Below, in pieces: positions 1 through 64,000 of a stretch of 64,000 nt of DNA. A model generated the notes under the pieces. The model saw only the letters and a program-made list of their open reading frames with translations. It did not search any database and was not told the origin of the DNA. This DNA is from an uncultured Methanosarcinales archaeon (lineage in GTDB: Archaea > Nanobdellota > Nanobdellia > Woesearchaeales > CAYVYK01). Location of the stretch: contig CAYVYK010000001.1 of NCBI GenBank assembly GCA_964455675.1, forward strand, positions 140,463 through 204,462, written 5' to 3'. Both the position numbers and the translations under genes were made by a program. Each line of letters starts with the position of its first letter. The first letter of the stretch is position 1.

Positions 1-382
1 TCTTGATGACCCATGCGTTCATGCCGCCGCTGGAGTCCTCAATAATGACTTCTTCGTAGAAGTTTTGGTTCGCAACATAGATGACCATGGTTTGGTGGTA
101 TGGTCCTTCGGATTTCTCAAATGTGCATTTTTGTGGTGTGAGGCTCATGATGACTTCGCTTGCGGTCTTTCTTCCGGTGGTGCTGGCGGAAGGCTGGTCA
201 TTCTCAGTATCCTGTGTATCTTGCAGGATGTTTGTCCCGCTTGGATCATCCTGCGGTTCTGGCGCAATTTCGTTGGAATTTCCACCTGCCTCGCGGACAG
301 CATTTCCCGTAACGCTTGGTTTTCCGCACGCCACAAGTCCTATGATGACAAAAAGCAGTGCAACGTAAAGGTATGGTTTCAT
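1..382 (-). CDS. Putative lipoprotein, runs off the left edge
   Basis: Not in the ORF track. Hand translation from ATG at 382 gives MKPYLYVALLFVIIGLVACGKPSVTGNAV..., open to base 1. Signal peptide with LVAC lipobox; G-rich RBS-like run upstream. Confidence 0.75.
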   Translation of the reverse strand, partial: MKPYLYVALLFVIIGLVACGKPSVTGNAVREAGGNSNEIAPEPQDDPSGTNILQDTQDTENDQPSASTTGRKTASEVIMSLTPQKCTFEKSEGPYHQTMVIYVANQNFYEEVIIEDSSGGMNAWVIK

Positions 383-466
383 GGTACACCCCCCTGTTGA
401 TGCGAGACTCGAGTTGTACAAAGTATTTAAACCTAATGATGACGGTAGAAGAAACAAAATTGTTGT

Positions 467-736
467 TTATTCTTCAGATTCAGGTGTGCTTGGTACTGCT
501 GCCTTGCTGATGACCATGACATCGCCGATGGCTTTCACAAGTTGATGGGGTACAATGACTCCTTTAGCAGTTCCGAGGATCTTGTTTAGGAATGAGTTTT
601 TTGTCGCCCGAACGCGCCACCCAAAGACTTTGGTTTGGCTCAGGATGACTTCTTCGACATCTCCAAAATATTCGCCGGTATCGGTAAAAACTTTCATATC
701 ATAGCATTCGGTTATTGCTTTCATTTTCAGCATCAT
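467..736 (-). CDS. PRC-barrel domain protein
   Basis: MKVFTDTGEYFGDVEEVIL...VIVPHQLVKAIGDVMVI is a typical archaeal single PRC barrel. Start could be 742, 736 or 733. Confidence 0.85.
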   Translation of the reverse strand: MMLKMKAITECYDMKVFTDTGEYFGDVEEVILSQTKVFGWRVRATKNSFLNKILGTAKGVIVPHQLVKAIGDVMVISKAAVPSTPESEE

Positions 737-856
737 GATCACCTACCAGGAATACCCTATGAGGGCAAAACGGCGTATTTAAACTTTTCGTCAGCCCTGC
801 TACGATATATATAAAAAGTGCCGCTCGTTAGTGACGAACTGGGGCCGGATACGATC

Positions 857-1579
857 ATGGTAACTTTTCACAATATCACAATTATTGGCAGTAGTCACAT
901 CGCTCGTGAATCCGTGGATGCTGTGGCAAAGGCTATTGAGGACAAGCGTCCTGATATTATCGCGCTTGAACTCGATCAGGATCGTGCCGTAAGCCTCATG
1001 CAGGGAAATGAGGAAACATTGAGCTATGCACAAGGTAGGTCCCTTGGCTGGAAGGGGTATCTATTTGCAAGGGTTGGACACTGGGCTGAGAAGAGCTTGG
1101 GAAGGATGGTTGGAGTAAAGCCTGGCTCCGAGATGAAAAAAGCCATTGTTTTGGCAAAGAAGCTTGACATTCCTGTGGTGTTTATTGACCAGCCGATCCA
1201 GATTACCCTACAGAGGTTCTCAAAGAAGTTGACTTGGCGTGAGAAGGGCAGATTCGTCTGGGACATTATTGAGGGATTTTTCCGTGCTCTGATACGTAGG
1301 CCCGAGATTGAGTTTGATTTGCGCAAAGTTCCAAGCAAGGAATTGATGCGTGTTCTCATGAGTAAGGTTAGGAAGCGATATCCGAGTATCTATGAGGTCC
1401 TCGTGACTGAGCGCAATGCGTACATGGCAAAGAAGTTGTTTGGTCTTTATGCGAAATATCCGGAAAAGCGGATTCTCGCAGTCATGGGCGCGGGCCATGA
1501 GGATGAGGTTCTGGAGCTGTTGCGCTACAAGGATCAGCATTCTGACGTGATCCATTACACATCTTCATTTGTTCTGTAG
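857..1579 (+). CDS. TraB/PrgY (pheromone shutdown-like) domain protein
   Basis: IIGSSHI, PDIIALELD, PGSEM, IDQPIQITLQR, LVTERNAYMA and AVMGAGH motifs. ATG at 857 preferred to GTG at 818. Confidence 0.9.
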   Translation: MVTFHNITIIGSSHIARESVDAVAKAIEDKRPDIIALELDQDRAVSLMQGNEETLSYAQGRSLGWKGYLFARVGHWAEKSLGRMVGVKPGSEMKKAIVLAKKLDIPVVFIDQPIQITLQRFSKKLTWREKGRFVWDIIEGFFRALIRRPEIEFDLRKVPSKELMRVLMSKVRKRYPSIYEVLVTERNAYMAKKLFGLYAKYPEKRILAVMGAGHEDEVLELLRYKDQHSDVIHYTSSFVL

Positions 1580-2323
1580 AAGGGATATATCACCGTCAGA
1601 AAGTTGTCGCGTTTCCCCCGCTCTGAGATTTCCAAGGAGTAGCCTTCCGATCGCAACGCGCCGCAGTTGTGTTATGGTATGCCCGACTGATCCAAACATG
1701 AGTCGTACTTGGCGTTTTTTTCCTTCCGTGACCGTGATTGCAATCTTGGTTGCTTGTGGATTCCTTGAGAGTATGCGGAGTATGCATGGCTTTGTTTTGT
1801 ATGTCGTGCGTTTCCCGTCCTCTTTGAGTATGATGGGAACTCCACGTTGCAGTGTTGCGATATCCTCATCGGAAACATACCCGAGGAGGAGTACTTCGTA
1901 TGTCTTCGGCACCTTTGATAGTGGTTGGAGGAGCGAGTTTGCGAGATCCCCATCCGTAGTGAGTATGAGCATGCCTTCAGTGTCGATGTCAAGGCGTCCG
2001 ACACTCACGAGGCTCCTGATAACTTGGGGAGCGATCTTGCCGTGCTGTTCAAGATACTGCCAAACGCTTGTTCTATCATTGTTTTTCTGGCAGAGCACAC
2101 CAATTGGCTTGTTGAAAAGAATCGTGTATTCTTTCCTCGCTTCAATCGTACGGCCGTCCACAGTGACGGTCTTCGTGCTTGGTCGGAACTCAAAGGACGG
2201 ACTGGTTACCGCTCGCCCCCCAACGGTTACTCTTCCTTCCGTAAGGAGGCGGTTCACTTCATGGGAATCCTGAAATTGCCCGCTGCGGAGGAGAAAGGGA
2301 AGTATGCGTACCTTCTTGCTCAT
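1565..2323 (-). CDS. RsuA/RluB/RluE-family rRNA pseudouridine synthase with S4-like N-terminus
   Basis: FNKPIG, VGRLDIDTEG (catalytic Asp), PKTYEV, EGKKRQVRLM, LRRVAIG. Start MSKKV at 2323 avoids overlap with the polymerase gene. Confidence 0.92.
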   Translation of the reverse strand: MSKKVRILPFLLRSGQFQDSHEVNRLLTEGRVTVGGRAVTSPSFEFRPSTKTVTVDGRTIEARKEYTILFNKPIGVLCQKNNDRTSVWQYLEQHGKIAPQVIRSLVSVGRLDIDTEGMLILTTDGDLANSLLQPLSKVPKTYEVLLLGYVSDEDIATLQRGVPIILKEDGKRTTYKTKPCILRILSRNPQATKIAITVTEGKKRQVRLMFGSVGHTITQLRRVAIGRLLLGNLRAGETRQLSDGDISLLQNK

Positions 2324-2377
2324 GAAGCGGATGGTAAGTGGCAAGATATTAAAACTTGCGAAATCCTCAAGGGGTGT

Positions 2378-4711
2378 ATGGGTGAAAAAAAGGGTTTTAT
2401 CGTCCACGCGACGTATCGTGTTGAAGATTCTAAGGCAAAGGTATACCTTTTCGGGCGCTTGGATTGTGGTGAGAGCTTTTGCGTGATTAATGATTACCGC
2501 CCATACTTCTACATCCGGGAGTCAGATGAGGCGAAAGCGAAGAAGTTGTTGAAGGTCGAGTTTGTGAAGACAAAGCGCAAGAATTTTGATCGCGAACCTG
2601 TCGTCATGCTCACGTTTGACAATCCCAAGGATACACCGCAGATGCGCCGGCTCTTGCAGGAAAATGGAATCTCGTGTTATGAGGCCGATATCAGGTTTGC
2701 CTATCGTTACATGATCGATCATGATATCAAGAGTGTGGTTGCTATCAGTGGTGAAGCAGAAAAGCCTCCGGCAGGATTATTTGTCGATAGGGTATTCAGG
2801 AATGCGAAGGTTAGGCCTTCATCTTTTGATCAGGAGTTGAAGATTCTCTCGATTGATATTGAGACAGCGGGGGATGCGAGTCAAGTCTACTCGATTGCCC
2901 TCGTGATGGGCGAGAAAAAGGAAGTGCTGATTACGAAGAATGTCAAGCAAAAGCACGCGGTCCCTTGCGCATCCGAGGAGGAATTGCTCACGAGGTTGCT
3001 TGATAATATCCGTGCGTGGGATCCTGACATCATCTTGGGTTGGAATGTGATTGATTTTGATCTCAAGGTCTTAAGGGAGCGATTGAAAAAGTATGGAAAA
3101 GAACTTACGATCTGTCGTGACGATACTCCGTGTGCGCTTTCTCTTTCGACATCGTATTTCATGGATTCGACGGCGAAGTGCCCGGGCCGTATGGTGCTTG
3201 ATGGTATCAGCCTTCTGAAGGCATCATTCATTCGTCTTGATGATTATAAGTTGAATACCGCCGCAAAGGAATTTCTAGGCGAGGAGAAAGAGATCACGTC
3301 CAATGACCGCAGGGCAGAGATTGAACGATTGTTTCGCGCAGACCCCGGATCGCTTGTGTCGTATAACTTGAAGGACGCGGAGCTTGCGCTTGGCGTCGTG
3401 CAGAAGTCGCGCGCACTGGAGCTTGCACAGAAGCGTTCAGTAATAACGGGGATGGAGCTTGATCGAGTCAAGGCATCTATCGCATCGCTCGACTCATTGT
3501 ATCTTAGAGAGCTAAAGGAGAAAGGATTTGTAGCCCCTTCTGGTGAGCACCTTGATCGCGAGGAGCGTATCCGCGGGGGGTTCGTGCGTGACTCGGTTCC
3601 TGGGGTGTATGATAATATTATCGTCTGTGATTTCAAGAGTCTGTATCCAAGCTTGATGCGTACGTTCAATATTGATCCGTGGAGTTTTGTGCCAAAGAAG
3701 CATCTCAAGGAGTACAAGAAGAAAGAATTGATTGAAGCTCCTAACGGCGCGCATTTCCTGAATGCAGACGGGATCATGCCTATGATTTTGGAGTCGCTCT
3801 TCAGGCAGCGTGAGCTCGCGAAGAAGAATAAGGATGATCTTGCATCCTACGCGCTGAAGATTACGATGAATTCATTCTTTGGAGTGCTGGCGAGTCCTCA
3901 GTGCAGGTTTTACAGTCTCGAGATGGCGAATGCAATCACCCACTTTGGTCAGTTCTTCATCAAGCTGAGCGCTGAGAGGATTGAGGAAAAGGGTTTCAAG
4001 GTTATTTATGGCGACACGGACTCGCTCTTCATCAGCACAAATGATGGCGACTATGAGAAAACTCTTGTTCTTGGGAAAAAGATCGCAAAGGAGATGAACG
4101 AGTTTTTCAGGGAGTACATCAAGGAGAAGTACGGTCGTGAGAGCGTTCTTGAACTTGAATTTGAGAAGGTGTACAAGAAGTTCCTCATGCCAAGGATTCG
4201 CGGGAGTGAGAAAGGGGCAAAGAAGCGCTACGCGGGAATTATTGTCAAGGATGGCAAAGAGGTGATGGACTTTGTGGGCCTTGAGTTCGTGCGCTCTGAT
4301 TGGACTGAGCTCGCGAAGAGGTTTCAGCTCGAGCTCCTCGAGTCAGTGTTTCGAGGGCAGGACCCTATTCCCTGGGTCCGAAAGTTCATCATGGACTTGC
4401 GGATTGGCAAGTTCGACGACCTGCTTGTGTATAAGAAAGCGATTCGCAAAGGCGTTGAAAAGTATACCAAGACTACACCTCCGCATATCAAGGCGGCAAG
4501 AAAGATTGGAAGGAGTGATATGGGAATAATTAGTTATGTGATGACATCAGATGGCCCAGAGCCTGTTGAGGCAGTAAAGCACCCGCTTGATTATGAGCAT
4601 TATATTGAGAAGCAGCTGCGCCCTGTAGCAGAGGCTATTCTTCAGTTTTCCAGTGTGCGGTTTGACGACGCATTGACGGCACAAAAACAGAGCAAATTAT
4701 CGGGGTTTTAA
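2378..4711 (+). CDS. pol: Family B DNA polymerase with proofreading exonuclease
   Basis: Exo motifs DIET, GWNVIDFD, YNLKDA; polymerase motifs DFKSLYPS, KITMNSFFG, YGDTDS, KKRYAG; C-terminal PIP-like QSKLSGF. Likely start MGEKKG at 2378. Confidence 0.95.
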   Translation: MGEKKGFIVHATYRVEDSKAKVYLFGRLDCGESFCVINDYRPYFYIRESDEAKAKKLLKVEFVKTKRKNFDREPVVMLTFDNPKDTPQMRRLLQENGISCYEADIRFAYRYMIDHDIKSVVAISGEAEKPPAGLFVDRVFRNAKVRPSSFDQELKILSIDIETAGDASQVYSIALVMGEKKEVLITKNVKQKHAVPCASEEELLTRLLDNIRAWDPDIILGWNVIDFDLKVLRERLKKYGKELTICRDDTPCALSLSTSYFMDSTAKCPGRMVLDGISLLKASFIRLDDYKLNTAAKEFLGEEKEITSNDRRAEIERLFRADPGSLVSYNLKDAELALGVVQKSRALELAQKRSVITGMELDRVKASIASLDSLYLRELKEKGFVAPSGEHLDREERIRGGFVRDSVPGVYDNIIVCDFKSLYPSLMRTFNIDPWSFVPKKHLKEYKKKELIEAPNGAHFLNADGIMPMILESLFRQRELAKKNKDDLASYALKITMNSFFGVLASPQCRFYSLEMANAITHFGQFFIKLSAERIEEKGFKVIYGDTDSLFISTNDGDYEKTLVLGKKIAKEMNEFFREYIKEKYGRESVLELEFEKVYKKFLMPRIRGSEKGAKKRYAGIIVKDGKEVMDFVGLEFVRSDWTELAKRFQLELLESVFRGQDPIPWVRKFIMDLRIGKFDDLLVYKKAIRKGVEKYTKTTPPHIKAARKIGRSDMGIISYVMTSDGPEPVEAVKHPLDYEHYIEKQLRPVAEAILQFSSVRFDDALTAQKQSKLSGF

Positions 4712-4748
4712 CCTAAAATATTTAAACAACCAGCGGTGGCCTAGGTCC

Positions 4749-5204
4749 ATGGGCAGTGTTGAAGCATTCCTTCGTGAATGGTTTGTAGAGTACGTGAAGC
4801 ACCGTGACATCATGACAAGGAGTATCAAGGAGATCAAGGACGATGCTGCTGGGGAATTCACCGTGACGTACACGAATAAGGTTCTGAAGGCTTTCATGAT
4901 TCCTGATCTTCATGGCCTTGAGGTGATACTGCCGCGTATCAAGGATGACTGCAATACGAGTATTGTCACATTGAGTAATCCCGAGAATATTGATGCCTTG
5001 TTCCACGCCTGGAAAAAGGTTGTCCCACACTCAAAGCTCAATTTCTTTTTCGTCAATCCCTTCTCTTCCATGGAGAAACGCTGGATTATTTTCCCCTCGA
5101 CGCATGACAGCATCTGCGATTCTTCTTCATTAAAGACTGGGATAATTGCAATGGCCGAACTCGTCGAACCGATTTCTCTCGAAGAAGCAAAGCGCAGGAT
5201 GTAA
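4749..5204 (+). CDS. Hypothetical protein
   Basis: 151-aa globular-looking ORF with a TATA-like TTTAAACA about 20 nt upstream. Confidence 0.75.
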   Translation: MGSVEAFLREWFVEYVKHRDIMTRSIKEIKDDAAGEFTVTYTNKVLKAFMIPDLHGLEVILPRIKDDCNTSIVTLSNPENIDALFHAWKKVVPHSKLNFFFVNPFSSMEKRWIIFPSTHDSICDSSSLKTGIIAMAELVEPISLEEAKRRM

Positions 5205-5350
5205 AACGTAACGCCCTTTGATGCCAAGTTTTCATCATGGTCGTGTCAAGATTAAGGTATTGAGAAGGTGTTACACAAGGATCGAGAACTGTGTTTTACT
5301 AGTCACCAAACATATAAATACTTATGAAAAGGAGGGGGACCTGAACACTA

Positions 5351-5785
5351 GTGGTTATCTCGCCAACTCCGGTAGCTGTAGTAAACAAAGGGTTTAATTT
5401 TATTTGGATAAAAATACTTGCGCTAGTTGGATTGCCGATAATTATCTTTATTGGTGCTGCCTACCTCATGCGTAACACATGGAAGGAAAGATTATGGTTG
5501 AAGTGGGGTATGCTGTTTGAGATGCTCCTGGTAGCACAAGGTCTCTCTTTTTTAGTCTGTTTTCTAACGAAATCATGCAAAGGAGAATGGTGTGGTATTG
5601 AGTGTCTTCTCCCGGTATTACCCATAATTTTTTTAGGAAGTGTCTTGAAGCAGATCATTCCCCGAAGCTTCCCACTTCCGATCGCAGTTGGTATTGTCCT
5701 TATTCTGGGATATTTTATTCTTGGGATGATAGTCGGGTATGTTATCCAAAAAATTGGGTCCAGAAAGCATCCAAAAGTCGTTTGA
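5351..5785 (+). CDS. Hypothetical membrane protein (about 4 TM)
   Basis: Hydrophobic segments; GGAGGGGG RBS-like sequence upstream of the GTG; visibly AT-rich. Confidence 0.65.
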   Translation: MVISPTPVAVVNKGFNFIWIKILALVGLPIIIFIGAAYLMRNTWKERLWLKWGMLFEMLLVAQGLSFLVCFLTKSCKGEWCGIECLLPVLPIIFLGSVLKQIIPRSFPLPIAVGIVLILGYFILGMIVGYVIQKIGSRKHPKVV

Positions 5786-5854
5786 GCTAGATCACAAATA
5801 GTATGTATTACGAGCACCGGTCTAAGAGAAATCAATTCCAAAAGTCTTTTAAAC

Positions 5855-5970
5855 ACCCCTCGGATTAGCGGCCTCGGAGGCTGGATTCGTGGTTCATAGG
5901 GGGACCTACTACTCACCAAGGGCTATGCCCAAATGATGTTCAGTCCCAGCTTAACCCGCCCAGCCTCCGC
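5855..5970 (-). ncRNA. Candidate structured ncRNA (possibly HgcC-like)
   Basis: GC-rich intergenic island. Perfect 10-bp inverted repeat 5875-5884/5960-5969 encloses GGGAC/GTCCC and GGGC/GCCC pairings. Family resemblance is from memory only; strand is inferred. Confidence 0.55.
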
Positions 5971-6060
5971 TTTTCTGATGATCTTTTCTTGTGATGTATC
6001 ACAGGCCACTGGCCATGTGCGACTAAACCTTTTAAAAACAGAACTCCTTACTTCTCCGGA

Positions 6061-8310
6061 ATGATCAAGGGTTTCACGCCAAGGCTCTACCAGCAGACAA
6101 TTTTTCATAGTTGTATGGAGGCAAACACGTTGGTTGTTCTCCCGACAGGTCTTGGAAAAACCAATGTGTTTCTCATGGTCGCGGCTGCGAGGCTAAAGCA
6201 GTACCCAACATCAAAGGTTCTCCTGGTCGGGCCCACAAGGCCATTGATCGATCAGTACTTTAAGGCGTTTGAGAAGCATTTTGAGATTCCTGTTGATCAG
6301 ATGGCGATCTTCACAGGAAAAGTGCCTCCAGCAAAGCGTGAGGAACTGTGGAAGTCATCAAGGATCATTTTCTCAACGCCGCAAGGCCTTGAGAACGACA
6401 TTGTGAGTAATCGAATAAATCTCGAGCAGGTTTCTCTTCTAGGTCTTGATGAGAGTCATCGCGCTGTTGGCAGCTATAGTTATGTTTGGGTTGCCGCTCA
6501 GTACTTGAAGCGAGCCCCCTACCCGAGGATTGTTGGTATGACTGCTTCCCCAGGTAGTGACCTTGAAAAGATCACAGAAGTATGCAAGAATCTCGGTATC
6601 GAGAACGTGGAAGTGCGTACGAGCGAAGACCCTGACGTGAAACCTTATATTTTCGAGACGAAAATGGAATGGATCAAGCTCGACCTTCCCGAACTGTTAC
6701 AGCGTATCAGGGGAGAACTCGTGCTCTGTTATAAGAAGAAGCTGTTATTGATTCGCCAGCATGGGTATCTCTCGACATCTCAGCTTGATATGTTTTCAAA
6801 GAAGGACCTGCTCATGATGCAGCGTGCCCTGCAAGCTGAAGTCGTCAAGGGGAATCGTGATGGTGATTCGCTAAAGGCGCTCTCGCTGCTTGCCGAGGCG
6901 ATTAAGGTCCAGCATGCGCTTGAGCTTGTTGAGACCCAGACAGTTTCAGCGCTTGGTAGCTACATGGATCGCCTTCAGGTGGATGCTGTCTCAACAAAGG
7001 TTCGTGCGGTAAAGAACCTGGTGCAGGATCCGAATTTCAAGAGTGCATTTCTGCTCAAGGAGCGTGCGATCGAGGAAAAGATTGAGCACCCAAAACTGGC
7101 AAAGGTACGCGAGATTGTCGAGCAGGAATTCAGCTCAGGTGAGAAGAAGATCATTGTGTTCAATCAGTATCGCGAGACTGCCGCGACGATTGTGGCCTTG
7201 CTGGAAAACATTCCAGGTGTTCGAGCGAGCATTTTCGTCGGTCAAGCTCGCAAGAACGGTACGCAGGTGACGCAGAAGCAGCAGATTGAGATCCTTGACA
7301 AGTTTCGTGCTGGGGTACTGAATGTGCTTGTCATGACAAGCGTTGGTGAGGAGGGTCTTGACATCCCTAGCGTTGACGAAGTGATTTTTTATGAACCCAT
7401 TCCAAGCGCGATTCGGACAATCCAGCGTCGTGGTAGGACCGGTCGTCATGATGAGGGTCGCGTAAGGATTCTCGTTGCGAAAAATACTCGTGATGAAGCT
7501 TTCGTCTGGGCAGCGAGGAACAAGGAGAAGCGGATGTATCGTATTCTTGAGGGTTTGAAGAAGAATCTTAAGTTCAGAAGTAGCAAAGAGCCTGTTGAGC
7601 AGAAGCTCTCGTCTTTTTCTGAGGACAAGACGGACACAGATACGGTAAGGGTTATTGTTGATTATCGTGAACGAGCCTCCCAAGTGATCAAGGAGCTTGT
7701 TGAAAAGCAGGTGACGATTGAGCTCACGAACTTGCAGGTTGGTGATTATCTCGTGTCGAACCGGTGCGTGATCGAGTATAAGACAAGGCTTGACTTTGTG
7801 AACTCCCTCGTGGACGGAAGGCTGCTGGATCAGTTGCGGGAATTGAAGAGGTATTACGGAAGGCCTCTTGTGATTCTGGAGGGCGATACAGATCTGTATT
7901 CAATCCGCCAGGTTCATCCGAATGCAATTTTGGGACTTCTGGCGACCATCTCCGTGAGTTATGGTATTCCGATTCTATACACGAAGAATGCCCGCGAGTC
8001 TGCCGCTATGATTCACATGATCGCGAGGCGTGAACAGCTTGAGCTTGGAAAAGAGTTCTCTCCGCATACGAGTAAGAAACCCATGAGCCTCAAGGAGTCT
8101 CAGGAGTATGTTGTTGGTGCTCTCCCAAGTGTAGGTCCAAGCATTGCGCGCCAGCTTCTTGAGCATTTCAAGAGTGTAAAAGGTGTGATGAATGCTTCAG
8201 AGTATGAATTGCAGGATATTGCGAATATCGGTGAAAAAAAGGCAAAAATAATAAAAGAGATCGTGGAAAGTACGTACGAGACAGAAAAAACTGAGAAGCA
8301 TGTCAGCTAA
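6061..8310 (+). CDS. hef: Hef: SF2 helicase fused to ERCC4/XPF nuclease and HhH domain
   Basis: PRLYQ, LPTGLGKT, DESH, TASPG, EEGLDIP, QRRGRTGR; VDYRE, GDY...EYKT nuclease core; LPSVGP and IANIGEKKA HhH motifs. Confidence 0.95.
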   Translation: MIKGFTPRLYQQTIFHSCMEANTLVVLPTGLGKTNVFLMVAAARLKQYPTSKVLLVGPTRPLIDQYFKAFEKHFEIPVDQMAIFTGKVPPAKREELWKSSRIIFSTPQGLENDIVSNRINLEQVSLLGLDESHRAVGSYSYVWVAAQYLKRAPYPRIVGMTASPGSDLEKITEVCKNLGIENVEVRTSEDPDVKPYIFETKMEWIKLDLPELLQRIRGELVLCYKKKLLLIRQHGYLSTSQLDMFSKKDLLMMQRALQAEVVKGNRDGDSLKALSLLAEAIKVQHALELVETQTVSALGSYMDRLQVDAVSTKVRAVKNLVQDPNFKSAFLLKERAIEEKIEHPKLAKVREIVEQEFSSGEKKIIVFNQYRETAATIVALLENIPGVRASIFVGQARKNGTQVTQKQQIEILDKFRAGVLNVLVMTSVGEEGLDIPSVDEVIFYEPIPSAIRTIQRRGRTGRHDEGRVRILVAKNTRDEAFVWAARNKEKRMYRILEGLKKNLKFRSSKEPVEQKLSSFSEDKTDTDTVRVIVDYRERASQVIKELVEKQVTIELTNLQVGDYLVSNRCVIEYKTRLDFVNSLVDGRLLDQLRELKRYYGRPLVILEGDTDLYSIRQVHPNAILGLLATISVSYGIPILYTKNARESAAMIHMIARREQLELGKEFSPHTSKKPMSLKESQEYVVGALPSVGPSIARQLLEHFKSVKGVMNASEYELQDIANIGEKKAKIIKEIVESTYETEKTEKHVS

Positions 8311-9247
8311 GAAATTATTTGTAGGGTTCCTTTCCGCGATTATTGTATTCATTGCTTTCATGATCATTCTTGATTCTACGAGTGGTAAGGACACTAATGA
8401 CCTTCTAAAAGGAACGCTTGAGGATGTGTTCACTCATGCCCACCCTTCAGCTCAGGATAATGTCTACGAGCGTCTTGTGACTGCTTGTGCAGGTTTTGGG
8501 AGTTATGAGGAAGCAGTTGATTCTGGCAATGATATGTGCGATCCTGAAAAACAAGAGGAACTTCGGGGAATGTGCCGTCAGATCTCTGCTTTGACGCCGG
8601 AACAAATCGCGTTTATGGGTGAAGAAAAATATGATGAGGCAAAGACTGCCTGTGATATGTACACTCCTGAGAAGGTTCGCGAACTGTGCAGTCTAAATAC
8701 AGAGGAGATGTATAGCACATTCGACGGGTATTGTTCTGATTTTGATACCAAAGGGTGGACGAAGAGAGAAGCGTTCTCAAGTTTTGTCATGTATTCGATG
8801 CAGGGTAGCATGGGTGATAATGAGAGGATTGCGTCATTGCAAAAACTGGCGGCAATGACTGACTTGACGCCAATGATGAAATGGATTGGTGGTGGAATAA
8901 TTGTTCTGCTTACCGCGTTGATTGTTGTTCTGCTGTGGAAGGAGCCTTCAGAAATATTCAGGCGGCTCGGACGCATTCTCATTGAACTGGGTTTATTGCT
9001 GATTATCCCGTTGCTTCTCGTGTATTTGTATACTGCAATGGTTGGTGTTGATACCACCGCAATTCTTGATACGGTTAATTCTGGGCAAGCTCCTGGTGAT
9101 ATGGGCATGATGCTAAAGAGCATTGTTCCGCTTCTCATGAAAAGGATGTATCCGCTCGCAGCAGGTGTTATCGGGATGATATCGCTTGTGGTAGGAATTG
9201 TTGGATGGTCTATCAGTAGAGCGATGAGCGACTCACAGGAGTCCTAG
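8300..9247 (+). CDS. Hypothetical membrane protein with Cys-containing extracellular domain
   Basis: N-terminal TM, a polar region of about 160 aa with 6 Cys, then 3 TM segments. Overlaps the hef stop. Confidence 0.8.
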   Translation: MSAKKLFVGFLSAIIVFIAFMIILDSTSGKDTNDLLKGTLEDVFTHAHPSAQDNVYERLVTACAGFGSYEEAVDSGNDMCDPEKQEELRGMCRQISALTPEQIAFMGEEKYDEAKTACDMYTPEKVRELCSLNTEEMYSTFDGYCSDFDTKGWTKREAFSSFVMYSMQGSMGDNERIASLQKLAAMTDLTPMMKWIGGGIIVLLTALIVVLLWKEPSEIFRRLGRILIELGLLLIIPLLLVYLYTAMVGVDTTAILDTVNSGQAPGDMGMMLKSIVPLLMKRMYPLAAGVIGMISLVVGIVGWSISRAMSDSQES

Positions 9248-10228
9248 TGCACTGAAGATGCGACTAACCCCCGCGTAGATCATGAAATAGATGGAGTAGC
9301 AGAGGAAAAGGATTGGTAAAAAATATCTCAGGCCTTCTCGAGCCTTTCCTTTGTTGATGAGCCCGACAACGAGGCTTCCCATGAATGCAGATGCAGCAAG
9401 AGAGATCATCGAAAATGTTATAATAAATGATGGTGATATGCTGATGGCCGAGAATGTGACGGGAAGATTTGACCCGGAAAGTTCAGAGAAATCAAATTTG
9501 GAGATCATTGTGGTGAGCACACTGACGAGCACGGTGCTAAGCCCAAAGAGTAGTGGTGCTCCAAAGCCGATCGCTACAACAATAAAAATCACGTATGTCC
9601 CGACGCTAGATTTGATCTTTTCTTGGAGGAATTGCTGGTTGCGAAGGTTCTTCGCGGTCTGCTCAAGGAGTGTTGCGATCTGCCCTCCGGAATGAAGTCC
9701 GGAGATGATGAGCATGAGTGTCTTGTTGAGCGTTTCTGACCTGATGCGCGCAGTGAGACTCATGAGTGCCACATCGAGTTCTCGTCCTGTGGCAAGTTCT
9801 TTTCCGACCTGCACCATTTCCTGCTGGAATGATCCAAATTCTGGTCGGGCAGCCATGAGAAGCGCGCGGTCGATTGTCATTCCGGCGCGAAGGTTTGATG
9901 CCATAAGCTGGAGCACGTCCGGAAGGATGAGCTCGACGAAGTGCGCCTTGCTGTCAACCATGAGGTTGAGCAGCATGTAGACGAAGAATTGGAATGCGAT
10001 GAAGAGGCCGATGAAGAGGATGAAGAAGAGTCTTTGGCTGTCAAATACGTACGAGACAAAGAATGCGACTGCAAGGCTTACGAGGAAGCCAAAGAATATC
10101 CAGAATCCAAGGTAAATATCTGGTCGTATTTTGATATCAGCGTAGATGAGGAGCTTGCGGTACCTCTCTTGTAGGTTTCTTGGGAACAGGCGCGAGATGA
10201 ATTGGTAGATTTTTTCGTGCTGCACCAT
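9233..10228 (-). CDS. Type II secretion F-family / TadC-like pilus platform protein
   Basis: LPDVLQLMASNLRAGMTIDRAL...SGGQIATLLEQTA; multi-TM; downstream of a secretion ATPase. Confidence 0.9.
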   Translation of the reverse strand: MVQHEKIYQFISRLFPRNLQERYRKLLIYADIKIRPDIYLGFWIFFGFLVSLAVAFFVSYVFDSQRLFFILFIGLFIAFQFFVYMLLNLMVDSKAHFVELILPDVLQLMASNLRAGMTIDRALLMAARPEFGSFQQEMVQVGKELATGRELDVALMSLTARIRSETLNKTLMLIISGLHSGGQIATLLEQTAKNLRNQQFLQEKIKSSVGTYVIFIVVAIGFGAPLLFGLSTVLVSVLTTMISKFDFSELSGSNLPVTFSAISISPSFIITFSMISLAASAFMGSLVVGLINKGKAREGLRYFLPILFLCYSIYFMIYAGVSRIFSALGLL

Positions 10229-11121
10229 TAGTCATTCCCCAAGAGGTTTGGTCGCCGTGATCTGATAACACCCATGAACATGATTTGTACAAAGATGACA
10301 AGCGCAAACAGCGCATAAAATAGTATCTTCGTGATCTCGCTGCCGAATGAGACTAGTGATGATATGAGGACGAGGAAGGTCATGCCAAGGCTTGGTACGA
10401 TGACTGCAAGCAGCATATAGAACATGGCAAGCGGATTGAGCGCTGCACCGTAGCGCTGGATTTGGAGCGTTTGCTGGTCTTCGATTTGCGCAAGGATCTC
10501 CTTCAGGACCGCTGAGAGATCAGCTCCAGTCTTCATACCATTAACAATCTGCCAAAGGGCTCCGCGAAAGAGGCGTGATGGATTCTTTCGTGCGATCTCT
10601 TCTAGGGCCGCAACCTCAGCGCTTCCAGCATTGATCTCTCGTACGGCCTTGGCGATTTCCGCCGAGAGCGCCCCATAATCTCCTTTTGATACATTCACCA
10701 GTGAATTGAAGACCGGCACTCCGGAGTTAAGCTGCACGAGGAGGTTCTGCATCGCTGGCAAGAGGTTACGGTCGATCCCTGCGATCCTTTTGGTAATGAT
10801 AGATCTTGGGTAATTCACTTGGAGGAAGAATATGAATATTGCTGGCACAAGTGAGAGTAGCAAGGAAACGATAAAGTAGTGGTTTACTTCAACTTTAGAG
10901 AAGACCATAAGCTCTATGATAAAGAAGAAGATGAATAGAAAAAGGTCATGCAGAAAGCAGATGGAAAGATATTCTCGGTGGTCGATGCGAAGTTCCGCCT
11001 GGTCCATTTGGATGGCAAGATGCGGAAAAATTCTTGAGAGGAAGTCCCCGACACCGATGAGTCCCTTTGATAGTTTCTGAAGGATTTGCAGAGGCAGAAA
11101 GATGAATGGTATCTTGATCAT
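10228..11121 (-). CDS. Type II secretion F-family / TadB-like pilus platform protein
   Basis: IDRNLLPAMQNLLVQLNSGVPVF...TGADLSAVL; multi-TM; translationally coupled to its neighbours. Confidence 0.9.
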   Translation of the reverse strand: MIKIPFIFLPLQILQKLSKGLIGVGDFLSRIFPHLAIQMDQAELRIDHREYLSICFLHDLFLFIFFFIIELMVFSKVEVNHYFIVSLLLSLVPAIFIFFLQVNYPRSIITKRIAGIDRNLLPAMQNLLVQLNSGVPVFNSLVNVSKGDYGALSAEIAKAVREINAGSAEVAALEEIARKNPSRLFRGALWQIVNGMKTGADLSAVLKEILAQIEDQQTLQIQRYGAALNPLAMFYMLLAVIVPSLGMTFLVLISSLVSFGSEITKILFYALFALVIFVQIMFMGVIRSRRPNLLGND

Positions 11122-12644
11122 GTGCTGTCCCCCGACTCAAGGATGGTTCGAGGGTCCTGATTGCTGTTGACAACTTTGAGTAGATTCTCTTGGTTGAGGT
11201 AGTACTCGCTAATAATTTTACCCACCTGCTCAACTTGCCGAATGTTGTGTTTCTGTAAGTACAGGAGGATCGCTTCTTTTTGTTTAAGATCTGCGTGGAT
11301 TTCTGATTCGTTAAGGCCGGTGTGGCGTGAAAGATCTTCATAGAAGCTTTCCGGTTTTCCATGCATGACGATCTTGTCTTCCCCAGGCTTCCACCGGTAG
11401 AGTATGGCGCCGGTAACGAGTGTTTTCTCGCCCTCTTCGGTAACTTTGAATTCTCCGATCTGGAACGTGCGTCTGATGCCGTGCCTCCTGTCCCTGAACA
11501 TGACAATGTTGAGGTTGACTGCCCCAAGGAGATTTGCTGGGATGGAAAGCGGGGGATTGATGAGTCGGGAGATTGTTTCGTTTACGGAATCAGCGTGGAG
11601 CGTTGCATATACCGAGTGACCGGTATGCATTGCCTCAAAGAGTACTTCCGCCTCCGCTTTTCGTCGCATTTCGCCTAGGATAATGCGGTCAGGTCTCATA
11701 CGTAGGGAATTCACGAGCAGGTCAAGCATGCTGACTTCTCCTTTTCCTTCTGAGTTTGGCTGTCTCGTCGTGAGCGGGCACCAGTAGAGGTGCTTGGGGA
11801 GCTGCAACTCGCGCGTGTCTTCTATCGTGAGGATGCGCTGGTCGGGTGGTATGAATGGTAGGATAACATTGAGAAAGCTTGTCTTTCCTGATCCCGTTCC
11901 TCCGCTGATGATGATATTCATCTCATACTGCATCGCTAGCCATATAAGACTGAACACTTCTGGTGTTGAGGTGTTGCTGTTGATAAGGTCTGTTACAGTC
12001 CAAGGATCTCGCGCAAACTTACGAATGGTGATTGTGGCTCCCTTGTTGGAGATGGGAAAGAGCACGGCATTCGCGCGGTCTCCAGTTGGTAAATGTGCGT
12101 CAAGGAGCGGCACAAGAGTGGATATCTGTCTTCCGACGCGTCTTGCGATGATGTTGCAGTAGTTTTGGATCTGCGCCTCGGTTTCGATATGAACGTTCGT
12201 AATAAGCCATCCAAATTTTTTGTGGTACACTCTGATAGGCTCGCGCGCGGAGAGAATGATCACTTCTTCAAGCTGCGGATCGTTGAGAAGGTACTCGAGA
12301 TTGCCAAAACCGACCATATCATGCAGGAGTGATACGACAAGGAATGTGCATGTACCCTCGGGAGCGCCAGGTAAGTTCTTTCGGATGTATTCCATCGCAC
12401 GCTCACGAAATTTAGATTTGATCTTGTCGATCGCTTCGGGATCAAGTATTTCTGATGATGATATTGCTACTTCCGCGACAAGATTACGCCGAACATCATC
12501 AAGCATGGCTTGTGTTGGTTTTGATATGAGAGGAAACTGGAGATCATATGTCTTGAGCGTGCTCCGGTGCTGCCGGACAATGACTTTGAGGGCTACGCCG
12601 TCGGCCACTACGTCATATTGGTCTATTATGGTTCCGGCCATCAT
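11118..12644 (-). CDS. CpaF/TadA/VirB11-family pilus assembly ATPase
   Basis: Walker A GGTGSGKT, TIEDTREL, SLRMRPDRIILGEMR, AMHTGH...TLHA. Start could be 12650, 12644 or 12641. Confidence 0.95.
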   Translation of the reverse strand: MMAGTIIDQYDVVADGVALKVIVRQHRSTLKTYDLQFPLISKPTQAMLDDVRRNLVAEVAISSSEILDPEAIDKIKSKFRERAMEYIRKNLPGAPEGTCTFLVVSLLHDMVGFGNLEYLLNDPQLEEVIILSAREPIRVYHKKFGWLITNVHIETEAQIQNYCNIIARRVGRQISTLVPLLDAHLPTGDRANAVLFPISNKGATITIRKFARDPWTVTDLINSNTSTPEVFSLIWLAMQYEMNIIISGGTGSGKTSFLNVILPFIPPDQRILTIEDTRELQLPKHLYWCPLTTRQPNSEGKGEVSMLDLLVNSLRMRPDRIILGEMRRKAEAEVLFEAMHTGHSVYATLHADSVNETISRLINPPLSIPANLLGAVNLNIVMFRDRRHGIRRTFQIGEFKVTEEGEKTLVTGAILYRWKPGEDKIVMHGKPESFYEDLSRHTGLNESEIHADLKQKEAILLYLQKHNIRQVEQVGKIISEYYLNQENLLKVVNSNQDPRTILESGDST

Positions 12645-12646
12645 AA

Positions 12647-13894
12647 TCACTTCTTCACGATTTTAAGGACGGGACCGCCGAATGCGGGGTACACGACCTT
12701 TGCGAGGTTCTGCGTTTCGAGTATTGACGCCCACTGAAGGGCTAGGGATTCTGGGATAGAATAAGTTGAAGCGATGGTTGATATTTTGAGTTTCTCCTTC
12801 TGTTGAAGCAGAGTGTAGAGTTTGTCAAAATTGGTCTCAGGGCCTTGCACGTTTCCTGCCGCTGTTGGCATAGATCCGGGTGCGTAATCAATTACTGCAG
12901 GCGCTGTGACACTCGCTGGTTGTTGCGGTGTTGCTGCAACATTCTGCGGTTGCTGTATTGGTGCTTCCTGCAAAACAACCGCGGGATCAGGAACGTGTTG
13001 AGCTTGTGGCTCCTGAGGAACAGAATGGTGATGGAAGATGTGGGGGAACTTGAGGAATCCATGATGTGGTGGCTCGGGAGTTGTGGATTTAGTGAAATTC
13101 TGTGATGGCGCCGGTGGCGCTTCAGGGGCTGTTTTTTTTGGGACGGGAATTTCAATTTCCTCCTTAGGCTCAGGAACTGTAGTTTTTTGGATGTAGGAGT
13201 TCGTGGAATCAATGGTTTTCGTTAGGTGTCGATATTCAGAGTTGTGTGATGGAGAAGGTGTTGAATCAATGTCTTTCTGAATGGTAGTCCAGAGCGTGCT
13301 GAACTTACGTTGGAGCGTTGAATAATTGTTGAAATTGCCTTCGCTTTCCAGAAATTGGTCAACCTCATGCTCATACTGGTCAAGTGGATCTATTGGTTTT
13401 ACAGCACGTACAGGTTGGACTGGCTTATGTGACGGAGTGATCGGCTTTGTTTGAGTAACATGAGCAGCCACGGATGATTGCGGTGATGGAGTAGGCACGT
13501 CAAGTGGTGGTCGCGGTGCGGGTAGTGGAGCTTTCTTTCCCGGGGTCATGAGGATGATGATACCGACAATCATGAGAAGTGCGCCAATTCCACCAAGAGT
13601 ATAAAGTCCAAGGACTTCAACATACTGGAGATAGTAGATAAGGACGCCAACAAGGGCGGCGAGTATTCCGATAATGAAGAGGAAACTTCCAAACGGTTTT
13701 CCGTTATGCTGCGGCGGGAGTCCGTGTGATGCGGTAGTTATACTGGCAGGTTCCACAGGCGCGCGCTCCAATTGCATATCGGGAACATCAGGCGTGACTT
13801 CCATGTGTTGTGCAATATGCGGGTAACTACTCTTCGATGTAGTAGTATGAGAGGATTTGCCCTTCTGTCGCCTTCGCGCCCGCTTCTTCTTCAT
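12647..13894 (-). CDS. Membrane protein with Pro-rich linker and C-terminal winged-helix-like domain, first gene of the pilus ATPase operon
   Basis: Two TM segments, long P/Q/T-rich region, C-terminal TNFDKLYTLLQQKEKLKISTIA...WASILE. Start MKKKR at 13894. Confidence 0.8.
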   Translation of the reverse strand: MKKKRARRRQKGKSSHTTTSKSSYPHIAQHMEVTPDVPDMQLERAPVEPASITTASHGLPPQHNGKPFGSFLFIIGILAALVGVLIYYLQYVEVLGLYTLGGIGALLMIVGIIILMTPGKKAPLPAPRPPLDVPTPSPQSSVAAHVTQTKPITPSHKPVQPVRAVKPIDPLDQYEHEVDQFLESEGNFNNYSTLQRKFSTLWTTIQKDIDSTPSPSHNSEYRHLTKTIDSTNSYIQKTTVPEPKEEIEIPVPKKTAPEAPPAPSQNFTKSTTPEPPHHGFLKFPHIFHHHSVPQEPQAQHVPDPAVVLQEAPIQQPQNVAATPQQPASVTAPAVIDYAPGSMPTAAGNVQGPETNFDKLYTLLQQKEKLKISTIASTYSIPESLALQWASILETQNLAKVVYPAFGGPVLKIVKK

Positions 13895-14080
13895 CGTGCT
13901 TCCTAACCACAATCCAATGACAAAAGAGCTCATATAAACTTATGTTACACCCCGAAAGTAAAGAAGTGAAAGTATGTAATGTGAGCAGTAGTATTTGTTC
14001 AAATCGCACATATACTCTTGTGTAAAGTTGCCCATTGTTCAATCAATAGGTATTTAAACATCAGGATGCAGTGTTGCGGT

Positions 14081-14596
14081 ATGAGGTGGCGCGCCCAAGT
14101 CAGTCTTGAGTACATGATATTGTTTGGTTTCTTGATGTTTGTCATAACAGTTCTCATTCTTGTTTCGAACACGATCAGCGTTGATTCAAGATGTTCAATC
14201 GTAGCCCAGCAGGTTGCAAGAACGGCGAAGAGTATAGTTCAGACCACTGAGGAGATCTATTATTTTGGTCCTCCATCAAAAACGGAGTTTTCAGTGCTCG
14301 TTCCCGAAGAGGTTAGTGGTGATTTTCTGATTACAAACACAAGCGACAACTATTACATGGTCATCCCTTTTAACTGTAAGTACCAGCAGAATTATAGTGA
14401 GAGCTTCAATGTCCCTGTGGGTGGAGAGATCTCTGGTGAAGGTGGCAATCGTAGGATCCAGATTGAGGCAAAGCGTATCAAGCAGGGTCCTCCTTTAGTG
14501 GACACTGATCTTTCTCAATGTATCATGAGTGATGTGTTGAGCGATGATCCAAGTAGGATAGGCGAGGTGTTTTCATGTATCGATGGTACTGTCTAA
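14081..14596 (+). CDS. Class III signal-peptide (pilin-like) protein
   Basis: MRWRA|QVSLEYMILFGFLMFVI; TATA 22 nt upstream of ATG 14081. Confidence 0.85.
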   Translation: MRWRAQVSLEYMILFGFLMFVITVLILVSNTISVDSRCSIVAQQVARTAKSIVQTTEEIYYFGPPSKTEFSVLVPEEVSGDFLITNTSDNYYMVIPFNCKYQQNYSESFNVPVGGEISGEGGNRRIQIEAKRIKQGPPLVDTDLSQCIMSDVLSDDPSRIGEVFSCIDGTV

Positions 14597-15279
14597 GAAG
14601 ATTTGGACAAACATCAATGGATTTTATGATTTTACTTGGCATTGCTATGTTCATTTTCGTGTTTGCCATTGCATTGATCGTTGATGTGCAGTTAGACTTG
14701 AGGAAGGAACAGAAAGAGGATCTCTCGAAAGACTTCTTAATTTCCCTTCAAAAAGAACTTGAAATCGCAAAGGAAAGTGCTCCAGGGTATGCTCGTTCGT
14801 TCAACGTGCCGCAAGATATTGACGGAGTGTCGTATGATATCCGCTCCACGTCGTGTGAAGATTTGTATGATGATCCGTACGAAGCGGGACAGGCGGGAAG
14901 ACCTCCTGGTAATGTGGAATATATGAGGGTTGGTGAGGATCTTGAGCTTCGCACGCCATCCTGGGATGATGGTAACCTGATTATTATTCGGCAGGTTGCT
15001 CCTCATAAGGGTACCTTCATCAAAGGTCAATTGAACACCATACAGAATGTTGATGGCAAAGTATATGTGAATGGCATTCTTCATAATGGTGTGTACGAGT
15101 TCGCAGAGTCATGCTGGTGTGAGCATTGGAACGAGGTGGTGTGTGATGAGGTAATACCCGCTACACCCACAACAACAACGTCAACCTCAGCAACTTCGAT
15201 GACAACGTCTACACTGACTTCAACAGATTCAGAAACTGAAGGCGCTGACGAAGAGGTTGATCTTGGTGAGATGACCTAA
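14575..15279 (+). CDS. Class III signal-peptide (pilin-like) protein with Thr/Ser-rich acidic tail
   Basis: RRFG|QTSMDFMILLGIAMFIF; tail PATPTTTTSTSATSMTTSTLTST. Confidence 0.82.
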   Translation: MYRWYCLRRFGQTSMDFMILLGIAMFIFVFAIALIVDVQLDLRKEQKEDLSKDFLISLQKELEIAKESAPGYARSFNVPQDIDGVSYDIRSTSCEDLYDDPYEAGQAGRPPGNVEYMRVGEDLELRTPSWDDGNLIIIRQVAPHKGTFIKGQLNTIQNVDGKVYVNGILHNGVYEFAESCWCEHWNEVVCDEVIPATPTTTTSTSATSMTTSTLTSTDSETEGADEEVDLGEMT

Positions 15280-15288
15280 GGGAGATGC

Positions 15289-15975
15289 ATGGCAAGGCAT
15301 GCGAATATCTGGGTGATAGAGTTTATCATCGCAGTAGTATTCTTCATGATAATGGTCGGAGTGTTTATCAGTTTTGGGGAGGGAGTAATGAATAAGGCAA
15401 ATCCTGCTACGAATGTTTTAGTAAAGGATGCAAAAGCCATAACTGATAGCTTGCTTTCACCAGGAACACCAGATGACTGGGCGTGGAGATTGAATGACTC
15501 GACCGCAGAGATGTGGGTTATCACTGATAACGCATCGATGAGAAGTACGATTTCTTCTATTGGGATTGTTGATTCCGATGGCACAAATATTAGTGTGGCA
15601 AAGCTGTTCAGATTTGGTGCATGGACAAACAAGTCATCTGGGTTGTACATGGAAACGAAGGGGAAGTTCGGAATTGGGGCTGATTTCATTATCTACTTTG
15701 AGGATAAGAATGGCAACCTTATTGATTTTTGGCTAAGCAATCTTCGTTCGGGAAAATTTTTTGGCGACCTTCGTTTGGGTTCTGATCCAGAAAGCCCGAT
15801 ATATTATAATGAGGAGAGTACAGTGCATCCCTTGAGGACGGTTGAGGAACTGGATCATATACTGACAGAGGAAAACGAAGTTGAGAACTTGGTAAAAGTG
15901 TATCGATACTTATTCTATCGTGAAAGCCAGAACAAGAAGGGCAAGATCGTGAGGATGGCAGTATATGTCTGGTAG
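15289..15975 (+). CDS. Pilin-like protein (variant class III signal)
   Basis: MARHA|NIWVIEFIIAVVFF, LLSPGTPDDW, C-terminal VYVW beta strand. Confidence 0.75.
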   Translation: MARHANIWVIEFIIAVVFFMIMVGVFISFGEGVMNKANPATNVLVKDAKAITDSLLSPGTPDDWAWRLNDSTAEMWVITDNASMRSTISSIGIVDSDGTNISVAKLFRFGAWTNKSSGLYMETKGKFGIGADFIIYFEDKNGNLIDFWLSNLRSGKFFGDLRLGSDPESPIYYNEESTVHPLRTVEELDHILTEENEVENLVKVYRYLFYRESQNKKGKIVRMAVYVW

Positions 15976-17401
15976 GCATCACAGATTTGTTCGGCAGTCA
16001 CTGATCGTTGTTGCGATTGTAGTTGGGTTGGTAGCAATCGGATCGTTACTGAGAGTTGCATCGATTTATCAAAGACCAATCCATCATGATGAGATTAGTG
16101 CGCAGATGATCGCAACAGGCATCTGGCGTCTCGGTATGCTGAATTATGAGCCGGAGTTTCATGGCCCGGTGATTTTCTATTGCATTGCTGCTGCCCAGAA
16201 GATCTTTGGTGAATCAGAAGTTCGCGTGCGCATCATGCATGTAATGTTTTCCGTTCTGACGATAATAATCATAGTCGCTTTTGTTCATGATGGGAGAAAG
16301 CCTTGGTTAGTGGCACTGCTCGCGCTCTCCCCAACTTTAGTATATTACAGTGGATACGCATATTTTGAATCATTGTGGGTGTTACTGTACTGCGTTTGGC
16401 TTTTGAGTGTGGAACGGATTTTTTTTGAGGATGAGTACCACTGGTCATGGCTGTACATTCTGGTTTTGACGACGATTCTGATGCATGGTGCTCATGAGTT
16501 TTCCTATGTTGTCTTCGCCCTAACTGCAGTGTTTATTGCGGGCAAGTATGTGTTTGATCGCGTGACTTATCGCAGAAAACACTCATCAGACCACGTTCCA
16601 AATCATATTGTGCCGCTCTTCATCATTGGGATTATAGTGTTTTGCGCAGTGTGGTCCTCAGGATTTCAGAACATACCAGGAATTTCTAAAGATGCGGTGC
16701 GGTCTGTTACGTACAATTTGCACAAGAGTACAACAGCATCAGGACATGATAAACCATTCCACTATTATTGGAAGCTCACCGGCGTTCTGGAATGGATGAT
16801 TGCGATCCTGGTCATTGCGGGAATACTACTGAATCGGAATGCGCGTGATTTTTTTATGGCGTTCCTTGGGCTTGGAAGTCTTGTCATCTTATCCATCACA
16901 AGGTATAAGACCCCATGGGGGATGGTGCTCTTCCTCCCGCCGTTAATATTTTTTGGAGCATCCGCAATGGGGAGAGTTGCGGCTTGGCCGAGAGGGAGAC
17001 ACATTGCGGCAATACTGGTCGTGCTCTTAGCGCTATGGGGGGCTGAGGCGTTCTACATTGGTATTCTCTATCCTGTTGAGAGTGAGAAGAATCCTCTTGC
17101 GTATGTGCAGTCAAGTAAGGATATCTGGAAGGTAAAAGCTCTTGTGGATCGTATTGTTCCGTCAAAAGTACTAATTAGCGGCGAGGAGCAACAGGTGCTA
17201 TCATGGTTATGCAGGGAGTACTCGCCAACGATCCTTAGGAATGCCTCGCTTGGACCAGAGACACTAGCGGAGTATGATGTGATCTTTTCTGATCTAAAGA
17301 AATTGCAGAACGGTGAGGAATCGGGATTTACGAGCCTGAAATTTTCAATTAGACCTGGACTGAAGCAGGCAATACACTATAGGGATATGATGCTACGATG
17401 A
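15965..17401 (+). CDS. GT-C fold (GT39/PMT-like, Agl23/TIGR03663-like) membrane glycosyltransferase
   Basis: RPIHHDE and YEPEFHGPVIFY in the first loop, LSPTLVYYS, YKTPW, many TM segments. Confidence 0.8.
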   Translation: MSGRHHRFVRQSLIVVAIVVGLVAIGSLLRVASIYQRPIHHDEISAQMIATGIWRLGMLNYEPEFHGPVIFYCIAAAQKIFGESEVRVRIMHVMFSVLTIIIIVAFVHDGRKPWLVALLALSPTLVYYSGYAYFESLWVLLYCVWLLSVERIFFEDEYHWSWLYILVLTTILMHGAHEFSYVVFALTAVFIAGKYVFDRVTYRRKHSSDHVPNHIVPLFIIGIIVFCAVWSSGFQNIPGISKDAVRSVTYNLHKSTTASGHDKPFHYYWKLTGVLEWMIAILVIAGILLNRNARDFFMAFLGLGSLVILSITRYKTPWGMVLFLPPLIFFGASAMGRVAAWPRGRHIAAILVVLLALWGAEAFYIGILYPVESEKNPLAYVQSSKDIWKVKALVDRIVPSKVLISGEEQQVLSWLCREYSPTILRNASLGPETLAEYDVIFSDLKKLQNGEESGFTSLKFSIRPGLKQAIHYRDMMLR

Positions 17402-19308
17402 TTCTTTGGCTGATCTTCCTTCTCCTGTGTGGTATTGTTGGACATCGCATCGCACGAAGGGTGGCTATGAAGAGAAACGCTGCAGAGCATGCTGCTCTTG
17501 CGATGGTCATGGGGCTCTCCTCGGTTTCCCTCGTGGTCTATGGTGCATCCTACTTCCTTCACAGGACAAGATCAGGACTGATCCTTGGTCTGATGATGAC
17601 TGCATTCATTGTTGGAGCAGAGATTCTTTTCTCAAAGATCAAGAAGAGAGATACAAGCATTGAGTGGCAGATTGTTGACCGTATAGACTGGGGGATATAT
17701 GCAGTGATTATCCTGTTCGTGTGCTTTTTTTTCGCATGGTGCGTTTTCGCTCCAAAGGATGATTCGCTCGTTATGACGTTCAGTGCGTGGGGTGACAATC
17801 TTGTGCATCTCTCGATTGCGAGTTCTTTTGCGTACGCTGATAATTATCCGCCCGAGTATCCGAATATTGCTGGCCATCCGATGAAGTATTATTTTATGAT
17901 GGACTATATCTCAGGGATTTTGTTAAACGCAGGTACTGGTATCCAGACATCATTTGTCATTCCTCTCGTGGCGTACGGGGTGTCATTACTTGTGCTAATG
18001 TATGGAGTAGCACGAAGGATTTCCTCAAAAAGAGTGGTGGCGATTGTGTGCATTATTCTTCTGGTATGCTTTTCGAGTTTGGGAGTTCTCCGTCTTATCT
18101 TTGATTGGAATAGTTCAGCTCCGGAAGGCTTACGATCGATCATGCATACTTCTTATAGTCTATATCCTGAGATGGGTTTGCATAGGATGGAACTTCTCGA
18201 ATTGATGGCATCGCAGCGTCCGATCGCGGCCGGATTTGCACTTGCGGCAGTCATAATGTTCTTGCTTCTTGGAACAGAAGTCTTAAGCGTAGGAAGACTT
18301 GCTGTAATAGGGTTAGCAGCTGGTTTACTGCCGTGGTTTCATGTTCATGTCTTTCTCTTCATGATAATGTGTCTTTTCTTCTTTTATCTTGGACAGGAAA
18401 CACGAAGAAGGATTGCCTATGAGAAGATTCCCTGGCTACTGGTTCCACTCATTCTGTTTGGGCTTCTAAAGGTGCTTCAGGTTGCAGAGGCAAGCTCATC
18501 AGGAGGATTTCTCAAGTTCCATGTTGGGTGGCTTGTGGAACCTCTCACAGTGAGTTCTTTTCTCAGTTTTTGGCTACTGAATTATGGAGTGATGATTGTG
18601 CTTATAGTATTTGCATGGAGAAGGATGCCTTGGTGGCTTCTTGCTGCGTGTATTTCATGCGTGGGAATTATCAATCTTGTACAGATGCAGCCATCCTTGT
18701 GGGATAATCACAAGCTCTTGGATACTGCAGTGCTATTTTGCACTCCGTTTGTTGCCTTGTTTCTCATGGATGTACGCGGGCTTGTAAAGAAGACAGTAGC
18801 TATCACACTCATCGTGATCCTGTCGGTAAGTGGAGCGCAGTCTATAGGATCAGCGCTCATGACGCGCGCAGTCATTATCACTCCGTATGACGCTGATGTT
18901 GGACGTTGGTTGGATGAGATATTACCAAAGGATGCCATCGTTATCGCTGCGCCTCAAAATTCCCCCGTAAACATGATCGCTGGTAGATCGATATATTTAG
19001 GGTATCCTGGGCAGGTTTGGAGCCATGGTGTTGATTACGGGGGGCGTCTCACCCAGATTCGCCAGTTGGCACAAGTAACATCCCGTGAAGATTTCTGTTC
19101 AGTGTGGAACAAAACCGGTGCGACACATATGATGGTGAGTACTGCAGAGCGTTCTGGAACAATAGACCTGGTTACTGGTATTCCAGCAGCAAGCCCCTCG
19201 TTAGCAAATCAATTTGCCGAGCAGTTCTACTTGAATCAAGGATGGGATACTGCCGCGTTCGGAGATGGGTACAACCGTGTAATTATATTCCGCCCAAGGT
19301 GCGCTTAA
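17398..19308 (+). CDS. Large polytopic membrane protein, probable GT-C fold glycosyltransferase
   Basis: More than 12 hydrophobic segments; loop WGDNLVHLSIASSF...PPEYPNIAGHPMKYYF; C-terminal soluble domain with IAGRSIYLGYPGQVWSHG. Confidence 0.7.
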   Translation: MILWLIFLLLCGIVGHRIARRVAMKRNAAEHAALAMVMGLSSVSLVVYGASYFLHRTRSGLILGLMMTAFIVGAEILFSKIKKRDTSIEWQIVDRIDWGIYAVIILFVCFFFAWCVFAPKDDSLVMTFSAWGDNLVHLSIASSFAYADNYPPEYPNIAGHPMKYYFMMDYISGILLNAGTGIQTSFVIPLVAYGVSLLVLMYGVARRISSKRVVAIVCIILLVCFSSLGVLRLIFDWNSSAPEGLRSIMHTSYSLYPEMGLHRMELLELMASQRPIAAGFALAAVIMFLLLGTEVLSVGRLAVIGLAAGLLPWFHVHVFLFMIMCLFFFYLGQETRRRIAYEKIPWLLVPLILFGLLKVLQVAEASSSGGFLKFHVGWLVEPLTVSSFLSFWLLNYGVMIVLIVFAWRRMPWWLLAACISCVGIINLVQMQPSLWDNHKLLDTAVLFCTPFVALFLMDVRGLVKKTVAITLIVILSVSGAQSIGSALMTRAVIITPYDADVGRWLDEILPKDAIVIAAPQNSPVNMIAGRSIYLGYPGQVWSHGVDYGGRLTQIRQLAQVTSREDFCSVWNKTGATHMMVSTAERSGTIDLVTGIPAASPSLANQFAEQFYLNQGWDTAAFGDGYNRVIIFRPRCA

Positions 19309-19351
19309 TGTCGGAATACTTTTTTATAGGGATGTGCTTTGAGATGTTAAA

Positions 19352-19855
19352 ATGAGGCGCGGCCAGACTGCGATGGAGTACATCGCGAATTATGGATGGG
19401 TGGTTTTGGTTGCGATTATAGTTATAATCGCCCTGCATAAGTATGGGATATTTGACATTGGGGAGTCGGCTGTGCAGGGTTTCGCGGCGTTTGATGATCC
19501 GGTGTTTAGGGTTCTTGACTATAAAGCAGCAAACCATCTGGTGGGTGGTTCAAATGTGGTTCTTGTTGTGTTCAATAATCACGTGCAGAACTGCCAGATC
19601 ATCCAGGGGGATATCATCCTGACTGGCGAGGATGGTGTTGCGTGCACCGCTGTGAAGGAGAATGATGTGCCAGCAAGCGGAGATACTGTTCTCCTGCTGC
19701 GAGGCGAGGAGGGGATTTGGGAGTGGAATTGTCCCCAGATTATCGGAGCAAGTAGGGGCAGTGCGTGGATGGCAAATTTTGAGATGGAATATCAGGCGCA
19801 GAACGACCAGGTTCGTCACACCCTTCGTGGCGCTCTAAAGGCAAAACTCGAGTGA
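19352..19855 (+). CDS. Class III signal-peptide (pilin-like) protein
   Basis: MRRG|QTAMEYIANYGWVVLVAIIVIIAL, the QxAMEY..xYGW pilin-like N-terminus. Confidence 0.88.
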   Translation: MRRGQTAMEYIANYGWVVLVAIIVIIALHKYGIFDIGESAVQGFAAFDDPVFRVLDYKAANHLVGGSNVVLVVFNNHVQNCQIIQGDIILTGEDGVACTAVKENDVPASGDTVLLLRGEEGIWEWNCPQIIGASRGSAWMANFEMEYQAQNDQVRHTLRGALKAKLE

Positions 19856-19897
19856 CGAGGTTAAACATTTATAAATCGGCCGTGTTTTTATTCTCGT

Positions 19898-20977
19898 ATG
19901 GGGAAAGGTATTGATGAGCGGCTTGCTCTCATTGGAGAGGTTGGTGAAGAGATACTGACGCATGAGGAATTGAAGGCCCTTCTGGAATCAAATGATCATC
20001 CGATTGCGTATGATGGTTTTGAGCCTTCAGGCAGGATTCATATCGCCCAAGGCTTGCTTCGCGCATTGAACGTAAACAAAATGACATCGGCCGGATGCAG
20101 GTTTAAGATGTGGGTGGCTGATTGGCATGCGTGGGCGAACAACAAGATGGACGGGGATCTTGAGAGAATCCGTAAAGTGGGAGAGTATTTTATCGAGGTG
20201 TGGAAAGCATCGGGGATGGATCTTGATAAGGTTGAGTTTCTTTGGGTGAGTGATTGTATCGAGAATCAGGAGTATTGGCAGAAGGTTATGCAGGTGGCAA
20301 GGCATACAACGCTTCAGCGGGCTCTTCGAACAACCCAGATCATGGGGCGTTCAGAGAAGGATTCTTTGCAGGCATCACAGATTCTCTATCCGTGTATGCA
20401 GGCTGCTGATATTTTTCATCTTGACGTTGACATCTGCCAGCTTGGTATGGACCAGCGAAAGGTAAACGTGCTCGCTCGTGAACTTGCACCAAAGATGGGA
20501 TGGAAAAAACCCGTTGCTGTGCATCACCACATGTTGATGGGCCTCGAAAAGCCACCATTGATTGATGATCCTCTTGAGCGCGCATTGAAAATGAAGATGT
20601 CTAAGTCCCGTCCTGATTCTGCAGTGTTTATGACGGATAGCGAATCAGATATTAGGCGAAAGATCCAGAAAGCGTACTGCCCAGAAAAGCAGATTGAGGA
20701 GAATCCAGTTCTTGAGTACTGCAGATACCTTATTTTCGAAAAGAAGGAATGCTTGGAGATCAAACGTCCTGAGAAATTTGGTGGCAATGTCTCCTTTGAG
20801 TCATACAAAAAACTGGAGCAGGAATTCGAGAAGGGTAGCGTCCATCCAATGGATGTGAAGAACGCGGTTGCTGGTGAGATAGAGGCAATGATTCGCCCCG
20901 TCCGTGAACATTTCGAGAAGAATGCACGTGCGCGGAAGATGCGAGAGGAAATTGAGTCATTCAAAGTGACAAGGTAG
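19898..20977 (+). CDS. tyrS: Tyrosine--tRNA ligase (archaeal/eukaryotic type)
   Basis: YDGFEPSGRIHIAQG, YPCMQAAD, GMDQRK, KMSKS. Confidence 0.97.
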   Translation: MGKGIDERLALIGEVGEEILTHEELKALLESNDHPIAYDGFEPSGRIHIAQGLLRALNVNKMTSAGCRFKMWVADWHAWANNKMDGDLERIRKVGEYFIEVWKASGMDLDKVEFLWVSDCIENQEYWQKVMQVARHTTLQRALRTTQIMGRSEKDSLQASQILYPCMQAADIFHLDVDICQLGMDQRKVNVLARELAPKMGWKKPVAVHHHMLMGLEKPPLIDDPLERALKMKMSKSRPDSAVFMTDSESDIRRKIQKAYCPEKQIEENPVLEYCRYLIFEKKECLEIKRPEKFGGNVSFESYKKLEQEFEKGSVHPMDVKNAVAGEIEAMIRPVREHFEKNARARKMREEIESFKVTR

Positions 20978-20980
20978 TCC

Positions 20981-22054
20981 ATGGATTCTGAGTACAGAAA
21001 GAGGCTGGGGAGACTTCGCAAGTTCTGTGAAAAGTGTAGCAGTGATGCCGTCGTAATTATGGACCTGAAGGGGAGTGGTGACTATCCATCCCTAAAGTAT
21101 TTTTCAGGGTATGCTGGTGCCGGATTTCTGGTCATGGACAGAGGGAGGTGCGTTCTCTTTGTGCCGAAGATGGAGCTCGCGGCAGCAAGAGTAACAGGGA
21201 TTGAAGCGCAGGTATGGGATGCAAATGATCCTGTTGAGGCGATATGTCTTCTGCTAAAAGACAGGACAGGGGTGCTTTTGGATTTTTCCGGCATCAGCGC
21301 ATCAGTGTACTTGAAGATGAAGAAGATTTTGCGAGGAGCAAGGATTCAGAATTGTTCTCCATTCATCCAGGAATTGCGTTCGGTGAAGAGCAGTAGAGAG
21401 ATTATCCTTATGAAGAAAAGTGCAAAGATAGCATCACAGATTCTGACGGCAATGATGAGTAGGTTCAAGGAGTTTAAGACAGAAGCAGATGTTGTGGCAT
21501 TTCTTGCGTATGAAACACACAAACATGGTTGCTCATTCGCGTTTCCGCCAATTGTTGCATCAGGTGTTCACAGCGCATTGCCTCATTATCGCCCTTCCGG
21601 CAGTACCTTGCTGAAAGGATTTTGTGTGATAGACTTTGGTGTGCAGTACAGGGGATATTGCTCGGACATTTCACGCACGGTATTTATTGGATCGCCGACC
21701 AAGAGAGATAAGGAGATTTATAACCGCGTGCTTGGTGCACAGGAAGCTGCAATTGATACCTGTCATGAGGGGGTATGCGCAAGTGATCTTCTTTCATGCG
21801 CACGTGCGGCGTTAGGGAATTTACAGGAGAAATTCATTCACGGTCTTGGTCATGGTGTAGGGCTAGAAGTGCATGAGATGCCGAGTTTGCATGGAAAGTA
21901 CATACTGCAAAGGGGCATGGTTATTACAATTGAGCCCGGGGTGTACATTCAAGGCAAGGGCGGGGTTCGTATCGAGGACGATCTCTATGTAGGGAAGAGG
22001 AGATCCGTAGTGTTGAGTACAGTAACAAAATCCTTTACCGTGATTCCGCGTTGA
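20981..22054 (+). CDS. pepQ: Xaa-Pro aminopeptidase/prolidase (M24B)
   Basis: IDFG...YCSDISRT, HGLGHGVGLEVHE, TIEPGVY, GVRIEDD. Confidence 0.93.
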   Translation: MDSEYRKRLGRLRKFCEKCSSDAVVIMDLKGSGDYPSLKYFSGYAGAGFLVMDRGRCVLFVPKMELAAARVTGIEAQVWDANDPVEAICLLLKDRTGVLLDFSGISASVYLKMKKILRGARIQNCSPFIQELRSVKSSREIILMKKSAKIASQILTAMMSRFKEFKTEADVVAFLAYETHKHGCSFAFPPIVASGVHSALPHYRPSGSTLLKGFCVIDFGVQYRGYCSDISRTVFIGSPTKRDKEIYNRVLGAQEAAIDTCHEGVCASDLLSCARAALGNLQEKFIHGLGHGVGLEVHEMPSLHGKYILQRGMVITIEPGVYIQGKGGVRIEDDLYVGKRRSVVLSTVTKSFTVIPR

Positions 22055-22119
22055 AACACCGTCGGAAAAGTTAGGTCAAAAGCAAAAACTTTAAATAAGC
22101 ACGATCACTCGTAGTAAGG

Positions 22120-23268
22120 ATGAGTTCAGAGGACAAAGCGGACAAAATCGAGCAGGTCGTCTATGGGTATGCCACAAACGTGACGCCGCTCGAGGAAGAG
22201 AACCGCCTTCTTAAGGAGACTGTTGAGAACCTGAAGATTGAGCTTGGAAGGTTTAAGAAGAACCCTTTGATGGTTTGTGAGGTCTCAGAGATCACGGATG
22301 AGGGGGCGATCATTCGTATTCCGAATGGAAATTCTTTTCTTGTGAATATTGCTTCCGAATGTAAGGATTTGCGTGCGGGCGATTGGGTTGTTGCTGAACA
22401 GAAGAATCTGACCGTCATCAGGAGAATCAACAGCAGCAAGAAGTTTGATGTTGAAAAGTTTGTGATTGTGAGAAAGCCAGATAGTTCTTGGGCGGATATT
22501 GGTGGCCTTGATCAGCAGATTCAGGAGATTAAGGAAGTCATCGAGATCCCGATGCTCAAACCAGAATTGTTCAGGAAAGTGGGTATTCAACCGCCAAAAG
22601 GAATTCTCTTGTATGGAGAGCCTGGAACGGGGAAGACGATTCTGGCTAAAGCCGTTGCGGCTTCGACAAATTCCACGTTTATTGAGGTCATTGGTTCCGA
22701 GCTTATTCAGAAGTTCATTGGTGAAGGCGCAAAGCTGATCAAGGAGATATTCCAGCTGGCGAGGGAACGCGCGCCTGCTATCATCTTTATTGATGAGCTT
22801 GACGCTCTCGCGGCTACGCGCGTTGAAATAGGGACATCAGGCGAGCGCGAGGTGCAGCGGACATTTATGCAGCTGCTTGCGGAAATTGACGGATTCAAGC
22901 CACTGGGGAATGTGAAGATTATCGGATGCACAAATCGCAGAGAAATCCTTGATCCGGCGATAACGAGGCCAGGTAGGCTCGACAGGCTCATCAGGGTTCC
23001 TCTGCCTGACGACAAGGGTCGAGCTGAGATATTCAACATTCATACGAAAGCAATGAAGTTGGAAAAGAAGGTGGATAAGGCGGAGATTGTGCTGAAGATG
23101 AAGGGGATGTCTGGTGCTGAAATAAGGGCGGTATGCACTGAAGCAGGGTATTTCGCGATTCGCGAGAACAGGTACATTGTTGACCAGCAGGATTTCTTAA
23201 AGGGTATTGAGAAGGTCAGGCGCGAAGAGGCCGCAGAGGGAAATGATTATCTTCGCATGTTTGGTTGA
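22120..23268 (+). CDS. pan: Proteasome-activating nucleotidase
   Basis: N-terminal coiled coil and OB domain, GEPGTGKT, KFIGEG pore loop, IFIDELD, RPGRLDR, C-terminal MFG. Confidence 0.95.
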   Translation: MSSEDKADKIEQVVYGYATNVTPLEEENRLLKETVENLKIELGRFKKNPLMVCEVSEITDEGAIIRIPNGNSFLVNIASECKDLRAGDWVVAEQKNLTVIRRINSSKKFDVEKFVIVRKPDSSWADIGGLDQQIQEIKEVIEIPMLKPELFRKVGIQPPKGILLYGEPGTGKTILAKAVAASTNSTFIEVIGSELIQKFIGEGAKLIKEIFQLARERAPAIIFIDELDALAATRVEIGTSGEREVQRTFMQLLAEIDGFKPLGNVKIIGCTNRREILDPAITRPGRLDRLIRVPLPDDKGRAEIFNIHTKAMKLEKKVDKAEIVLKMKGMSGAEIRAVCTEAGYFAIRENRYIVDQQDFLKGIEKVRREEAAEGNDYLRMFG

Positions 23269-23271
23269 GGG

Positions 23272-23589
23272 TTAGCATTCATCGTCGTGATCTTCTATAG
23301 GGAAATCTTCATCCATGCGCACGTATGCTATTCCAACGACGAGGAGTGGTGGAATTGCTGCTCCAATTGCTGCGCCATATCCGATATGGTCGGAATTTCC
23401 TGAGAACGCGTAGACGATACATCCTATCGCAGCACCAAGGCCCGCCCCGAGGGACATGCCTCCAGCGGCAGCGACTGCGTAAGTATCCAAATGTTGCCCG
23501 ATTTCATCTGGAGATGCCGAAGAATGATCTGGTCTAATTTGTGCTGACGATTCCCGAACTAGATCATGGAGTTTGTCAGCGGGATCCAT
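23272..23589 (-). CDS. Small membrane protein with glycine-zipper-like helices
   Basis: AAAGGMSLGAGLGAAIG and GYGAAIGAAI; TATA-like sequence about 25 nt upstream. Confidence 0.7.
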   Translation of the reverse strand: MDPADKLHDLVRESSAQIRPDHSSASPDEIGQHLDTYAVAAAGGMSLGAGLGAAIGCIVYAFSGNSDHIGYGAAIGAAIPPLLVVGIAYVRMDEDFPIEDHDDEC

Positions 23590-23640
23590 GCTGATGGGCA
23601 GGCGAGCGTGCTATATAATGGTTTCTTGGTATTGAGAAGA

Positions 23641-23707
23641 GTGTGCTCATGAGTTACATCCGTTCATCATCCGGTTGTCAGTGGGTGTTCATCCAATCAT
23701 CGCACAC
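23641..23707 (-). ncRNA. Box C/D methylation guide sRNA
   Basis: Terminal stem GTGTGC/GCACAC, C box GCGATGA, D' CTGA, C' ATGATGA, D ATGA, two guides of 13-15 nt, TATA-like TTTTAATA upstream. Confidence 0.8.
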
Positions 23708-23737
23708 AGAAAGGTATTGGCGGCGTATTATTAAAAC

Positions 23738-23845
23738 CTATCCTTGCAGAACATACCATCGCGCAAATGGCCAGAGTATGAGACCGAGGATTAGTGAGAT
23801 GATGACAAGGAGGATAGTCATGATAAGTGGCTTAACGCTTTCCAT
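23738..23845 (-). CDS. 35-aa single-TM peptide
   Basis: Hand translation MESVKPLIMTILLVIISLILGLILWPFARWYVLQG; overlaps the stop of the upstream gene. Confidence 0.55.
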   Translation of the reverse strand: MESVKPLIMTILLVIISLILGLILWPFARWYVLQG

Positions 23846-24149
23846 GGGTATCACGGTGGTGGAATCGTTCGAGTTCTGAGAGCAGGACATAAATGAAGAG
23901 TGCTATCATGGCCATCTCGAAAAAGCCATTCCACACACGGGGGGTCTGCAGAACTCCGTTGCTGCGAAGGATAGTGAGGATCTCTTCAAGGACATAGATG
24001 ACGAAAGCAGTAAAGAGGAGCACCCATGGTTTGACAATATCCCATTTTTTTGATACCTTGAAGAGTTGCAGAAAGAAGAATAGGACGATGACGGAGAGTA
24101 TGAGGTTGTAGAATGGTGCCACAGCCCCAAGGCACTGCCCAAAGCTCAT
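23832..24149 (-). CDS. Small 3-TM membrane protein
   Basis: Three hydrophobic helices; similar to the upstream gene; ATGA overlap. Confidence 0.8.
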   Translation of the reverse strand: MSFGQCLGAVAPFYNLILSVIVLFFFLQLFKVSKKWDIVKPWVLLFTAFVIYVLEEILTILRSNGVLQTPRVWNGFFEMAMIALFIYVLLSELERFHHRDTHGKR

Positions 24150-24442
24150 CGTGATGCCTCTCGGAGCCGTATCTCGAGGTACAGCGCATACATCATGACT
24201 GCGAGGATGATGCCCGGAAGGAAATGAGTGATGAACGGACTTTCATAGATGCCAAATGAGCGCAGCGCTCCAAAGATGAGTACCGCATCAAATAGGATGA
24301 GTGCAACAAGCAGCACCTTGAATGGTTTGATCTCCTTTCTCTGGTATTGGTAGAAGAGTACGATCGCAAGGAAGAATGCCACCAGCGAGAGGAACAGGTT
24401 CGCGATCTGGAACACGCCCTCTGCGTACGACAGGTCAATCAT
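24146..24442 (-). CDS. Small 3-TM membrane protein
   Basis: Three hydrophobic helices; TATA about 23 nt upstream. Confidence 0.8.
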   Translation of the reverse strand: MIDLSYAEGVFQIANLFLSLVAFFLAIVLFYQYQRKEIKPFKVLLVALILFDAVLIFGALRSFGIYESPFITHFLPGIILAVMMYALYLEIRLREASR

Positions 24443-24485
24443 GAGTCATCCTGGGAAAATGGTCTATTTAAACATTTGGGTGACG

Positions 24486-25337
24486 TCAGAAGAGGAAAGG
24501 AGTGATGAATACTTCGACAAGTGCAGCAACGACGAGAAGCGCGAGGGAGATAAGCACGAGATCTGAGCAATCAAGCAGGATCTTTTCGAATTTTTTTGTT
24601 GCGAGGTCATGTTTGACAAGCGCCATTGAGATTATTCCCCCAGCAAGCCCGGCGACAAAGTATGCGGCAATCTCGATGATACCGTGCAGAAAGTATCGCA
24701 TGAACGCGATTGGTAGGATGTGAAAGTATCCCCACGCTTTGATGAGACCGGTGAGGGATGCATAGGCAGCGAATTTGTTGCGGAAGAAATTGCCGATGGC
24801 TGCTCCGATGACAGATGCATTCCATATGAGTATGAAGATGGCCCCAAGTCCGTACACGAATGCGAAGAGAATGCAGAAGATCATAACCTTGACATTGTTG
24901 GTGAAAATGGTGACAAGATGGCTCCATTGCTGTATGGCGTTTCCAGTTGTGCGTGAATTGATATTGACAATGGTTTCCGTCTGCACTTCAAAGAGCAGGC
25001 TGGTTTTTGCGGCGGGAAGGAGGATATACCAGAGTGAATAGGAGAGTGTGACTCCAACAAAAAGAAAGAGCAGAAACCAGATGGCGCGTGTGTGCTGTGT
25101 GAGGATGGCGCGCTCGTCATCGTACTCTAGGTCTTTAGTCTCTTCGAGGCGCATTGTCTGAAATACCAGCGGTGTGCACGCGAGTGTTGTTAGGAATACC
25201 ATGACAAGGCTTGAGTAAGATTCGAATATCCAAAGGCTGAGGAGAATTGCGACGGAAGAGTAAAGGAGGCCAAGCCAGAAGAGGTCCCAGGGTTTTTTTT
25301 CAGCAACAACTGGGTTGATGAGGGATTCTAAAACCAT
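24486..25337 (-). CDS. SpoIIM/DUF95-family membrane protein
   Basis: IFTNNVKV, LIWNASVIG, HGIIEIAAYFVAGLAG, AALVEVFITP. Start MVLESL at 25337. Confidence 0.88.
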   Translation of the reverse strand: MVLESLINPVVAEKKPWDLFWLGLLYSSVAILLSLWIFESYSSLVMVFLTTLACTPLVFQTMRLEETKDLEYDDERAILTQHTRAIWFLLFLFVGVTLSYSLWYILLPAAKTSLLFEVQTETIVNINSRTTGNAIQQWSHLVTIFTNNVKVMIFCILFAFVYGLGAIFILIWNASVIGAAIGNFFRNKFAAYASLTGLIKAWGYFHILPIAFMRYFLHGIIEIAAYFVAGLAGGIISMALVKHDLATKKFEKILLDCSDLVLISLALLVVAALVEVFITPFLF

Positions 25338-25481
25338 ACTTCTACCGAAAAGAACTCTGTTTAAATAATTTGTTAAAAAAGATGGGTCATTCTCACACAA
25401 GAGAAGCCGGTTGAGATGATCTGAGTGATATGGTGTCACACGAGCAATACCTTTAAAAACGCCCTGTAGTTCTTTAGGGTC

Positions 25482-25895
25482 ATGGATGAATATGAACAGA
25501 TGCTTGAGGCGGGTCGTGCGAACTTGCCAAAATCCGTGTTTGAGCGTGAGCGGTTCGAGATACCGAAAGTACGTGGCCACATTCAGGGTAGTAGGACTAT
25601 TGTGGGGAATTTGGTGCAGATTGCTGGAGTCTTGCGTAGGCCAGTGGACCACTTTATGAAGTACATTCTTAAGGAGCTTGCAACCCCGGGAGAAATAAAG
25701 AGCAATCAGACAGTTATCCTTGGTAGTAAGGTTCCTGCATCTCGCATTAATGAGAAAATCCGCAAATATGCAGAGGAGTTTGTTCTCTGTAAGGAGTGCG
25801 GAAAACCTGACACAAATATTGAGCAGGAAGGTGATTTTGCCTTTCTGAAATGCCAGGTGTGCGGCGCAAAGCACGCGGTAAAATCACGGATATGA
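25482..25895 (+). CDS. eif2b: Translation initiation factor aIF-2 beta subunit
   Basis: ERFEIP, KELATPG, CKECGKPDT...CQVCGA zinc ribbon. Confidence 0.96.
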   Translation: MDEYEQMLEAGRANLPKSVFERERFEIPKVRGHIQGSRTIVGNLVQIAGVLRRPVDHFMKYILKELATPGEIKSNQTVILGSKVPASRINEKIRKYAEEFVLCKECGKPDTNIEQEGDFAFLKCQVCGAKHAVKSRI

Positions 25896-25905
25896 CTTTA
25901 GTATC

Positions 25906-26205
25906 ATGGCATTCATCAAGATTCACACATCGAGATATTGGAGAAAGACAGTTGGCATGTGTGACGACGAAGTGCTGGGAAAAGAGTTTGTTGAAGGGAA
26001 GAAGTGCCTCAAGGTTCATCCCGAGTTCTATCAGGGTTTTCGTGCGTCTGACGAGGACATTGTTCGTCATGCAAAGCAGTCATACATGATCAATGCAGTG
26101 GGTCACAAGGTTATTGATATCCTAGTTCAGGCAGGAATAGTTCACAAGTCGGACATTCAGTGGATTGAGGGTGTCCCGTACGTTCAGGTATTATTTGAGA
26201 TGTGA
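25906..26205 (+). CDS. DUF424-family protein
   Basis: VGMCDDEVLGKEF...FYQG...INAVG...IEGVPYVQ; usual position beside aIF-2beta. Confidence 0.88.
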   Translation: MAFIKIHTSRYWRKTVGMCDDEVLGKEFVEGKKCLKVHPEFYQGFRASDEDIVRHAKQSYMINAVGHKVIDILVQAGIVHKSDIQWIEGVPYVQVLFEM

Positions 26206-26474
26206 GCATGATAGTTCAGCAGAGGATAGTTTTTCAGGGAAAAGTGCAGGGAATTGGTTTTCGCTATCGGTTCAAGCAAAAAGCTGAGGCTCTCGGTGTT
26301 AAGGGTCAGGTTCAGAATATGGGCTCTGATAAGGTTCAGGCTATAGTGTGTGGTGAGGATGGATTGGTTCAGGAGCTCGTGGAGTATGCTCAGCGTATGC
26401 CCGCGGCAAGCGTTGATAGGGTCCGGATCACTGCGGAGCCGGTCGGATCTTGGGATGGATTTCGCATGGCTTAG
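26202..26474 (+). CDS. acyP: Acylphosphatase
   Basis: GKVQGIGFR and GVKGQVQN motifs. Start 26202 or 26208. Confidence 0.92.
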   Translation: MSMIVQQRIVFQGKVQGIGFRYRFKQKAEALGVKGQVQNMGSDKVQAIVCGEDGLVQELVEYAQRMPAASVDRVRITAEPVGSWDGFRMA

Positions 26475-29400
26475 CCAAACCACTTTCCGAGGCCTTCTTG
26501 CTTTTCCTTGTCTCTTCCGAACATGCTTTCGATGCGGTCCTGTGTGAGTTCGAGCGACTGCTTGAGGTATGCTGGAAGATTGTATTTTCTCGAGATGGAA
26601 AGTGAAGGCTCAAGATACTTCAGTACGGATCCTTGAGCGACGGTAAAGAGTAATTTGCCACCGCAAGCGGTGCATTTACCAATGATGGGCGGCCTTCGGT
26701 AGCTTGCGTTGCAGTCTACACACCGGAAGGCCTGGGTCGAAAATTTCCTTAGGTTTCCTCTGATGTCCTTGATGAAATGTTTTTCGATGACAAGCCGTGC
26801 AACGTCATGCTCATCAACGGCGCGTATCATCTCAGCCAGTATCATCTGTCCTTCGAGTTTTTCTTGCATGGAAGGGAGTAGCTTGTACGCTGAGCAGAGC
26901 ACACCCTTGTTGATATCCTCCGTGTCGTGAGTGAATCCAAACCCCTCATACTGTCCTGGTGTTTTTAGTCGTTCCTTGACCTGTGGTATCTTGACGTCCC
27001 ATGGCTTCTTGTATGAGAGGCATGCGTGATAGAATTCGATCGGGTATTGATAGGAGACATCCATATCAAATACCATATCATCGATTTCAGTCGTGACAAG
27101 TCGCCCAGTAAGGACGAGTGGTGCGTCCTGTGTCGATCCTCGATGCGCAGGGAGGAAGTGCCGTGAGAAGTTGAGAAGGGCATCCATAAGAAGGATGACA
27201 CATGCCTCATCCCCATCGCAGTCTCGCCGCGTTGCTGCATGGATCATGGGTGATGCGAGTAGGCCTTGCATTGCAGAAAACCCGATGACTCTGCAGACGA
27301 TGCCTGCAGATGTATGGGGGGCAAGTGCCATGACGAGCACACCGATGAGGTCCTTTGGGGTTTTGCAGCGGTAGTACGCTGGGGCGTCATAGAATTTTTC
27401 GAGGAGCTCATCGACGAACTGTGCGATCCGCAAAAGTATAACGTCTGCTCCCGCATCCGGCGCGTTTTCACATCGTGGTAGAATAATGTCCTGGGGAAGC
27501 AACTCAAGGATCTGCGTGTCTTGTGTTAATGGGGATCCGTGAATGTCATGAGTGTATCCCATCTCGACGAGGCGTTCAACTCCTGTCCCTATTTCCAGCG
27601 GCTTGAAGTGCGTGATGGGCAGTTGTGTCATATCATAGCGGATCGTGCCGTCCTTGTTGACATACACATCATGTTTCGCTCGGAGAAGTGGCTTTGCGAG
27701 ATGCTCCGGAGTGTGGTCTTTGTTTGATGTTCCTCGTACCCCTTTGACAAGTTCAGGAAGCACGTTCATGCCAAGCTTGTGCATGACTTTAGTGATGTGG
27801 AGAGTGATATCAATTTCCTGATTCTTGTAGTGCGCGCACGGCCCGTGCTGCTTGCACACCGTCTCATCCTTAAGCCCGCAGTATTTACAGACATACTTTC
27901 TTTTTGCGGGCTTGTCGCACACCTCACACATGGGAAAAATTGTTTCCTTACCGCAGGATTCGCAGACAAAGACCGGGAAGTCTCCTGTGATCTTTTTCTT
28001 GCCAAGTGCTGCCTGGAATGATCGAAGTCTCCCGCCTTCTGTGCCGACAGGAAAGAGGCCGTGCGGTGATCCGGTAAGTTGACGCTGCTTGCCCTTTTCA
28101 GGTCGCCCCATACGGGCTCCAACAAAGATTCCTGACTTGTCGCGGAGCTGCACATCAGCAATCTTATTGACGAGCTCCAGGCCGTTCGTGGTAGAGGCTT
28201 GATGTTCAAGAGCAGATAGTTTGCTCCTCGCAAGGTCATAATTCATGTAGAGCCCAAGGGAGATGAGGAACGCTGATGCATAGTCTTTCTCGATGACAGC
28301 ATATTGGTTACTGATGACCTTGTGCGGGATACCGATGAGTTCTAATGCGTTCTTATGGATGCTTGGAAGTGGCAGCACAATTTTTTCGCACTCTGTTCCT
28401 TCAAGGATGACTTCCGCGTGTTCCATCCAAATAAGGATACCAACGATCGCGTCGGGAGTGATTTCCTTCCAGTGATAGGTATACCAGGGGTGGAGTGGTA
28501 TGGACAGTTGGCGTGCAAGGAGGAATGATTCTCTGAGCGCTGGTCGCATGGTGAGTGGATTATGCCAGATCCGGTCGAGAGCCTCGTTGGAAACTCCGCT
28601 TATTATTGATGCAGATGCTATCATTGCATTAGTGGTTGTAGGTGCGTTGGGTAGTTTCTTTACGGCCGCTTCAAGTTCCTGTATCCAGAATTCAGGGCAG
28701 TACCCTGGGGGCAGGAGTGTGCTTGCTCGGTTGAAGAAATCACCATAGCTAATGAGGATGTCGCCAAGATAGAGTATTTTGCTGATTTGGTCTTTTAGTT
28801 TACGTAATTCTGTCTCGGATTCTGCTCGTAGTACGGATCCATCGTGCAGTTTGATGATCGGGCCTTCGATTGTTGTACAGCTTGTCATCGATGCTGCCTT
28901 TCCAGGTCGCTCAAGCTTAAGCTGCGAGCCAAGGGCGATGTAATCCCTGAGAGCGACCATGGTTGCCGGATGGATTGAGCATGCAGAGTATCCAGACACC
29001 CTCGATCTTCCGTAGCGGAGACGAAATCCTCCTGAAGCGAGGGGATACGTGAGCACAGGCCGTCCAGCGACAAGGTCCTTGATAAAGGTGTAGTCTGGTG
29101 TGAGGGTGAACGTTTCTGACTTCGATGATTTTCCTTTTGACTTGATTGTTTTTTGGATTGCGAGGAACTCTTCAAGGAATGCCCAGTGGGCTAGGCCAAA
29201 GTCAGCCCCCCATTTGGAGAGCTGCTTCCAGAGTTTTGGTGCTTTCTGTGCAATACCCTCGCCAACGACGAGACACACTCCGTTTCGTATTTGGTTTGTG
29301 GGTATACGCGGAAGATCCTTGTAGTTGGAAACCTCGATGACTTCTGATGGATCTCCGCTTATTTGTACTGGAATTCTACCGATGAGGTATTCGATTTCCT

Positions 29401-30043
29401 CAATGCTTGGGAGGTATTGGAGATTAGTGATACGCTCGTGGTAGTCATGGAGCTCCGTAGATGTTCGCTTGATCTCCTCCACAGTTGGGTCGTACGTGGT
29501 GTACCCAAGGTTCACGCGGACATAGTCCCCAATGAGCACACATACGGACGCTGCAGTTCCACCTGCGCTACGCACAGGGCCCGAGAACCTCATGACAAAG
29601 TATTCTTTGCCATCGTCGAGGCGCTTTCCGAACTGAAGGTCTGTGAATCCCTCGAGGGGCGATGCGACTGTTCCCATCGTGAGGTACGCAAATCCAACCC
29701 GTATACCTATTTCGATTGCTTCTTTTTTGTCTTTGAAACTGCAGAATTTTCCTTGGGCGATCTCAAGAGCGATGGTGAGTCCGATTCTCCAATCAAGGGA
29801 TCCGTAGGTACCCTCAAGTTCCTTGATGCGTTCAGAGACTCCTGACCCTATGATTTGGGGTGCAATTGAGGATATGAGTCCTTCTACTCGTTCGGCCATG
29901 TTTTTGACGAGTGGAATCTCTACTTTTAATTCAGGATCATACCCTTTTGATCGCGCTGTTTGTGCAATAGTATAGATTGTCTGTACTTCTGAGTCCATTC
30001 GTGCAAAGTATCCCGCTATCTTCTCTGAGTATTCGTTAGTCAT
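26471..30043 (-). CDS. polC: DNA polymerase D large subunit DP2
   Basis: GPVRSAGGT, GGFRLRYGRSR, GARMGRPEK, APHTSAG, RRDCDGDE, C-terminal Zn finger, PIP-like QEGLGKWF. No intein seen. Start 30043 or 30055. Confidence 0.97.
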   Translation of the reverse strand: MTNEYSEKIAGYFARMDSEVQTIYTIAQTARSKGYDPELKVEIPLVKNMAERVEGLISSIAPQIIGSGVSERIKELEGTYGSLDWRIGLTIALEIAQGKFCSFKDKKEAIEIGIRVGFAYLTMGTVASPLEGFTDLQFGKRLDDGKEYFVMRFSGPVRSAGGTAASVCVLIGDYVRVNLGYTTYDPTVEEIKRTSTELHDYHERITNLQYLPSIEEIEYLIGRIPVQISGDPSEVIEVSNYKDLPRIPTNQIRNGVCLVVGEGIAQKAPKLWKQLSKWGADFGLAHWAFLEEFLAIQKTIKSKGKSSKSETFTLTPDYTFIKDLVAGRPVLTYPLASGGFRLRYGRSRVSGYSACSIHPATMVALRDYIALGSQLKLERPGKAASMTSCTTIEGPIIKLHDGSVLRAESETELRKLKDQISKILYLGDILISYGDFFNRASTLLPPGYCPEFWIQELEAAVKKLPNAPTTTNAMIASASIISGVSNEALDRIWHNPLTMRPALRESFLLARQLSIPLHPWYTYHWKEITPDAIVGILIWMEHAEVILEGTECEKIVLPLPSIHKNALELIGIPHKVISNQYAVIEKDYASAFLISLGLYMNYDLARSKLSALEHQASTTNGLELVNKIADVQLRDKSGIFVGARMGRPEKGKQRQLTGSPHGLFPVGTEGGRLRSFQAALGKKKITGDFPVFVCESCGKETIFPMCEVCDKPAKRKYVCKYCGLKDETVCKQHGPCAHYKNQEIDITLHITKVMHKLGMNVLPELVKGVRGTSNKDHTPEHLAKPLLRAKHDVYVNKDGTIRYDMTQLPITHFKPLEIGTGVERLVEMGYTHDIHGSPLTQDTQILELLPQDIILPRCENAPDAGADVILLRIAQFVDELLEKFYDAPAYYRCKTPKDLIGVLVMALAPHTSAGIVCRVIGFSAMQGLLASPMIHAATRRDCDGDEACVILLMDALLNFSRHFLPAHRGSTQDAPLVLTGRLVTTEIDDMVFDMDVSYQYPIEFYHACLSYKKPWDVKIPQVKERLKTPGQYEGFGFTHDTEDINKGVLCSAYKLLPSMQEKLEGQMILAEMIRAVDEHDVARLVIEKHFIKDIRGNLRKFSTQAFRCVDCNASYRRPPIIGKCTACGGKLLFTVAQGSVLKYLEPSLSISRKYNLPAYLKQSLELTQDRIESMFGRDKEKQEGLGKWFG

Positions 30044-31523
30044 CGTCTTCTCCAAACTTAAGTATCTTGATTGCTCGTGTCTTAAGGTTCACAACTGGTA
30101 CCCTGCATGGTTCTGGATGGTGGCCTACCTTCTCCTGAAAAGTGGTTTTTGACTGCCAGCAGCTTCCACAGATGAGTGTAATGTTGCGGTAGTGTGATAC
30201 TGAACATTTGTGGATATGCCCGGTGGCAAGGATGTCGGGTATAGATTGAATGATAAGATTGTCAACTTGTGGATCGGGAGTATAGAGTGTTGACTTGTGG
30301 GATGGTGCGAGATGGCGTTTCTTAAGGAGATATTTCATGATAATGTCCGCTCGATCATATCCTCCCTGGTTTCTGATTGCGTCAACATTCGCGACGTAGT
30401 AATCAAAGCTATACCCATGGTAGAGAAGAATATCAAAACCAGAGAATCCTTCTGATGCGTGGATGTTGATGAGTGCAGGGTTAGAGACCATGAGAACGTT
30501 AGGGAGAGCGTAGAGTGGACCTGCATAATTTGTTGATATGGCAGGCTGTGGTTCGGACAGGTGTACTGCGTCGTGGTTTCCAGGACAGATGATAACGGTG
30601 ATGTGTTGCGGTATTTGCGATATATAGCGAGCTGCTTCCTTGTATTGATCGTAGATATCTGGTATCGTGAGCTCTGTTTCTTGGGAGGGGTATACTCCCA
30701 CTCCATCGACGATATCACCGATGATGAAGAGGTACTTGATCTTTGATGCGATTTCTCTCTGTGATTCTGATCCAGACTCCCCCGAGAGCCATCCGAGAAA
30801 CTTCTGGAGTTCCTTGCCAAGGAATTTGTTTGAACCGACGTGGATGTCGGAGAGGAATGCGGCGTAGGCTTCGTCTTGGCTCTTCTTGAGTTCTTTGTTG
30901 AGAGGAACGTCCGGCTGGATGATCGTGCTCGCGAAGATGAGTTTATCGGCGCTTGCACCAACAACTCCGATTACCTCATCAAGCACGAGCGATTTTGCGA
31001 TGGCAAATAGTTCGGGCTTACTCTGACTAACCATGACTTTGATTTGTCCGGTAGGATCTTCAATGGTAAGTGAAAGATTTCCGTTTTTTGTTGTGGAGAT
31101 ATCCGATACGAGACCAATAATGGATACGGTTGATCGTTCTCGTTTCTGGAGAACGCGCGCGATCGCGGTAAGTCCTTGGAGTTCTTGTCTCACGCGGAGC
31201 ATTGATTCAACGATCCCTAATCTCGTGCAGTAGTGATTGACAAAGTCCTGGACGTTCCAGGATCGTGCTGTTCGGTCAAATGACTTGAGGATTCGCACGT
31301 TTGGTGCTTGTGGTATTGACTGCTGAAGAATCGGTTCGGCAGGGAGTTTTGATGTCTTCAGTCGTACATGCGCCGTGCCATCAGTACTCACGTCCACGTT
31401 GTCATGGAACCAGGTTTCGTAGTCTCCTTCTCTCTCGAGGCGTTCGATGAGTGCTTCATCTGCAAGGATGCCTTGCTCAAGAAGAAAGCTTACGATAGTC
31501 CGTTTTTTTTCAATCGATTCCAT
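30036..31523 (-). CDS. polB: DNA polymerase D small subunit DP1
   Basis: OB fold plus phosphoesterase motifs SDIHVGS, GDIVDG, PGNHD, YHG, GHIH. Confidence 0.96.
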   Translation of the reverse strand: MESIEKKRTIVSFLLEQGILADEALIERLEREGDYETWFHDNVDVSTDGTAHVRLKTSKLPAEPILQQSIPQAPNVRILKSFDRTARSWNVQDFVNHYCTRLGIVESMLRVRQELQGLTAIARVLQKRERSTVSIIGLVSDISTTKNGNLSLTIEDPTGQIKVMVSQSKPELFAIAKSLVLDEVIGVVGASADKLIFASTIIQPDVPLNKELKKSQDEAYAAFLSDIHVGSNKFLGKELQKFLGWLSGESGSESQREIASKIKYLFIIGDIVDGVGVYPSQETELTIPDIYDQYKEAARYISQIPQHITVIICPGNHDAVHLSEPQPAISTNYAGPLYALPNVLMVSNPALINIHASEGFSGFDILLYHGYSFDYYVANVDAIRNQGGYDRADIIMKYLLKKRHLAPSHKSTLYTPDPQVDNLIIQSIPDILATGHIHKCSVSHYRNITLICGSCWQSKTTFQEKVGHHPEPCRVPVVNLKTRAIKILKFGEDDD

Positions 31524-31552
31524 TTTAGGGTGGAAGAACTGTTCGTAGGTGG

Positions 31553-32764
31553 CTACGATAATGCCAGTTCTTCTGCTAAAATCTGCTTGATTTTTTCTAT
31601 GAGTACCGATGGGATGGAAAACGAGATTTCCCTCGTGCGGCCATACCTTCCTTTTGAAATGACTTTCGCATTGATAATTCCAAGCATGTCAAGCTCTGCG
31701 ATAACATCTGAAACGCGTCGCTGAGTGAGTGGTGCAAGTGCAACGCTCTTGCAGAGGTTTCGATATTCCTCGTAAATTTCTCCAGTGAAGATACATGTTT
31801 TCTTGGGTAGTTTTTCGTAGAGGACGATCGTCGCGTAAAGAACTGCTTGAAATTGCGACGGTTGTGAGGCAACGGTATCAAGCACTCTATCCCGCTCGAT
31901 GTTGTCTTCAGCTTTGTCAATATGAGCAACATCGATTGCGTTGAGGTTCTCTCGTTCGGCGAGTTCTCCTGCGACGCGGAGGAGCTCAAGGGCCCTGCGT
32001 GCATCGCCATGTTCTCGCGCAGCATATGCTGCGCACTTCTCGATGACCCCTTCTTTTATTGAAGTTGTTTTGAATGCAAGACGTGACCTCTCGCGCAGGA
32101 TTTCCTGTATTTGCAGTGCGTTGTACGGTGGAAAGTGTACCTCCTCTTCGGAGAGTGAACTCTTAATGCGTGCATCGAGGTGATCGACAAATACAAGATC
32201 GTTTGAGATACCGATGAGTGATATCTGAGCTTGTTTGAGCTCAGCGTTTATTCTTGTGAGGTTGTAGAGGAGTTCGTCTCCTGCTTTTTTCACGAGCTGG
32301 TCGATTTCATCAAGGATGAGAATTATGATTTGGTTCTTGTTGTCCATCGCTTCAAAGAGTGTCTTGTAGACTTCTTCTGTGGGAAGCCCGGTTGGCGGAA
32401 TTGCTTTTCCAAACTCCCTCGCAAGATGCGCGATGAGTCGGTATTCTGTGTCCACAATTTTTTTGAGCTTGCAGTTGAGATAGATTATTTTGATAGGAAG
32501 ATCTCGCTGTTTTGATAGTTCAAGGAGCTTGTTTGTGGTATGAATGACTGAAAGCGTTTTTCCAGTTCCAGTTTTTCCATAGAGGAATATGTTGGATGGC
32601 TTGTCTAGCTTTAGACATGGCGCGAGTATTCCTGCAATTTTCTGAATTTGTTCATCCCTATGCGCGATGACTTCAGGTGTATAATTTGACTGGAGAACTT
32701 TCTTATTGAGAAAAATAGACTCTTTTTCAAGGTACGTCTCAAAAAAATTGGTAAGATTAGTCAT
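31553..32764 (-). CDS. cdc6: Orc1/Cdc6 replication initiator
   Basis: YGKTGTGKT, ILDEID, HGDARRAL, winged helix with SKGRYGRTR. Start MTNLT at 32764. Confidence 0.97.
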   Translation of the reverse strand: MTNLTNFFETYLEKESIFLNKKVLQSNYTPEVIAHRDEQIQKIAGILAPCLKLDKPSNIFLYGKTGTGKTLSVIHTTNKLLELSKQRDLPIKIIYLNCKLKKIVDTEYRLIAHLAREFGKAIPPTGLPTEEVYKTLFEAMDNKNQIIILILDEIDQLVKKAGDELLYNLTRINAELKQAQISLIGISNDLVFVDHLDARIKSSLSEEEVHFPPYNALQIQEILRERSRLAFKTTSIKEGVIEKCAAYAAREHGDARRALELLRVAGELAERENLNAIDVAHIDKAEDNIERDRVLDTVASQPSQFQAVLYATIVLYEKLPKKTCIFTGEIYEEYRNLCKSVALAPLTQRRVSDVIAELDMLGIINAKVISKGRYGRTREISFSIPSVLIEKIKQILAEELALS

Positions 32765-33304
32765 GCACGTGCTCCATAGGAAACAGAGCCTTATATATTT
32801 TATGCTGCCCGAATATCCATACTTGAGCACCTATGCCTGTCCCCTTCGTTTCCTGTGGAAACATATAATATAATATACAAAAATCAAATTACAATATAGA
32901 AATAAAATATCCCAATCAAAAATTAGACCAAATCAACAAAATTGAAGGATTCCCAGAAATTGTTCTCATTTTTTCCTCTCAACGATCCACTCACTTCATT
33001 CGGATTTGAACTCCATAAGGCTTTTCAAGTGCTCCAAATGAAATGAACCTCTGGGAGTATGGACGACTCGGAGCATAACGAACATGACATTATCTGATAC
33101 TAGAAACGCTCAGAAAAATCCCTCGGTAATTGCTTCAATATGATCATAGAACATAGTGAGCTCAAAAAATTGTCCTCTTTTATCGCATTCGATAACAATA
33201 AAGGAAATGCACAAAAGGTGTTGTCACTCCAAAGTAATTTAAGAACGAAATGTATATAAAGCGGACTTGCTTTCCTTCGATAAACACAGGAGGAGCGTGG
33301 TTTC
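32765..33304. other. Probable replication origin (oriC)
   Basis: 540-bp gap upstream of cdc6. Full ORB with G-string on the minus strand at 32841-32862 (GTTTCCACAGGAAACGAAGGGG); ORB-like copies at 32771-32788, about 32992-33005 and 33031-33047; AT-rich tract about 32863-32945. Confidence 0.85.
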
Positions 33305-34105
33305 ATGATTGTCCAGAAGGAATTTTTGAATAAACTCAAAGATTTCGGCCTTAACAGCTATGAAGGTAAGCTTTGGACGGCTTTACTTTCTCGCGGTATC
33401 GCCACAGCAGGTGAATTGAGTGACATTGCAAATGTACCTCGTTCCCGAAGTTATGATGTTCTAGAAAGCTTGGAGAAGAAAGGTTTCATTATCATGAAGT
33501 TAGGCAAGCCTATCAAGTATATTGCTGTTCCTCCTGCCGATGTTGTTGAACGTGTCAAGCGTAAACTCATTGAAGAAGCCGAATCGCAAACACGTATGAT
33601 CGAAGAACTGAGAAAAAGCAATGTTCTTGAGGAACTGAATCAGCTTCATTCTGAAGGTATTACCACAATTGAACCAACAGAGATATCTGGTGTTATCAAA
33701 GGGCGGAATAACCTGTTCCACCATCTGGAGACCATGGTCAAGAATGCACAATCATCTGTTACAATACTGACGACAGAAAAGGGTTTTGTGAGAAAGGGAG
33801 AGCAACTGAAGGTTTCTCTGAAGAAGGCTTTTGACAGAGGAGTCAAGATAAAGGTTGCAGCTCCTGTGAACAAGAATTCAAAAGTGTATCCGTTCTTCAA
33901 GTCGATATCTGACGTACGTCATTCTGGCGCGTTTGAAGGCAGATGGTGTATCATCGATGGTAAGGAGATCACATTTATGCTTCTGAATGATGATCATATT
34001 CATTCAAGCTATGATATCGGTGTCTGGATTAAAACACCCTTCTTTGCCTCCGCTGTCGAGAAGACTTTTTTGCACGTATGGGATGACATGAAGCAAGTGA
34101 AGTAA
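33305..34105 (+). CDS. TrmB-family transcriptional regulator/chromatin protein
   Basis: FGLNSYE...ATAGELSDIANVPRSRSYDVLESLEKKG HTH, coiled coil, C-terminal PLD-like domain; GGAGG RBS. Confidence 0.92.
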   Translation: MIVQKEFLNKLKDFGLNSYEGKLWTALLSRGIATAGELSDIANVPRSRSYDVLESLEKKGFIIMKLGKPIKYIAVPPADVVERVKRKLIEEAESQTRMIEELRKSNVLEELNQLHSEGITTIEPTEISGVIKGRNNLFHHLETMVKNAQSSVTILTTEKGFVRKGEQLKVSLKKAFDRGVKIKVAAPVNKNSKVYPFFKSISDVRHSGAFEGRWCIIDGKEITFMLLNDDHIHSSYDIGVWIKTPFFASAVEKTFLHVWDDMKQVK

Positions 34106-34148
34106 TGCTTCAGTACTTTTATAAATTCCATAGACCTGCTTTGTTTTT

Positions 34149-35321
34149 ATGCAAAGATCTCTTGAGGTAAGTCAGTTCTTTCCTTCTGAGTACTACCCTT
34201 CTTTAGGTATTATGGTTAAGAATTTTGTTGATCTTGCTTCCAGGAGGATTTCCTGTGATATCCTTTCGCCCAAACCTTTCATGCCTCCGATTCCTGGGTT
34301 GCCATACTGGAAAATGTCCTTGCTACCAAGAACGAAACAGTTTCCTTCCTACACAGTCCATATGCCAAGGTACTTGTATCCATTACCAAAGCGATGGTTC
34401 TTTCATCGAACGGGTGATTTCTTTGCCTCCAGCATCAGGCAGTATCTTCCTCATCTTCAACCCCCTGATATTGTGCATGCGCATTTCTCGTATCCAGAGG
34501 GGTACGCATGCGCCATACTGAAAGACTCTATCAAGGCCCCTCTGGTGATTCATGCGCGTGGAACAAACGAGCGCATTCTTGCAAATACTGCTCCCTTGAT
34601 TGGTGAGAAGATTCGCCAAGGTTTTGATCAAGCTGATGCGGTGATCGCGAATAGCTTTGAGTTGCAGCGCTGCTGCAGAGCACTTGGTGTTTCGCGTGCA
34701 AAGATCCACGTGATTCCAAACGGAGTTGACACTGGGCTATTTCGACCAAAGAACAAAAAACAAATGAGAAAACAGCTCGGCCTTCCAGCAGACAAATGTA
34801 TTGTTCTGTATGTTGGTATGCTACGCGAAATCAAGGGGTGTCTCGTGCTGGCAAGGGCTGCGGAGGAGGTCTTACGTCACAAGCCAGATGCTTTTTTCGT
34901 TTTTGTGGGTGATGGAGAACTCTCTACTGTATTGAAGAAGTCTTTTCCGCAAAAGAGTGTTCTCTTTGCCGGGGCAAGACCTTACGAAGAGATCCCATTT
35001 TGGATGAATGCCGCCGATATCCTTGTGCTCCCCTCCCTTTCTGAGGCAAGGAGTAATGTTATTCCTGAGGCGCTCTCGTGCGGAATACCTGTGGTCGCAA
35101 GTGACGTCGGCGGTATTCCGGAGGTCATGCGCTCTTCGCATGGGATTATGGTAAAGCCCGGGGATTCACCTGAACTGTCTGGAGCTTTAATAAAACTCAT
35201 TGATTCTCCCGATCTCATACATCGATTGGGATTACGAGCAAGGGACTTCGTAGTGAATTCTGGTCTGACATGGCAGTCTCATACAGAGAAAACGCTGAAA
35301 TTATACTCAACTTTAGTATGA
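34149..35321 (+). CDS. GT4-family glycosyltransferase
   Basis: DIVHAH, VIPNGVD, DILVLPSLSE...EALSCGIPVVASDVGGIPE. Confidence 0.93.
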   Translation: MQRSLEVSQFFPSEYYPSLGIMVKNFVDLASRRISCDILSPKPFMPPIPGLPYWKMSLLPRTKQFPSYTVHMPRYLYPLPKRWFFHRTGDFFASSIRQYLPHLQPPDIVHAHFSYPEGYACAILKDSIKAPLVIHARGTNERILANTAPLIGEKIRQGFDQADAVIANSFELQRCCRALGVSRAKIHVIPNGVDTGLFRPKNKKQMRKQLGLPADKCIVLYVGMLREIKGCLVLARAAEEVLRHKPDAFFVFVGDGELSTVLKKSFPQKSVLFAGARPYEEIPFWMNAADILVLPSLSEARSNVIPEALSCGIPVVASDVGGIPEVMRSSHGIMVKPGDSPELSGALIKLIDSPDLIHRLGLRARDFVVNSGLTWQSHTEKTLKLYSTLV

Positions 35322-36251
35322 TTACACTCTGTGGGATCCAAGTGGCGGTTCCGCCTTCCGATAAATGATGAGGTGTGCAAGGCATAGGAGGAATGTGACG
35401 ACTGTGAGCGCGCGGATACTGAGTGCAAAGAGGTGTGAGCTCCCCGTAGATAGTCCCCAAACGCGCGTGAGTATGAGGTGGTTTGAGATCTCGAGTGTTC
35501 CGATGGCTCCAGGAATAAATGTGATAGATCCGATGAGTGTTGCAACACACATGGTAAGCATGCACGGTAGAACCGGTAATGGAATGTCCATAATTCGCGC
35601 AACAATCCACCAGGTGATTCCATTCACTGCCCAGAGTGCGATCGTGAGAACAGCTGTCCAAATGACGGTTGCAGGGTCCTCAAGGACTGCTTGAAGTGCT
35701 GCGCGTGTGTCCTGTAATGATCGAATTCTATCTGAAAGAAAGTAGAATGCCGCAATGAAGGCAGCCATGACCGCTATAACCCCAATGACAATTTTGTTTA
35801 CGTTCATTCCAATGGTTTCTGTTCCGACGGTATAAAGGAAGATTACCGCGATAACAAAGATTATTATGATGTCAGCGATTTTTTCAACCATAAACGCCGC
35901 GAGCATCTTTCTTCTTCGTAGCTGCTTTGTCTGTTTGAGAAACTGAAGCTTGACGATATCGCCGCTCTGCGCGGGCGAGAAGAGTGAGAATGTCATTGCT
36001 GAAGTTGAAACCATATACATGTGGAGGTAAGAGATGCCCATGCCACCGGTGCGAAGGAGGACTCTCGTTCTGACGCTCCGTAATATGAAATAGAACAATA
36101 GGGCCCCGAGAAGTAGTGCAAAATACAGCAGCTGACTTGGGTGGAACGTATACTTCACTCCTTCCAAGTCCGCTTGGGAAATATACCATATGAAGACGAC
36201 TACACCGACAGCAAAGAGGAGGCCAATCCCAATTTTTTCAATTATTCTCAA
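35322..36251 (-). CDS. UPF0104/LPG-synthase-TM flippase-like membrane protein
   Basis: FSPAQSGDIVK, VEKIAD, FIPGAIGTLE; multi-TM; TTG start. Confidence 0.87.
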   Translation of the reverse strand: MRIIEKIGIGLLFAVGVVVFIWYISQADLEGVKYTFHPSQLLYFALLLGALLFYFILRSVRTRVLLRTGGMGISYLHMYMVSTSAMTFSLFSPAQSGDIVKLQFLKQTKQLRRRKMLAAFMVEKIADIIIIFVIAVIFLYTVGTETIGMNVNKIVIGVIAVMAAFIAAFYFLSDRIRSLQDTRAALQAVLEDPATVIWTAVLTIALWAVNGITWWIVARIMDIPLPVLPCMLTMCVATLIGSITFIPGAIGTLEISNHLILTRVWGLSTGSSHLFALSIRALTVVTFLLCLAHLIIYRKAEPPLGSHRV

Positions 36252-36391
36252 GGCAGGTCATTTCTCCTAAGCAGAGTATAAATTTTTTTGGTTGTGGTGC
36301 TTGTATGAATTTTCTCTCAACTTTAAAAAACCAAAACTTTAAATAGCCTCGTATCTGCTGAGATACGAAACCATTGAGCGAGGGTGATTGC

Positions 36392-36583
36392 ATGGTACTA
36401 GACATCACGAATTTGACATTGATTGTAATTCTTGCGACGCTTGCGGCTATTGTGTACATGCTGCGTGTTATGGTGCTTATGGAGCGCCGTGTAGCCCGCA
36501 TGGAAGGTCATGTTGAGAAGATAGCAAACCGCATACTGTCCGAAGAGTTAAAGATTGAAAAGCAGCTAAAACGATCAAGATAA
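36392..36583 (+). CDS. Small TM plus coiled-coil protein
   Basis: ILATLAAIVYMLRVMVLMERRVARME; GAGGGTGA RBS before ATG 36392. Confidence 0.78.
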   Translation: MVLDITNLTLIVILATLAAIVYMLRVMVLMERRVARMEGHVEKIANRILSEELKIEKQLKRSR

Positions 36584-36585
36584 CA

Positions 36586-37443
36586 ATGGTTTCTCAGAGC
36601 AAGAAATTCGTTCATGCGGCTCGGGACCTTGAGTCTGTAGCACGTGATATTCTGAAGAGATGTAAGTCCTTACAGCGCAATGCGAGTGTATCAGAAGTAT
36701 CCCGTGAGCTGCAGAACCTCCAAAAGCAAGTACTGCATGAGGGCCCAGAGGTTCATCATCTCATAAATAATCTGGTGTTCCACGTGAAGAAGGCATCGCA
36801 CGTTTCAGAGATTCCGGGGATCCTAAAAGGTAGTATGGAACAACTCCTTGGTATCTTATCTGATGAGCATGACAAGGCAGCGTTTTTCGCAAGTGAGAAG
36901 ATACGTCCTGGTTCCGAAGTGTTGGTGTTTGGTACGAATGATCGCATGCTGCACTTCATCGTGCAGATGCTAGCGAAACGCCGGCCTGCCGCAATCCATC
37001 TGCTTGATGCGCATCCTTTCTGGGTGGGGAAGCATTGGGTGCGCGTGCTCTCCGAGCTTGGGATTCCAATACACTATCACGCTTTTGCTCAGGTTGATGA
37101 GGCGTTGCGTCACGTGGACGTGGTTTTTCTTGGCTGTGAGTATGTGACAAGCGACTTTCGTGTGGTGACGGTTGTTGGCTCCCGTGCGCTTATCAGGCTC
37201 GCGGGGGATCATGCTGTGCCAGTCTATTTGTGTCTACATTCGTGGGACTATCATCCAAAGGCGTCCTCTCGGCATATCGCTCTCGAGCGTCACGATCTTG
37301 CGCATAAGCTGTTGCCAAGCGCACATCGTTCTGTGAGAATCGACACTTCTCTTCATGAGTTTATTGATATTGACGCGCTCACTGGAATAATTTCTGAGAA
37401 GGGAATCCTTGCGCCCTCGGTGTGGAAGACAAAGGCAGTTTAG
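36586..37443 (+). CDS. eIF-2B alpha/beta/delta / ribose-1,5-bisphosphate isomerase-like protein, apparently degenerate
   Basis: EKIRPGSEVLVFG, DAHPFWVG, VDVVFLGCE, VVTVVGS, VPVY and LTGIISEKGIL follow the IF-2B fold pattern. Confidence 0.8.
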   Translation: MVSQSKKFVHAARDLESVARDILKRCKSLQRNASVSEVSRELQNLQKQVLHEGPEVHHLINNLVFHVKKASHVSEIPGILKGSMEQLLGILSDEHDKAAFFASEKIRPGSEVLVFGTNDRMLHFIVQMLAKRRPAAIHLLDAHPFWVGKHWVRVLSELGIPIHYHAFAQVDEALRHVDVVFLGCEYVTSDFRVVTVVGSRALIRLAGDHAVPVYLCLHSWDYHPKASSRHIALERHDLAHKLLPSAHRSVRIDTSLHEFIDIDALTGIISEKGILAPSVWKTKAV

Positions 37444-37952
37444 CTGTTTGCGAGTTCTCGTTCGAGTTTTCCAATCGATCTTTTGATCTCTTCGATCTTG
37501 CTTTCATTCTCTTCCTTGTCAAGGAGCATCCCGCACTCAGGGCATTTGAATGAGAATTCTGTTGCTTGTTCGAAATCGAGTCGTATACATTTGTTCTTGC
37601 ATACAAAGAAATGATTTTCATTCTCGCGCTTAAGACGGTCCTGTAATTTCTGCACTTTTCTTTTTTTCACTTCCCGCATCAGGTAGGGCACATGTTTGAG
37701 ATTGAGTGTCCAGTAATAGATGTACCATCCCTTTACTTTGTCCTTTTTTCGGATGAATGTCACGAGATTTGTATCATAGAGCCGGTAGAGCATATTACGG
37801 ATGGTATTGACTTCTGCTTTGAGATCTTCAGCTATCTTGAACTCCGAGATGTTTTTCTTGTTCTTGAGGTACCTTACGAGTTGCAGCGTGTCCGCTCCGG
37901 CCACTTCACTGATAAGATCCTCTGTTTCCTTGACGCCGATCTTCATTTTCAC
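37440..37952 (-). CDS. tfe: Transcription factor E alpha subunit
   Basis: VNTIRNMLYRL, KGWYIYYW, Zn ribbon FVCKNKC...FKCPECG. Confidence 0.93.
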   Translation of the reverse strand: MKMKIGVKETEDLISEVAGADTLQLVRYLKNKKNISEFKIAEDLKAEVNTIRNMLYRLYDTNLVTFIRKKDKVKGWYIYYWTLNLKHVPYLMREVKKRKVQKLQDRLKRENENHFFVCKNKCIRLDFEQATEFSFKCPECGMLLDKEENESKIEEIKRSIGKLERELANS

Positions 37953-38206
37953 TCAAGCCCAGTTATAACTATGCAAGGTATTCATACTATATAAACCTTG
38001 TGTTTTTCATATTTTTCTAAAAAACCATTAAAACCGTTGTTGCCAAAAAGGAGGCCGATTCAACCCCCAAAGCCAATCTAAACCGAATTTTATGTGCGGG
38101 AATCTAATTCTCGCATTTATTTAATGCTTATTCTTGCCTTTTTTTTCAATTACTACCATGTTTTATCACTGGAAAATGGATACGGAATGTCCTCCTTTCG
38201 TCTTCC

Positions 38207-38596
38207 TCACGAGCGGAGAAGTTCGGCTGTGGCAAGGCCTGTGGAAAGGGCTCGCTCTTTGGTGACTTTGTATCCGGTAGGTGTCTGGATGAGATCCTCG
38301 GGCGGTACAAACTTCCAAGCCTCTCCGGCAAACTTGATACCAAACCAGAGCTCAGCGCCAAACGTCCTCGCGAAGGTGGTTGCCTGGAGAATCTCGTCCT
38401 TGTTGAAATATTTTGCAGGGTCGTTCGTCATCTTGCATTCAATGGCAAGCTTCCTATTACCCTTGCCCGCCACAAGATCCACGGTTGGGAATCTGCTTGC
38501 CCCGGATCCTGCAATTCGAATGCATGCAAATCCATGCTCCCAAAACGCACGGACTAGTTCTCGTTCTCCGTTAATCCCCTTACCTTTTCTGTTCAC
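38207..38596 (-). CDS. hjc: Holliday junction resolvase Hjc
   Basis: KGINGEREL, RIAGSG, VDLVAG, AIECK. Confidence 0.93.
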   Translation of the reverse strand: MNRKGKGINGERELVRAFWEHGFACIRIAGSGASRFPTVDLVAGKGNRKLAIECKMTNDPAKYFNKDEILQATTFARTFGAELWFGIKFAGEAWKFVPPEDLIQTPTGYKVTKERALSTGLATAELLRS

Positions 38597-38734
38597 CTAT
38601 TTAGCTTTGTTGTTTATCCTTAAAAATCTTATCCATGAGTGTCCAGTGCGCTTCGACCCGGATTCTCCACAAAAACAAATGTTTAAATATTCCGTGCTTG
38701 CCCATGCCTCTATTCGAAGAACGGGGGCGATTCT

Positions 38735-38947
38735 ATGTCGAAACGAGGAATTCCATTAGCATCCATGGAAAAATTGCTGAAAAACACCGGTGCAGAGCGG
38801 GTTGCTGACAATGCGAAGGTCGCATTGAAGGAAGTTCTGGAACAGCTTGCCGATCGGGTCTCCCGTACTGCATTTGAGTATGCGAAGCATGCCGGAAGAA
38901 AAACAATTAAGGCTGCTGACATCAAGCTTGCCGCAAAGAATTTGTAA
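38735..38947 (+). CDS. Archaeal histone
   Basis: IPLASMEKLLK, GAERVA, AKHAGRKTIKAADI. Confidence 0.95.
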   Translation: MSKRGIPLASMEKLLKNTGAERVADNAKVALKEVLEQLADRVSRTAFEYAKHAGRKTIKAADIKLAAKNL

Positions 38948-38999
38948 CGTATTGGCTTATCAGCAATCTGGTAACCACGGAGCAGTCCACGATCATCCA

Positions 39000-39899
39000 C
39001 TATACATGAATTTTGAGGAAGTCGTATGCGCATACCACGTTGTCAAAGTATCGCTGGGCTTCTTCAAGTACGTCTTCGGTGGTCTTGTAGCGTTGGCTGA
39101 AATGAGTGAGTACAAGTTTCTTTGCGCTGTTTCTGCTGGCAAGGAGTGCTGACTGTTCTGCAGTCATGTGGCCATATGCTTCTCCCTTATCCTCAAGTCT
39201 TGACGTGTACGTCGCTTCGCTGATGAGGAGGTCTGCATGTGCTGCGATACTATTGAGGTTTTCGCATGGTGAGGTGTCAGAAACCCATCCAATTTTCTTC
39301 CCTTGTACTTCTGTGGCAATGTCTTCGGGTTTCACTTTCTTTCCTCCGACTGTTACCGTGTTTCCTCGTTGAATCTCCGTGAGCCATGATCCTTCCTTAA
39401 GCCCGAGCTTCTTGACCTTCGCCATGCTGATACTCCACTTGGTTTTTTCAGAAAGCACATACCCAACGCAAGGTATTCCATGATGAAGTTCGTGGGCGCT
39501 GATCATAAGATCATCATCCTCGAACACAACACCCTCCTTTTCGATTTCGTGAAGCTTAATCTCAAGTACTTTAGCATCGTACGCGAAGCTTTTGAGAACG
39601 TATCCCAGGAATTGCTTGCTTCCGGATGGGCCATAAATTTCGAGGACATCATGATAGTCAAGTGATGCAAGTGTCTGGAGTAATCCAGGTAGACCAAGGA
39701 CATGGTCTCCATGCCAGTGGCTGATGAGAATCTTTGTGACCTTCGGTGCCTTGATCCCTGCAATCTTCATCTGTCGCTGTGTTCCCTCCCCACAGTCAAG
39801 GAGGATGCCATGGCTTCGGTATCTCACGTACACGGATGATGGATTTCTTTCTTTCGTTGGCGCCATGGCGCTTGTTCCAAGGAATGTAAGCTCAAACAT
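39000..39899 (-). CDS. rnz: Ribonuclease Z
   Basis: FLGTSAMAPTKERN, DCGEGTQ, HWHGDH, flexible arm, EATY, THFSQRY. Start MFELT at 39899. Confidence 0.96.
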   Translation of the reverse strand: MFELTFLGTSAMAPTKERNPSSVYVRYRSHGILLDCGEGTQRQMKIAGIKAPKVTKILISHWHGDHVLGLPGLLQTLASLDYHDVLEIYGPSGSKQFLGYVLKSFAYDAKVLEIKLHEIEKEGVVFEDDDLMISAHELHHGIPCVGYVLSEKTKWSISMAKVKKLGLKEGSWLTEIQRGNTVTVGGKKVKPEDIATEVQGKKIGWVSDTSPCENLNSIAAHADLLISEATYTSRLEDKGEAYGHMTAEQSALLASRNSAKKLVLTHFSQRYKTTEDVLEEAQRYFDNVVCAYDFLKIHV

Positions 39900-39979
39900 A
39901 CCTATGATTAATCCTTCCGCATTTATAAAAGTAGTCTTGTGGGCAAACATTTTTAAGAGATGCACTCATTTGGAAGCCT

Positions 39980-40558
39980 ATGACTGTAGATACAAAATCC
40001 CGCACAAAGAAGAAAGTGGTAGTATCACCTGCCCCGGCCCCGATCACCTGTTATTACACTCAGGACCGTATTATCTCGGAAGGTTCAGACGAAGCGAGGT
40101 TGCTCTTCACTCAGAGCCAGTTTGGTAGCCCCTTGGAGAATGGTCGCATTCATTTCTCGACGCTTGAAGCACTCTACTTGCTGGAGAAAGGGAAGATCCT
40201 GATTCTTGATAGCAGAAAAAAACAGATGGACTTCCAGCTCGTCATGAAACGCAGTCGGGAGGAGAAAGGGTTGTGGGTGCGCTACTGTGTTTTTCGTGAC
40301 TTACGAAATCGTGGTTATATTGTGAAGACCGCATTGAAGTTTGGTGCGGACTTTCGTGTGTACAATCGTGGCGTGAAGCCTGGCGAAGATCATGCCCGCT
40401 GGATCGTGTATCCTGTTCACGAGACCTCTGTCACAACGTGGTATGAGTTCTCTGCAAAGAATCGCGTTGCCCATAGCACGAAGAAGCGTCTGCTCGTTGC
40501 TGTTGTCGATGAGGAATCGGATGTGACCTACTGGGAGATTCGATGGCTGAGGCCATAA
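39980..40558 (+). CDS. endA: tRNA-splicing endonuclease
   Basis: LEALYL, DLRNRGY, KFGADFRVY, HA, RVAHSTKK (Tyr/His/Lys triad). Confidence 0.96.
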   Translation: MTVDTKSRTKKKVVVSPAPAPITCYYTQDRIISEGSDEARLLFTQSQFGSPLENGRIHFSTLEALYLLEKGKILILDSRKKQMDFQLVMKRSREEKGLWVRYCVFRDLRNRGYIVKTALKFGADFRVYNRGVKPGEDHARWIVYPVHETSVTTWYEFSAKNRVAHSTKKRLLVAVVDEESDVTYWEIRWLRP

Positions 40559-40589
40559 ACTTTTATACTCCCCATTCTTGTCCTTTCGT

Positions 40590-41555
40590 ATGATTGACGT
40601 CGATCAGGTGCTGGCGTTTGTCCGTCGTGAAGGCCCTCTCCTACCTGGGAGGGTGGCAAAGGAGTTCGGGATGAACATGCTTCTTGCGTCTGCCGTGCTT
40701 TCCCAGCTTGTGACCGAAAAGAAGGTGAAGGTAACGAGCGTGAAGGTTGGTGGAAGCCCGCTCTATTACACAGATGAGAAGCGCGAATCCATTCAGCAGT
40801 ATTGGAAGAACTTGAACGAAAAGGATCAGCGCGCGTATAATCTGATTCGCGAGCAGCGTGTGGTTCGTGACACTGTTCCTGAACCCCTTATGCGTGTTGC
40901 GCTTCGTGCGATTAAGGATTTTGCAGTGCCGCTGACGGTGAAGTCCGAGCAGGGTGAGGAATTGTTCTGGAAGTGGTATCTGCTCTCGGATGATGAGGCA
41001 TCACATCTTATCGATGGGTTCATGAATCCCAAGGTTGAACGTGCTGAGAAACCAGTGGAAAAAACTAAGTCCTCACCAGAGCCACTGCACCAGTTACAAG
41101 TTGTTACTCCGGAGAAATCTCCAATTGAGAAATCTCCTATTGAATCTGAGAAGACTCCCGTGGGCCCTCCACCGCAGGTCGTGCCGCAAGCTTCCATTCC
41201 TGAGCAGAGAAAACTTCCAAAGACAATGCAGGAATCTGTTGAGGACGCATGGCTCGATGAAGTCAGATCTTTCCTTGGTAAACAGGGCGCGCGCTGCACG
41301 TTCCCTCGTGTGCTTCGTAAGGGCAAGGAAATTGAGATGCTTGTTGATGTGCCGACTCCGCTTGGCGGTTCGCGCTACTTCTGTCGTGCTGTAAAGAAGC
41401 AGCGGATTGGTGAATCTGATATTGTCCAGGCGCTCTACGCTGCTCAGGACAAAAAGCTTCCCGTGCTTTTTATTACGACCGGGCAATTGACGAAAAAGAT
41501 TCAGGAAGATCGTGACCAGAAGTATCCTGGCATGCTCTTTGTGACGATGGGATGA
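40590..41555 (+). CDS. Hypothetical protein: winged-helix-like N-terminus, P/E/K linker, alpha/beta C-terminal domain
   Basis: Long ORF between endA and fen, 4 nt from the fen start. Domain calls are by eye. Confidence 0.8.
   Translation: MIDVDQVLAFVRREGPLLPGRVAKEFGMNMLLASAVLSQLVTEKKVKVTSVKVGGSPLYYTDEKRESIQQYWKNLNEKDQRAYNLIREQRVVRDTVPEPLMRVALRAIKDFAVPLTVKSEQGEELFWKWYLLSDDEASHLIDGFMNPKVERAEKPVEKTKSSPEPLHQLQVVTPEKSPIEKSPIESEKTPVGPPPQVVPQASIPEQRKLPKTMQESVEDAWLDEVRSFLGKQGARCTFPRVLRKGKEIEMLVDVPTPLGGSRYFCRAVKKQRIGESDIVQALYAAQDKKLPVLFITTGQLTKKIQEDRDQKYPGMLFVTMG
41112..41141 (+). repeat. 15-bp tandem duplication encoding EKSPI twice
   Basis: GAGAAATCTCCAATT followed by GAGAAATCTCCTATT. Confidence 0.8.
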
Positions 41556-41559
41556 TTGT

Positions 41560-42594
41560 ATGGGTGTTGCCCTGACCGAGCTTTTGGTTTTGCATGAGAC
41601 CGATATTGAGAACTTTCAGGGCCAGGTTCTCGCCGTTGATGCGAGTATGTGGATTCATCAGTTCTTAAGTTCAATCAGGGCTCCTGATGGTACGCCCCTT
41701 ATGGATGAGCACGGATCGACGACATCACATCTGGTTGGTCTGTTTGGGAGACTTCCAAAACTGATGGGTGCTGGCGTTCGTCTCTGCTTTGTATTTGATG
41801 GAAAGCCGCCGCAGTTAAAGGCTGAGGAGCGCGCTCGCAGGAGGGAGTTGAAGGCGGAGGCGACTGTAAAGTATGCCTTGGCCCAAAAGGAGGGTGATGT
41901 TGAAGAGATGAGGAAGTTTGCCTCCCGCACGTCCCACGTTACTCCCGAGATCATTCAGGAGAGCAAAGATCTTCTCTCTGCGCTTGGTATTCCTTTTGTG
42001 CAGGCTCCTTCTGAAGCTGAGGCACAGTGTGCTCATATGGTGCGAAAGGGTGATGCATATGCTGTGGCGACAAATGATGCAGATGCACTGCTGTTTGGGG
42101 CTCCAAGGATTGTTAGGAATCTTTCGATCGCGGGGAAGCGCAAGAAGTCTGCAAAGCTTTCATTCGAGACGGTCATGCCAGAGTTGGTATCATTGAAAGA
42201 GACATGTGACGCCCTCGCGATAACTCATGATCAGCTTATTGCGTTGGCCATGCTTATTGGTACAGACTACAATCGTGGAGGAATCAAGGGTATTGGTCCA
42301 AAAAAGGCATTGGGGCTTGTGCAGAAGTTCGGTGAGGACTTTCCTGCTCTTTTCGAAAATGTGGCATGGAAAGACTCTTTTTTGCAAGGTTGGCAGGAGG
42401 TGTTCGACGCGTTCCATCATATGCCATTCACGGAGGAATATCGTATGGAATGGGGTATTCCGAGCGAGGATGCGTTGCATAACCTTCTCGTTAAAAAGCA
42501 CAGCTTTTCAGAGGAGCGTGTGAAGTCAACATTCGGAGTATTGACAGAGCAGATGCAGCATCGCAAGCAGAAATCGTTGTTCGAGTTCGGGTGA
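41560..42594 (+). CDS. fen: Flap endonuclease 1
   Basis: MGV, AVDA, FVFDGKPP, APSEAEAQ, GTDYN...GIGPK, PIP box QKSLFEF. Confidence 0.97.
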   Translation: MGVALTELLVLHETDIENFQGQVLAVDASMWIHQFLSSIRAPDGTPLMDEHGSTTSHLVGLFGRLPKLMGAGVRLCFVFDGKPPQLKAEERARRRELKAEATVKYALAQKEGDVEEMRKFASRTSHVTPEIIQESKDLLSALGIPFVQAPSEAEAQCAHMVRKGDAYAVATNDADALLFGAPRIVRNLSIAGKRKKSAKLSFETVMPELVSLKETCDALAITHDQLIALAMLIGTDYNRGGIKGIGPKKALGLVQKFGEDFPALFENVAWKDSFLQGWQEVFDAFHHMPFTEEYRMEWGIPSEDALHNLLVKKHSFSEERVKSTFGVLTEQMQHRKQKSLFEFG

Positions 42595-43430
42595 TGGGCG
42601 TGGCAAGGCTTGTAGACAAGTTTCGCGGGGAATTATCAAAAGAGGATCTTGACCGTATACCTCGCGGTTTTGACACTGTAGGGGGGATTGCGATTCTTGA
42701 GGTTCGGAAAGGGACTCCTGTTCCTTTGCAGAGACGTTTTGCGCATGAACTGCTAGGCGCAAACAAGGCGCTCGTTTCTGTTTACAAGAAACGCGGTGGT
42801 CACGAGGGTACCTATCGGACGCAGGATCTGGTATGGCTTGCGGGTCGCAGATCAACGGAAACTATCCACAAGGAGAACAACTGTAGTCTGCTGCTCGATG
42901 CGAAGACGTGTTATTTCTCTCCTCGCCTTGGTACAGAGCGTATGCGTATCGCTAAACTAGTGAAGGATGGCGAGAATCTGCTTGTGATGTTCTCGGGTGT
43001 TGGAGTGTACCCTGTTATTATCGCAAAGAACTCTCATGCAGCACGCATCGTCGGCGTGGAAATTAACCCCTCTGCTCATGAGTATGCGTTGAAGAACATC
43101 ACGAAGAACAAGGTCGCAGATCGCGTGCGATGCTTCAAAGGCGATGTGAGAAGAATGCTTCCAAAGATTACTGGGAAGTTTGATCGTGTTCTCATGCCGC
43201 TTCCAAGAGGTGGCGAGTCATTCCTTGACATTGCGCTTATGAAAGTAAAGAAGAATGGATATCTGCATTTCTATGACTTCCTTCATGAGGATCGTTTTGA
43301 TGATGGTGCAAAGAAGGTACAGCATGCTTGTGCGCTCAAAAAGCGCAAGTGTATCATTCTTGGTGTCACGAAATGCGGCCAGCAGTCCCCGAACGTGTTC
43401 CGCATCTGTGTTGATGCACAGGTACGCTAG
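42594..43430 (+). CDS. Trm5/Taw2 (Met-10+) family SAM-dependent tRNA transferase
   Basis: FDTVGGIAI, TIHKEN, YFSPRLGTERMR, MFSGVG, EINP, DRVLMPLP. Start 42591 or 42594. Confidence 0.9.
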   Translation: MGVARLVDKFRGELSKEDLDRIPRGFDTVGGIAILEVRKGTPVPLQRRFAHELLGANKALVSVYKKRGGHEGTYRTQDLVWLAGRRSTETIHKENNCSLLLDAKTCYFSPRLGTERMRIAKLVKDGENLLVMFSGVGVYPVIIAKNSHAARIVGVEINPSAHEYALKNITKNKVADRVRCFKGDVRRMLPKITGKFDRVLMPLPRGGESFLDIALMKVKKNGYLHFYDFLHEDRFDDGAKKVQHACALKKRKCIILGVTKCGQQSPNVFRICVDAQVR

Positions 43431-43537
43431 GCACTGTCTTAGCCCGTTGGTGCGCCGTCGAGAATCTCCATTATCCTACGGGAAACAGCGCTCTGGAATG
43501 AATAAGCTTTATAAACCGTCTGGCAATCATGAAGTTC

Positions 43538-44815
43538 ATGAAAGATGTAAGGATTGCTGTCGTTGGTATGGGATATGTGGGTCTGCCTCTCGCGATCGAG
43601 TTCGCAAAGCACTTTCATGTTATTGGTTTTGACATTCGTAAGGAAAAGATCGAGTTGCTTCAGCGCGGAAAAGACCCGACAGAAGAGGTTGGTGATTCAG
43701 TGGTGTCTGCGACAAAGGTGAAGTTCACGGCAGATCCTTCAGAGATTCATCAGTGCAATTTTATTGTTGTTGCGGTTCCAACCCCGATTGCGCCGGACTA
43801 CCAGCCGGACCTATCGCCCGTTGAGTCTGCAACAAAAATAGTTGGGAATCACATGCCTCGGGGTGCGGTGGTTGTGTACGAAAGTACCGTATACCCTGGG
43901 TGTACCGAGGAGGTTTGTATTCCTATTCTTGAGGGGTGTTCCGGTTTTAAATTTCCTGTCGATTTCAAGGTCGGCTATAGTCCTGAGCGTGTGAATCCCG
44001 GCGACAAGGTCCACACTGTTGACAAGATAGTTAAGGTGATTAGTGGCTGCGACAAAGAGTCGACAGATCTTATTCGAGAGGTTTATGCCAAAGCGATTCC
44101 TGCAGGAATATTCGTGGCTCACGATATAAAAACTGCTGAAGCCGCAAAGGTCATTGAGAACATCCAGCGCGATCTGAATATCGCGCTCGTAAACGAGCTT
44201 TCCATAATCTTTGATCGTCTTGGAATTTCTACGCGCCACGTGCTTGATGCAGCGTCAACGAAATGGAACTTTCATCGTTTTCACCCAGGTTTGGTTGGCG
44301 GCCATTGCATCGGAGTGGATCCCTACTATCTAGTATACAAATCAGAGATGGTCGGGTACAATCCTCATATCATTCTAGCAGGCCGTGCACTGAATGAGTA
44401 CATGCCCCGATATGTTGCGCAAAAAGTACTCGATCTCTTGAGGAAGAATGGCAAGAAGCCTGAAAACTCAAAGGTTCTTGTGATGGGTCTCACATTCAAG
44501 GAGAATGTGAATGATTACCGTAATTCAAAGATTTCGTCGACAATCAAGGATTTGAAGGCTCATGGGATCCACGTGTTCGGCAACGATCCTTTGCTGTCTG
44601 ATGATATCATCAGGAAGAACTTTGCTGTTGATCCAGGAGAGCTAAAGCCAACTTACGACGTTATCCTTTTCAAGAATAATCACGCGCGTTATGCACAGTA
44701 TGATCTTGCGTTCTTGAAAAATCTATGCGCAAGCAAACCAATTCTAGTTGATCTCGCGCAACGATTCGACAAAAACGACGCCGAACGTGCAGGGTTTACC
44801 TACTGGAGTCTATAA
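43538..44815 (+). CDS. Nucleotide-sugar 6-dehydrogenase (UDP-GlcNAc/GalNAc, TviB/WbpO-like)
   Basis: GMGYVG, ESTVYPG, SPERVNPG, GGHCIGVDP, FKENVND. Start 43538 from TATA spacing; 43529 possible. Confidence 0.93.
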   Translation: MKDVRIAVVGMGYVGLPLAIEFAKHFHVIGFDIRKEKIELLQRGKDPTEEVGDSVVSATKVKFTADPSEIHQCNFIVVAVPTPIAPDYQPDLSPVESATKIVGNHMPRGAVVVYESTVYPGCTEEVCIPILEGCSGFKFPVDFKVGYSPERVNPGDKVHTVDKIVKVISGCDKESTDLIREVYAKAIPAGIFVAHDIKTAEAAKVIENIQRDLNIALVNELSIIFDRLGISTRHVLDAASTKWNFHRFHPGLVGGHCIGVDPYYLVYKSEMVGYNPHIILAGRALNEYMPRYVAQKVLDLLRKNGKKPENSKVLVMGLTFKENVNDYRNSKISSTIKDLKAHGIHVFGNDPLLSDDIIRKNFAVDPGELKPTYDVILFKNNHARYAQYDLAFLKNLCASKPILVDLAQRFDKNDAERAGFTYWSL

Positions 44816-44892
44816 TTAATTTGTATGCATAATACTCTTCTATTGAAGCGTTGGTTAGGTGTCCTCTGTTTAATTATTGAGGCCAAGAAAAA

Positions 44893-45192
44893 TTATCCGA
44901 TGATTGTCAGCAGGAAGCTGGTGTTACTCTCAGCAGTAATGGAGTGCGGCTGGTCTGCCTTGATGTGGATGAACACTCCCTGACGCATGGTGATCGCTCG
45001 GCCGGCGAGAGTGAAAACTCCATTGCCTTCAATCACATGTACAGTCCCCTCTCTCGTGCTCGTGTGCTCGCTGATATCAGTTCCGGCAGCCATGCAGAAT
45101 AGCGTTACATTCAAGCGTTCGGTTTTAATAACTACTTTTGAGATGATGCCTCCATCAGAGTAATTGATTGAGTCGTTAAGGTTACGTTCCAT
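44893..45192 (-). CDS. Cupin-domain protein
   Basis: ISEHTS...VHVIEGNG...PHSITA. Confidence 0.88.
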   Translation of the reverse strand: MERNLNDSINYSDGGIISKVVIKTERLNVTLFCMAAGTDISEHTSTREGTVHVIEGNGVFTLAGRAITMRQGVFIHIKADQPHSITAESNTSFLLTIIG

Positions 45193-45243
45193 TATTCCAC
45201 CAAGTGTGATAATCTTGCTGGAAGGAAATTATCCCGCGGCAGT

Positions 45244-45990
45244 TTAATCATTCTCGACGCGCGGAGCAAGGATGAATCCTAGCTGTACCTTATCGACGCT
45301 GACAAAGTCCATGCGCAGTGGATAGTCCTTGTTGAACTGCAGCGTTACTTTGTCTGCGAGTTTTGCGCCTCCGATCATCTTCTTGAGGTACTCGATGGAA
45401 TACTTCGCCTTCACTGGTTCGTCGCCCTTGAACATGATCGTAGTATCTTCGTCCTGCTTGATTTCGATCTTTGCCTTGGAGAAGTCTCCTTCTGAGGACA
45501 AAATGAGCTTGTTTTCTTCGCACATCAGACTGACTGACTCGCCGACGATATCCGCATCTTCGACCGCGCTCACAACCGTCTGGCTGTCAGTTGTTACTTT
45601 CAGGTTGAACTTCAGTTCTGGGATGCGTTGTTCCTTCTCGTCAAGCTCAAGGAGTGCCATGCTGAATGTTCTTGTGCTTCTCCCTTTGAGTGTGATCTCA
45701 AGTCTGTTGTCTGGTGTGACATCAAGGCTTATCATGTCGCTTGGTCCGCATCGTCGCAGGATTTGCTTGAGGTCGTTGAGCTTGATGCCTATCTCGATTG
45801 GCTTTTTGATATCATACTCTGTGAACGCACTGCTGAAGAGTTTGTAGATGACCATGGCAACGTTTGCTGGGTCCATCGCGGCTAGCTGGATGCCTTCTGC
45901 GGAAAACTTGAATCTGGCTTCACTGACAAGGTCCGAGATGATTGTGATGCTGTCTCTGAGATATTTTGGTTCTGCAAGCGTTAATTTCAT
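45244..45990 (-). CDS. pcn: PCNA sliding clamp
   Basis: AMDPANVAMV, YSIEYL, DYPL, FILAPR. Confidence 0.97.
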   Translation of the reverse strand: MKLTLAEPKYLRDSITIISDLVSEARFKFSAEGIQLAAMDPANVAMVIYKLFSSAFTEYDIKKPIEIGIKLNDLKQILRRCGPSDMISLDVTPDNRLEITLKGRSTRTFSMALLELDEKEQRIPELKFNLKVTTDSQTVVSAVEDADIVGESVSLMCEENKLILSSEGDFSKAKIEIKQDEDTTIMFKGDEPVKAKYSIEYLKKMIGGAKLADKVTLQFNKDYPLRMDFVSVDKVQLGFILAPRVEND

Positions 45991-46025
45991 TGGTTTCCCC
46001 CCGCGCTTGAGGAGTCATTTTCAAT

Positions 46026-47372
46026 TTATATTACTTTTGGTTTTAATGTGGCTCTGCTTCCATTACGAAGATGGAGAATGTGTTCATCCCGATACCCCAT
46101 TTCGTGTGCGAGAGTGACAACTCCGCTCTGAAGGGTCTCGTCTCCATGGGCTGGGATGATGTAGCGCGGTTTAAGGAGTGTGATGAGGTCTCGAAGGTCT
46201 TCTTTTGCCGCATGGCCGCTCACATGAATATCCCTAAATATGCGGACTTTCTTTTCCATGAGTTTTTGTTCAAGGACGAGGCGGTTTGCTCTCGTGATAT
46301 CTGTTGGGATCACTTTACAGGAAAAGACAATATGGTCCCCTTCTTCAAGCGAAAATCCAAGCGCGTCATTCGCTAGCCTCGAGAGAACACTGCGTGGTTC
46401 GCCCTGGTGGCCGGTTACGACAAAGAGGTATTTGCCTCGCTTGGAAGGTAGTATCTTTCTGAGTCGTCGCCGCATCTGGCTTTTGTATTTGATGATCTCT
46501 GCATCTTCAGAAAGGTTGATGATGCCTGCTTCTTCTGCGGCCTCAGCATATTTGCCCAGTGATCGTCCGATAAAGATAATCTTTCTGTTGAGCTGTTTTC
46601 CCATCTCGATGATGCTTCGGAGCCTTGCGATGTGTGATGAGAATGTTGTTACGACGACAAGCTTGTTCTTGCTTTCTGTCGAGAGTAATACGTCTTTAAG
46701 CATCTGTTTGGCTACGCTTTCGGATGGGGTCTTGCATGCTTCTCGTGAATATGTTGAGTCAACGATGAGTGCAAGTACTCCTTCCTTACCGATGGCTTCA
46801 AGCTTTTCATAGTTTGGTTTCTGCCCAAGTGTTGGGTAGGAATCAAACTTGAAGTCGTTTGCGTACACGATGCTTCCGAGAGGAGTCTTGAATGCGACCA
46901 TGTACGTTTGCGGTGTTGAATGCGTCATATTAATGAACTGAATGCTTACATTGTCCGTTGGCTGGTAGCTTGCGTTGACGTTGATCTTTTTGATAGGGTT
47001 GCGCAGTGTGAGTTTACCGTCGCGCAGGATTCTTGTCAGGACCGCCTGGCTAAAAGGGCTTAGGAGTATTTCTGCCCTGTATCGTGGAGCAAGGAACGGC
47101 ACGCCTCCGATATGGTCAAGGTGCGCATGTGTTGGAATGATCGCCTTTACCTTGTCTTTCCAATCGCCTAAGACCGTATCGTTTGGGATAGCATCTGCTT
47201 TGATGAGTTCCTCTGCCGTGAGGTGGACGATATCTTCATCCTCTGTATACTTGATATAATTCTCGATATGCAGTCCCATGTCGCAGATGTAGACTTCGTC
47301 TCCTATTTTGATGGCGGTCATGTTGCGGCCTACTTCATTGTAGCCTCCGACTGCGAGTATTTGGATTTCCAT
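46026..47372 (-). CDS. rnj: Ribonuclease J (beta-CASP)
   Basis: GGYNEVGRNM, THAHLDHIG, HSTP, DFKFD, TGHQGEP, HVSGHA, PAHG. Confidence 0.95.
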   Translation of the reverse strand: MEIQILAVGGYNEVGRNMTAIKIGDEVYICDMGLHIENYIKYTEDEDIVHLTAEELIKADAIPNDTVLGDWKDKVKAIIPTHAHLDHIGGVPFLAPRYRAEILLSPFSQAVLTRILRDGKLTLRNPIKKINVNASYQPTDNVSIQFINMTHSTPQTYMVAFKTPLGSIVYANDFKFDSYPTLGQKPNYEKLEAIGKEGVLALIVDSTYSREACKTPSESVAKQMLKDVLLSTESKNKLVVVTTFSSHIARLRSIIEMGKQLNRKIIFIGRSLGKYAEAAEEAGIINLSEDAEIIKYKSQMRRRLRKILPSKRGKYLFVVTGHQGEPRSVLSRLANDALGFSLEEGDHIVFSCKVIPTDITRANRLVLEQKLMEKKVRIFRDIHVSGHAAKEDLRDLITLLKPRYIIPAHGDETLQSGVVTLAHEMGYRDEHILHLRNGSRATLKPKVI

Positions 47373-47373
47373 A

Positions 47374-48876
47374 TCACTTCACACCATAGAACTGATGGGC
47401 GGCCATGAACTCTTTTGCGTACCGTAGGCGTATTGCACTCTCCGCATACAGAGTGCAGAGCACGTCATGCGGTACAACCTTGTCACCTACTTTCTTGCGA
47501 AGGTAGACTCCCGATCCTTTGTTGCGCGGGCATCCAAGTAAGTGTGTTGTCTTTGAGAGGAGCATGTTGTTGATCTCCACAACGATGCCGCTGGACTTTG
47601 CCACGACGTCACAGCTGTGTTTTCCGAGGCGAACCTTTTGCGGCTTTCCTTGGGCTTGAATGATCTCTTCCATCTTTGTAAGGGCAAGGCCGCTTTCCAG
47701 GATTCGTTGTGCAAGTATTCTTCCCTTGTATCTTGGTGCTTTGCCTGCCATCTCAAGGAGGATTCCTGCCATGATTATAGCTTTTTCCTTGAGGTCTTGC
47801 GGCGCTTCCTTTTCGTTGCGGAGCACTGCCATAACATCCATTGCTTCAAGGTATGGTCCGATTCCGTTTCCGATGGGCCTGCTTCCATCAGTGAGTACCA
47901 CGTTCACATTCATCCCAAGGTTTTTTCCAAGTCTTAGAAATCCGTCGCGGATTCTTCGTGCTTCATGATATGTCTTGGCTTTGCAGTTATTTCCTACGGG
48001 GATATCGATGAGGACGTGGGTTGCTCCTACAGAGTACTTCTTTGCCATAACCGACGAGAGTAGTTGGCCTTCTGCATCTATCCCTAGGAGTTTTTCAACC
48101 CTGATGATCTTGTCATCTGCTGGTGCAAGGTTCATTGACCCTCCCCATACCATGCAACCGTTTGTTTTTTCAACGATCTCACGCATCCTCTGTGGGGTAA
48201 GGACAACATTCGTCAGCACTTCCACGGTGTCTGCGGTTCCCGCAGGGCTCGTAATGCTTCTGCTCGACGTCTTTGGCATCGTAAGTCCTGCTGCCGCGAT
48301 GATCGGAACGACGACCATGGTTGTCCGGTTTCCAGGCACTCCCCCCGTGCAGTGCTTGTCCATGATAACCTTGTTCGGAAGATTGAGCCTCTCTCCCGTT
48401 GCGACCATGGCTTTGGTGAGCCACACAATCTCTTCAGGGTCAAGCTGCCTTGTGTACGTTCCTGCGACAAAGAATGTGAGTTCTGCATCTGAAAGTTTGT
48501 CGTCCACGATATCCTTGACAATGGCGTGGATCTCGTTCTCAGTAAGTTTTCTACCATCTAATTTTTTCTTGATATAAAGGAGCGACTCTGGCTTTTTTTC
48601 AAGGGTAATCTCAACGAGTTCGTTGTTGCGAAAATGGTGTTTCTTCTTAGCTTCCATGAAGAGCCCAATGGATCCTTCAGGAACGACCGAGTCCTGGTTG
48701 GTCACGTCAACAATTGCCGTTTCTTCATCTTTTCCTCTGCGAATGCGGATGCGGTCTTCGCTGTGGCAGTCGAGTTGTCGCGCGTCTTTCTCATTGAGAA
48801 TTCCGACCATGACATTTCCGGTGGATATCTTGATGCCTTTCACGCGGAGCTTCATGCTCCCAGGTGTTCCTGCCAT
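47374..48876 (-). CDS. AMP phosphorylase (thymidine phosphorylase family, archaeal long form)
   Basis: N-terminal extension, DKHCTGGVPGN, PKTSSRSITSPAGTAD, LAPADD, PIGNGIGP. Start 48876 or 48855. Confidence 0.92.
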   Translation of the reverse strand: MAGTPGSMKLRVKGIKISTGNVMVGILNEKDARQLDCHSEDRIRIRRGKDEETAIVDVTNQDSVVPEGSIGLFMEAKKKHHFRNNELVEITLEKKPESLLYIKKKLDGRKLTENEIHAIVKDIVDDKLSDAELTFFVAGTYTRQLDPEEIVWLTKAMVATGERLNLPNKVIMDKHCTGGVPGNRTTMVVVPIIAAAGLTMPKTSSRSITSPAGTADTVEVLTNVVLTPQRMREIVEKTNGCMVWGGSMNLAPADDKIIRVEKLLGIDAEGQLLSSVMAKKYSVGATHVLIDIPVGNNCKAKTYHEARRIRDGFLRLGKNLGMNVNVVLTDGSRPIGNGIGPYLEAMDVMAVLRNEKEAPQDLKEKAIIMAGILLEMAGKAPRYKGRILAQRILESGLALTKMEEIIQAQGKPQKVRLGKHSCDVVAKSSGIVVEINNMLLSKTTHLLGCPRNKGSGVYLRKKVGDKVVPHDVLCTLYAESAIRLRYAKEFMAAHQFYGVK

Positions 48877-48922
48877 GTCGTTTTTCTGAAGCTGCTAGGT
48901 TTATAAAAGTTCTCAATCCGGT

Positions 48923-49363
48923 CTATGATGCTGCGGTGTCTGAGAGGCGGAATCCGGGGTTTCTGGAGAAGAAGTCCATGAGTGCTCCCTCAATATCCTT
49001 ATGCTGTCGTAATTCATCAAGCGTGACCCACTTGTGTTTTTCAGCTTCATCTGGATCTACAAAGATTGGTCCTGTGACTTTTGCATGAAAAAACATGAGG
49101 AGTCGTGACGTCTCTTTCTGGTCTCTCACGTGGAACTGATGGTCCTGCCCCCACCCAACAAAACGTGGATGCTTGAGTGTTACACCAATTTCCTCTTTCA
49201 TTTCTCGAACAACTGTCTCTTCAAGAGATTCATGGTATTCTGCGCGGCCACCTGGTACTCGCCAAACCTTGAATCTTGTGCAGAACACGATCAGCACTTT
49301 GCCATCTTGTTCAATGAACGCGCTGCACACAACCGTTGGTCCTTTTATGGTCTGATCCACCAT
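48923..49363 (-). CDS. NUDIX hydrolase
   Basis: Nudix box GGRAEYHESLEETVVREMKEEIG. Start MVDQT at 49363, just downstream of the tRNA. Confidence 0.9.
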   Translation of the reverse strand: MVDQTIKGPTVVCSAFIEQDGKVLIVFCTRFKVWRVPGGRAEYHESLEETVVREMKEEIGVTLKHPRFVGWGQDHQFHVRDQKETSRLLMFFHAKVTGPIFVDPDEAEKHKWVTLDELRQHKDIEGALMDFFSRNPGFRLSDTAAS

Positions 49364-49381
49364 GCGTGTTTCACCGAGGAA

Positions 49382-49505
49382 TGCGGATGGCAGGGTTCGA
49401 ACCTGCGTAGGCACTAAGCCACCAGATGTCTTACGTCATCGGGCACTTGCCCTCATTACTCAAGTGTCTTGAGTCTGGCCCGTTTGGCCACTCCGGCACA
49501 TCCGC
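49382..49505 (-). tRNA. tRNA-Leu(CAA) with a 40-nt intron at 37/38 (intron 49428-49467)
   Basis: Acceptor GCGGATG/CATCCGC plus discriminator A; anticodon stem CCAGA/TCTGG with loop CT-CAA-G|A; long variable arm; T-loop GGTTCGAACC; CCA not encoded. Confidence 0.93.
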
Positions 49506-49601
49506 GAATGTGGGTGTTATTCGGCAAAGGTACCCAAAATCCAGAGGATTCTTGTGCCGTAACACGTAAGTCCGTTAGAATAAAACCCGCTTTAAAAAGC
49601 T

Positions 49602-49988
49602 TCACATCCGTGACAGTCTTGACTCAATATCCTTAAGTTCTGCTTCGATGTTTTGCATGTGTCTGAACTCTTCATCGATGAGGTCGCGACTCTCCTTGTG
49701 CTCATGCCTTGGCTCTTGTTCAATAGGCACTTCCTTGTAGTCTCGAAGGTATGCCACTGGCAGGAGTGCGCGCAGCTTGTTGTTGAGGTAATAGATGTCT
49801 TTTATTTTCTTTCGGAGTTCTTCAGTATGCTGTTCGCGGAACTTGCGTAGGCCTTGGATGTGTAAATTCTTGTGAAGGATTTGGAGCAGCTGCTTTCTGC
49901 ACAGGAGGAGCTCCCGTCTAAGATAGACAGGATTCTCGACGTGCACATAGAATGCTTGATCCTTCTTTTGTTTCTTGATCCTAAACAC
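49602..49988 (-). CDS. Hypothetical coiled-coil protein
   Basis: GTG start overlapping the upstream stop; heptad pattern. Confidence 0.78.
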   Translation of the reverse strand: MFRIKKQKKDQAFYVHVENPVYLRRELLLCRKQLLQILHKNLHIQGLRKFREQHTEELRKKIKDIYYLNNKLRALLPVAYLRDYKEVPIEQEPRHEHKESRDLIDEEFRHMQNIEAELKDIESRLSRM

Positions 49989-50217
49989 CCCGTGGTTCGA
50001 GCAGGCTGCGGTCGATCATTTGGATCCTTTTCTCAACATCATCAAGTTCCGATTTCCACATCTCGACTTCCGAGTCTTCTTCCGTCTTGAGGTTGTGGAT
50101 CTTGTCAAGGACTGATCTTGCCTCGACAATTTTCTGGCGTATCATTTCAACGACTTCAAGGACTTCCTTGTAATCATCAAGCTTGACAAATACTGGGCTT
50201 TGCCTGCGTTCTTCCAT
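49981..50217 (-). CDS. Hypothetical coiled-coil protein (78 aa)
   Basis: MEERRQSPVFVKLDDYKEVL...IDRSL; GGGTGA RBS before ATG 50217. Confidence 0.82.
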   Translation of the reverse strand: MEERRQSPVFVKLDDYKEVLEVVEMIRQKIVEARSVLDKIHNLKTEEDSEVEMWKSELDDVEKRIQMIDRSLLEPRGV

Positions 50218-50222
50218 GAGTA

Positions 50223-50888
50223 TCACCCTATTGTCTTGAACAGTGTGCGGTCGATGTAAACAAGTTTTTTCTGAGCGTCTTCGAGCTGTTCCCTCCAATG
50301 CTCAAGGAGCCTGCTCTGTTCTCCTTGGACGGTATGCATGCGACTGACCCCCTCTTCTACTTTGCGAAGGCCTGCTTTTAATGTGTCGCTTGAATTGACA
50401 ATCTGTGAGAATGTATCAATATCCAGGTATCCAGTTGGAATCTCTTCATGTCGTGCTCCATACCCTCCTCGCATTTCCTCGGTTTTTTTTGGAGGAATAG
50501 ACATTGGTGGTGCTTCTATTCTCTTCGGTGGAGGTATTTGTGCGTGAACGGTTTGTTCAATGTCGAGCACGTCTTTTTCGAACTGTTTCTTGGGCGGGAG
50601 TTCAAGCGGCCGTTTTACGGTTACTTCTTGTTCGGGCATTTCTGTATGTGGTTCGTCAGGGAACAGGTTGTCATCAAGGGCTTGGAACCTGTGGTCTGCG
50701 CCTTGCGGACCTTCTTCATCTTTCTCAGGAAGGTCTGGTATTCCTTTATGTTCCGCAAGAAACTCCTTGTCCTCCAGAACCATGCGTTCATCGGGTGGTG
50801 GCGGTGGAGGTAAGTCTAGGTCCTGCCCGTCAAACAATGGCCCTTGCTCGTTTTTCTTCGGTTTGAAGAATGATCCCAAAAGACCCAT
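50223..50888 (-). CDS. Hypothetical protein: amphipathic N-terminus, Pro/Glu-rich linker, C-terminal coiled coil
   Basis: MGLLGSFFKPKK, poly-Pro; C-terminus aligns with the next gene; GGGGTGG RBS. Confidence 0.82.
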   Translation of the reverse strand: MGLLGSFFKPKKNEQGPLFDGQDLDLPPPPPPDERMVLEDKEFLAEHKGIPDLPEKDEEGPQGADHRFQALDDNLFPDEPHTEMPEQEVTVKRPLELPPKKQFEKDVLDIEQTVHAQIPPPKRIEAPPMSIPPKKTEEMRGGYGARHEEIPTGYLDIDTFSQIVNSSDTLKAGLRKVEEGVSRMHTVQGEQSRLLEHWREQLEDAQKKLVYIDRTLFKTIG

Positions 50889-50965
50889 GTAACCACCCCT
50901 ATCAGGTAAAGAATTCATCCCCTAGTGTTATTAAACTTTATTGAGTATTCAAGAATGGTTAAAAC

Positions 50966-52345
50966 TTAGCGTGCTGGTACATCTATGGGGTAGTTTCCGC
51001 TAAAGCATGCGGTACAGTACGTCGGCGCAGCACCAGTGCGCTTCGCCACTGTTGTTGCTGCGCTTGTCATACCTTCAAGGCTGAGATACACGCAGCTCTC
51101 CACGCCGAGTTCTTGCGCGATGTTTGAGACGCCAATCCTGTTGTAGATGAGTCTGCTTGGGTCCTTGAAATCGATTCCGTAAAAGCAGGGATGTCTGATT
51201 GGCGCACTTGCCACGCGAAGGTGGATTTCCCGTGCGCCGCACTCCCTGAGCACATTCATCTCAATCTGGGTTGTGGTTCCTCGTACAATCGAGTCCTCGA
51301 CAACGACAATTTTTTTCCCATCTATGAGCCTTCGTATTGGTCGCAGCTTGTACTCCACCTCTGCTTGCCGTGTAGCCTGATCTGGCCTTATGAATGATCG
51401 CTGCGCATCAAGTGCAACGTCGATGACCTGAATGTATGGGAGTCCTGATTCATGGGCGAATCCAAGCGCTGGATATGTTCCTCCGCGCGGGATTGAGGTC
51501 ACATAGTCCGCTCCAGGGACTGGTGCTTCTCTTGCAAGATTCCTTCCCATCTCTATTCGTGATTCAGCTGTGGAGTGCCCAAAGATGATGCTGTCCGGTG
51601 CTGCAAAGTACACATCTTCAAAGATACATGCCGCTCCTGGTTGTTTTGACAGGAATTTGCTTCGGATTCCTTTCCGGTCTATTGTGCATACTTCTCCTGG
51701 TGCGATTTCGCGCTCGTATGGGATGTGCATGTAATCAAGTGCGCATGTTTCGCTCGCTGCTGCAATTGCGCTGTTGTGTTTTCCAAGAACGAGCGGACGC
51801 ACTCCATAGGGATCGCGTGCGACAATCATGGATTCCGGTGTGCATATGATAACAGAGAACGCTCCTTTGCACGCATGGAATGCTTCCATGACCGCATCAT
51901 CAAGTGTTCGCTCGTGGCTTGCGATGATCCTCTGAAGCATGACTTCCGTGTCGGATATTTCGCTTGCATTGCCGGTAAATCCATAACCCTGACCGATCAA
52001 TTCTTGGTAGAGTTCGTGAAAGTTGGTGAGGTCCCCGTTGTGGACGAGCGCCAGTTGCCCGAATCGTGACGTCCTGACATACGGCTGTAGATCAACAGTT
52101 CCCTTGAGGCCTTGCGTGGAGTACCGGACGTGGCCGATGGCGATCGATCCATTGAGTATGCGAAGAACGTCCTGCCGAAGCGGTTTTGCTGCGAATGTTC
52201 CGCGTTTATGGATGTCAACGATGCTGTGTCCGTCACTTGCTCCAAGGCCCCATCCTTCATGTCCACGATGCTGGAGACGGAGTAGCCCTCGGTATGCGAT
52301 GCGTGCCGATTCTGGATGGTTGTGCACTCCTACAATGCCGCACAT
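50966..52345 (-). CDS. purF: Amidophosphoribosyltransferase
   Basis: MCGIVG, LQHRG, GHVRYST, HNG, SDTE, EDSIVRGTT, PCFYGID, YCTACF. Confidence 0.95.
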   Translation of the reverse strand: MCGIVGVHNHPESARIAYRGLLRLQHRGHEGWGLGASDGHSIVDIHKRGTFAAKPLRQDVLRILNGSIAIGHVRYSTQGLKGTVDLQPYVRTSRFGQLALVHNGDLTNFHELYQELIGQGYGFTGNASEISDTEVMLQRIIASHERTLDDAVMEAFHACKGAFSVIICTPESMIVARDPYGVRPLVLGKHNSAIAAASETCALDYMHIPYEREIAPGEVCTIDRKGIRSKFLSKQPGAACIFEDVYFAAPDSIIFGHSTAESRIEMGRNLAREAPVPGADYVTSIPRGGTYPALGFAHESGLPYIQVIDVALDAQRSFIRPDQATRQAEVEYKLRPIRRLIDGKKIVVVEDSIVRGTTTQIEMNVLRECGAREIHLRVASAPIRHPCFYGIDFKDPSRLIYNRIGVSNIAQELGVESCVYLSLEGMTSAATTVAKRTGAAPTYCTACFSGNYPIDVPAR

Positions 52346-52446
52346 GCCTAGGAGGCAAGCCGCATACCTTATTTAAAGTGTGTCTGTCACGTGGAGGGTA
52401 CGAGTCATACGGTACTTTTTTAAACAGCCCGGGAATATCCATCCCT

Positions 52447-53064
52447 ATGGTAATGTATCATGCGCCAAGGGAGGAGGACTTTTTCATTACGGTACGTGTC
52501 GTGATCGAGGTCATGGCAAAGAAGCCAGAAGTGGCGACAAAGGCTTTGCAAGACTATATCAAGAGTATTAAGGATCCGGCGTCTGCACCTGAAATACGGG
52601 TGCTGAGTCACACGGTTGCTGAACCCAAAGAGCAGGAGGGTGGGGCATTCACGAATTATGTGGAAGCGGATCTGAAGTTTGCGTCTGTCGCAAGTCTAAT
52701 CGGATACTGTTTTGATGCGCTCCCTTCAAGTGTTGACATCCTAGAACCGGATAACCTGAAACTTGATACTGCGGACTTGACAGGTTTGCTCAACGACCTA
52801 ATGGCGCGTCTTCATAAGGTGAACTTTGAACTGGCGAACCTTCGAGGCAATTACTCGATCATTGAGGCAAATTCAACGGGTTTATTGCGGAACTTTATGA
52901 TTCATCTTGTGAAGAATGGCGAGAAGAGCGAAGAAGATGTTGCACGCACGATCGGTCTCTCAAAGGACGCACTGCGCGGGATAGTGACAAAGTATCTTCA
53001 TGAGTCCCCGATTGTATTGAAAGACGGCAAGTATACGGTCACAGAGAAGGTTTCAAAGACCTAA
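52447..53064 (+). CDS. Hypothetical protein
   Basis: VRVVIEVM...CFDALPSSVDILEP plus coiled coil and HTH-like tail; TATA 22 nt before ATG 52447. Confidence 0.78.
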   Translation: MVMYHAPREEDFFITVRVVIEVMAKKPEVATKALQDYIKSIKDPASAPEIRVLSHTVAEPKEQEGGAFTNYVEADLKFASVASLIGYCFDALPSSVDILEPDNLKLDTADLTGLLNDLMARLHKVNFELANLRGNYSIIEANSTGLLRNFMIHLVKNGEKSEEDVARTIGLSKDALRGIVTKYLHESPIVLKDGKYTVTEKVSKT

Positions 53065-53096
53065 CATTAATAAATGATGGCTCTCTAGTTTTCCCC

Positions 53097-54194
53097 ATGG
53101 AGGAATATAAAAATCAGGTCGAGGCGGTGCTCTTTGCCGCTGGTAAAAAACTCACCGTTTCTGATATTGCCAGGTTGTGCAGAACGAAAAACATTGAGAT
53201 TATTGAGCAAGCCTTGCGGGATCTAAAGCAGGATTATGAGCAGAAGAACAGTTCACTCATGGTGGTGAACGAGGGAGAATTTTGGAAGATCACTGTTCGC
53301 GAGCGCTACCAGGCGACGGTACAGAAGATTACTGCTGACACTGAGCTCACGAAGAGCGTGATGGAGACTCTTGCCGTTGTGGCGTACAAGGCTCCTTGCT
53401 TGCAGTCTGATATTATCAAGATACGTACAAACAAGGCGTATGATCATTTGAACGAGCTCGAAAGCACTGGATACATTAAGAGAGTCAAGTCTGGTCGTAC
53501 GAAGCGGATCATGCTTACTCAGCATTTTTATGATTACTTTGACTTGACACAGGAGAAGTTGACATCCACCTTTGGTACGCATGATAAGATTGAGGAATTG
53601 ATCAAGGCAAAGGAGGCTGAAGCGGTTGTACGCGGGGAATCGAAAAAGTCCGATCCTGAGGTTGATCTCGTCGACGAAGAGGGGCATTCAAAGAAGCTTG
53701 AAGTGTATGAGTCAAAGGAGCCTGTAACCGAGGATGCTGCTCCGAAGGCAGAGATCACTCCAGAAAAAATCGGTGATCTGGAATTGGTGGAGGAGCTTCC
53801 TCCGCATCATAAGAAGAAAGGTTCTGTGGTACAGGAGCGTATGGAACAGGAGCGCAAAGAGGAGCCTCGTGTTACAGAACAGGTTTCTGAACAAGAAGTA
53901 ACTGAGGAACCGCCAGAGGCCGTAACTGAGGAGGCTCCAGCGCAGGAACCATTGGAGCATATTGATGTTCCAGAGGATTTGACTGCGCCACCTCCAGTAA
54001 GCGAGCTCGAAAAAGAGGTTGACGTTCGCGCCGAGGAGATGCTTCATCCACCAAAAGACTCTGAGGAAGAGAGCTCGATTCTTCAGATGGCTAAGGAGAA
54101 GTCCAAGGATGAAGATCTTTTTGAGGAGGAGACCCCAAGGAAGAAGAGCAAGAACGATGATGGGGCTTCCGATCTTGATGAGGATTCGAAATGA
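53097..54194 (+). CDS. scpB: SMC-Scp complex subunit ScpB with long acidic extension
   Basis: VEAVLFAAG, METLAVVAYK, QSDIIKIR, GRTKRIMLTQHFYDYF; C-terminal half rich in E/P/K. Confidence 0.92.
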   Translation: MEEYKNQVEAVLFAAGKKLTVSDIARLCRTKNIEIIEQALRDLKQDYEQKNSSLMVVNEGEFWKITVRERYQATVQKITADTELTKSVMETLAVVAYKAPCLQSDIIKIRTNKAYDHLNELESTGYIKRVKSGRTKRIMLTQHFYDYFDLTQEKLTSTFGTHDKIEELIKAKEAEAVVRGESKKSDPEVDLVDEEGHSKKLEVYESKEPVTEDAAPKAEITPEKIGDLELVEELPPHHKKKGSVVQERMEQERKEEPRVTEQVSEQEVTEEPPEAVTEEAPAQEPLEHIDVPEDLTAPPPVSELEKEVDVRAEEMLHPPKDSEEESSILQMAKEKSKDEDLFEEETPRKKSKNDDGASDLDEDSK

Positions 54195-54343
54195 GCGAAC
54201 CAATCATCAAGGTTGTCTGCCCACGCTGTCACAACACGATGAAGTATCAGTCGCAGAATTCGCGGCTGCTTTCAAAGGTAAAACGCTGTGTGTATTGTGG
54301 GTATTCTATTAGAGTTGTGCGCAATCTTGCACCGCAGCCATAA
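54191..54343 (+). CDS. 50-aa zinc-ribbon protein
   Basis: Hand translation MSEPIIKVVCPRCHNTMKYQ...KRCVYCGYSIRV; ATGA overlap with scpB. Confidence 0.8.
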   Translation: MSEPIIKVVCPRCHNTMKYQSQNSRLLSKVKRCVYCGYSIRVVRNLAPQP

Positions 54344-54353
54344 ATACCATGGG

Positions 54354-54989
54354 TTATTCAAGTATCTTTACTTTTCCAGGTCTGATCTCGAATAGGTCTC
54401 CAACTTTTAGGAGTCCTTGAATGATCTGCTCCGTGTTCGGATCAGCGGACTTTCCGCATACTTCGTCGATATCTGCTCCTTCTCCACGGTCGAGAGTTCT
54501 AATGAGTTCGTAGATCCTTTCATTGAGTTCTTTTGGTTTGCTTTCAGCCTGTGCTTCGATCTTCTGTGTTTTTCCTGATCCTGGAAGCCGCACGTGGAGA
54601 GCCTCTTTGAGTTCTTCCTTGCGAAGCTTCATCCAGTGCTGATCGATTTTTCGAATGGTTTCTGCTATGAGGTATACTTCGGTGTCGTTCAGTCGAGGTC
54701 TTGCGATAGCTTGGACGGCGTCTCCAGGCTGCAGTTCATCGATGAATTCTGTTTCTTGATATCTGCGAAGCGTTATACTTCCTGTTCCATCCTCAATTCG
54801 TGCGGCCCACCCGTCAGCTTCTTGTTCCTGTGCAACAAGTATGCCAATGAAGTTGATACGATAAGCCTTTCCTCCTTTGATGAGAAGGTAGTTTGGATCC
54901 CACCCATCGCCTTTGATGAATGATCCTGATAGGACTTCTCCTATGCTAAGCTTGTATGCAACATGCCGCTTGGGTGCCCCCTCCGCCAT
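54354..54989 (-). CDS. OB-fold plus winged-helix protein (RPA2/RPA32-like)
   Basis: RHVAYK, PNYL, RINFIG, IEDGTGSI, C-terminal GDLFEIRPGKVK. Start 54989. Confidence 0.85.
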   Translation of the reverse strand: MAEGAPKRHVAYKLSIGEVLSGSFIKGDGWDPNYLLIKGGKAYRINFIGILVAQEQEADGWAARIEDGTGSITLRRYQETEFIDELQPGDAVQAIARPRLNDTEVYLIAETIRKIDQHWMKLRKEELKEALHVRLPGSGKTQKIEAQAESKPKELNERIYELIRTLDRGEGADIDEVCGKSADPNTEQIIQGLLKVGDLFEIRPGKVKILE

Positions 54990-55086
54990 GCGGATCGTTA
55001 ATCTCTCCGTTTTTATAAGCATTGCCTCGATTATTGCCTACGTATTTGGCGATAGACTTTTATATGCGATTGTTCGATATTGGTGT

Positions 55087-56208
55087 ATGATTAATCGGGG
55101 GCTTGTTCCGTACATACAGTCATATCTCAAACAGGGGGCAAACCGTTCTTTGATTGTTCAGTACCTCGCGGCATACGGATATTCGAGGAAGGATATCGAG
55201 GACACGTATGATTTTCTAAGTAAGTCAGAATCCCGCCCGTTTCCTGTATTGATTATCGTTCTAGCTCTGTGCGCTCTGGTGCTTATCGGTAGTGCAGTCT
55301 ATTTTCTCACAAAGCCTCCAGAGGCTCGTTTCTCGTTTACTGCTTCGCTTCCTGAAGAAAAGTTTATTGGAGGCCGGGACATCCTGTTATCATACTCACT
55401 GCAGGCTGTTGGCATGAAAGAGAACCGAGAATCAGTCATTTTCGAGACGGTGCGCGATAATGCTGGTGACGTAGTGTACCAGTCAAACGAAGTGTTATTG
55501 TCTGCAAAAGTTGACACCAAGACTATCCGTCTCTCTGAGGACAAGCTCCCCCCGGGGGACTACACACTGAAGTTGAAGGTAACAAATGGAAAATCCTCAT
55601 TCGAACGTGATCTCCCTTTTTCAGTCCTGGCAGAACGTGATCCTTGCGCAAACGGGCTTCGTGACGTTTCTGAAGAGGGAGTGGACTGTGGGGGTTTCTG
55701 CAAGCCATGCAGTGTTATGACACCATCGCCAACGGCAGTATCCTGTGATTTTGACTGTGACGATGAGAACCCCTGTACGCGAGACAGCTGTGATTCACGG
55801 TTGAACCAGTGCATGCACGAGCAAATTATCCCCTGCTGTAAGAATGAGGTGTGCGAGAGTACCGAAAGTAAGGAGACTTGTCCTGAGGACTGTTCGGGGG
55901 TGCTGCCTTCCGAGTTAACGCCATTCCAGGTGATAGAGCGTGCAGCGCTTCTCGCGTCTGACGATCTCGAGAAAGCTGCGCAGCTTTGCCGCACGCTCGA
56001 GGAGTTTGACGATAAAAATGCATGTTTCGACCGAATAGCTCACGTTGTGCAGAAGAGTAGTGTGTGCGACCTCGTGGAGGGTGACTTGCAGAGTGCGTGT
56101 TACATGGACTTTGCGATGAAGGGCGATTATTCGGTTTGTGAGAAAATCACGAACAAGTATCTGCGTGATGCCTGTGATAATCTTGAGCAGTTGCAGGCTT
56201 CCCTTTAG
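55087..56208 (+). CDS. Membrane-anchored Cys-rich surface protein
   Basis: Small cytoplasmic helical domain, TM, Ig-like region, then CANG...VDCGGFCKPC, CDDENPCTRDSC, CKNEVCE...TCPEDC and helical Cys repeats. Confidence 0.85.
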   Translation: MINRGLVPYIQSYLKQGANRSLIVQYLAAYGYSRKDIEDTYDFLSKSESRPFPVLIIVLALCALVLIGSAVYFLTKPPEARFSFTASLPEEKFIGGRDILLSYSLQAVGMKENRESVIFETVRDNAGDVVYQSNEVLLSAKVDTKTIRLSEDKLPPGDYTLKLKVTNGKSSFERDLPFSVLAERDPCANGLRDVSEEGVDCGGFCKPCSVMTPSPTAVSCDFDCDDENPCTRDSCDSRLNQCMHEQIIPCCKNEVCESTESKETCPEDCSGVLPSELTPFQVIERAALLASDDLEKAAQLCRTLEEFDDKNACFDRIAHVVQKSSVCDLVEGDLQSACYMDFAMKGDYSVCEKITNKYLRDACDNLEQLQASL

Positions 56209-57116
56209 GACAGAGTACGTATCTCTGTACAGAACGGCGTGAGTTGCGGTTCTTCAACGATCGTGATGCACACTTTTTGGAAGTCCTTCTGTGACTCTAT
56301 CGTTTTTTGGTTGCTGATGACTTCGCCGTAGCTAACGGTTCCTGAGTACACGCTTACTTCTTCATCACCTTTTAGCGTGACACTGTACGCAGACTGGTTC
56401 CATCCCTGGCTGCATGCTTGTACGACATATGAAACAAGGAAACTATCACCGTTCTTCTGTCCGTATGCGTTCATGGTAGTGACGCTTGACCTCTCGCACG
56501 CCCCGGGTATGAGTGTTGGATTATTGAGCGCATCCGGATTCTGTTCGAGTGCCTGGGCTGTTGCTTCAGAGACGGTTGGCATCGTGTTCACTCCAGGGTC
56601 GCTTGTGTATTCTTGCGGTGTCGTGCTTTCAGGCTCTGAGCTTTCCCATTTGTCTTTGCACATGTCATCAATCCATCCGTAAGCGAATGGTCCGAGGTAT
56701 TTGTTGACAGTATTGCCAATGAGTTGATCAACGGTGTTTGCGAACATGGTCTGTGAGTATTTTGCGTCGATGGCATTCTTCTGTTGTGCGGCAAGGTTGA
56801 CATCGGTGCTCTCATCGATAGGCTGTCCGCCGTGAGGATCGTCGTCTCCTTCCCTAATCTCTACTTCGCCTTCAGGTCTGTCTGGTGGTGTTGGTTCTCC
56901 CTCTGGTCTATCGGGTATGGTTGACTGCTGGGTTGGTTCCGGCTCCGTTTCAGGTCTATCTGGTGTGGTCTCTTCTGGTGGTCCAACAAATTGGTCATCC
57001 ATTGAATCCGGTTCGTCATCGACGCTTCTTCCCGTGATGGATGCATGAGGCAGCAGGAGAGCCGCAACTACAAAAATCGCAAGCGTCAGTGCGAGCGTCG
57101 TGTATGCTTTGCTCAT
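56205..57116 (-). CDS. Secreted or anchored acidic protein with PDRPE repeats
   Basis: N-terminal hydrophobic segment plus SITGR, three PDRPE copies, Cys-containing C-terminal beta domain; ATGA overlap. Confidence 0.82.
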   Translation of the reverse strand: MSKAYTTLALTLAIFVVAALLLPHASITGRSVDDEPDSMDDQFVGPPEETTPDRPETEPEPTQQSTIPDRPEGEPTPPDRPEGEVEIREGDDDPHGGQPIDESTDVNLAAQQKNAIDAKYSQTMFANTVDQLIGNTVNKYLGPFAYGWIDDMCKDKWESSEPESTTPQEYTSDPGVNTMPTVSEATAQALEQNPDALNNPTLIPGACERSSVTTMNAYGQKNGDSFLVSYVVQACSQGWNQSAYSVTLKGDEEVSVYSGTVSYGEVISNQKTIESQKDFQKVCITIVEEPQLTPFCTEIRTLS

Positions 57117-58636
57117 GTGCCCTCATCTGCTGGTTGTTCTGGTTCTGTGATCTCTTCAGTTGTAGCTTCGGGGATTTCTTCAGGTGGCTCTTCAGTATCA
57201 GGCGTTGGCGTCGCAATTCTCTTCGGGAATTCGATGCGTGCCGGTGCTCGTTCTACATCGGCATCCTGTGGTCCTACTTGTGATTCAAGGTTAACTGGTG
57301 TTGGAGCCGGGAGTGCATTGTAACCCTGCGCGCGCTGGTTTTCTGCTTCCTGTTTCTTGTTTGTCCAGCTTTCAAATCCTAGTGTGAATATCTCAGTGCT
57401 CTTGTACCGGTCGCGCAGGTTTGGCTGGAATTGTGATATTTGTGACGTGTCGATGTCCTGGCATTTGACGTCGCTAAACTCCGCGCTTGAGAGTTCCTCC
57501 CATGCGTCAACAAGATTCTTGATATTTTGGGGGATCTGGATGAGTTCCATGATGGACGTGAAACAGTTGAGGAGCGGTATGAGGAATGAAAGGTATTTTG
57601 TGATGAGCGCGGTGATAATCCTTGAGAGGATCATCGTGAGTATTCCAATCAATAGCCCTATAATTGTCTGCAGGAGTGATCCTTCCCAGTACATGCAGAG
57701 CTGTTCGCTTAGAGCCCGCTCGCAGGATTCCGTGCTTCCCCCGCTCTTGCATGCTTGCTCGATGCAGCAGTTGTACACTTGATAGATCGTCTTGAGTTTC
57801 TTGAGATTGATGAGGATTGCTGTGGGGCAGAGGCACGCAACTGCTGTCCAGATATTGTCTTTTGCGTTGAGGTGCCCCTTTAGGCTTCCAAGCGCCGCGG
57901 ATCCAATCCCTTCGGGGAACGCGATCTCGGTGATTTTTTTGTTGCCATAGATGCTTTTGTAGTCGTTGACCATTCCTTGATATCCTTTGGCGAGGAGCGG
58001 CTGTCCTGATTTCGGCATGCTCTCATACGCTTTCATTCTGTCGCTGAATGATTTTGAGAATGATGCATCGAATTTTCCTTTCGCTCCCATATTTTTTGCC
58101 ATGATGTTGAGACTGTCCCAGCAGCTTCTTCCGCTGCACCATGGGATGAATCCGCACGTGACGAAGCAGCAGATGAGGCTGATGGGCATGGTTGCTGCCT
58201 TCCATGCCATGACTGTTTTCTCGACGCCATGGCACACTGCAACCATGGGGGGGAATACCCATTCAGTGCACTCCTGAACGAGGCATACTCCTTTCACGAT
58301 CGTAAGCATATTATCAAGTAGTGAACTGATAATGCTGTACATCGTGCATAGTGCGTACATGACTTCGACAATTGCAGTGAGCGTTCTTATGACATCACTA
58401 TCGAGGAACTTGACAAGACTTTCTCCTTTCTGTTTTTTGTCAATGCATGACTTTGCTGCGTTGTTGAACCCAAAAGGCGCGGGTAGACCTGTGCTTGTAC
58501 TGTAATTTGTTCCAAGTGTGGCGTCGCCCGTGACATCGTTCATGATACTATTGATCTGTTCGAGAGTGCTTGCAGCGCTGACTGGTATGGTGACGACAAG
58601 AATCATAAGGATGAGCGCGATGAGTTGCTTGTTCAT
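57113..58636 (-). CDS. Secreted Cys-rich protein with internal hydrophobic helices
   Basis: Signal peptide MNKQLIALILMILVVTIPVSA, 19 Cys by my count, acidic P/E/T tail; GGTGA RBS and ATGA overlap at 58633-58636. Confidence 0.85.
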   Translation of the reverse strand: MNKQLIALILMILVVTIPVSAASTLEQINSIMNDVTGDATLGTNYSTSTGLPAPFGFNNAAKSCIDKKQKGESLVKFLDSDVIRTLTAIVEVMYALCTMYSIISSLLDNMLTIVKGVCLVQECTEWVFPPMVAVCHGVEKTVMAWKAATMPISLICCFVTCGFIPWCSGRSCWDSLNIMAKNMGAKGKFDASFSKSFSDRMKAYESMPKSGQPLLAKGYQGMVNDYKSIYGNKKITEIAFPEGIGSAALGSLKGHLNAKDNIWTAVACLCPTAILINLKKLKTIYQVYNCCIEQACKSGGSTESCERALSEQLCMYWEGSLLQTIIGLLIGILTMILSRIITALITKYLSFLIPLLNCFTSIMELIQIPQNIKNLVDAWEELSSAEFSDVKCQDIDTSQISQFQPNLRDRYKSTEIFTLGFESWTNKKQEAENQRAQGYNALPAPTPVNLESQVGPQDADVERAPARIEFPKRIATPTPDTEEPPEEIPEATTEEITEPEQPADEGT

Positions 58637-61008
58637 GGTATCACCTTCGGGCGGAGTGCGTTCATGTACTCTTCTTTTGGTATGCTGAAGGGTACGATCT
58701 CCTCGCACGGGCCTTCCTCGATTTCTCGATCGTATCCGTACACATGCAAGAGCTTCGTTCCAGGTCCGGAGCAGATCGGCTCGGTGCCTTCGTATCCTTG
58801 TATTTCTTGTTGGTACACGAATTGAGCGCTGAGATCCTTGTCTTCAGTGATATAATCATTCAGTAATCCTTCCCATGAATCTTCAAGTGCTGGAGATTCC
58901 CATGCGTATACCTTGAGGGTCCTATTTGCGTCTTCCCGTGTGATGTCCTGGACGCTGATGAGCGAAGGTGACGGGACAACTGCTTTTGCTCCCGTAGAGT
59001 TTCCATTTGGTAGTTCGGGGAGTCTCTGCTGCTTGCCAAAGAGGATTGTCTGGAACTCATGTATCCCTTCATGAAGCATCATGTGGTTCTGTGTCGGGTA
59101 TGATATGAATGGTACGTCTGCCGTAGGGACTGTGATGAGCGTTTTTTCGGAGTCATCAAGAGTCTCCTCCAAGCTTTCAGGTCGAAGGTCTCCTGACTCT
59201 TTTGCCTGAACCAAGTACTCTCTGATAGGTATTTTTGCGACGGTGATGTTCATGGGTATCTGGACTTGGAGGCGGTACGTGATGCTTCCTGTTTCTGTTC
59301 GATAACTGCTGAGCATGTAGTGTGCTTTTGCGTACTGTGGATGGATGATCGTAAGCTCTCCGTTGATGCAGCTAGGTACCTTTGACTCAAGTTTTCCTGC
59401 TGTCGACGTCCTTCCAAGGCTGCATATCTGCTGCCCCGCTCCGCATTGGTACTGTAATTCCGCTCCACTGATTGGTTGCTGTGTTTTTTCCTCAATCACT
59501 ACCGCTCGCAATGTGAGGGGTGCTGGTGAGTTCTTGCAGTATCCGTAGTCTTGGAGAATGCCTAGCCCTGTGAGATTCTTGATTGCATGCTCGACATCGA
59601 GCATGTACTGCGGTCTGCTTACGCATCTCCTATCCTGGTTGCCGCAGAGGAATGCCTTGATCGCGAACGTGAATGTGAATCCTCCATCGCTCGTAACTTG
59701 TTCATTTTTGAGGTCGATCCTTCCTGACTCCGGGTCGTGGATGTCGTAGAACACGGGGTACGTTATGAAATATTTGTATGCGTATTTGTATGTGCAGAAT
59801 TGTGGAAGGAATGGTATTCCTTTCCCGGTGTGTTTGTCTGGCTTGATGCTGTCCCCATCTCTCGGATAGATATCAAACTCCCATCCTCGTTCATCCTTCA
59901 AGTCGTGTTGTACGCGTACCGGGCTGTAATCATGGAGCAGGAAGTCTTCCTTGAACTGCTTGATCATAGCTTGCTCGATCGCGTCTTGGCTCGTCCTTGG
60001 TGTATAGCTTGTTCCCTCGAGCTGGATTTCTGGAATATATGTTTGAAGGAGCGTCTTGGTGTTCTGTTCGACAGATGGAAGGCTCCACGTGACTCCTTCG
60101 CAGTTTGTATTGCTGAGGCTGCCGTAGAATGGAGGAAGTAGATTTTCGTCGATACCCTGGTAGTATCCAAGGATTCGTTTGGTTTGTCGTTCGAGGTAGT
60201 TTGCGTAGAACTCATAGACTGTTATTTCCTGAGCGAGGAGCTGTATTTTTTGTAGATCGATAGGAACGCTGTATTCGAACGTGTCGATTTTCCATTCTCC
60301 ATTCTTCTGCACTCTGAGTGGATAATTGACTCCGACCATGACTGCTGTATCGAATGTGACATAAGCTATGGGATGTTCCGCAATGACCGTATACCCCTGA
60401 TCCTCGAGAGCCTTGAAATCTGCCGTGCATAGAGGAAGCCGTTGCGCGATATATTTTTCGAGTTCGTGTTCCATCACTCCTTTGCTTGGGAATTCTGCCT
60501 TCTCCTCGGTAATCCAGATGGCAGTGCGTGTAGTGCCATCCCCTTCGATGAGCCTTGGGACTCCTGAAACGGTGCCAGCATGCCAACCTTTTGTGGTATA
60601 CTCTGCGTTGGGCCGTTCGTTAATGTAGATGTACCCTCCCTGTCTTCGGAGTATCTCGAGGCCCTCGAGAGTGATGCTCCTAATGCAGCTGTCAACAAAG
60701 TCCTTCACCCGTATCTGCTCTTGGTTGAGCTGGATGACTTCTGCCTCTTCTGGTTGGAATTCCGTTTGTGCATGCGAGAGATACCAATAGATGATTGCGC
60801 CACCAAGTATCAGGAAACCGACGACAATGAGGAACAGGCTGAGCTGGGCTTTCTTCCGTGCGCGCTTGAGAAGGATGTCTCCATTTCTTGTGACATCGAA
60901 CTTGAGCGCTGCTCCTTTATGGATGCCGAGAAGATCGATGATTGCTTTGGGTATGGTAATAACATACTGGTCCTGCGGTGTTCGTTGGACCTTCCGCTTC
61001 AGAGTCAT
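58633..61008 (-). CDS. AbrB/SpoVT-like domain fused to a class III signal peptide and a large extracellular region
   Basis: MTLKRKVQRTPQDQYVITIPKAIIDLLGIHKGAALKFDV (AbrB pattern), then RARKKA|QLSLFLIVVGFLILGG, then VKDFVDSCI...QGGYI and a carboxypeptidase-regulatory-like segment. Confidence 0.85.
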   Translation of the reverse strand: MTLKRKVQRTPQDQYVITIPKAIIDLLGIHKGAALKFDVTRNGDILLKRARKKAQLSLFLIVVGFLILGGAIIYWYLSHAQTEFQPEEAEVIQLNQEQIRVKDFVDSCIRSITLEGLEILRRQGGYIYINERPNAEYTTKGWHAGTVSGVPRLIEGDGTTRTAIWITEEKAEFPSKGVMEHELEKYIAQRLPLCTADFKALEDQGYTVIAEHPIAYVTFDTAVMVGVNYPLRVQKNGEWKIDTFEYSVPIDLQKIQLLAQEITVYEFYANYLERQTKRILGYYQGIDENLLPPFYGSLSNTNCEGVTWSLPSVEQNTKTLLQTYIPEIQLEGTSYTPRTSQDAIEQAMIKQFKEDFLLHDYSPVRVQHDLKDERGWEFDIYPRDGDSIKPDKHTGKGIPFLPQFCTYKYAYKYFITYPVFYDIHDPESGRIDLKNEQVTSDGGFTFTFAIKAFLCGNQDRRCVSRPQYMLDVEHAIKNLTGLGILQDYGYCKNSPAPLTLRAVVIEEKTQQPISGAELQYQCGAGQQICSLGRTSTAGKLESKVPSCINGELTIIHPQYAKAHYMLSSYRTETGSITYRLQVQIPMNITVAKIPIREYLVQAKESGDLRPESLEETLDDSEKTLITVPTADVPFISYPTQNHMMLHEGIHEFQTILFGKQQRLPELPNGNSTGAKAVVPSPSLISVQDITREDANRTLKVYAWESPALEDSWEGLLNDYITEDKDLSAQFVYQQEIQGYEGTEPICSGPGTKLLHVYGYDREIEEGPCEEIVPFSIPKEEYMNALRPKVIP

Positions 61009-61031
61009 GTAAGAGGATTTATGCGAATACC

Positions 61032-61065
61032 CTTTAAAAAGATTACTATTAAAATTAATAGTAAT
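61032..61065 (-). promoter_or_regulatory. TATA box with adjacent palindromic operator candidate
   Basis: Minus-strand TTTTTAAA at 61040-61033, 24 nt from the ATG; ATTACTATTAA-AA-TTAATAGTAAT at 61042-61065. Confidence 0.7.
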
Positions 61066-61111
61066 TAAGTCTATAAAAATATGTAAAATCTTCAATCGTC
61101 TTCATCAGGAG

Positions 61112-62824
61112 CTACCTCGTGAGCTTCTCTGCTTTTGGGTGCTCGTGATGCGCGTTTTTGCGCTCATGGAGATGCTGGATATGCTTGAGTTTCTCCTTTA
61201 AGAATCGTCGTGTATCGAGGCCGTAGTTTTCAAGGAGTATGCACGTATGGTGAGCCCCAAGGAAGTGTGGCATGATTACGTAGCTAGCTCCAACGTCGTA
61301 GAGTTGCATGGCTTCCTCAATCTGATGGGAAACAACAATAATGATTGATCTCTTGTTGCGTTGGCGTATCTTGCTGATAAGAAGGAGGTTCGTTTCAAAG
61401 TCAGGGATGGTGGAGACGACCATCCTTACATGTTCAAAATCTAGTTCGTTGAGGAGTTCATCATCACTTGCGTCCCCATACTGACTCGCTATTCCCCGCC
61501 GTGCAAGCTCCATGACTGTCCTTGGTTCATAGTCGATGACAAGATATTCCTTTTTGAGTTTTGTGACGGATTCTACGAGGCTTGACCCTATTCTGTTATG
61601 CCCGAATATGATGATATCGTATGAGACATCGTTATGGTATCTGTGCTCGTCCTTCTTCTGTCCTTTTCGCTGGAAAATTGAGAGATATGGCGACAGGATG
61701 CCATAGATAGCCCGTGAGTTGAAGATGAGGTACGTGGATGCGGTGATGCTGATGATTCCGATGATGGTGATGAGCGATATGGTTGATGATGGGATTGCGC
61801 CCGTGGCAGCACCAAGGCCGATAATGATGAATGAAAACTCGCTGATTTGCGCAATGGCAAGTCCCGTAAGGAAGCTGTTTCGTTTGGTGTAGCCCATGAT
61901 TCCCATAATAGCCATGACCGCGAGAGGTTTTCCTATGATGACGAAGAGCGAAAGGATGATGATCAACCATAGGTTTTGCACGATGTCTGATGCAACGATC
62001 TGTGAGCCAAGGAGGATGAAGAACAGTATGATGAAGAAGTCACGTAGGTATTTGAGCTTGCTGCTTATCTCATAGTGGTAGGGTGTGAGTGCGAGGGTGA
62101 CTCCCGCAAGGAGCGCGCCGATCTCGACGGATAGCCCAAAGTACGCAAAGAGTGATGCGAGCGCAAGGCACCATCCGATGGAGAAGAGGAAGAGGTATTC
62201 TTGTGATTTTGCTATTGCTCCGCCGATGCGGGGGAATATGTAAAGTGCGATGGCTCCAAGAACAATCACTAGTGCAAAGCATTTTGCAAGGTTAAAGAGT
62301 CCCATAGTAAGCATGGACTCTCCGCTTCCTGAGAGGAACATGAGGGCAAATATGGCGATGAGGTCCTGCATGATGAGAATACCCATGGTGATTCTGCCGT
62401 AGAGTGATTCATTTTCTCCTTTGTCCGTAAGTATTTTCATGACGATGATCGTGCTGCTAAACGTTAGCGCAACCGCAAGGAAGAGTGATGCGCTATTCGA
62501 AAATCCTAGAAGGAGTGATAGGCCAAACGCAGCAGCTCCAGTGAGTAACACTTGTCCGATTCCTGCAACAACAATGACCACTCCAACATCGCGAATCATT
62601 CGAGGATTAAGGTTAAGACCGACGATGAAGAGAAGTAGGGCAACTCCGATGCGCGCTAGCGTGGTGAGTGTCTCAGAGTGGTCGATAAGATGGAGGAAGC
62701 TGACGACAATACCTGTGATGATGTAGCTGATGATGAGCGGTTGTTTGAGAATCCGCGCGATTGTGGCGACGGCGAGAACAAGAATCATGATCAGGCTGAC
62801 TTCCGTGAATACTTCCGCGACCAT
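61112..62824 (-). CDS. CPA2 cation:proton antiporter with TrkA-N (RCK) domain, Kef-like
   Basis: LLFIVGL, FSSTIIV, LIMQD, GALLAG, QISEF; C-terminal IIFGHNRIG...YGDASD...GASYVIMP. Confidence 0.92.
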   Translation of the reverse strand: MVAEVFTEVSLIMILVLAVATIARILKQPLIISYIITGIVVSFLHLIDHSETLTTLARIGVALLLFIVGLNLNPRMIRDVGVVIVVAGIGQVLLTGAAAFGLSLLLGFSNSASLFLAVALTFSSTIIVMKILTDKGENESLYGRITMGILIMQDLIAIFALMFLSGSGESMLTMGLFNLAKCFALVIVLGAIALYIFPRIGGAIAKSQEYLFLFSIGWCLALASLFAYFGLSVEIGALLAGVTLALTPYHYEISSKLKYLRDFFIILFFILLGSQIVASDIVQNLWLIIILSLFVIIGKPLAVMAIMGIMGYTKRNSFLTGLAIAQISEFSFIIIGLGAATGAIPSSTISLITIIGIISITASTYLIFNSRAIYGILSPYLSIFQRKGQKKDEHRYHNDVSYDIIIFGHNRIGSSLVESVTKLKKEYLVIDYEPRTVMELARRGIASQYGDASDDELLNELDFEHVRMVVSTIPDFETNLLLISKIRQRNKRSIIIVVSHQIEEAMQLYDVGASYVIMPHFLGAHHTCILLENYGLDTRRFLKEKLKHIQHLHERKNAHHEHPKAEKLTR

Positions 62825-62897
62825 CCTTCACCTCTCTATTCTTTCACCATTGTTGCGGATATTTAAATGTTCACGAATAGAACACTCAAGAAAGTAC

Positions 62898-64000
62898 TCA
62901 GATCTTGCTGATGAATCCTTTGCGTGGTTCGAATACATCCCCTTCTCTTTTCAGCCGTTCGAGAACTTCGTCAACGGTGCTTCGGTCAAGCCCTCGTTCT
63001 TGTGCGACGGCGATGATATCCTCGATCTGGATGCTCTTGCCAAGCTCTTTCTCGAGTTCATTGATGATTTCCTTGACGGTAACGATCTTGTTGCGTTTGC
63101 TTGCTGGCATGTCGCTTGCGATGCGGTCGATATCGATCGTTCCTGTTTCAGTGTCAAATGCAATCTGCCGTAGACAGAAGTTGAGGAGCGCAATTGCGCG
63201 TTGTGCATCCTCGCGGATGACTTTTTGTCGGAGATGGATTTTTGCGCTTGCTTCCGCAAGCCTGATGAGTCCCTCAAGCTGCCTGGCAGAGATGGGGATT
63301 GACTTGATGCCTGATTCTGTCGTCCCTGATGCGCGCATCTTGAGGTAATATTCGCGTATTTCTTCGCTTGCTTCCTTCGTGAGGATTGGTTTTATTGTCT
63401 GTTTTGCGTATGCGATGTATTTGCGGAGCAATCGGTCATCGATATCCGGCTCTTGTCCGACGGGTGTTCCTGTTCGGTGCAGCTCGAGGAGGAATGTTGC
63501 AAGCTTGTCATCTTTTGCTTGGTCAGGTAAGTCTTTGATCGGAAAGATCAGGTCAAACCTATTGATGAGTGTGCTCGGAAGATCGATTTGTTCCGCTATC
63601 GTTCCGTACGGATCGAACCTTCCAAACTTTGGGTTTGCCGCGGCAAGTACGGTTGTCTCGCACCGGAGCGTTGCCTGGATGTTTGCTTTTGAGATCGTTA
63701 CGGTTTGTCCTTCGAGTGCTTCATGCATGGCGCTCGTGTCGTCCTTGCTCATCTTGTCGAGTTCGTCAATGCAGCAGATGCCGCGGTTAGCAAGAACGAG
63801 CGCTCCTGCTTCAAGGCTCCATCCTCCAAGAAAGTCATCCTTGACAACGGTTGCAGTTAGCCCTGCTCCGGAAACTCCTTTTCCTGAGATGAATTTTGCT
63901 TTGGGTGAGACGACATTGATGCGCTTAAGGAGCATTGACTTTCCGCTTCCAGGATCTCCCACAAGGAGCATATGAATATCCCCTCGTGTTACGACGCCGT
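62898..64000 (-). CDS. mcm: MCM replicative helicase, C-terminal part; gene starts beyond the window
   Basis: RGDIHMLLVGDPGSGKS, LEAGALVLA, CIDELDKM, AAANP, NRFD, SARQLE, C-terminal winged helix. Confidence 0.96.
   Translation of the reverse strand, partial: GVVTRGDIHMLLVGDPGSGKSMLLKRINVVSPKAKFISGKGVSGAGLTATVVKDDFLGGWSLEAGALVLANRGICCIDELDKMSKDDTSAMHEALEGQTVTISKANIQATLRCETTVLAAANPKFGRFDPYGTIAEQIDLPSTLINRFDLIFPIKDLPDQAKDDKLATFLLELHRTGTPVGQEPDIDDRLLRKYIAYAKQTIKPILTKEASEEIREYYLKMRASGTTESGIKSIPISARQLEGLIRLAEASAKIHLRQKVIREDAQRAIALLNFCLRQIAFDTETGTIDIDRIASDMPASKRNKIVTVKEIINELEKELGKSIQIEDIIAVAQERGLDRSTVDEVLERLKREGDVFEPRKGFISKI

What the first reader, a model, noticed from the sequence alone, without database searches (positions are those of the whole stretch)
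60780..61065. AbrB-type DNA-binding domain as the cleavable leader of a prepilin-like surface protein, with its own operator candidate
Seen: the first 54 codons read like a complete AbrB/SpoVT/MazE swapped-hairpin domain. They run in frame, with no stop or internal Met, into RKKA|QLSLF and a hydrophobic helix. A perfect 11-bp-arm palindrome (61042-61065) lies immediately upstream of the TATA box, over the BRE position. Known: PibD/FlaK-type peptidases cut class III leaders on the cytoplasmic face; such leaders are normally short; AbrB-fold dimers often bind AT-rich palindromes in their own promoters. Inference: maturation of the surface protein would release a soluble regulator, or an uncleaved one would stay membrane-tethered. 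Either would couple expression of the operon to pilin processing. I do not know of a described system like this.
Basis: partly seen in the sequence, partly recalled or inferred. Interest (0 to 1): 0.85.

Follow-up and report, generated by a model that had tools for sequence, protein, structure and literature searches.

The report
Regulator gene fused onto adhesin leader
In one uncultured DPANN-type archaeon, a small DNA-binding regulator gene is fused in frame to the front of the surface-protein gene it normally precedes, so the pilin-type cleavage site now lies between the two; relatives keep the genes separate, so this is a one-off natural fusion, not a new kind of system.

Summary
Window 61008..58633 (-) is one 791-aa ORF. 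Residues 15-53 pass Pfam's AbrB/MazE threshold. It runs without any ATG/GTG/TTG into RKKA|QLSLF plus a transmembrane helix. A perfect 11+11 palindrome sits just upstream of a TATA-like box.

The reading as an evolved "AbrB leader" system is only partly supported. The body belongs to a family of about 740-aa surface proteins: 1886 representatives, found in 183 of 201 genomes searched in the order. Their pilin-type (class III) leaders are 3-27 aa. The AbrB part is orthologous to free-standing 50-55-aa AbrB genes. In relatives the stop of that gene overlaps the start of the surface-protein gene (ATGA in two loci). In 401 genomes, all 150 listed AbrB matches lie in 47-170-aa frames except this one.

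So two coupled genes were fused here, probably by a small change at the ATGA overlap. Independent contigs from two runs carry the fused sequence, and no single indel would separate the genes, so an error is unlikely.

The palindrome core recurs upstream of orthologous abrB genes and is the likely operator. Inference: the genome's single prepilin peptidase would cut the fusion back into its two ancestral products. Nothing at this locus was noted earlier in the scan.

The parts
58633..61008 (-). Fused ORF of 791 aa: AbrB domain + class III signal peptide + surface (adhesin-like) protein. The stop at 58633-58635 overlaps the ATG of the next gene (ATGA).
60847..61008 (-). Residues 1-54, the AbrB/MazE-type domain (Pfam match residues 15-53 = nt 60850..60966). 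It aligns end to end with free-standing 50-55-aa AbrB proteins of relatives at 34-44% identity.
   Evidence: homodimer model
60853..60861 (-). Fusion joint: codons GCA CGG AAG (A50 R51 K52). Relatives have the abrB stop overlapping the start of the surface gene here.
   Evidence: inference on the mutational path
60844..60858 (-). Class III (prepilin-type) cleavage motif R-K-K-A|Q, now 54 residues from the N-terminus.
60769..60846 (-). Hydrophobic N-terminal helix of the mature protein (residues 55-80).
61042..61065 (.). Perfect palindrome (11-nt arms, 2-nt spacer); candidate AbrB operator directly upstream of the TATA-like box.
61033..61040 (-). TATA-like box TTTTTAAA, centred about 28 nt upstream of the ATG. 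This fits a leaderless or short-leader transcript.
   Evidence: assignment by recalled archaeal promoter consensus, not tested
57113..58636 (-). Second operon gene: a Cys-rich multi-pass membrane protein. It starts in an ATGA overlap with the fused ORF. A homologue follows the surface gene in L054.
56205..57116 (-). Third operon gene: a 303-aa secreted or anchored protein, again starting in an ATGA overlap.

Best explanation
The ORF is a lineage-specific in-frame fusion of two neighbouring genes that are translationally coupled in relatives. One is a 50-55-aa AbrB-type regulator, probably the autorepressor of this operon acting at the palindrome. The other is a surface protein of about 740 aa with a class III (prepilin-type) signal peptide.

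In relatives the abrB stop overlaps the start of the surface gene. Here that overlap reads ...GCA CGG AAG..., so both the stop and the ATG are gone and the frames are joined (inferred path: ATGA to ACGGA).

Expected behaviour, all inferred. The hydrophobic helix inserts with the N-terminus inside, leaving the AbrB domain in the cytoplasm. The intact RKKA|Q site is cut by the genome's single A24 peptidase on the cytoplasmic face. That cut would regenerate the two ancestral products: a 54-aa AbrB the size of the free-standing orthologs, and the normal mature surface protein. The fusion would then be nearly neutral, which would explain why it is tolerated.

Shown here: domain identity, the fusion anatomy, separateness in relatives, and conservation of the palindrome core. 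Inferred: cleavage, DNA binding and repression.
For: The AbrB domain scores over the Pfam cut-off. A two-copy model gives an intertwined dimer: ipSAE 0.53 against a best control of 0.00, runs agreeing in at least 92% of contacts, partner pLDDT at least 76. That mark was reached by 20 of 30 proteins solved as pairs and 1 of 23 solved as single chains. The pass may come from likeness to solved AbrB dimers, and my own 5-row alignment was used.

The body belongs to a large family: 1886 representatives at E<=1e-3 and 183 of 201 genomes searched in the order. Of the 150 best other members, 135 have a recognisable site. Leaders are 3-27 aa in 134 of them and 63 aa in one (P0022, not AbrB). Ours is 54 aa. 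An HMM built from free-standing AbrBs hits only P0001 among 151 proteins. The closest members (43-45% identity) begin with a four- or five-residue leader before QL.

Separate abrB genes abut the surface gene in L059 (ATGA overlap), L016/G159 (ATGA), L017/G051 and L054/L064 (17-20-nt overlaps). The three scanned (L017, L054, L059) pass PF04014 at 27-37 bits.

In 401 genomes, 124 have an AbrB-profile match. All 150 listed matches lie in 47-170-aa open frames except the window's (822).

The other two junctions of the window's operon are ATGA overlaps. Synteny is conserved: the MCM gene lies directly upstream of abrB in L017 and L054, and the Cys-rich gene lies downstream at E 3e-31.

The internal site matches 11 N-terminal [KR][GA]Q-plus-hydrophobic sites in the same genome, whose leaders are 3-11 aa. 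One PF01478 peptidase is present.

The fused sequence is identical, with no gaps or variants, in contigs from two runs that bridge the joint.

Operator: an 18-mer is shared with the G051 abrB upstream region, and 0 of 5000 shuffles reach 18. The 20-nt core of the window's palindrome gives a summed mismatch of 30 over 7 orthologous upstream regions, against a shuffled mean of 51.2; 0 of 1000 shuffles reach 30.
Against: Only contigs could be laid, not raw reads, at depths of 7 and 10. Both runs come from one study and may be the source of this DNA, so a minority unfused variant cannot be excluded.

No genome of the same family is held. The age of the fusion is therefore unknown, and it could be fixed and functional in a whole lineage.

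No known class III leader recalled by me is a folded 54-aa domain. Cleavage of such a substrate is untested and could fail.

The palindrome lies upstream of the TATA-like box here but directly before the ATG in G051, so the mode of regulation may differ. Three of the 7 orthologous upstream regions (L219, L220, L054) do not individually exceed shuffles.

In the full-length AF2 model residues 1-51 have low pLDDT. The alignment had no rows covering them and the domain needs a dimer, so this is weak evidence.
Confidence: 0.7

Rival explanations
1. First reader's reading, narrowed to this lineage. The fusion is kept by selection because release of the AbrB repressor now depends on membrane insertion and peptidase cleavage of the surface-protein precursor. 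Operon expression is thereby coupled to successful processing.
For: The ORF is intact over 791 codons. All 10 invariant positions of the AbrB orthologs are kept. The class III site is intact and the operator-like palindrome is intact. The topology is coherent: N-terminus inside, with cleavage on the cytoplasmic face (recalled knowledge of A24 peptidases).
Against: No second example was found among 150 family members or 150 listed AbrB matches in 401 genomes. The ancestral overlap already coupled the synthesis of both proteins, so the gain would be small. With no close relative available, selection cannot be tested.
Confidence: 0.15
2. The fusion is not processed. The protein stays as a membrane-tethered AbrB with an ectodomain, similar in layout to ToxR/CadC, or it is a crippled adhesin on its way to loss.
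For: The 54-aa leader lies far outside the 3-27-aa range of the family. The predicted dimeric fold next to the membrane could hinder the peptidase. The genome had 6 matches to this protein, its own gene included, so some redundancy exists.
Against: The cleavage motif is unchanged relative to working sites in the genome. There are no other lesions in the ORF.
Confidence: 0.1
3. Sequencing or assembly artefact: the organism really has two separate genes.
For: The fusion is unique among all relatives examined. The genome is a metagenome-derived assembly of modest depth.
Against: Contigs of 3.8 and 10.3 kb from two runs, with no differences or gaps across 60500-61200, bridge the joint. Splitting the genes needs at least two changes, because there is no in-frame ATG/GTG/TTG anywhere between Met1 and the helix.
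Confidence: 0.05

Closest known systems
Free-standing AbrB/MazE/SpoVT-type small regulators (PF04014), here the 50-55-aa orthologs encoded directly upstream of the same surface-protein gene in related archaea
   Same: Same domain and same length, 34-44% identity. Predicted intertwined dimer. A palindromic AT-rich element lies in its own promoter.
   Different: Here the protein has no stop codon of its own and continues into a signal peptide and a 737-aa surface protein.
Class III (type IV prepilin-like) signal peptides of archaeal surface proteins, cut by PibD/FlaK/EppA-type A24 peptidases
   Same: A [KR][GA]|Q site followed by a hydrophobic helix. Homologs carry it at the N-terminus. The peptidase, T4F ATPases and platform proteins are all encoded.
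   Different: The leader is a folded 54-aa domain instead of 3-27 unstructured residues. Processing is untested.
Membrane-anchored transcription factors of the ToxR/CadC/TcpP type, and factors released by regulated proteolysis (recalled, not searched)
   Same: Cytoplasmic N-terminal DNA-binding domain, one transmembrane helix, large outside domain. A protease could release the DNA-binding part.
   Different: A different DNA-binding fold. The outside part is an adhesin-like protein with beta-sandwich domains, not a sensor. The architecture is not conserved.
Type II toxin-antitoxin operon layout (small AbrB or RHH gene first, overlapping the next gene)
   Same: A small AbrB or RHH gene overlaps the start of the downstream gene, and these small genes are interchangeable between loci.
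   Different: The downstream gene is a secreted protein of about 740 aa in a conserved core locus next to MCM, not a toxin.

Membership tests
AbrB/MazE/SpoVT domain (PF04014) | Profile score over the curated cut-off | tested here: met
   27.0 bits against 24.7, residues 15-53. TIGR01439 scores 23.9 against 28.3 on the whole protein and 28.3 on the first 84 aa.
AbrB/MazE/SpoVT domain (PF04014) | Intertwined (swapped-hairpin) homodimer | tested here: inconclusive
   The two-copy model passes: ipSAE 0.53 against a best control of 0.00, at least 92% contact agreement, pLDDT at least 76, with contacts over residues 2-49. The mark was reached by 20 of 30 proteins solved as pairs and 1 of 23 solved as single chains. 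A pass for a family with solved dimers may come from likeness.
AbrB/MazE/SpoVT domain (PF04014) | Binds DNA, often in its own promoter | not testable with these tools
   Only indirect: the palindrome core is conserved upstream of orthologous abrB genes.
Class III signal peptide (prepilin-like) proteins | [KR][GA] followed by a hydrophobic stretch of about 20 residues | tested here: met
   RKKA|QLSLFLIVVGFLILGGAIIYWY. The same pattern occurs at 11 N-termini in the genome and in homologs.
Class III signal peptide (prepilin-like) proteins | Site close to the N-terminus (short charged leader) | tested here: not met
   Leader of 54 aa against 3-27 aa in 134 of 135 family members with a site.
Class III signal peptide (prepilin-like) proteins | A24 prepilin peptidase and T4F machinery in the genome | tested here: met
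   PF01478 once, at 40 bits. PF00437 six times and PF00482 four times.
Class III signal peptide (prepilin-like) proteins | Cleavage at the site; assembly into a filament | not testable with these tools
   No proteomic or RNA data were available.
Membrane-tethered transcription factor (ToxR/CadC-like layout) | Conserved architecture of DNA-binding domain, TM helix and outside domain | tested here: not met
   The layout is present here but in no relative.
Type II toxin-antitoxin pair | A small toxin gene downstream of the AbrB/RHH gene | tested here: not met
   Downstream lies a secreted multi-domain protein of about 740 aa.

The most novel reading that the evidence does not exclude
In this lineage the prepilin peptidase has become a processing enzyme for a transcription factor. 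Every precursor of the surface protein that reaches the membrane and is cut releases one AbrB repressor subunit. Operon expression would then be fed back from completed export rather than from translation alone. This would be a natural case of a folded DNA-binding domain serving as a class III leader, and it would show that A24 peptidases accept a leader of 54 or more folded residues.
Probability: 0.25. Interest if true: 0.7.

Novelty: new variant of a known kind. Interest (0 to 1): 0.4.

Why it matters
As a system it is a singleton, so its general weight is modest.

It is still a ready-made natural substrate for one open question: can archaeal prepilin peptidases process a long, folded leader? 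It also shows how ATGA-overlapped genes can fuse with little cost when a protease site lies at the joint.

The wider by-product may matter more. In this order of small-genome archaea (earlier scan notes label the genome Woesearchaeota-like; I did not test this), a very common family of about 740-aa class III surface proteins is often preceded by a small, abutting gene of one of several types: AbrB, RHH, or an unnamed family of about 90 aa. The AbrB type comes with a conserved palindrome. This gives testable regulators and operators for the cell-surface apparatus of uncultured DPANN archaea.

Tried and rejected
- The search for related loci with the single protein found no relative in metagenome contigs or genome contigs. 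Only the alignment query worked.
- The word-index search with residues 1-90 returned only the protein itself among 142 candidates.
- The word-index search with the 54-aa AbrB part found no candidate. This is a limit of the method, not evidence of absence. The profile search over genomes found the orthologs.
- A scan of genome contigs for the 18-mer gave at least 120 hits in unrelated AT-rich bacteria and archaea. These are chance matches at that database size and say nothing either way.
- Several genome-search hits seemed to run into the AbrB region across a stop. After fetching them, most turned out to have a membrane-protein gene of about 250-300 aa upstream, so those extensions were spurious.
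- In the full-length AF2 model residues 1-51 have low confidence. The alignment had no rows there, so I do not count this against the fold.
- Foldseek against PDB gave only low-TM matches to beta-sandwich stalk domains of Gram-positive pilins and adhesins. No overall fold was assigned.
- Literature searches: 'AbrB' + 'class III signal peptide' gave 2 unrelated papers (listing only). The PibD/leader and DPANN/type IV pili searches were seen as listings. In PMC13705601 I read only passages found by term search, and 'AbrB' occurs 0 times. No paper describing an AbrB-led class III protein was found by these searches. Supplements were not read.
A differently built test is.
Full report
WHAT IS THERE

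On the minus strand an ORF runs from the ATG at 61008 to the stop at 58633-58635 and encodes 791 aa (P0001). Residues 15-53 match Pfam PF04014 (MazE/AbrB) at 27.0 bits, over the cut-off of 24.7. The first 84 residues alone score 31.6 bits. NCBIfam's AbrB domain model TIGR01439 gives 23.9 bits on the whole protein (cut-off 28.3) and 28.3 on the 84-aa piece.

Reading the codons, there is no in-frame ATG, GTG or TTG between Met1 and the hydrophobic stretch. The text ...ILLKRARKKA|QLSLFLIVV... is continuous. The palindrome at 61042-61052 / 61055-61065 is perfect, with 11-nt arms and a 2-nt spacer. Of the 25 longest inverted repeats shown for the window, out of 67 pairs found, it is the only one with non-overlapping arms. 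It occurs once in the 1.72-Mb genome, which has GC 0.49. A TATA-like TTTTTAAA lies at 61033-61040, about 28 nt before the ATG.

THE BODY OF THE PROTEIN

phmmer against 1.84 billion representatives finds 1886 relatives at E<=1e-3, 928 at E<=1e-10 and 79 at E<=1e-30. In the order to which the genome belongs, 183 of 201 genomes searched have the family, often in several copies. Three of those genomes (G182, G111, G120) are flagged unpublished; nothing specific rests on them.

In almost all of the 150 best hits, query residue 50-53 aligns with residue 2-5 of the hit. By my own pattern, 135 of these 150 have a [KRSNQ][GAS] site followed by a hydrophobic run. The leader is 3-27 aa in 134 of them and 63 aa in one (P0022, an extra hydrophobic segment, not AbrB). 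The other 15 gave no site; most align from well inside the query and look N-terminally truncated. P0001 has a 54-aa leader. An HMM built from three free-standing AbrB orthologs hits only P0001 among all 151 proteins. The two closest relatives (43-45% identity) begin with a four- or five-residue leader before QL.

An AF2 model built on 94 sequences is confident from residue 52 onward: mean pLDDT 88, a helix at 52-80, then mixed alpha/beta and beta-sandwich domains. Foldseek finds only low-TM likeness to stalk domains of Gram-positive pilins and adhesins, and to transthyretin-like and CnaB domains. The body is therefore an adhesin-like surface protein with a class III, pilin-type signal peptide, of an unnamed but very common family in this order. 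Earlier scan notes call the genome Woesearchaeota-like DPANN. I did not test that label. The Atlas neighbours of a flanking gene family are listed under Woesearchaeota/Nanobdellota.

THE AbrB PART IS A SEPARATE GENE IN RELATIVES

Metagenome loci found with a family alignment (43 loci) and genome loci show a small gene ending at or overlapping the start of the surface-protein gene.
- In L059 a 51-aa AbrB ORF (408..563) overlaps the next ATG (560).
- In L054, and in L064 whose reported match figures and printed small-ORF translation are identical, a 52-aa AbrB ORF (3998..4156) overlaps the start of the surface gene by about 20 nt. MCM lies directly upstream and a Cys-rich membrane protein downstream. 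That protein is homologous to window 57113..58708 at E 3e-31.
- L017 (G051) has a 55-aa AbrB, again directly after MCM.
- L016 (G159) has a 50-aa AbrB ending ...LRKK-stop, overlapped by the ATG of MKKAQLAIY.

The three small proteins that were scanned (L017, L054, L059) pass PF04014 at 27.0, 37.0 and 32.0 bits. All four align end to end with window residues 1-54 at 34-44% identity, with 10 invariant columns.

In a survey of 86 loci, own and duplicates included, 83 had an N-terminal hit. Of those 83:
- 2 lacked the N-terminal site and 2 had too little upstream DNA;
- 5 had an abutting AbrB gene;
- 6 had an RHH-type gene;
- 17 had a gene of an unnamed family of about 90 aa;
- 51, the window among them, had none by my three HMMs.
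By eye, 4 of those 51 carry a second RHH-like type and 1 a second AbrB-like type. Many others have a membrane-protein gene of about 250-290 aa upstream instead.

An independent test used a profile of the five AbrB orthologs over 401 genomes of the order. It matched 124 genomes. In the 150 matches listed (28 more were not listed), the open frame is 47-170 aa everywhere except in the window, where it is 822. Seven of those genomes are flagged unpublished (G209, G315, G131, G207, G244, G374, G205). The statement that G209 carries a free-standing ortholog rests on one of them. No genome of the window's own family is held, so the fusion cannot be dated.

THE JOINT

The window's other two operon junctions are ATGA overlaps, at 58636-58633 and 57116-57113. 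So are the abrB/surface-gene junctions of G159 and L059. At the equivalent place the window reads GCA CGG AAG AAA GCC CAG (60861..60844). A sequence ...GC ATG AAG AAA GCC CAG... would instead give an AbrB ending in A-stop and a surface protein beginning MKKAQLSLF, which is the normal form of the family. The simplest path is therefore replacement of the T of ATGA by CG. That change removes the stop and the start and joins the frames. This is an inference from comparison, not an observed event.

REAL OR ERROR

Two public runs hold the stretch. They come from one study and two samples, and either may be the source of this DNA. Logan's contigs from them (3.8 and 10.3 kb, word depths 7.1 and 9.7) cover 60500-61200 with 0 other letters and 0 gaps. 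However, no single indel could restore two genes, because the surface protein's frame has no start codon upstream of its helix. I put an artefact at about 5%.

THE PALINDROME

Its central 18 nt recur exactly in the 109 nt upstream of the G051 abrB gene. In 5000 dinucleotide-preserving shuffles of both regions, the longest shared word never reached 18; the maximum was 16.

I then took the probe from the window alone and scored its best match in the 150 nt upstream of seven orthologous abrB genes. For the 20-nt core:

| Locus | Mismatches | Shuffles reaching the observed best, of 1000 |
|---|---|---|
| L216 | 1 | 0 |
| L221 | 3 | 0 |
| L059 | 3 | 1 |
| L218 | 5 | 7 |
| L054 | 5 | 69 |
| L220 | 5 | 96 |
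| L219 | 8 | 841 |

The sum is 30, against a shuffled mean of 51.2, and 0 of 1000 shuffles reach it. The 12- and 16-nt cores give 1 and 0 of 1000. Three probe lengths were tried, and the loci are related, so these are not independent trials. L219 (G159) has a different perfect 10-nt inverted repeat of its own upstream.

A conserved, AbrB-linked cis element is thus well supported in about four of the seven relatives. That AbrB binds it is inference. Its position differs between genomes: upstream of the TATA-like box here, directly before the ATG in G051.

HOW IT MOST LIKELY WORKS

The following are shown:
- an AbrB-type domain;
- a class III site identical in type to 11 N-terminal sites of the same genome, whose leaders are 3-11 aa;
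- a single A24 peptidase gene;
- T4F ATPases and platform proteins, one set lying in this window.

A two-copy model of residues 1-54 gives an intertwined dimer. ipSAE is 0.53 against 0.00 for the best of three controls, contact agreement is at least 92%, and pLDDT is at least 76. The mark was reached by 20 of 30 proteins solved as pairs and 1 of 23 solved as single chains. My own 5-row alignment was used, and solved AbrB dimers may be remembered by the model.

The following are inferred. The helix inserts with the N-terminus inside. The peptidase cuts after A54 on the cytoplasmic face, releasing a 54-aa AbrB of the same size as the free-standing orthologs, together with the normal mature protein. 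The released AbrB represses the operon at the palindrome. On this view the fusion is undone after translation and costs little.

It is not a conserved design.

COMPARISON WITH WHAT IS KNOWN

The parts are members of known kinds: the PF04014 domain and a class III signal-peptide protein. The combination fails one defining feature of class III substrates, the short N-terminal leader, and it is not conserved as a ToxR-like architecture. It is not a toxin-antitoxin pair, although the small-gene-first, overlapping layout resembles one.

My literature searches found no description of an AbrB-led class III protein. Searches were seen as listings only, as passages of PMC13705601 found by term search, and no supplements were read. 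What I say about leader lengths of type IVb pilins and about PibD tolerance is recalled, not checked.

LIMITS

- No raw reads, RNA or proteomic data were available.
- There is no close relative to compare with.
- Cleavage and DNA binding are untested.

Noticed in passing
L015, L040-L044, L046-L049, L055, L061, L068, L073, L076, L078, L081, L082 (upstream of the surface-protein gene): An unnamed family of about 90-aa proteins occupies the same abutting position as AbrB in 17 loci. It has no Pfam match. Atlas neighbours are hypothetical archaeal proteins, and structural neighbours lie in proteins that also carry nucleotidyltransferase domains, under the bar for naming a family.
   Followed up: partly
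L065, L067/L080, L070/L071, L072; also L034, L035, L036, L089: Ribbon-helix-helix-type small genes of two sequence types sit at the same spot. RHH_5 matches have E 3e-4 to 1.6e-3, below the cut-off. The small gene in front of this surface-protein family seems interchangeable.
   Followed up: partly
G000: C6:39421-40341, C10:41539-42480, C6:105871-106902, C10:59736-60680, C1:12318-13298, C5:102644-103600, C7:102348-103238: The genome's seven other PF04014 matches are all N-terminal AbrB domains on proteins of about 300 aa. They look like the archaeal AbrB-PhoU-type regulators; that name is recalled, and the C-terminal parts were not scanned.
   Followed up: no
G000 contig C7, + strand, third forward frame (regex hit listed): A 137-aa ORF begins with a bacterial-type pilin N-terminus (MRRKG|FTLVELLV...) in this archaeal genome.
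   Followed up: no
L054 42..3743: The MCM gene upstream of abrB in this relative is 1233 aa and appears to carry an intein-like insertion. The window's MCM fragment (62898..63998) shows none in the part held.
   Followed up: no
window about 9545-12170 (G000:C1:150007-152632): A T2SSE-type ATPase and two T2SSF-type platform protein matches lie in this window about 50 kb from the finding. Earlier scan notes describe pilin and adhesin clusters nearby in the genome.
   Followed up: no
L016 1290-1313: The G159 abrB ortholog has its own perfect 10-nt inverted repeat with a 4-nt spacer upstream, unlike the window's palindrome. This may be a changed operator accompanying a changed protein.
   Followed up: no
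many loci, e.g. L019, L058, L063, L084, L087, L091-L093, L095: In many relatives a polytopic membrane-protein gene of about 250-300 aa, not a small regulator, ends within a few nt of the surface-protein start.
   Followed up: no
window 61112..62824 (-): A 570-aa Kef-type cation/proton antiporter with a C-terminal TrkA-like part lies between MCM and the fused gene. In L017 and L054, MCM abuts abrB directly. The family assignment is by eye and was not scanned.
   Followed up: no
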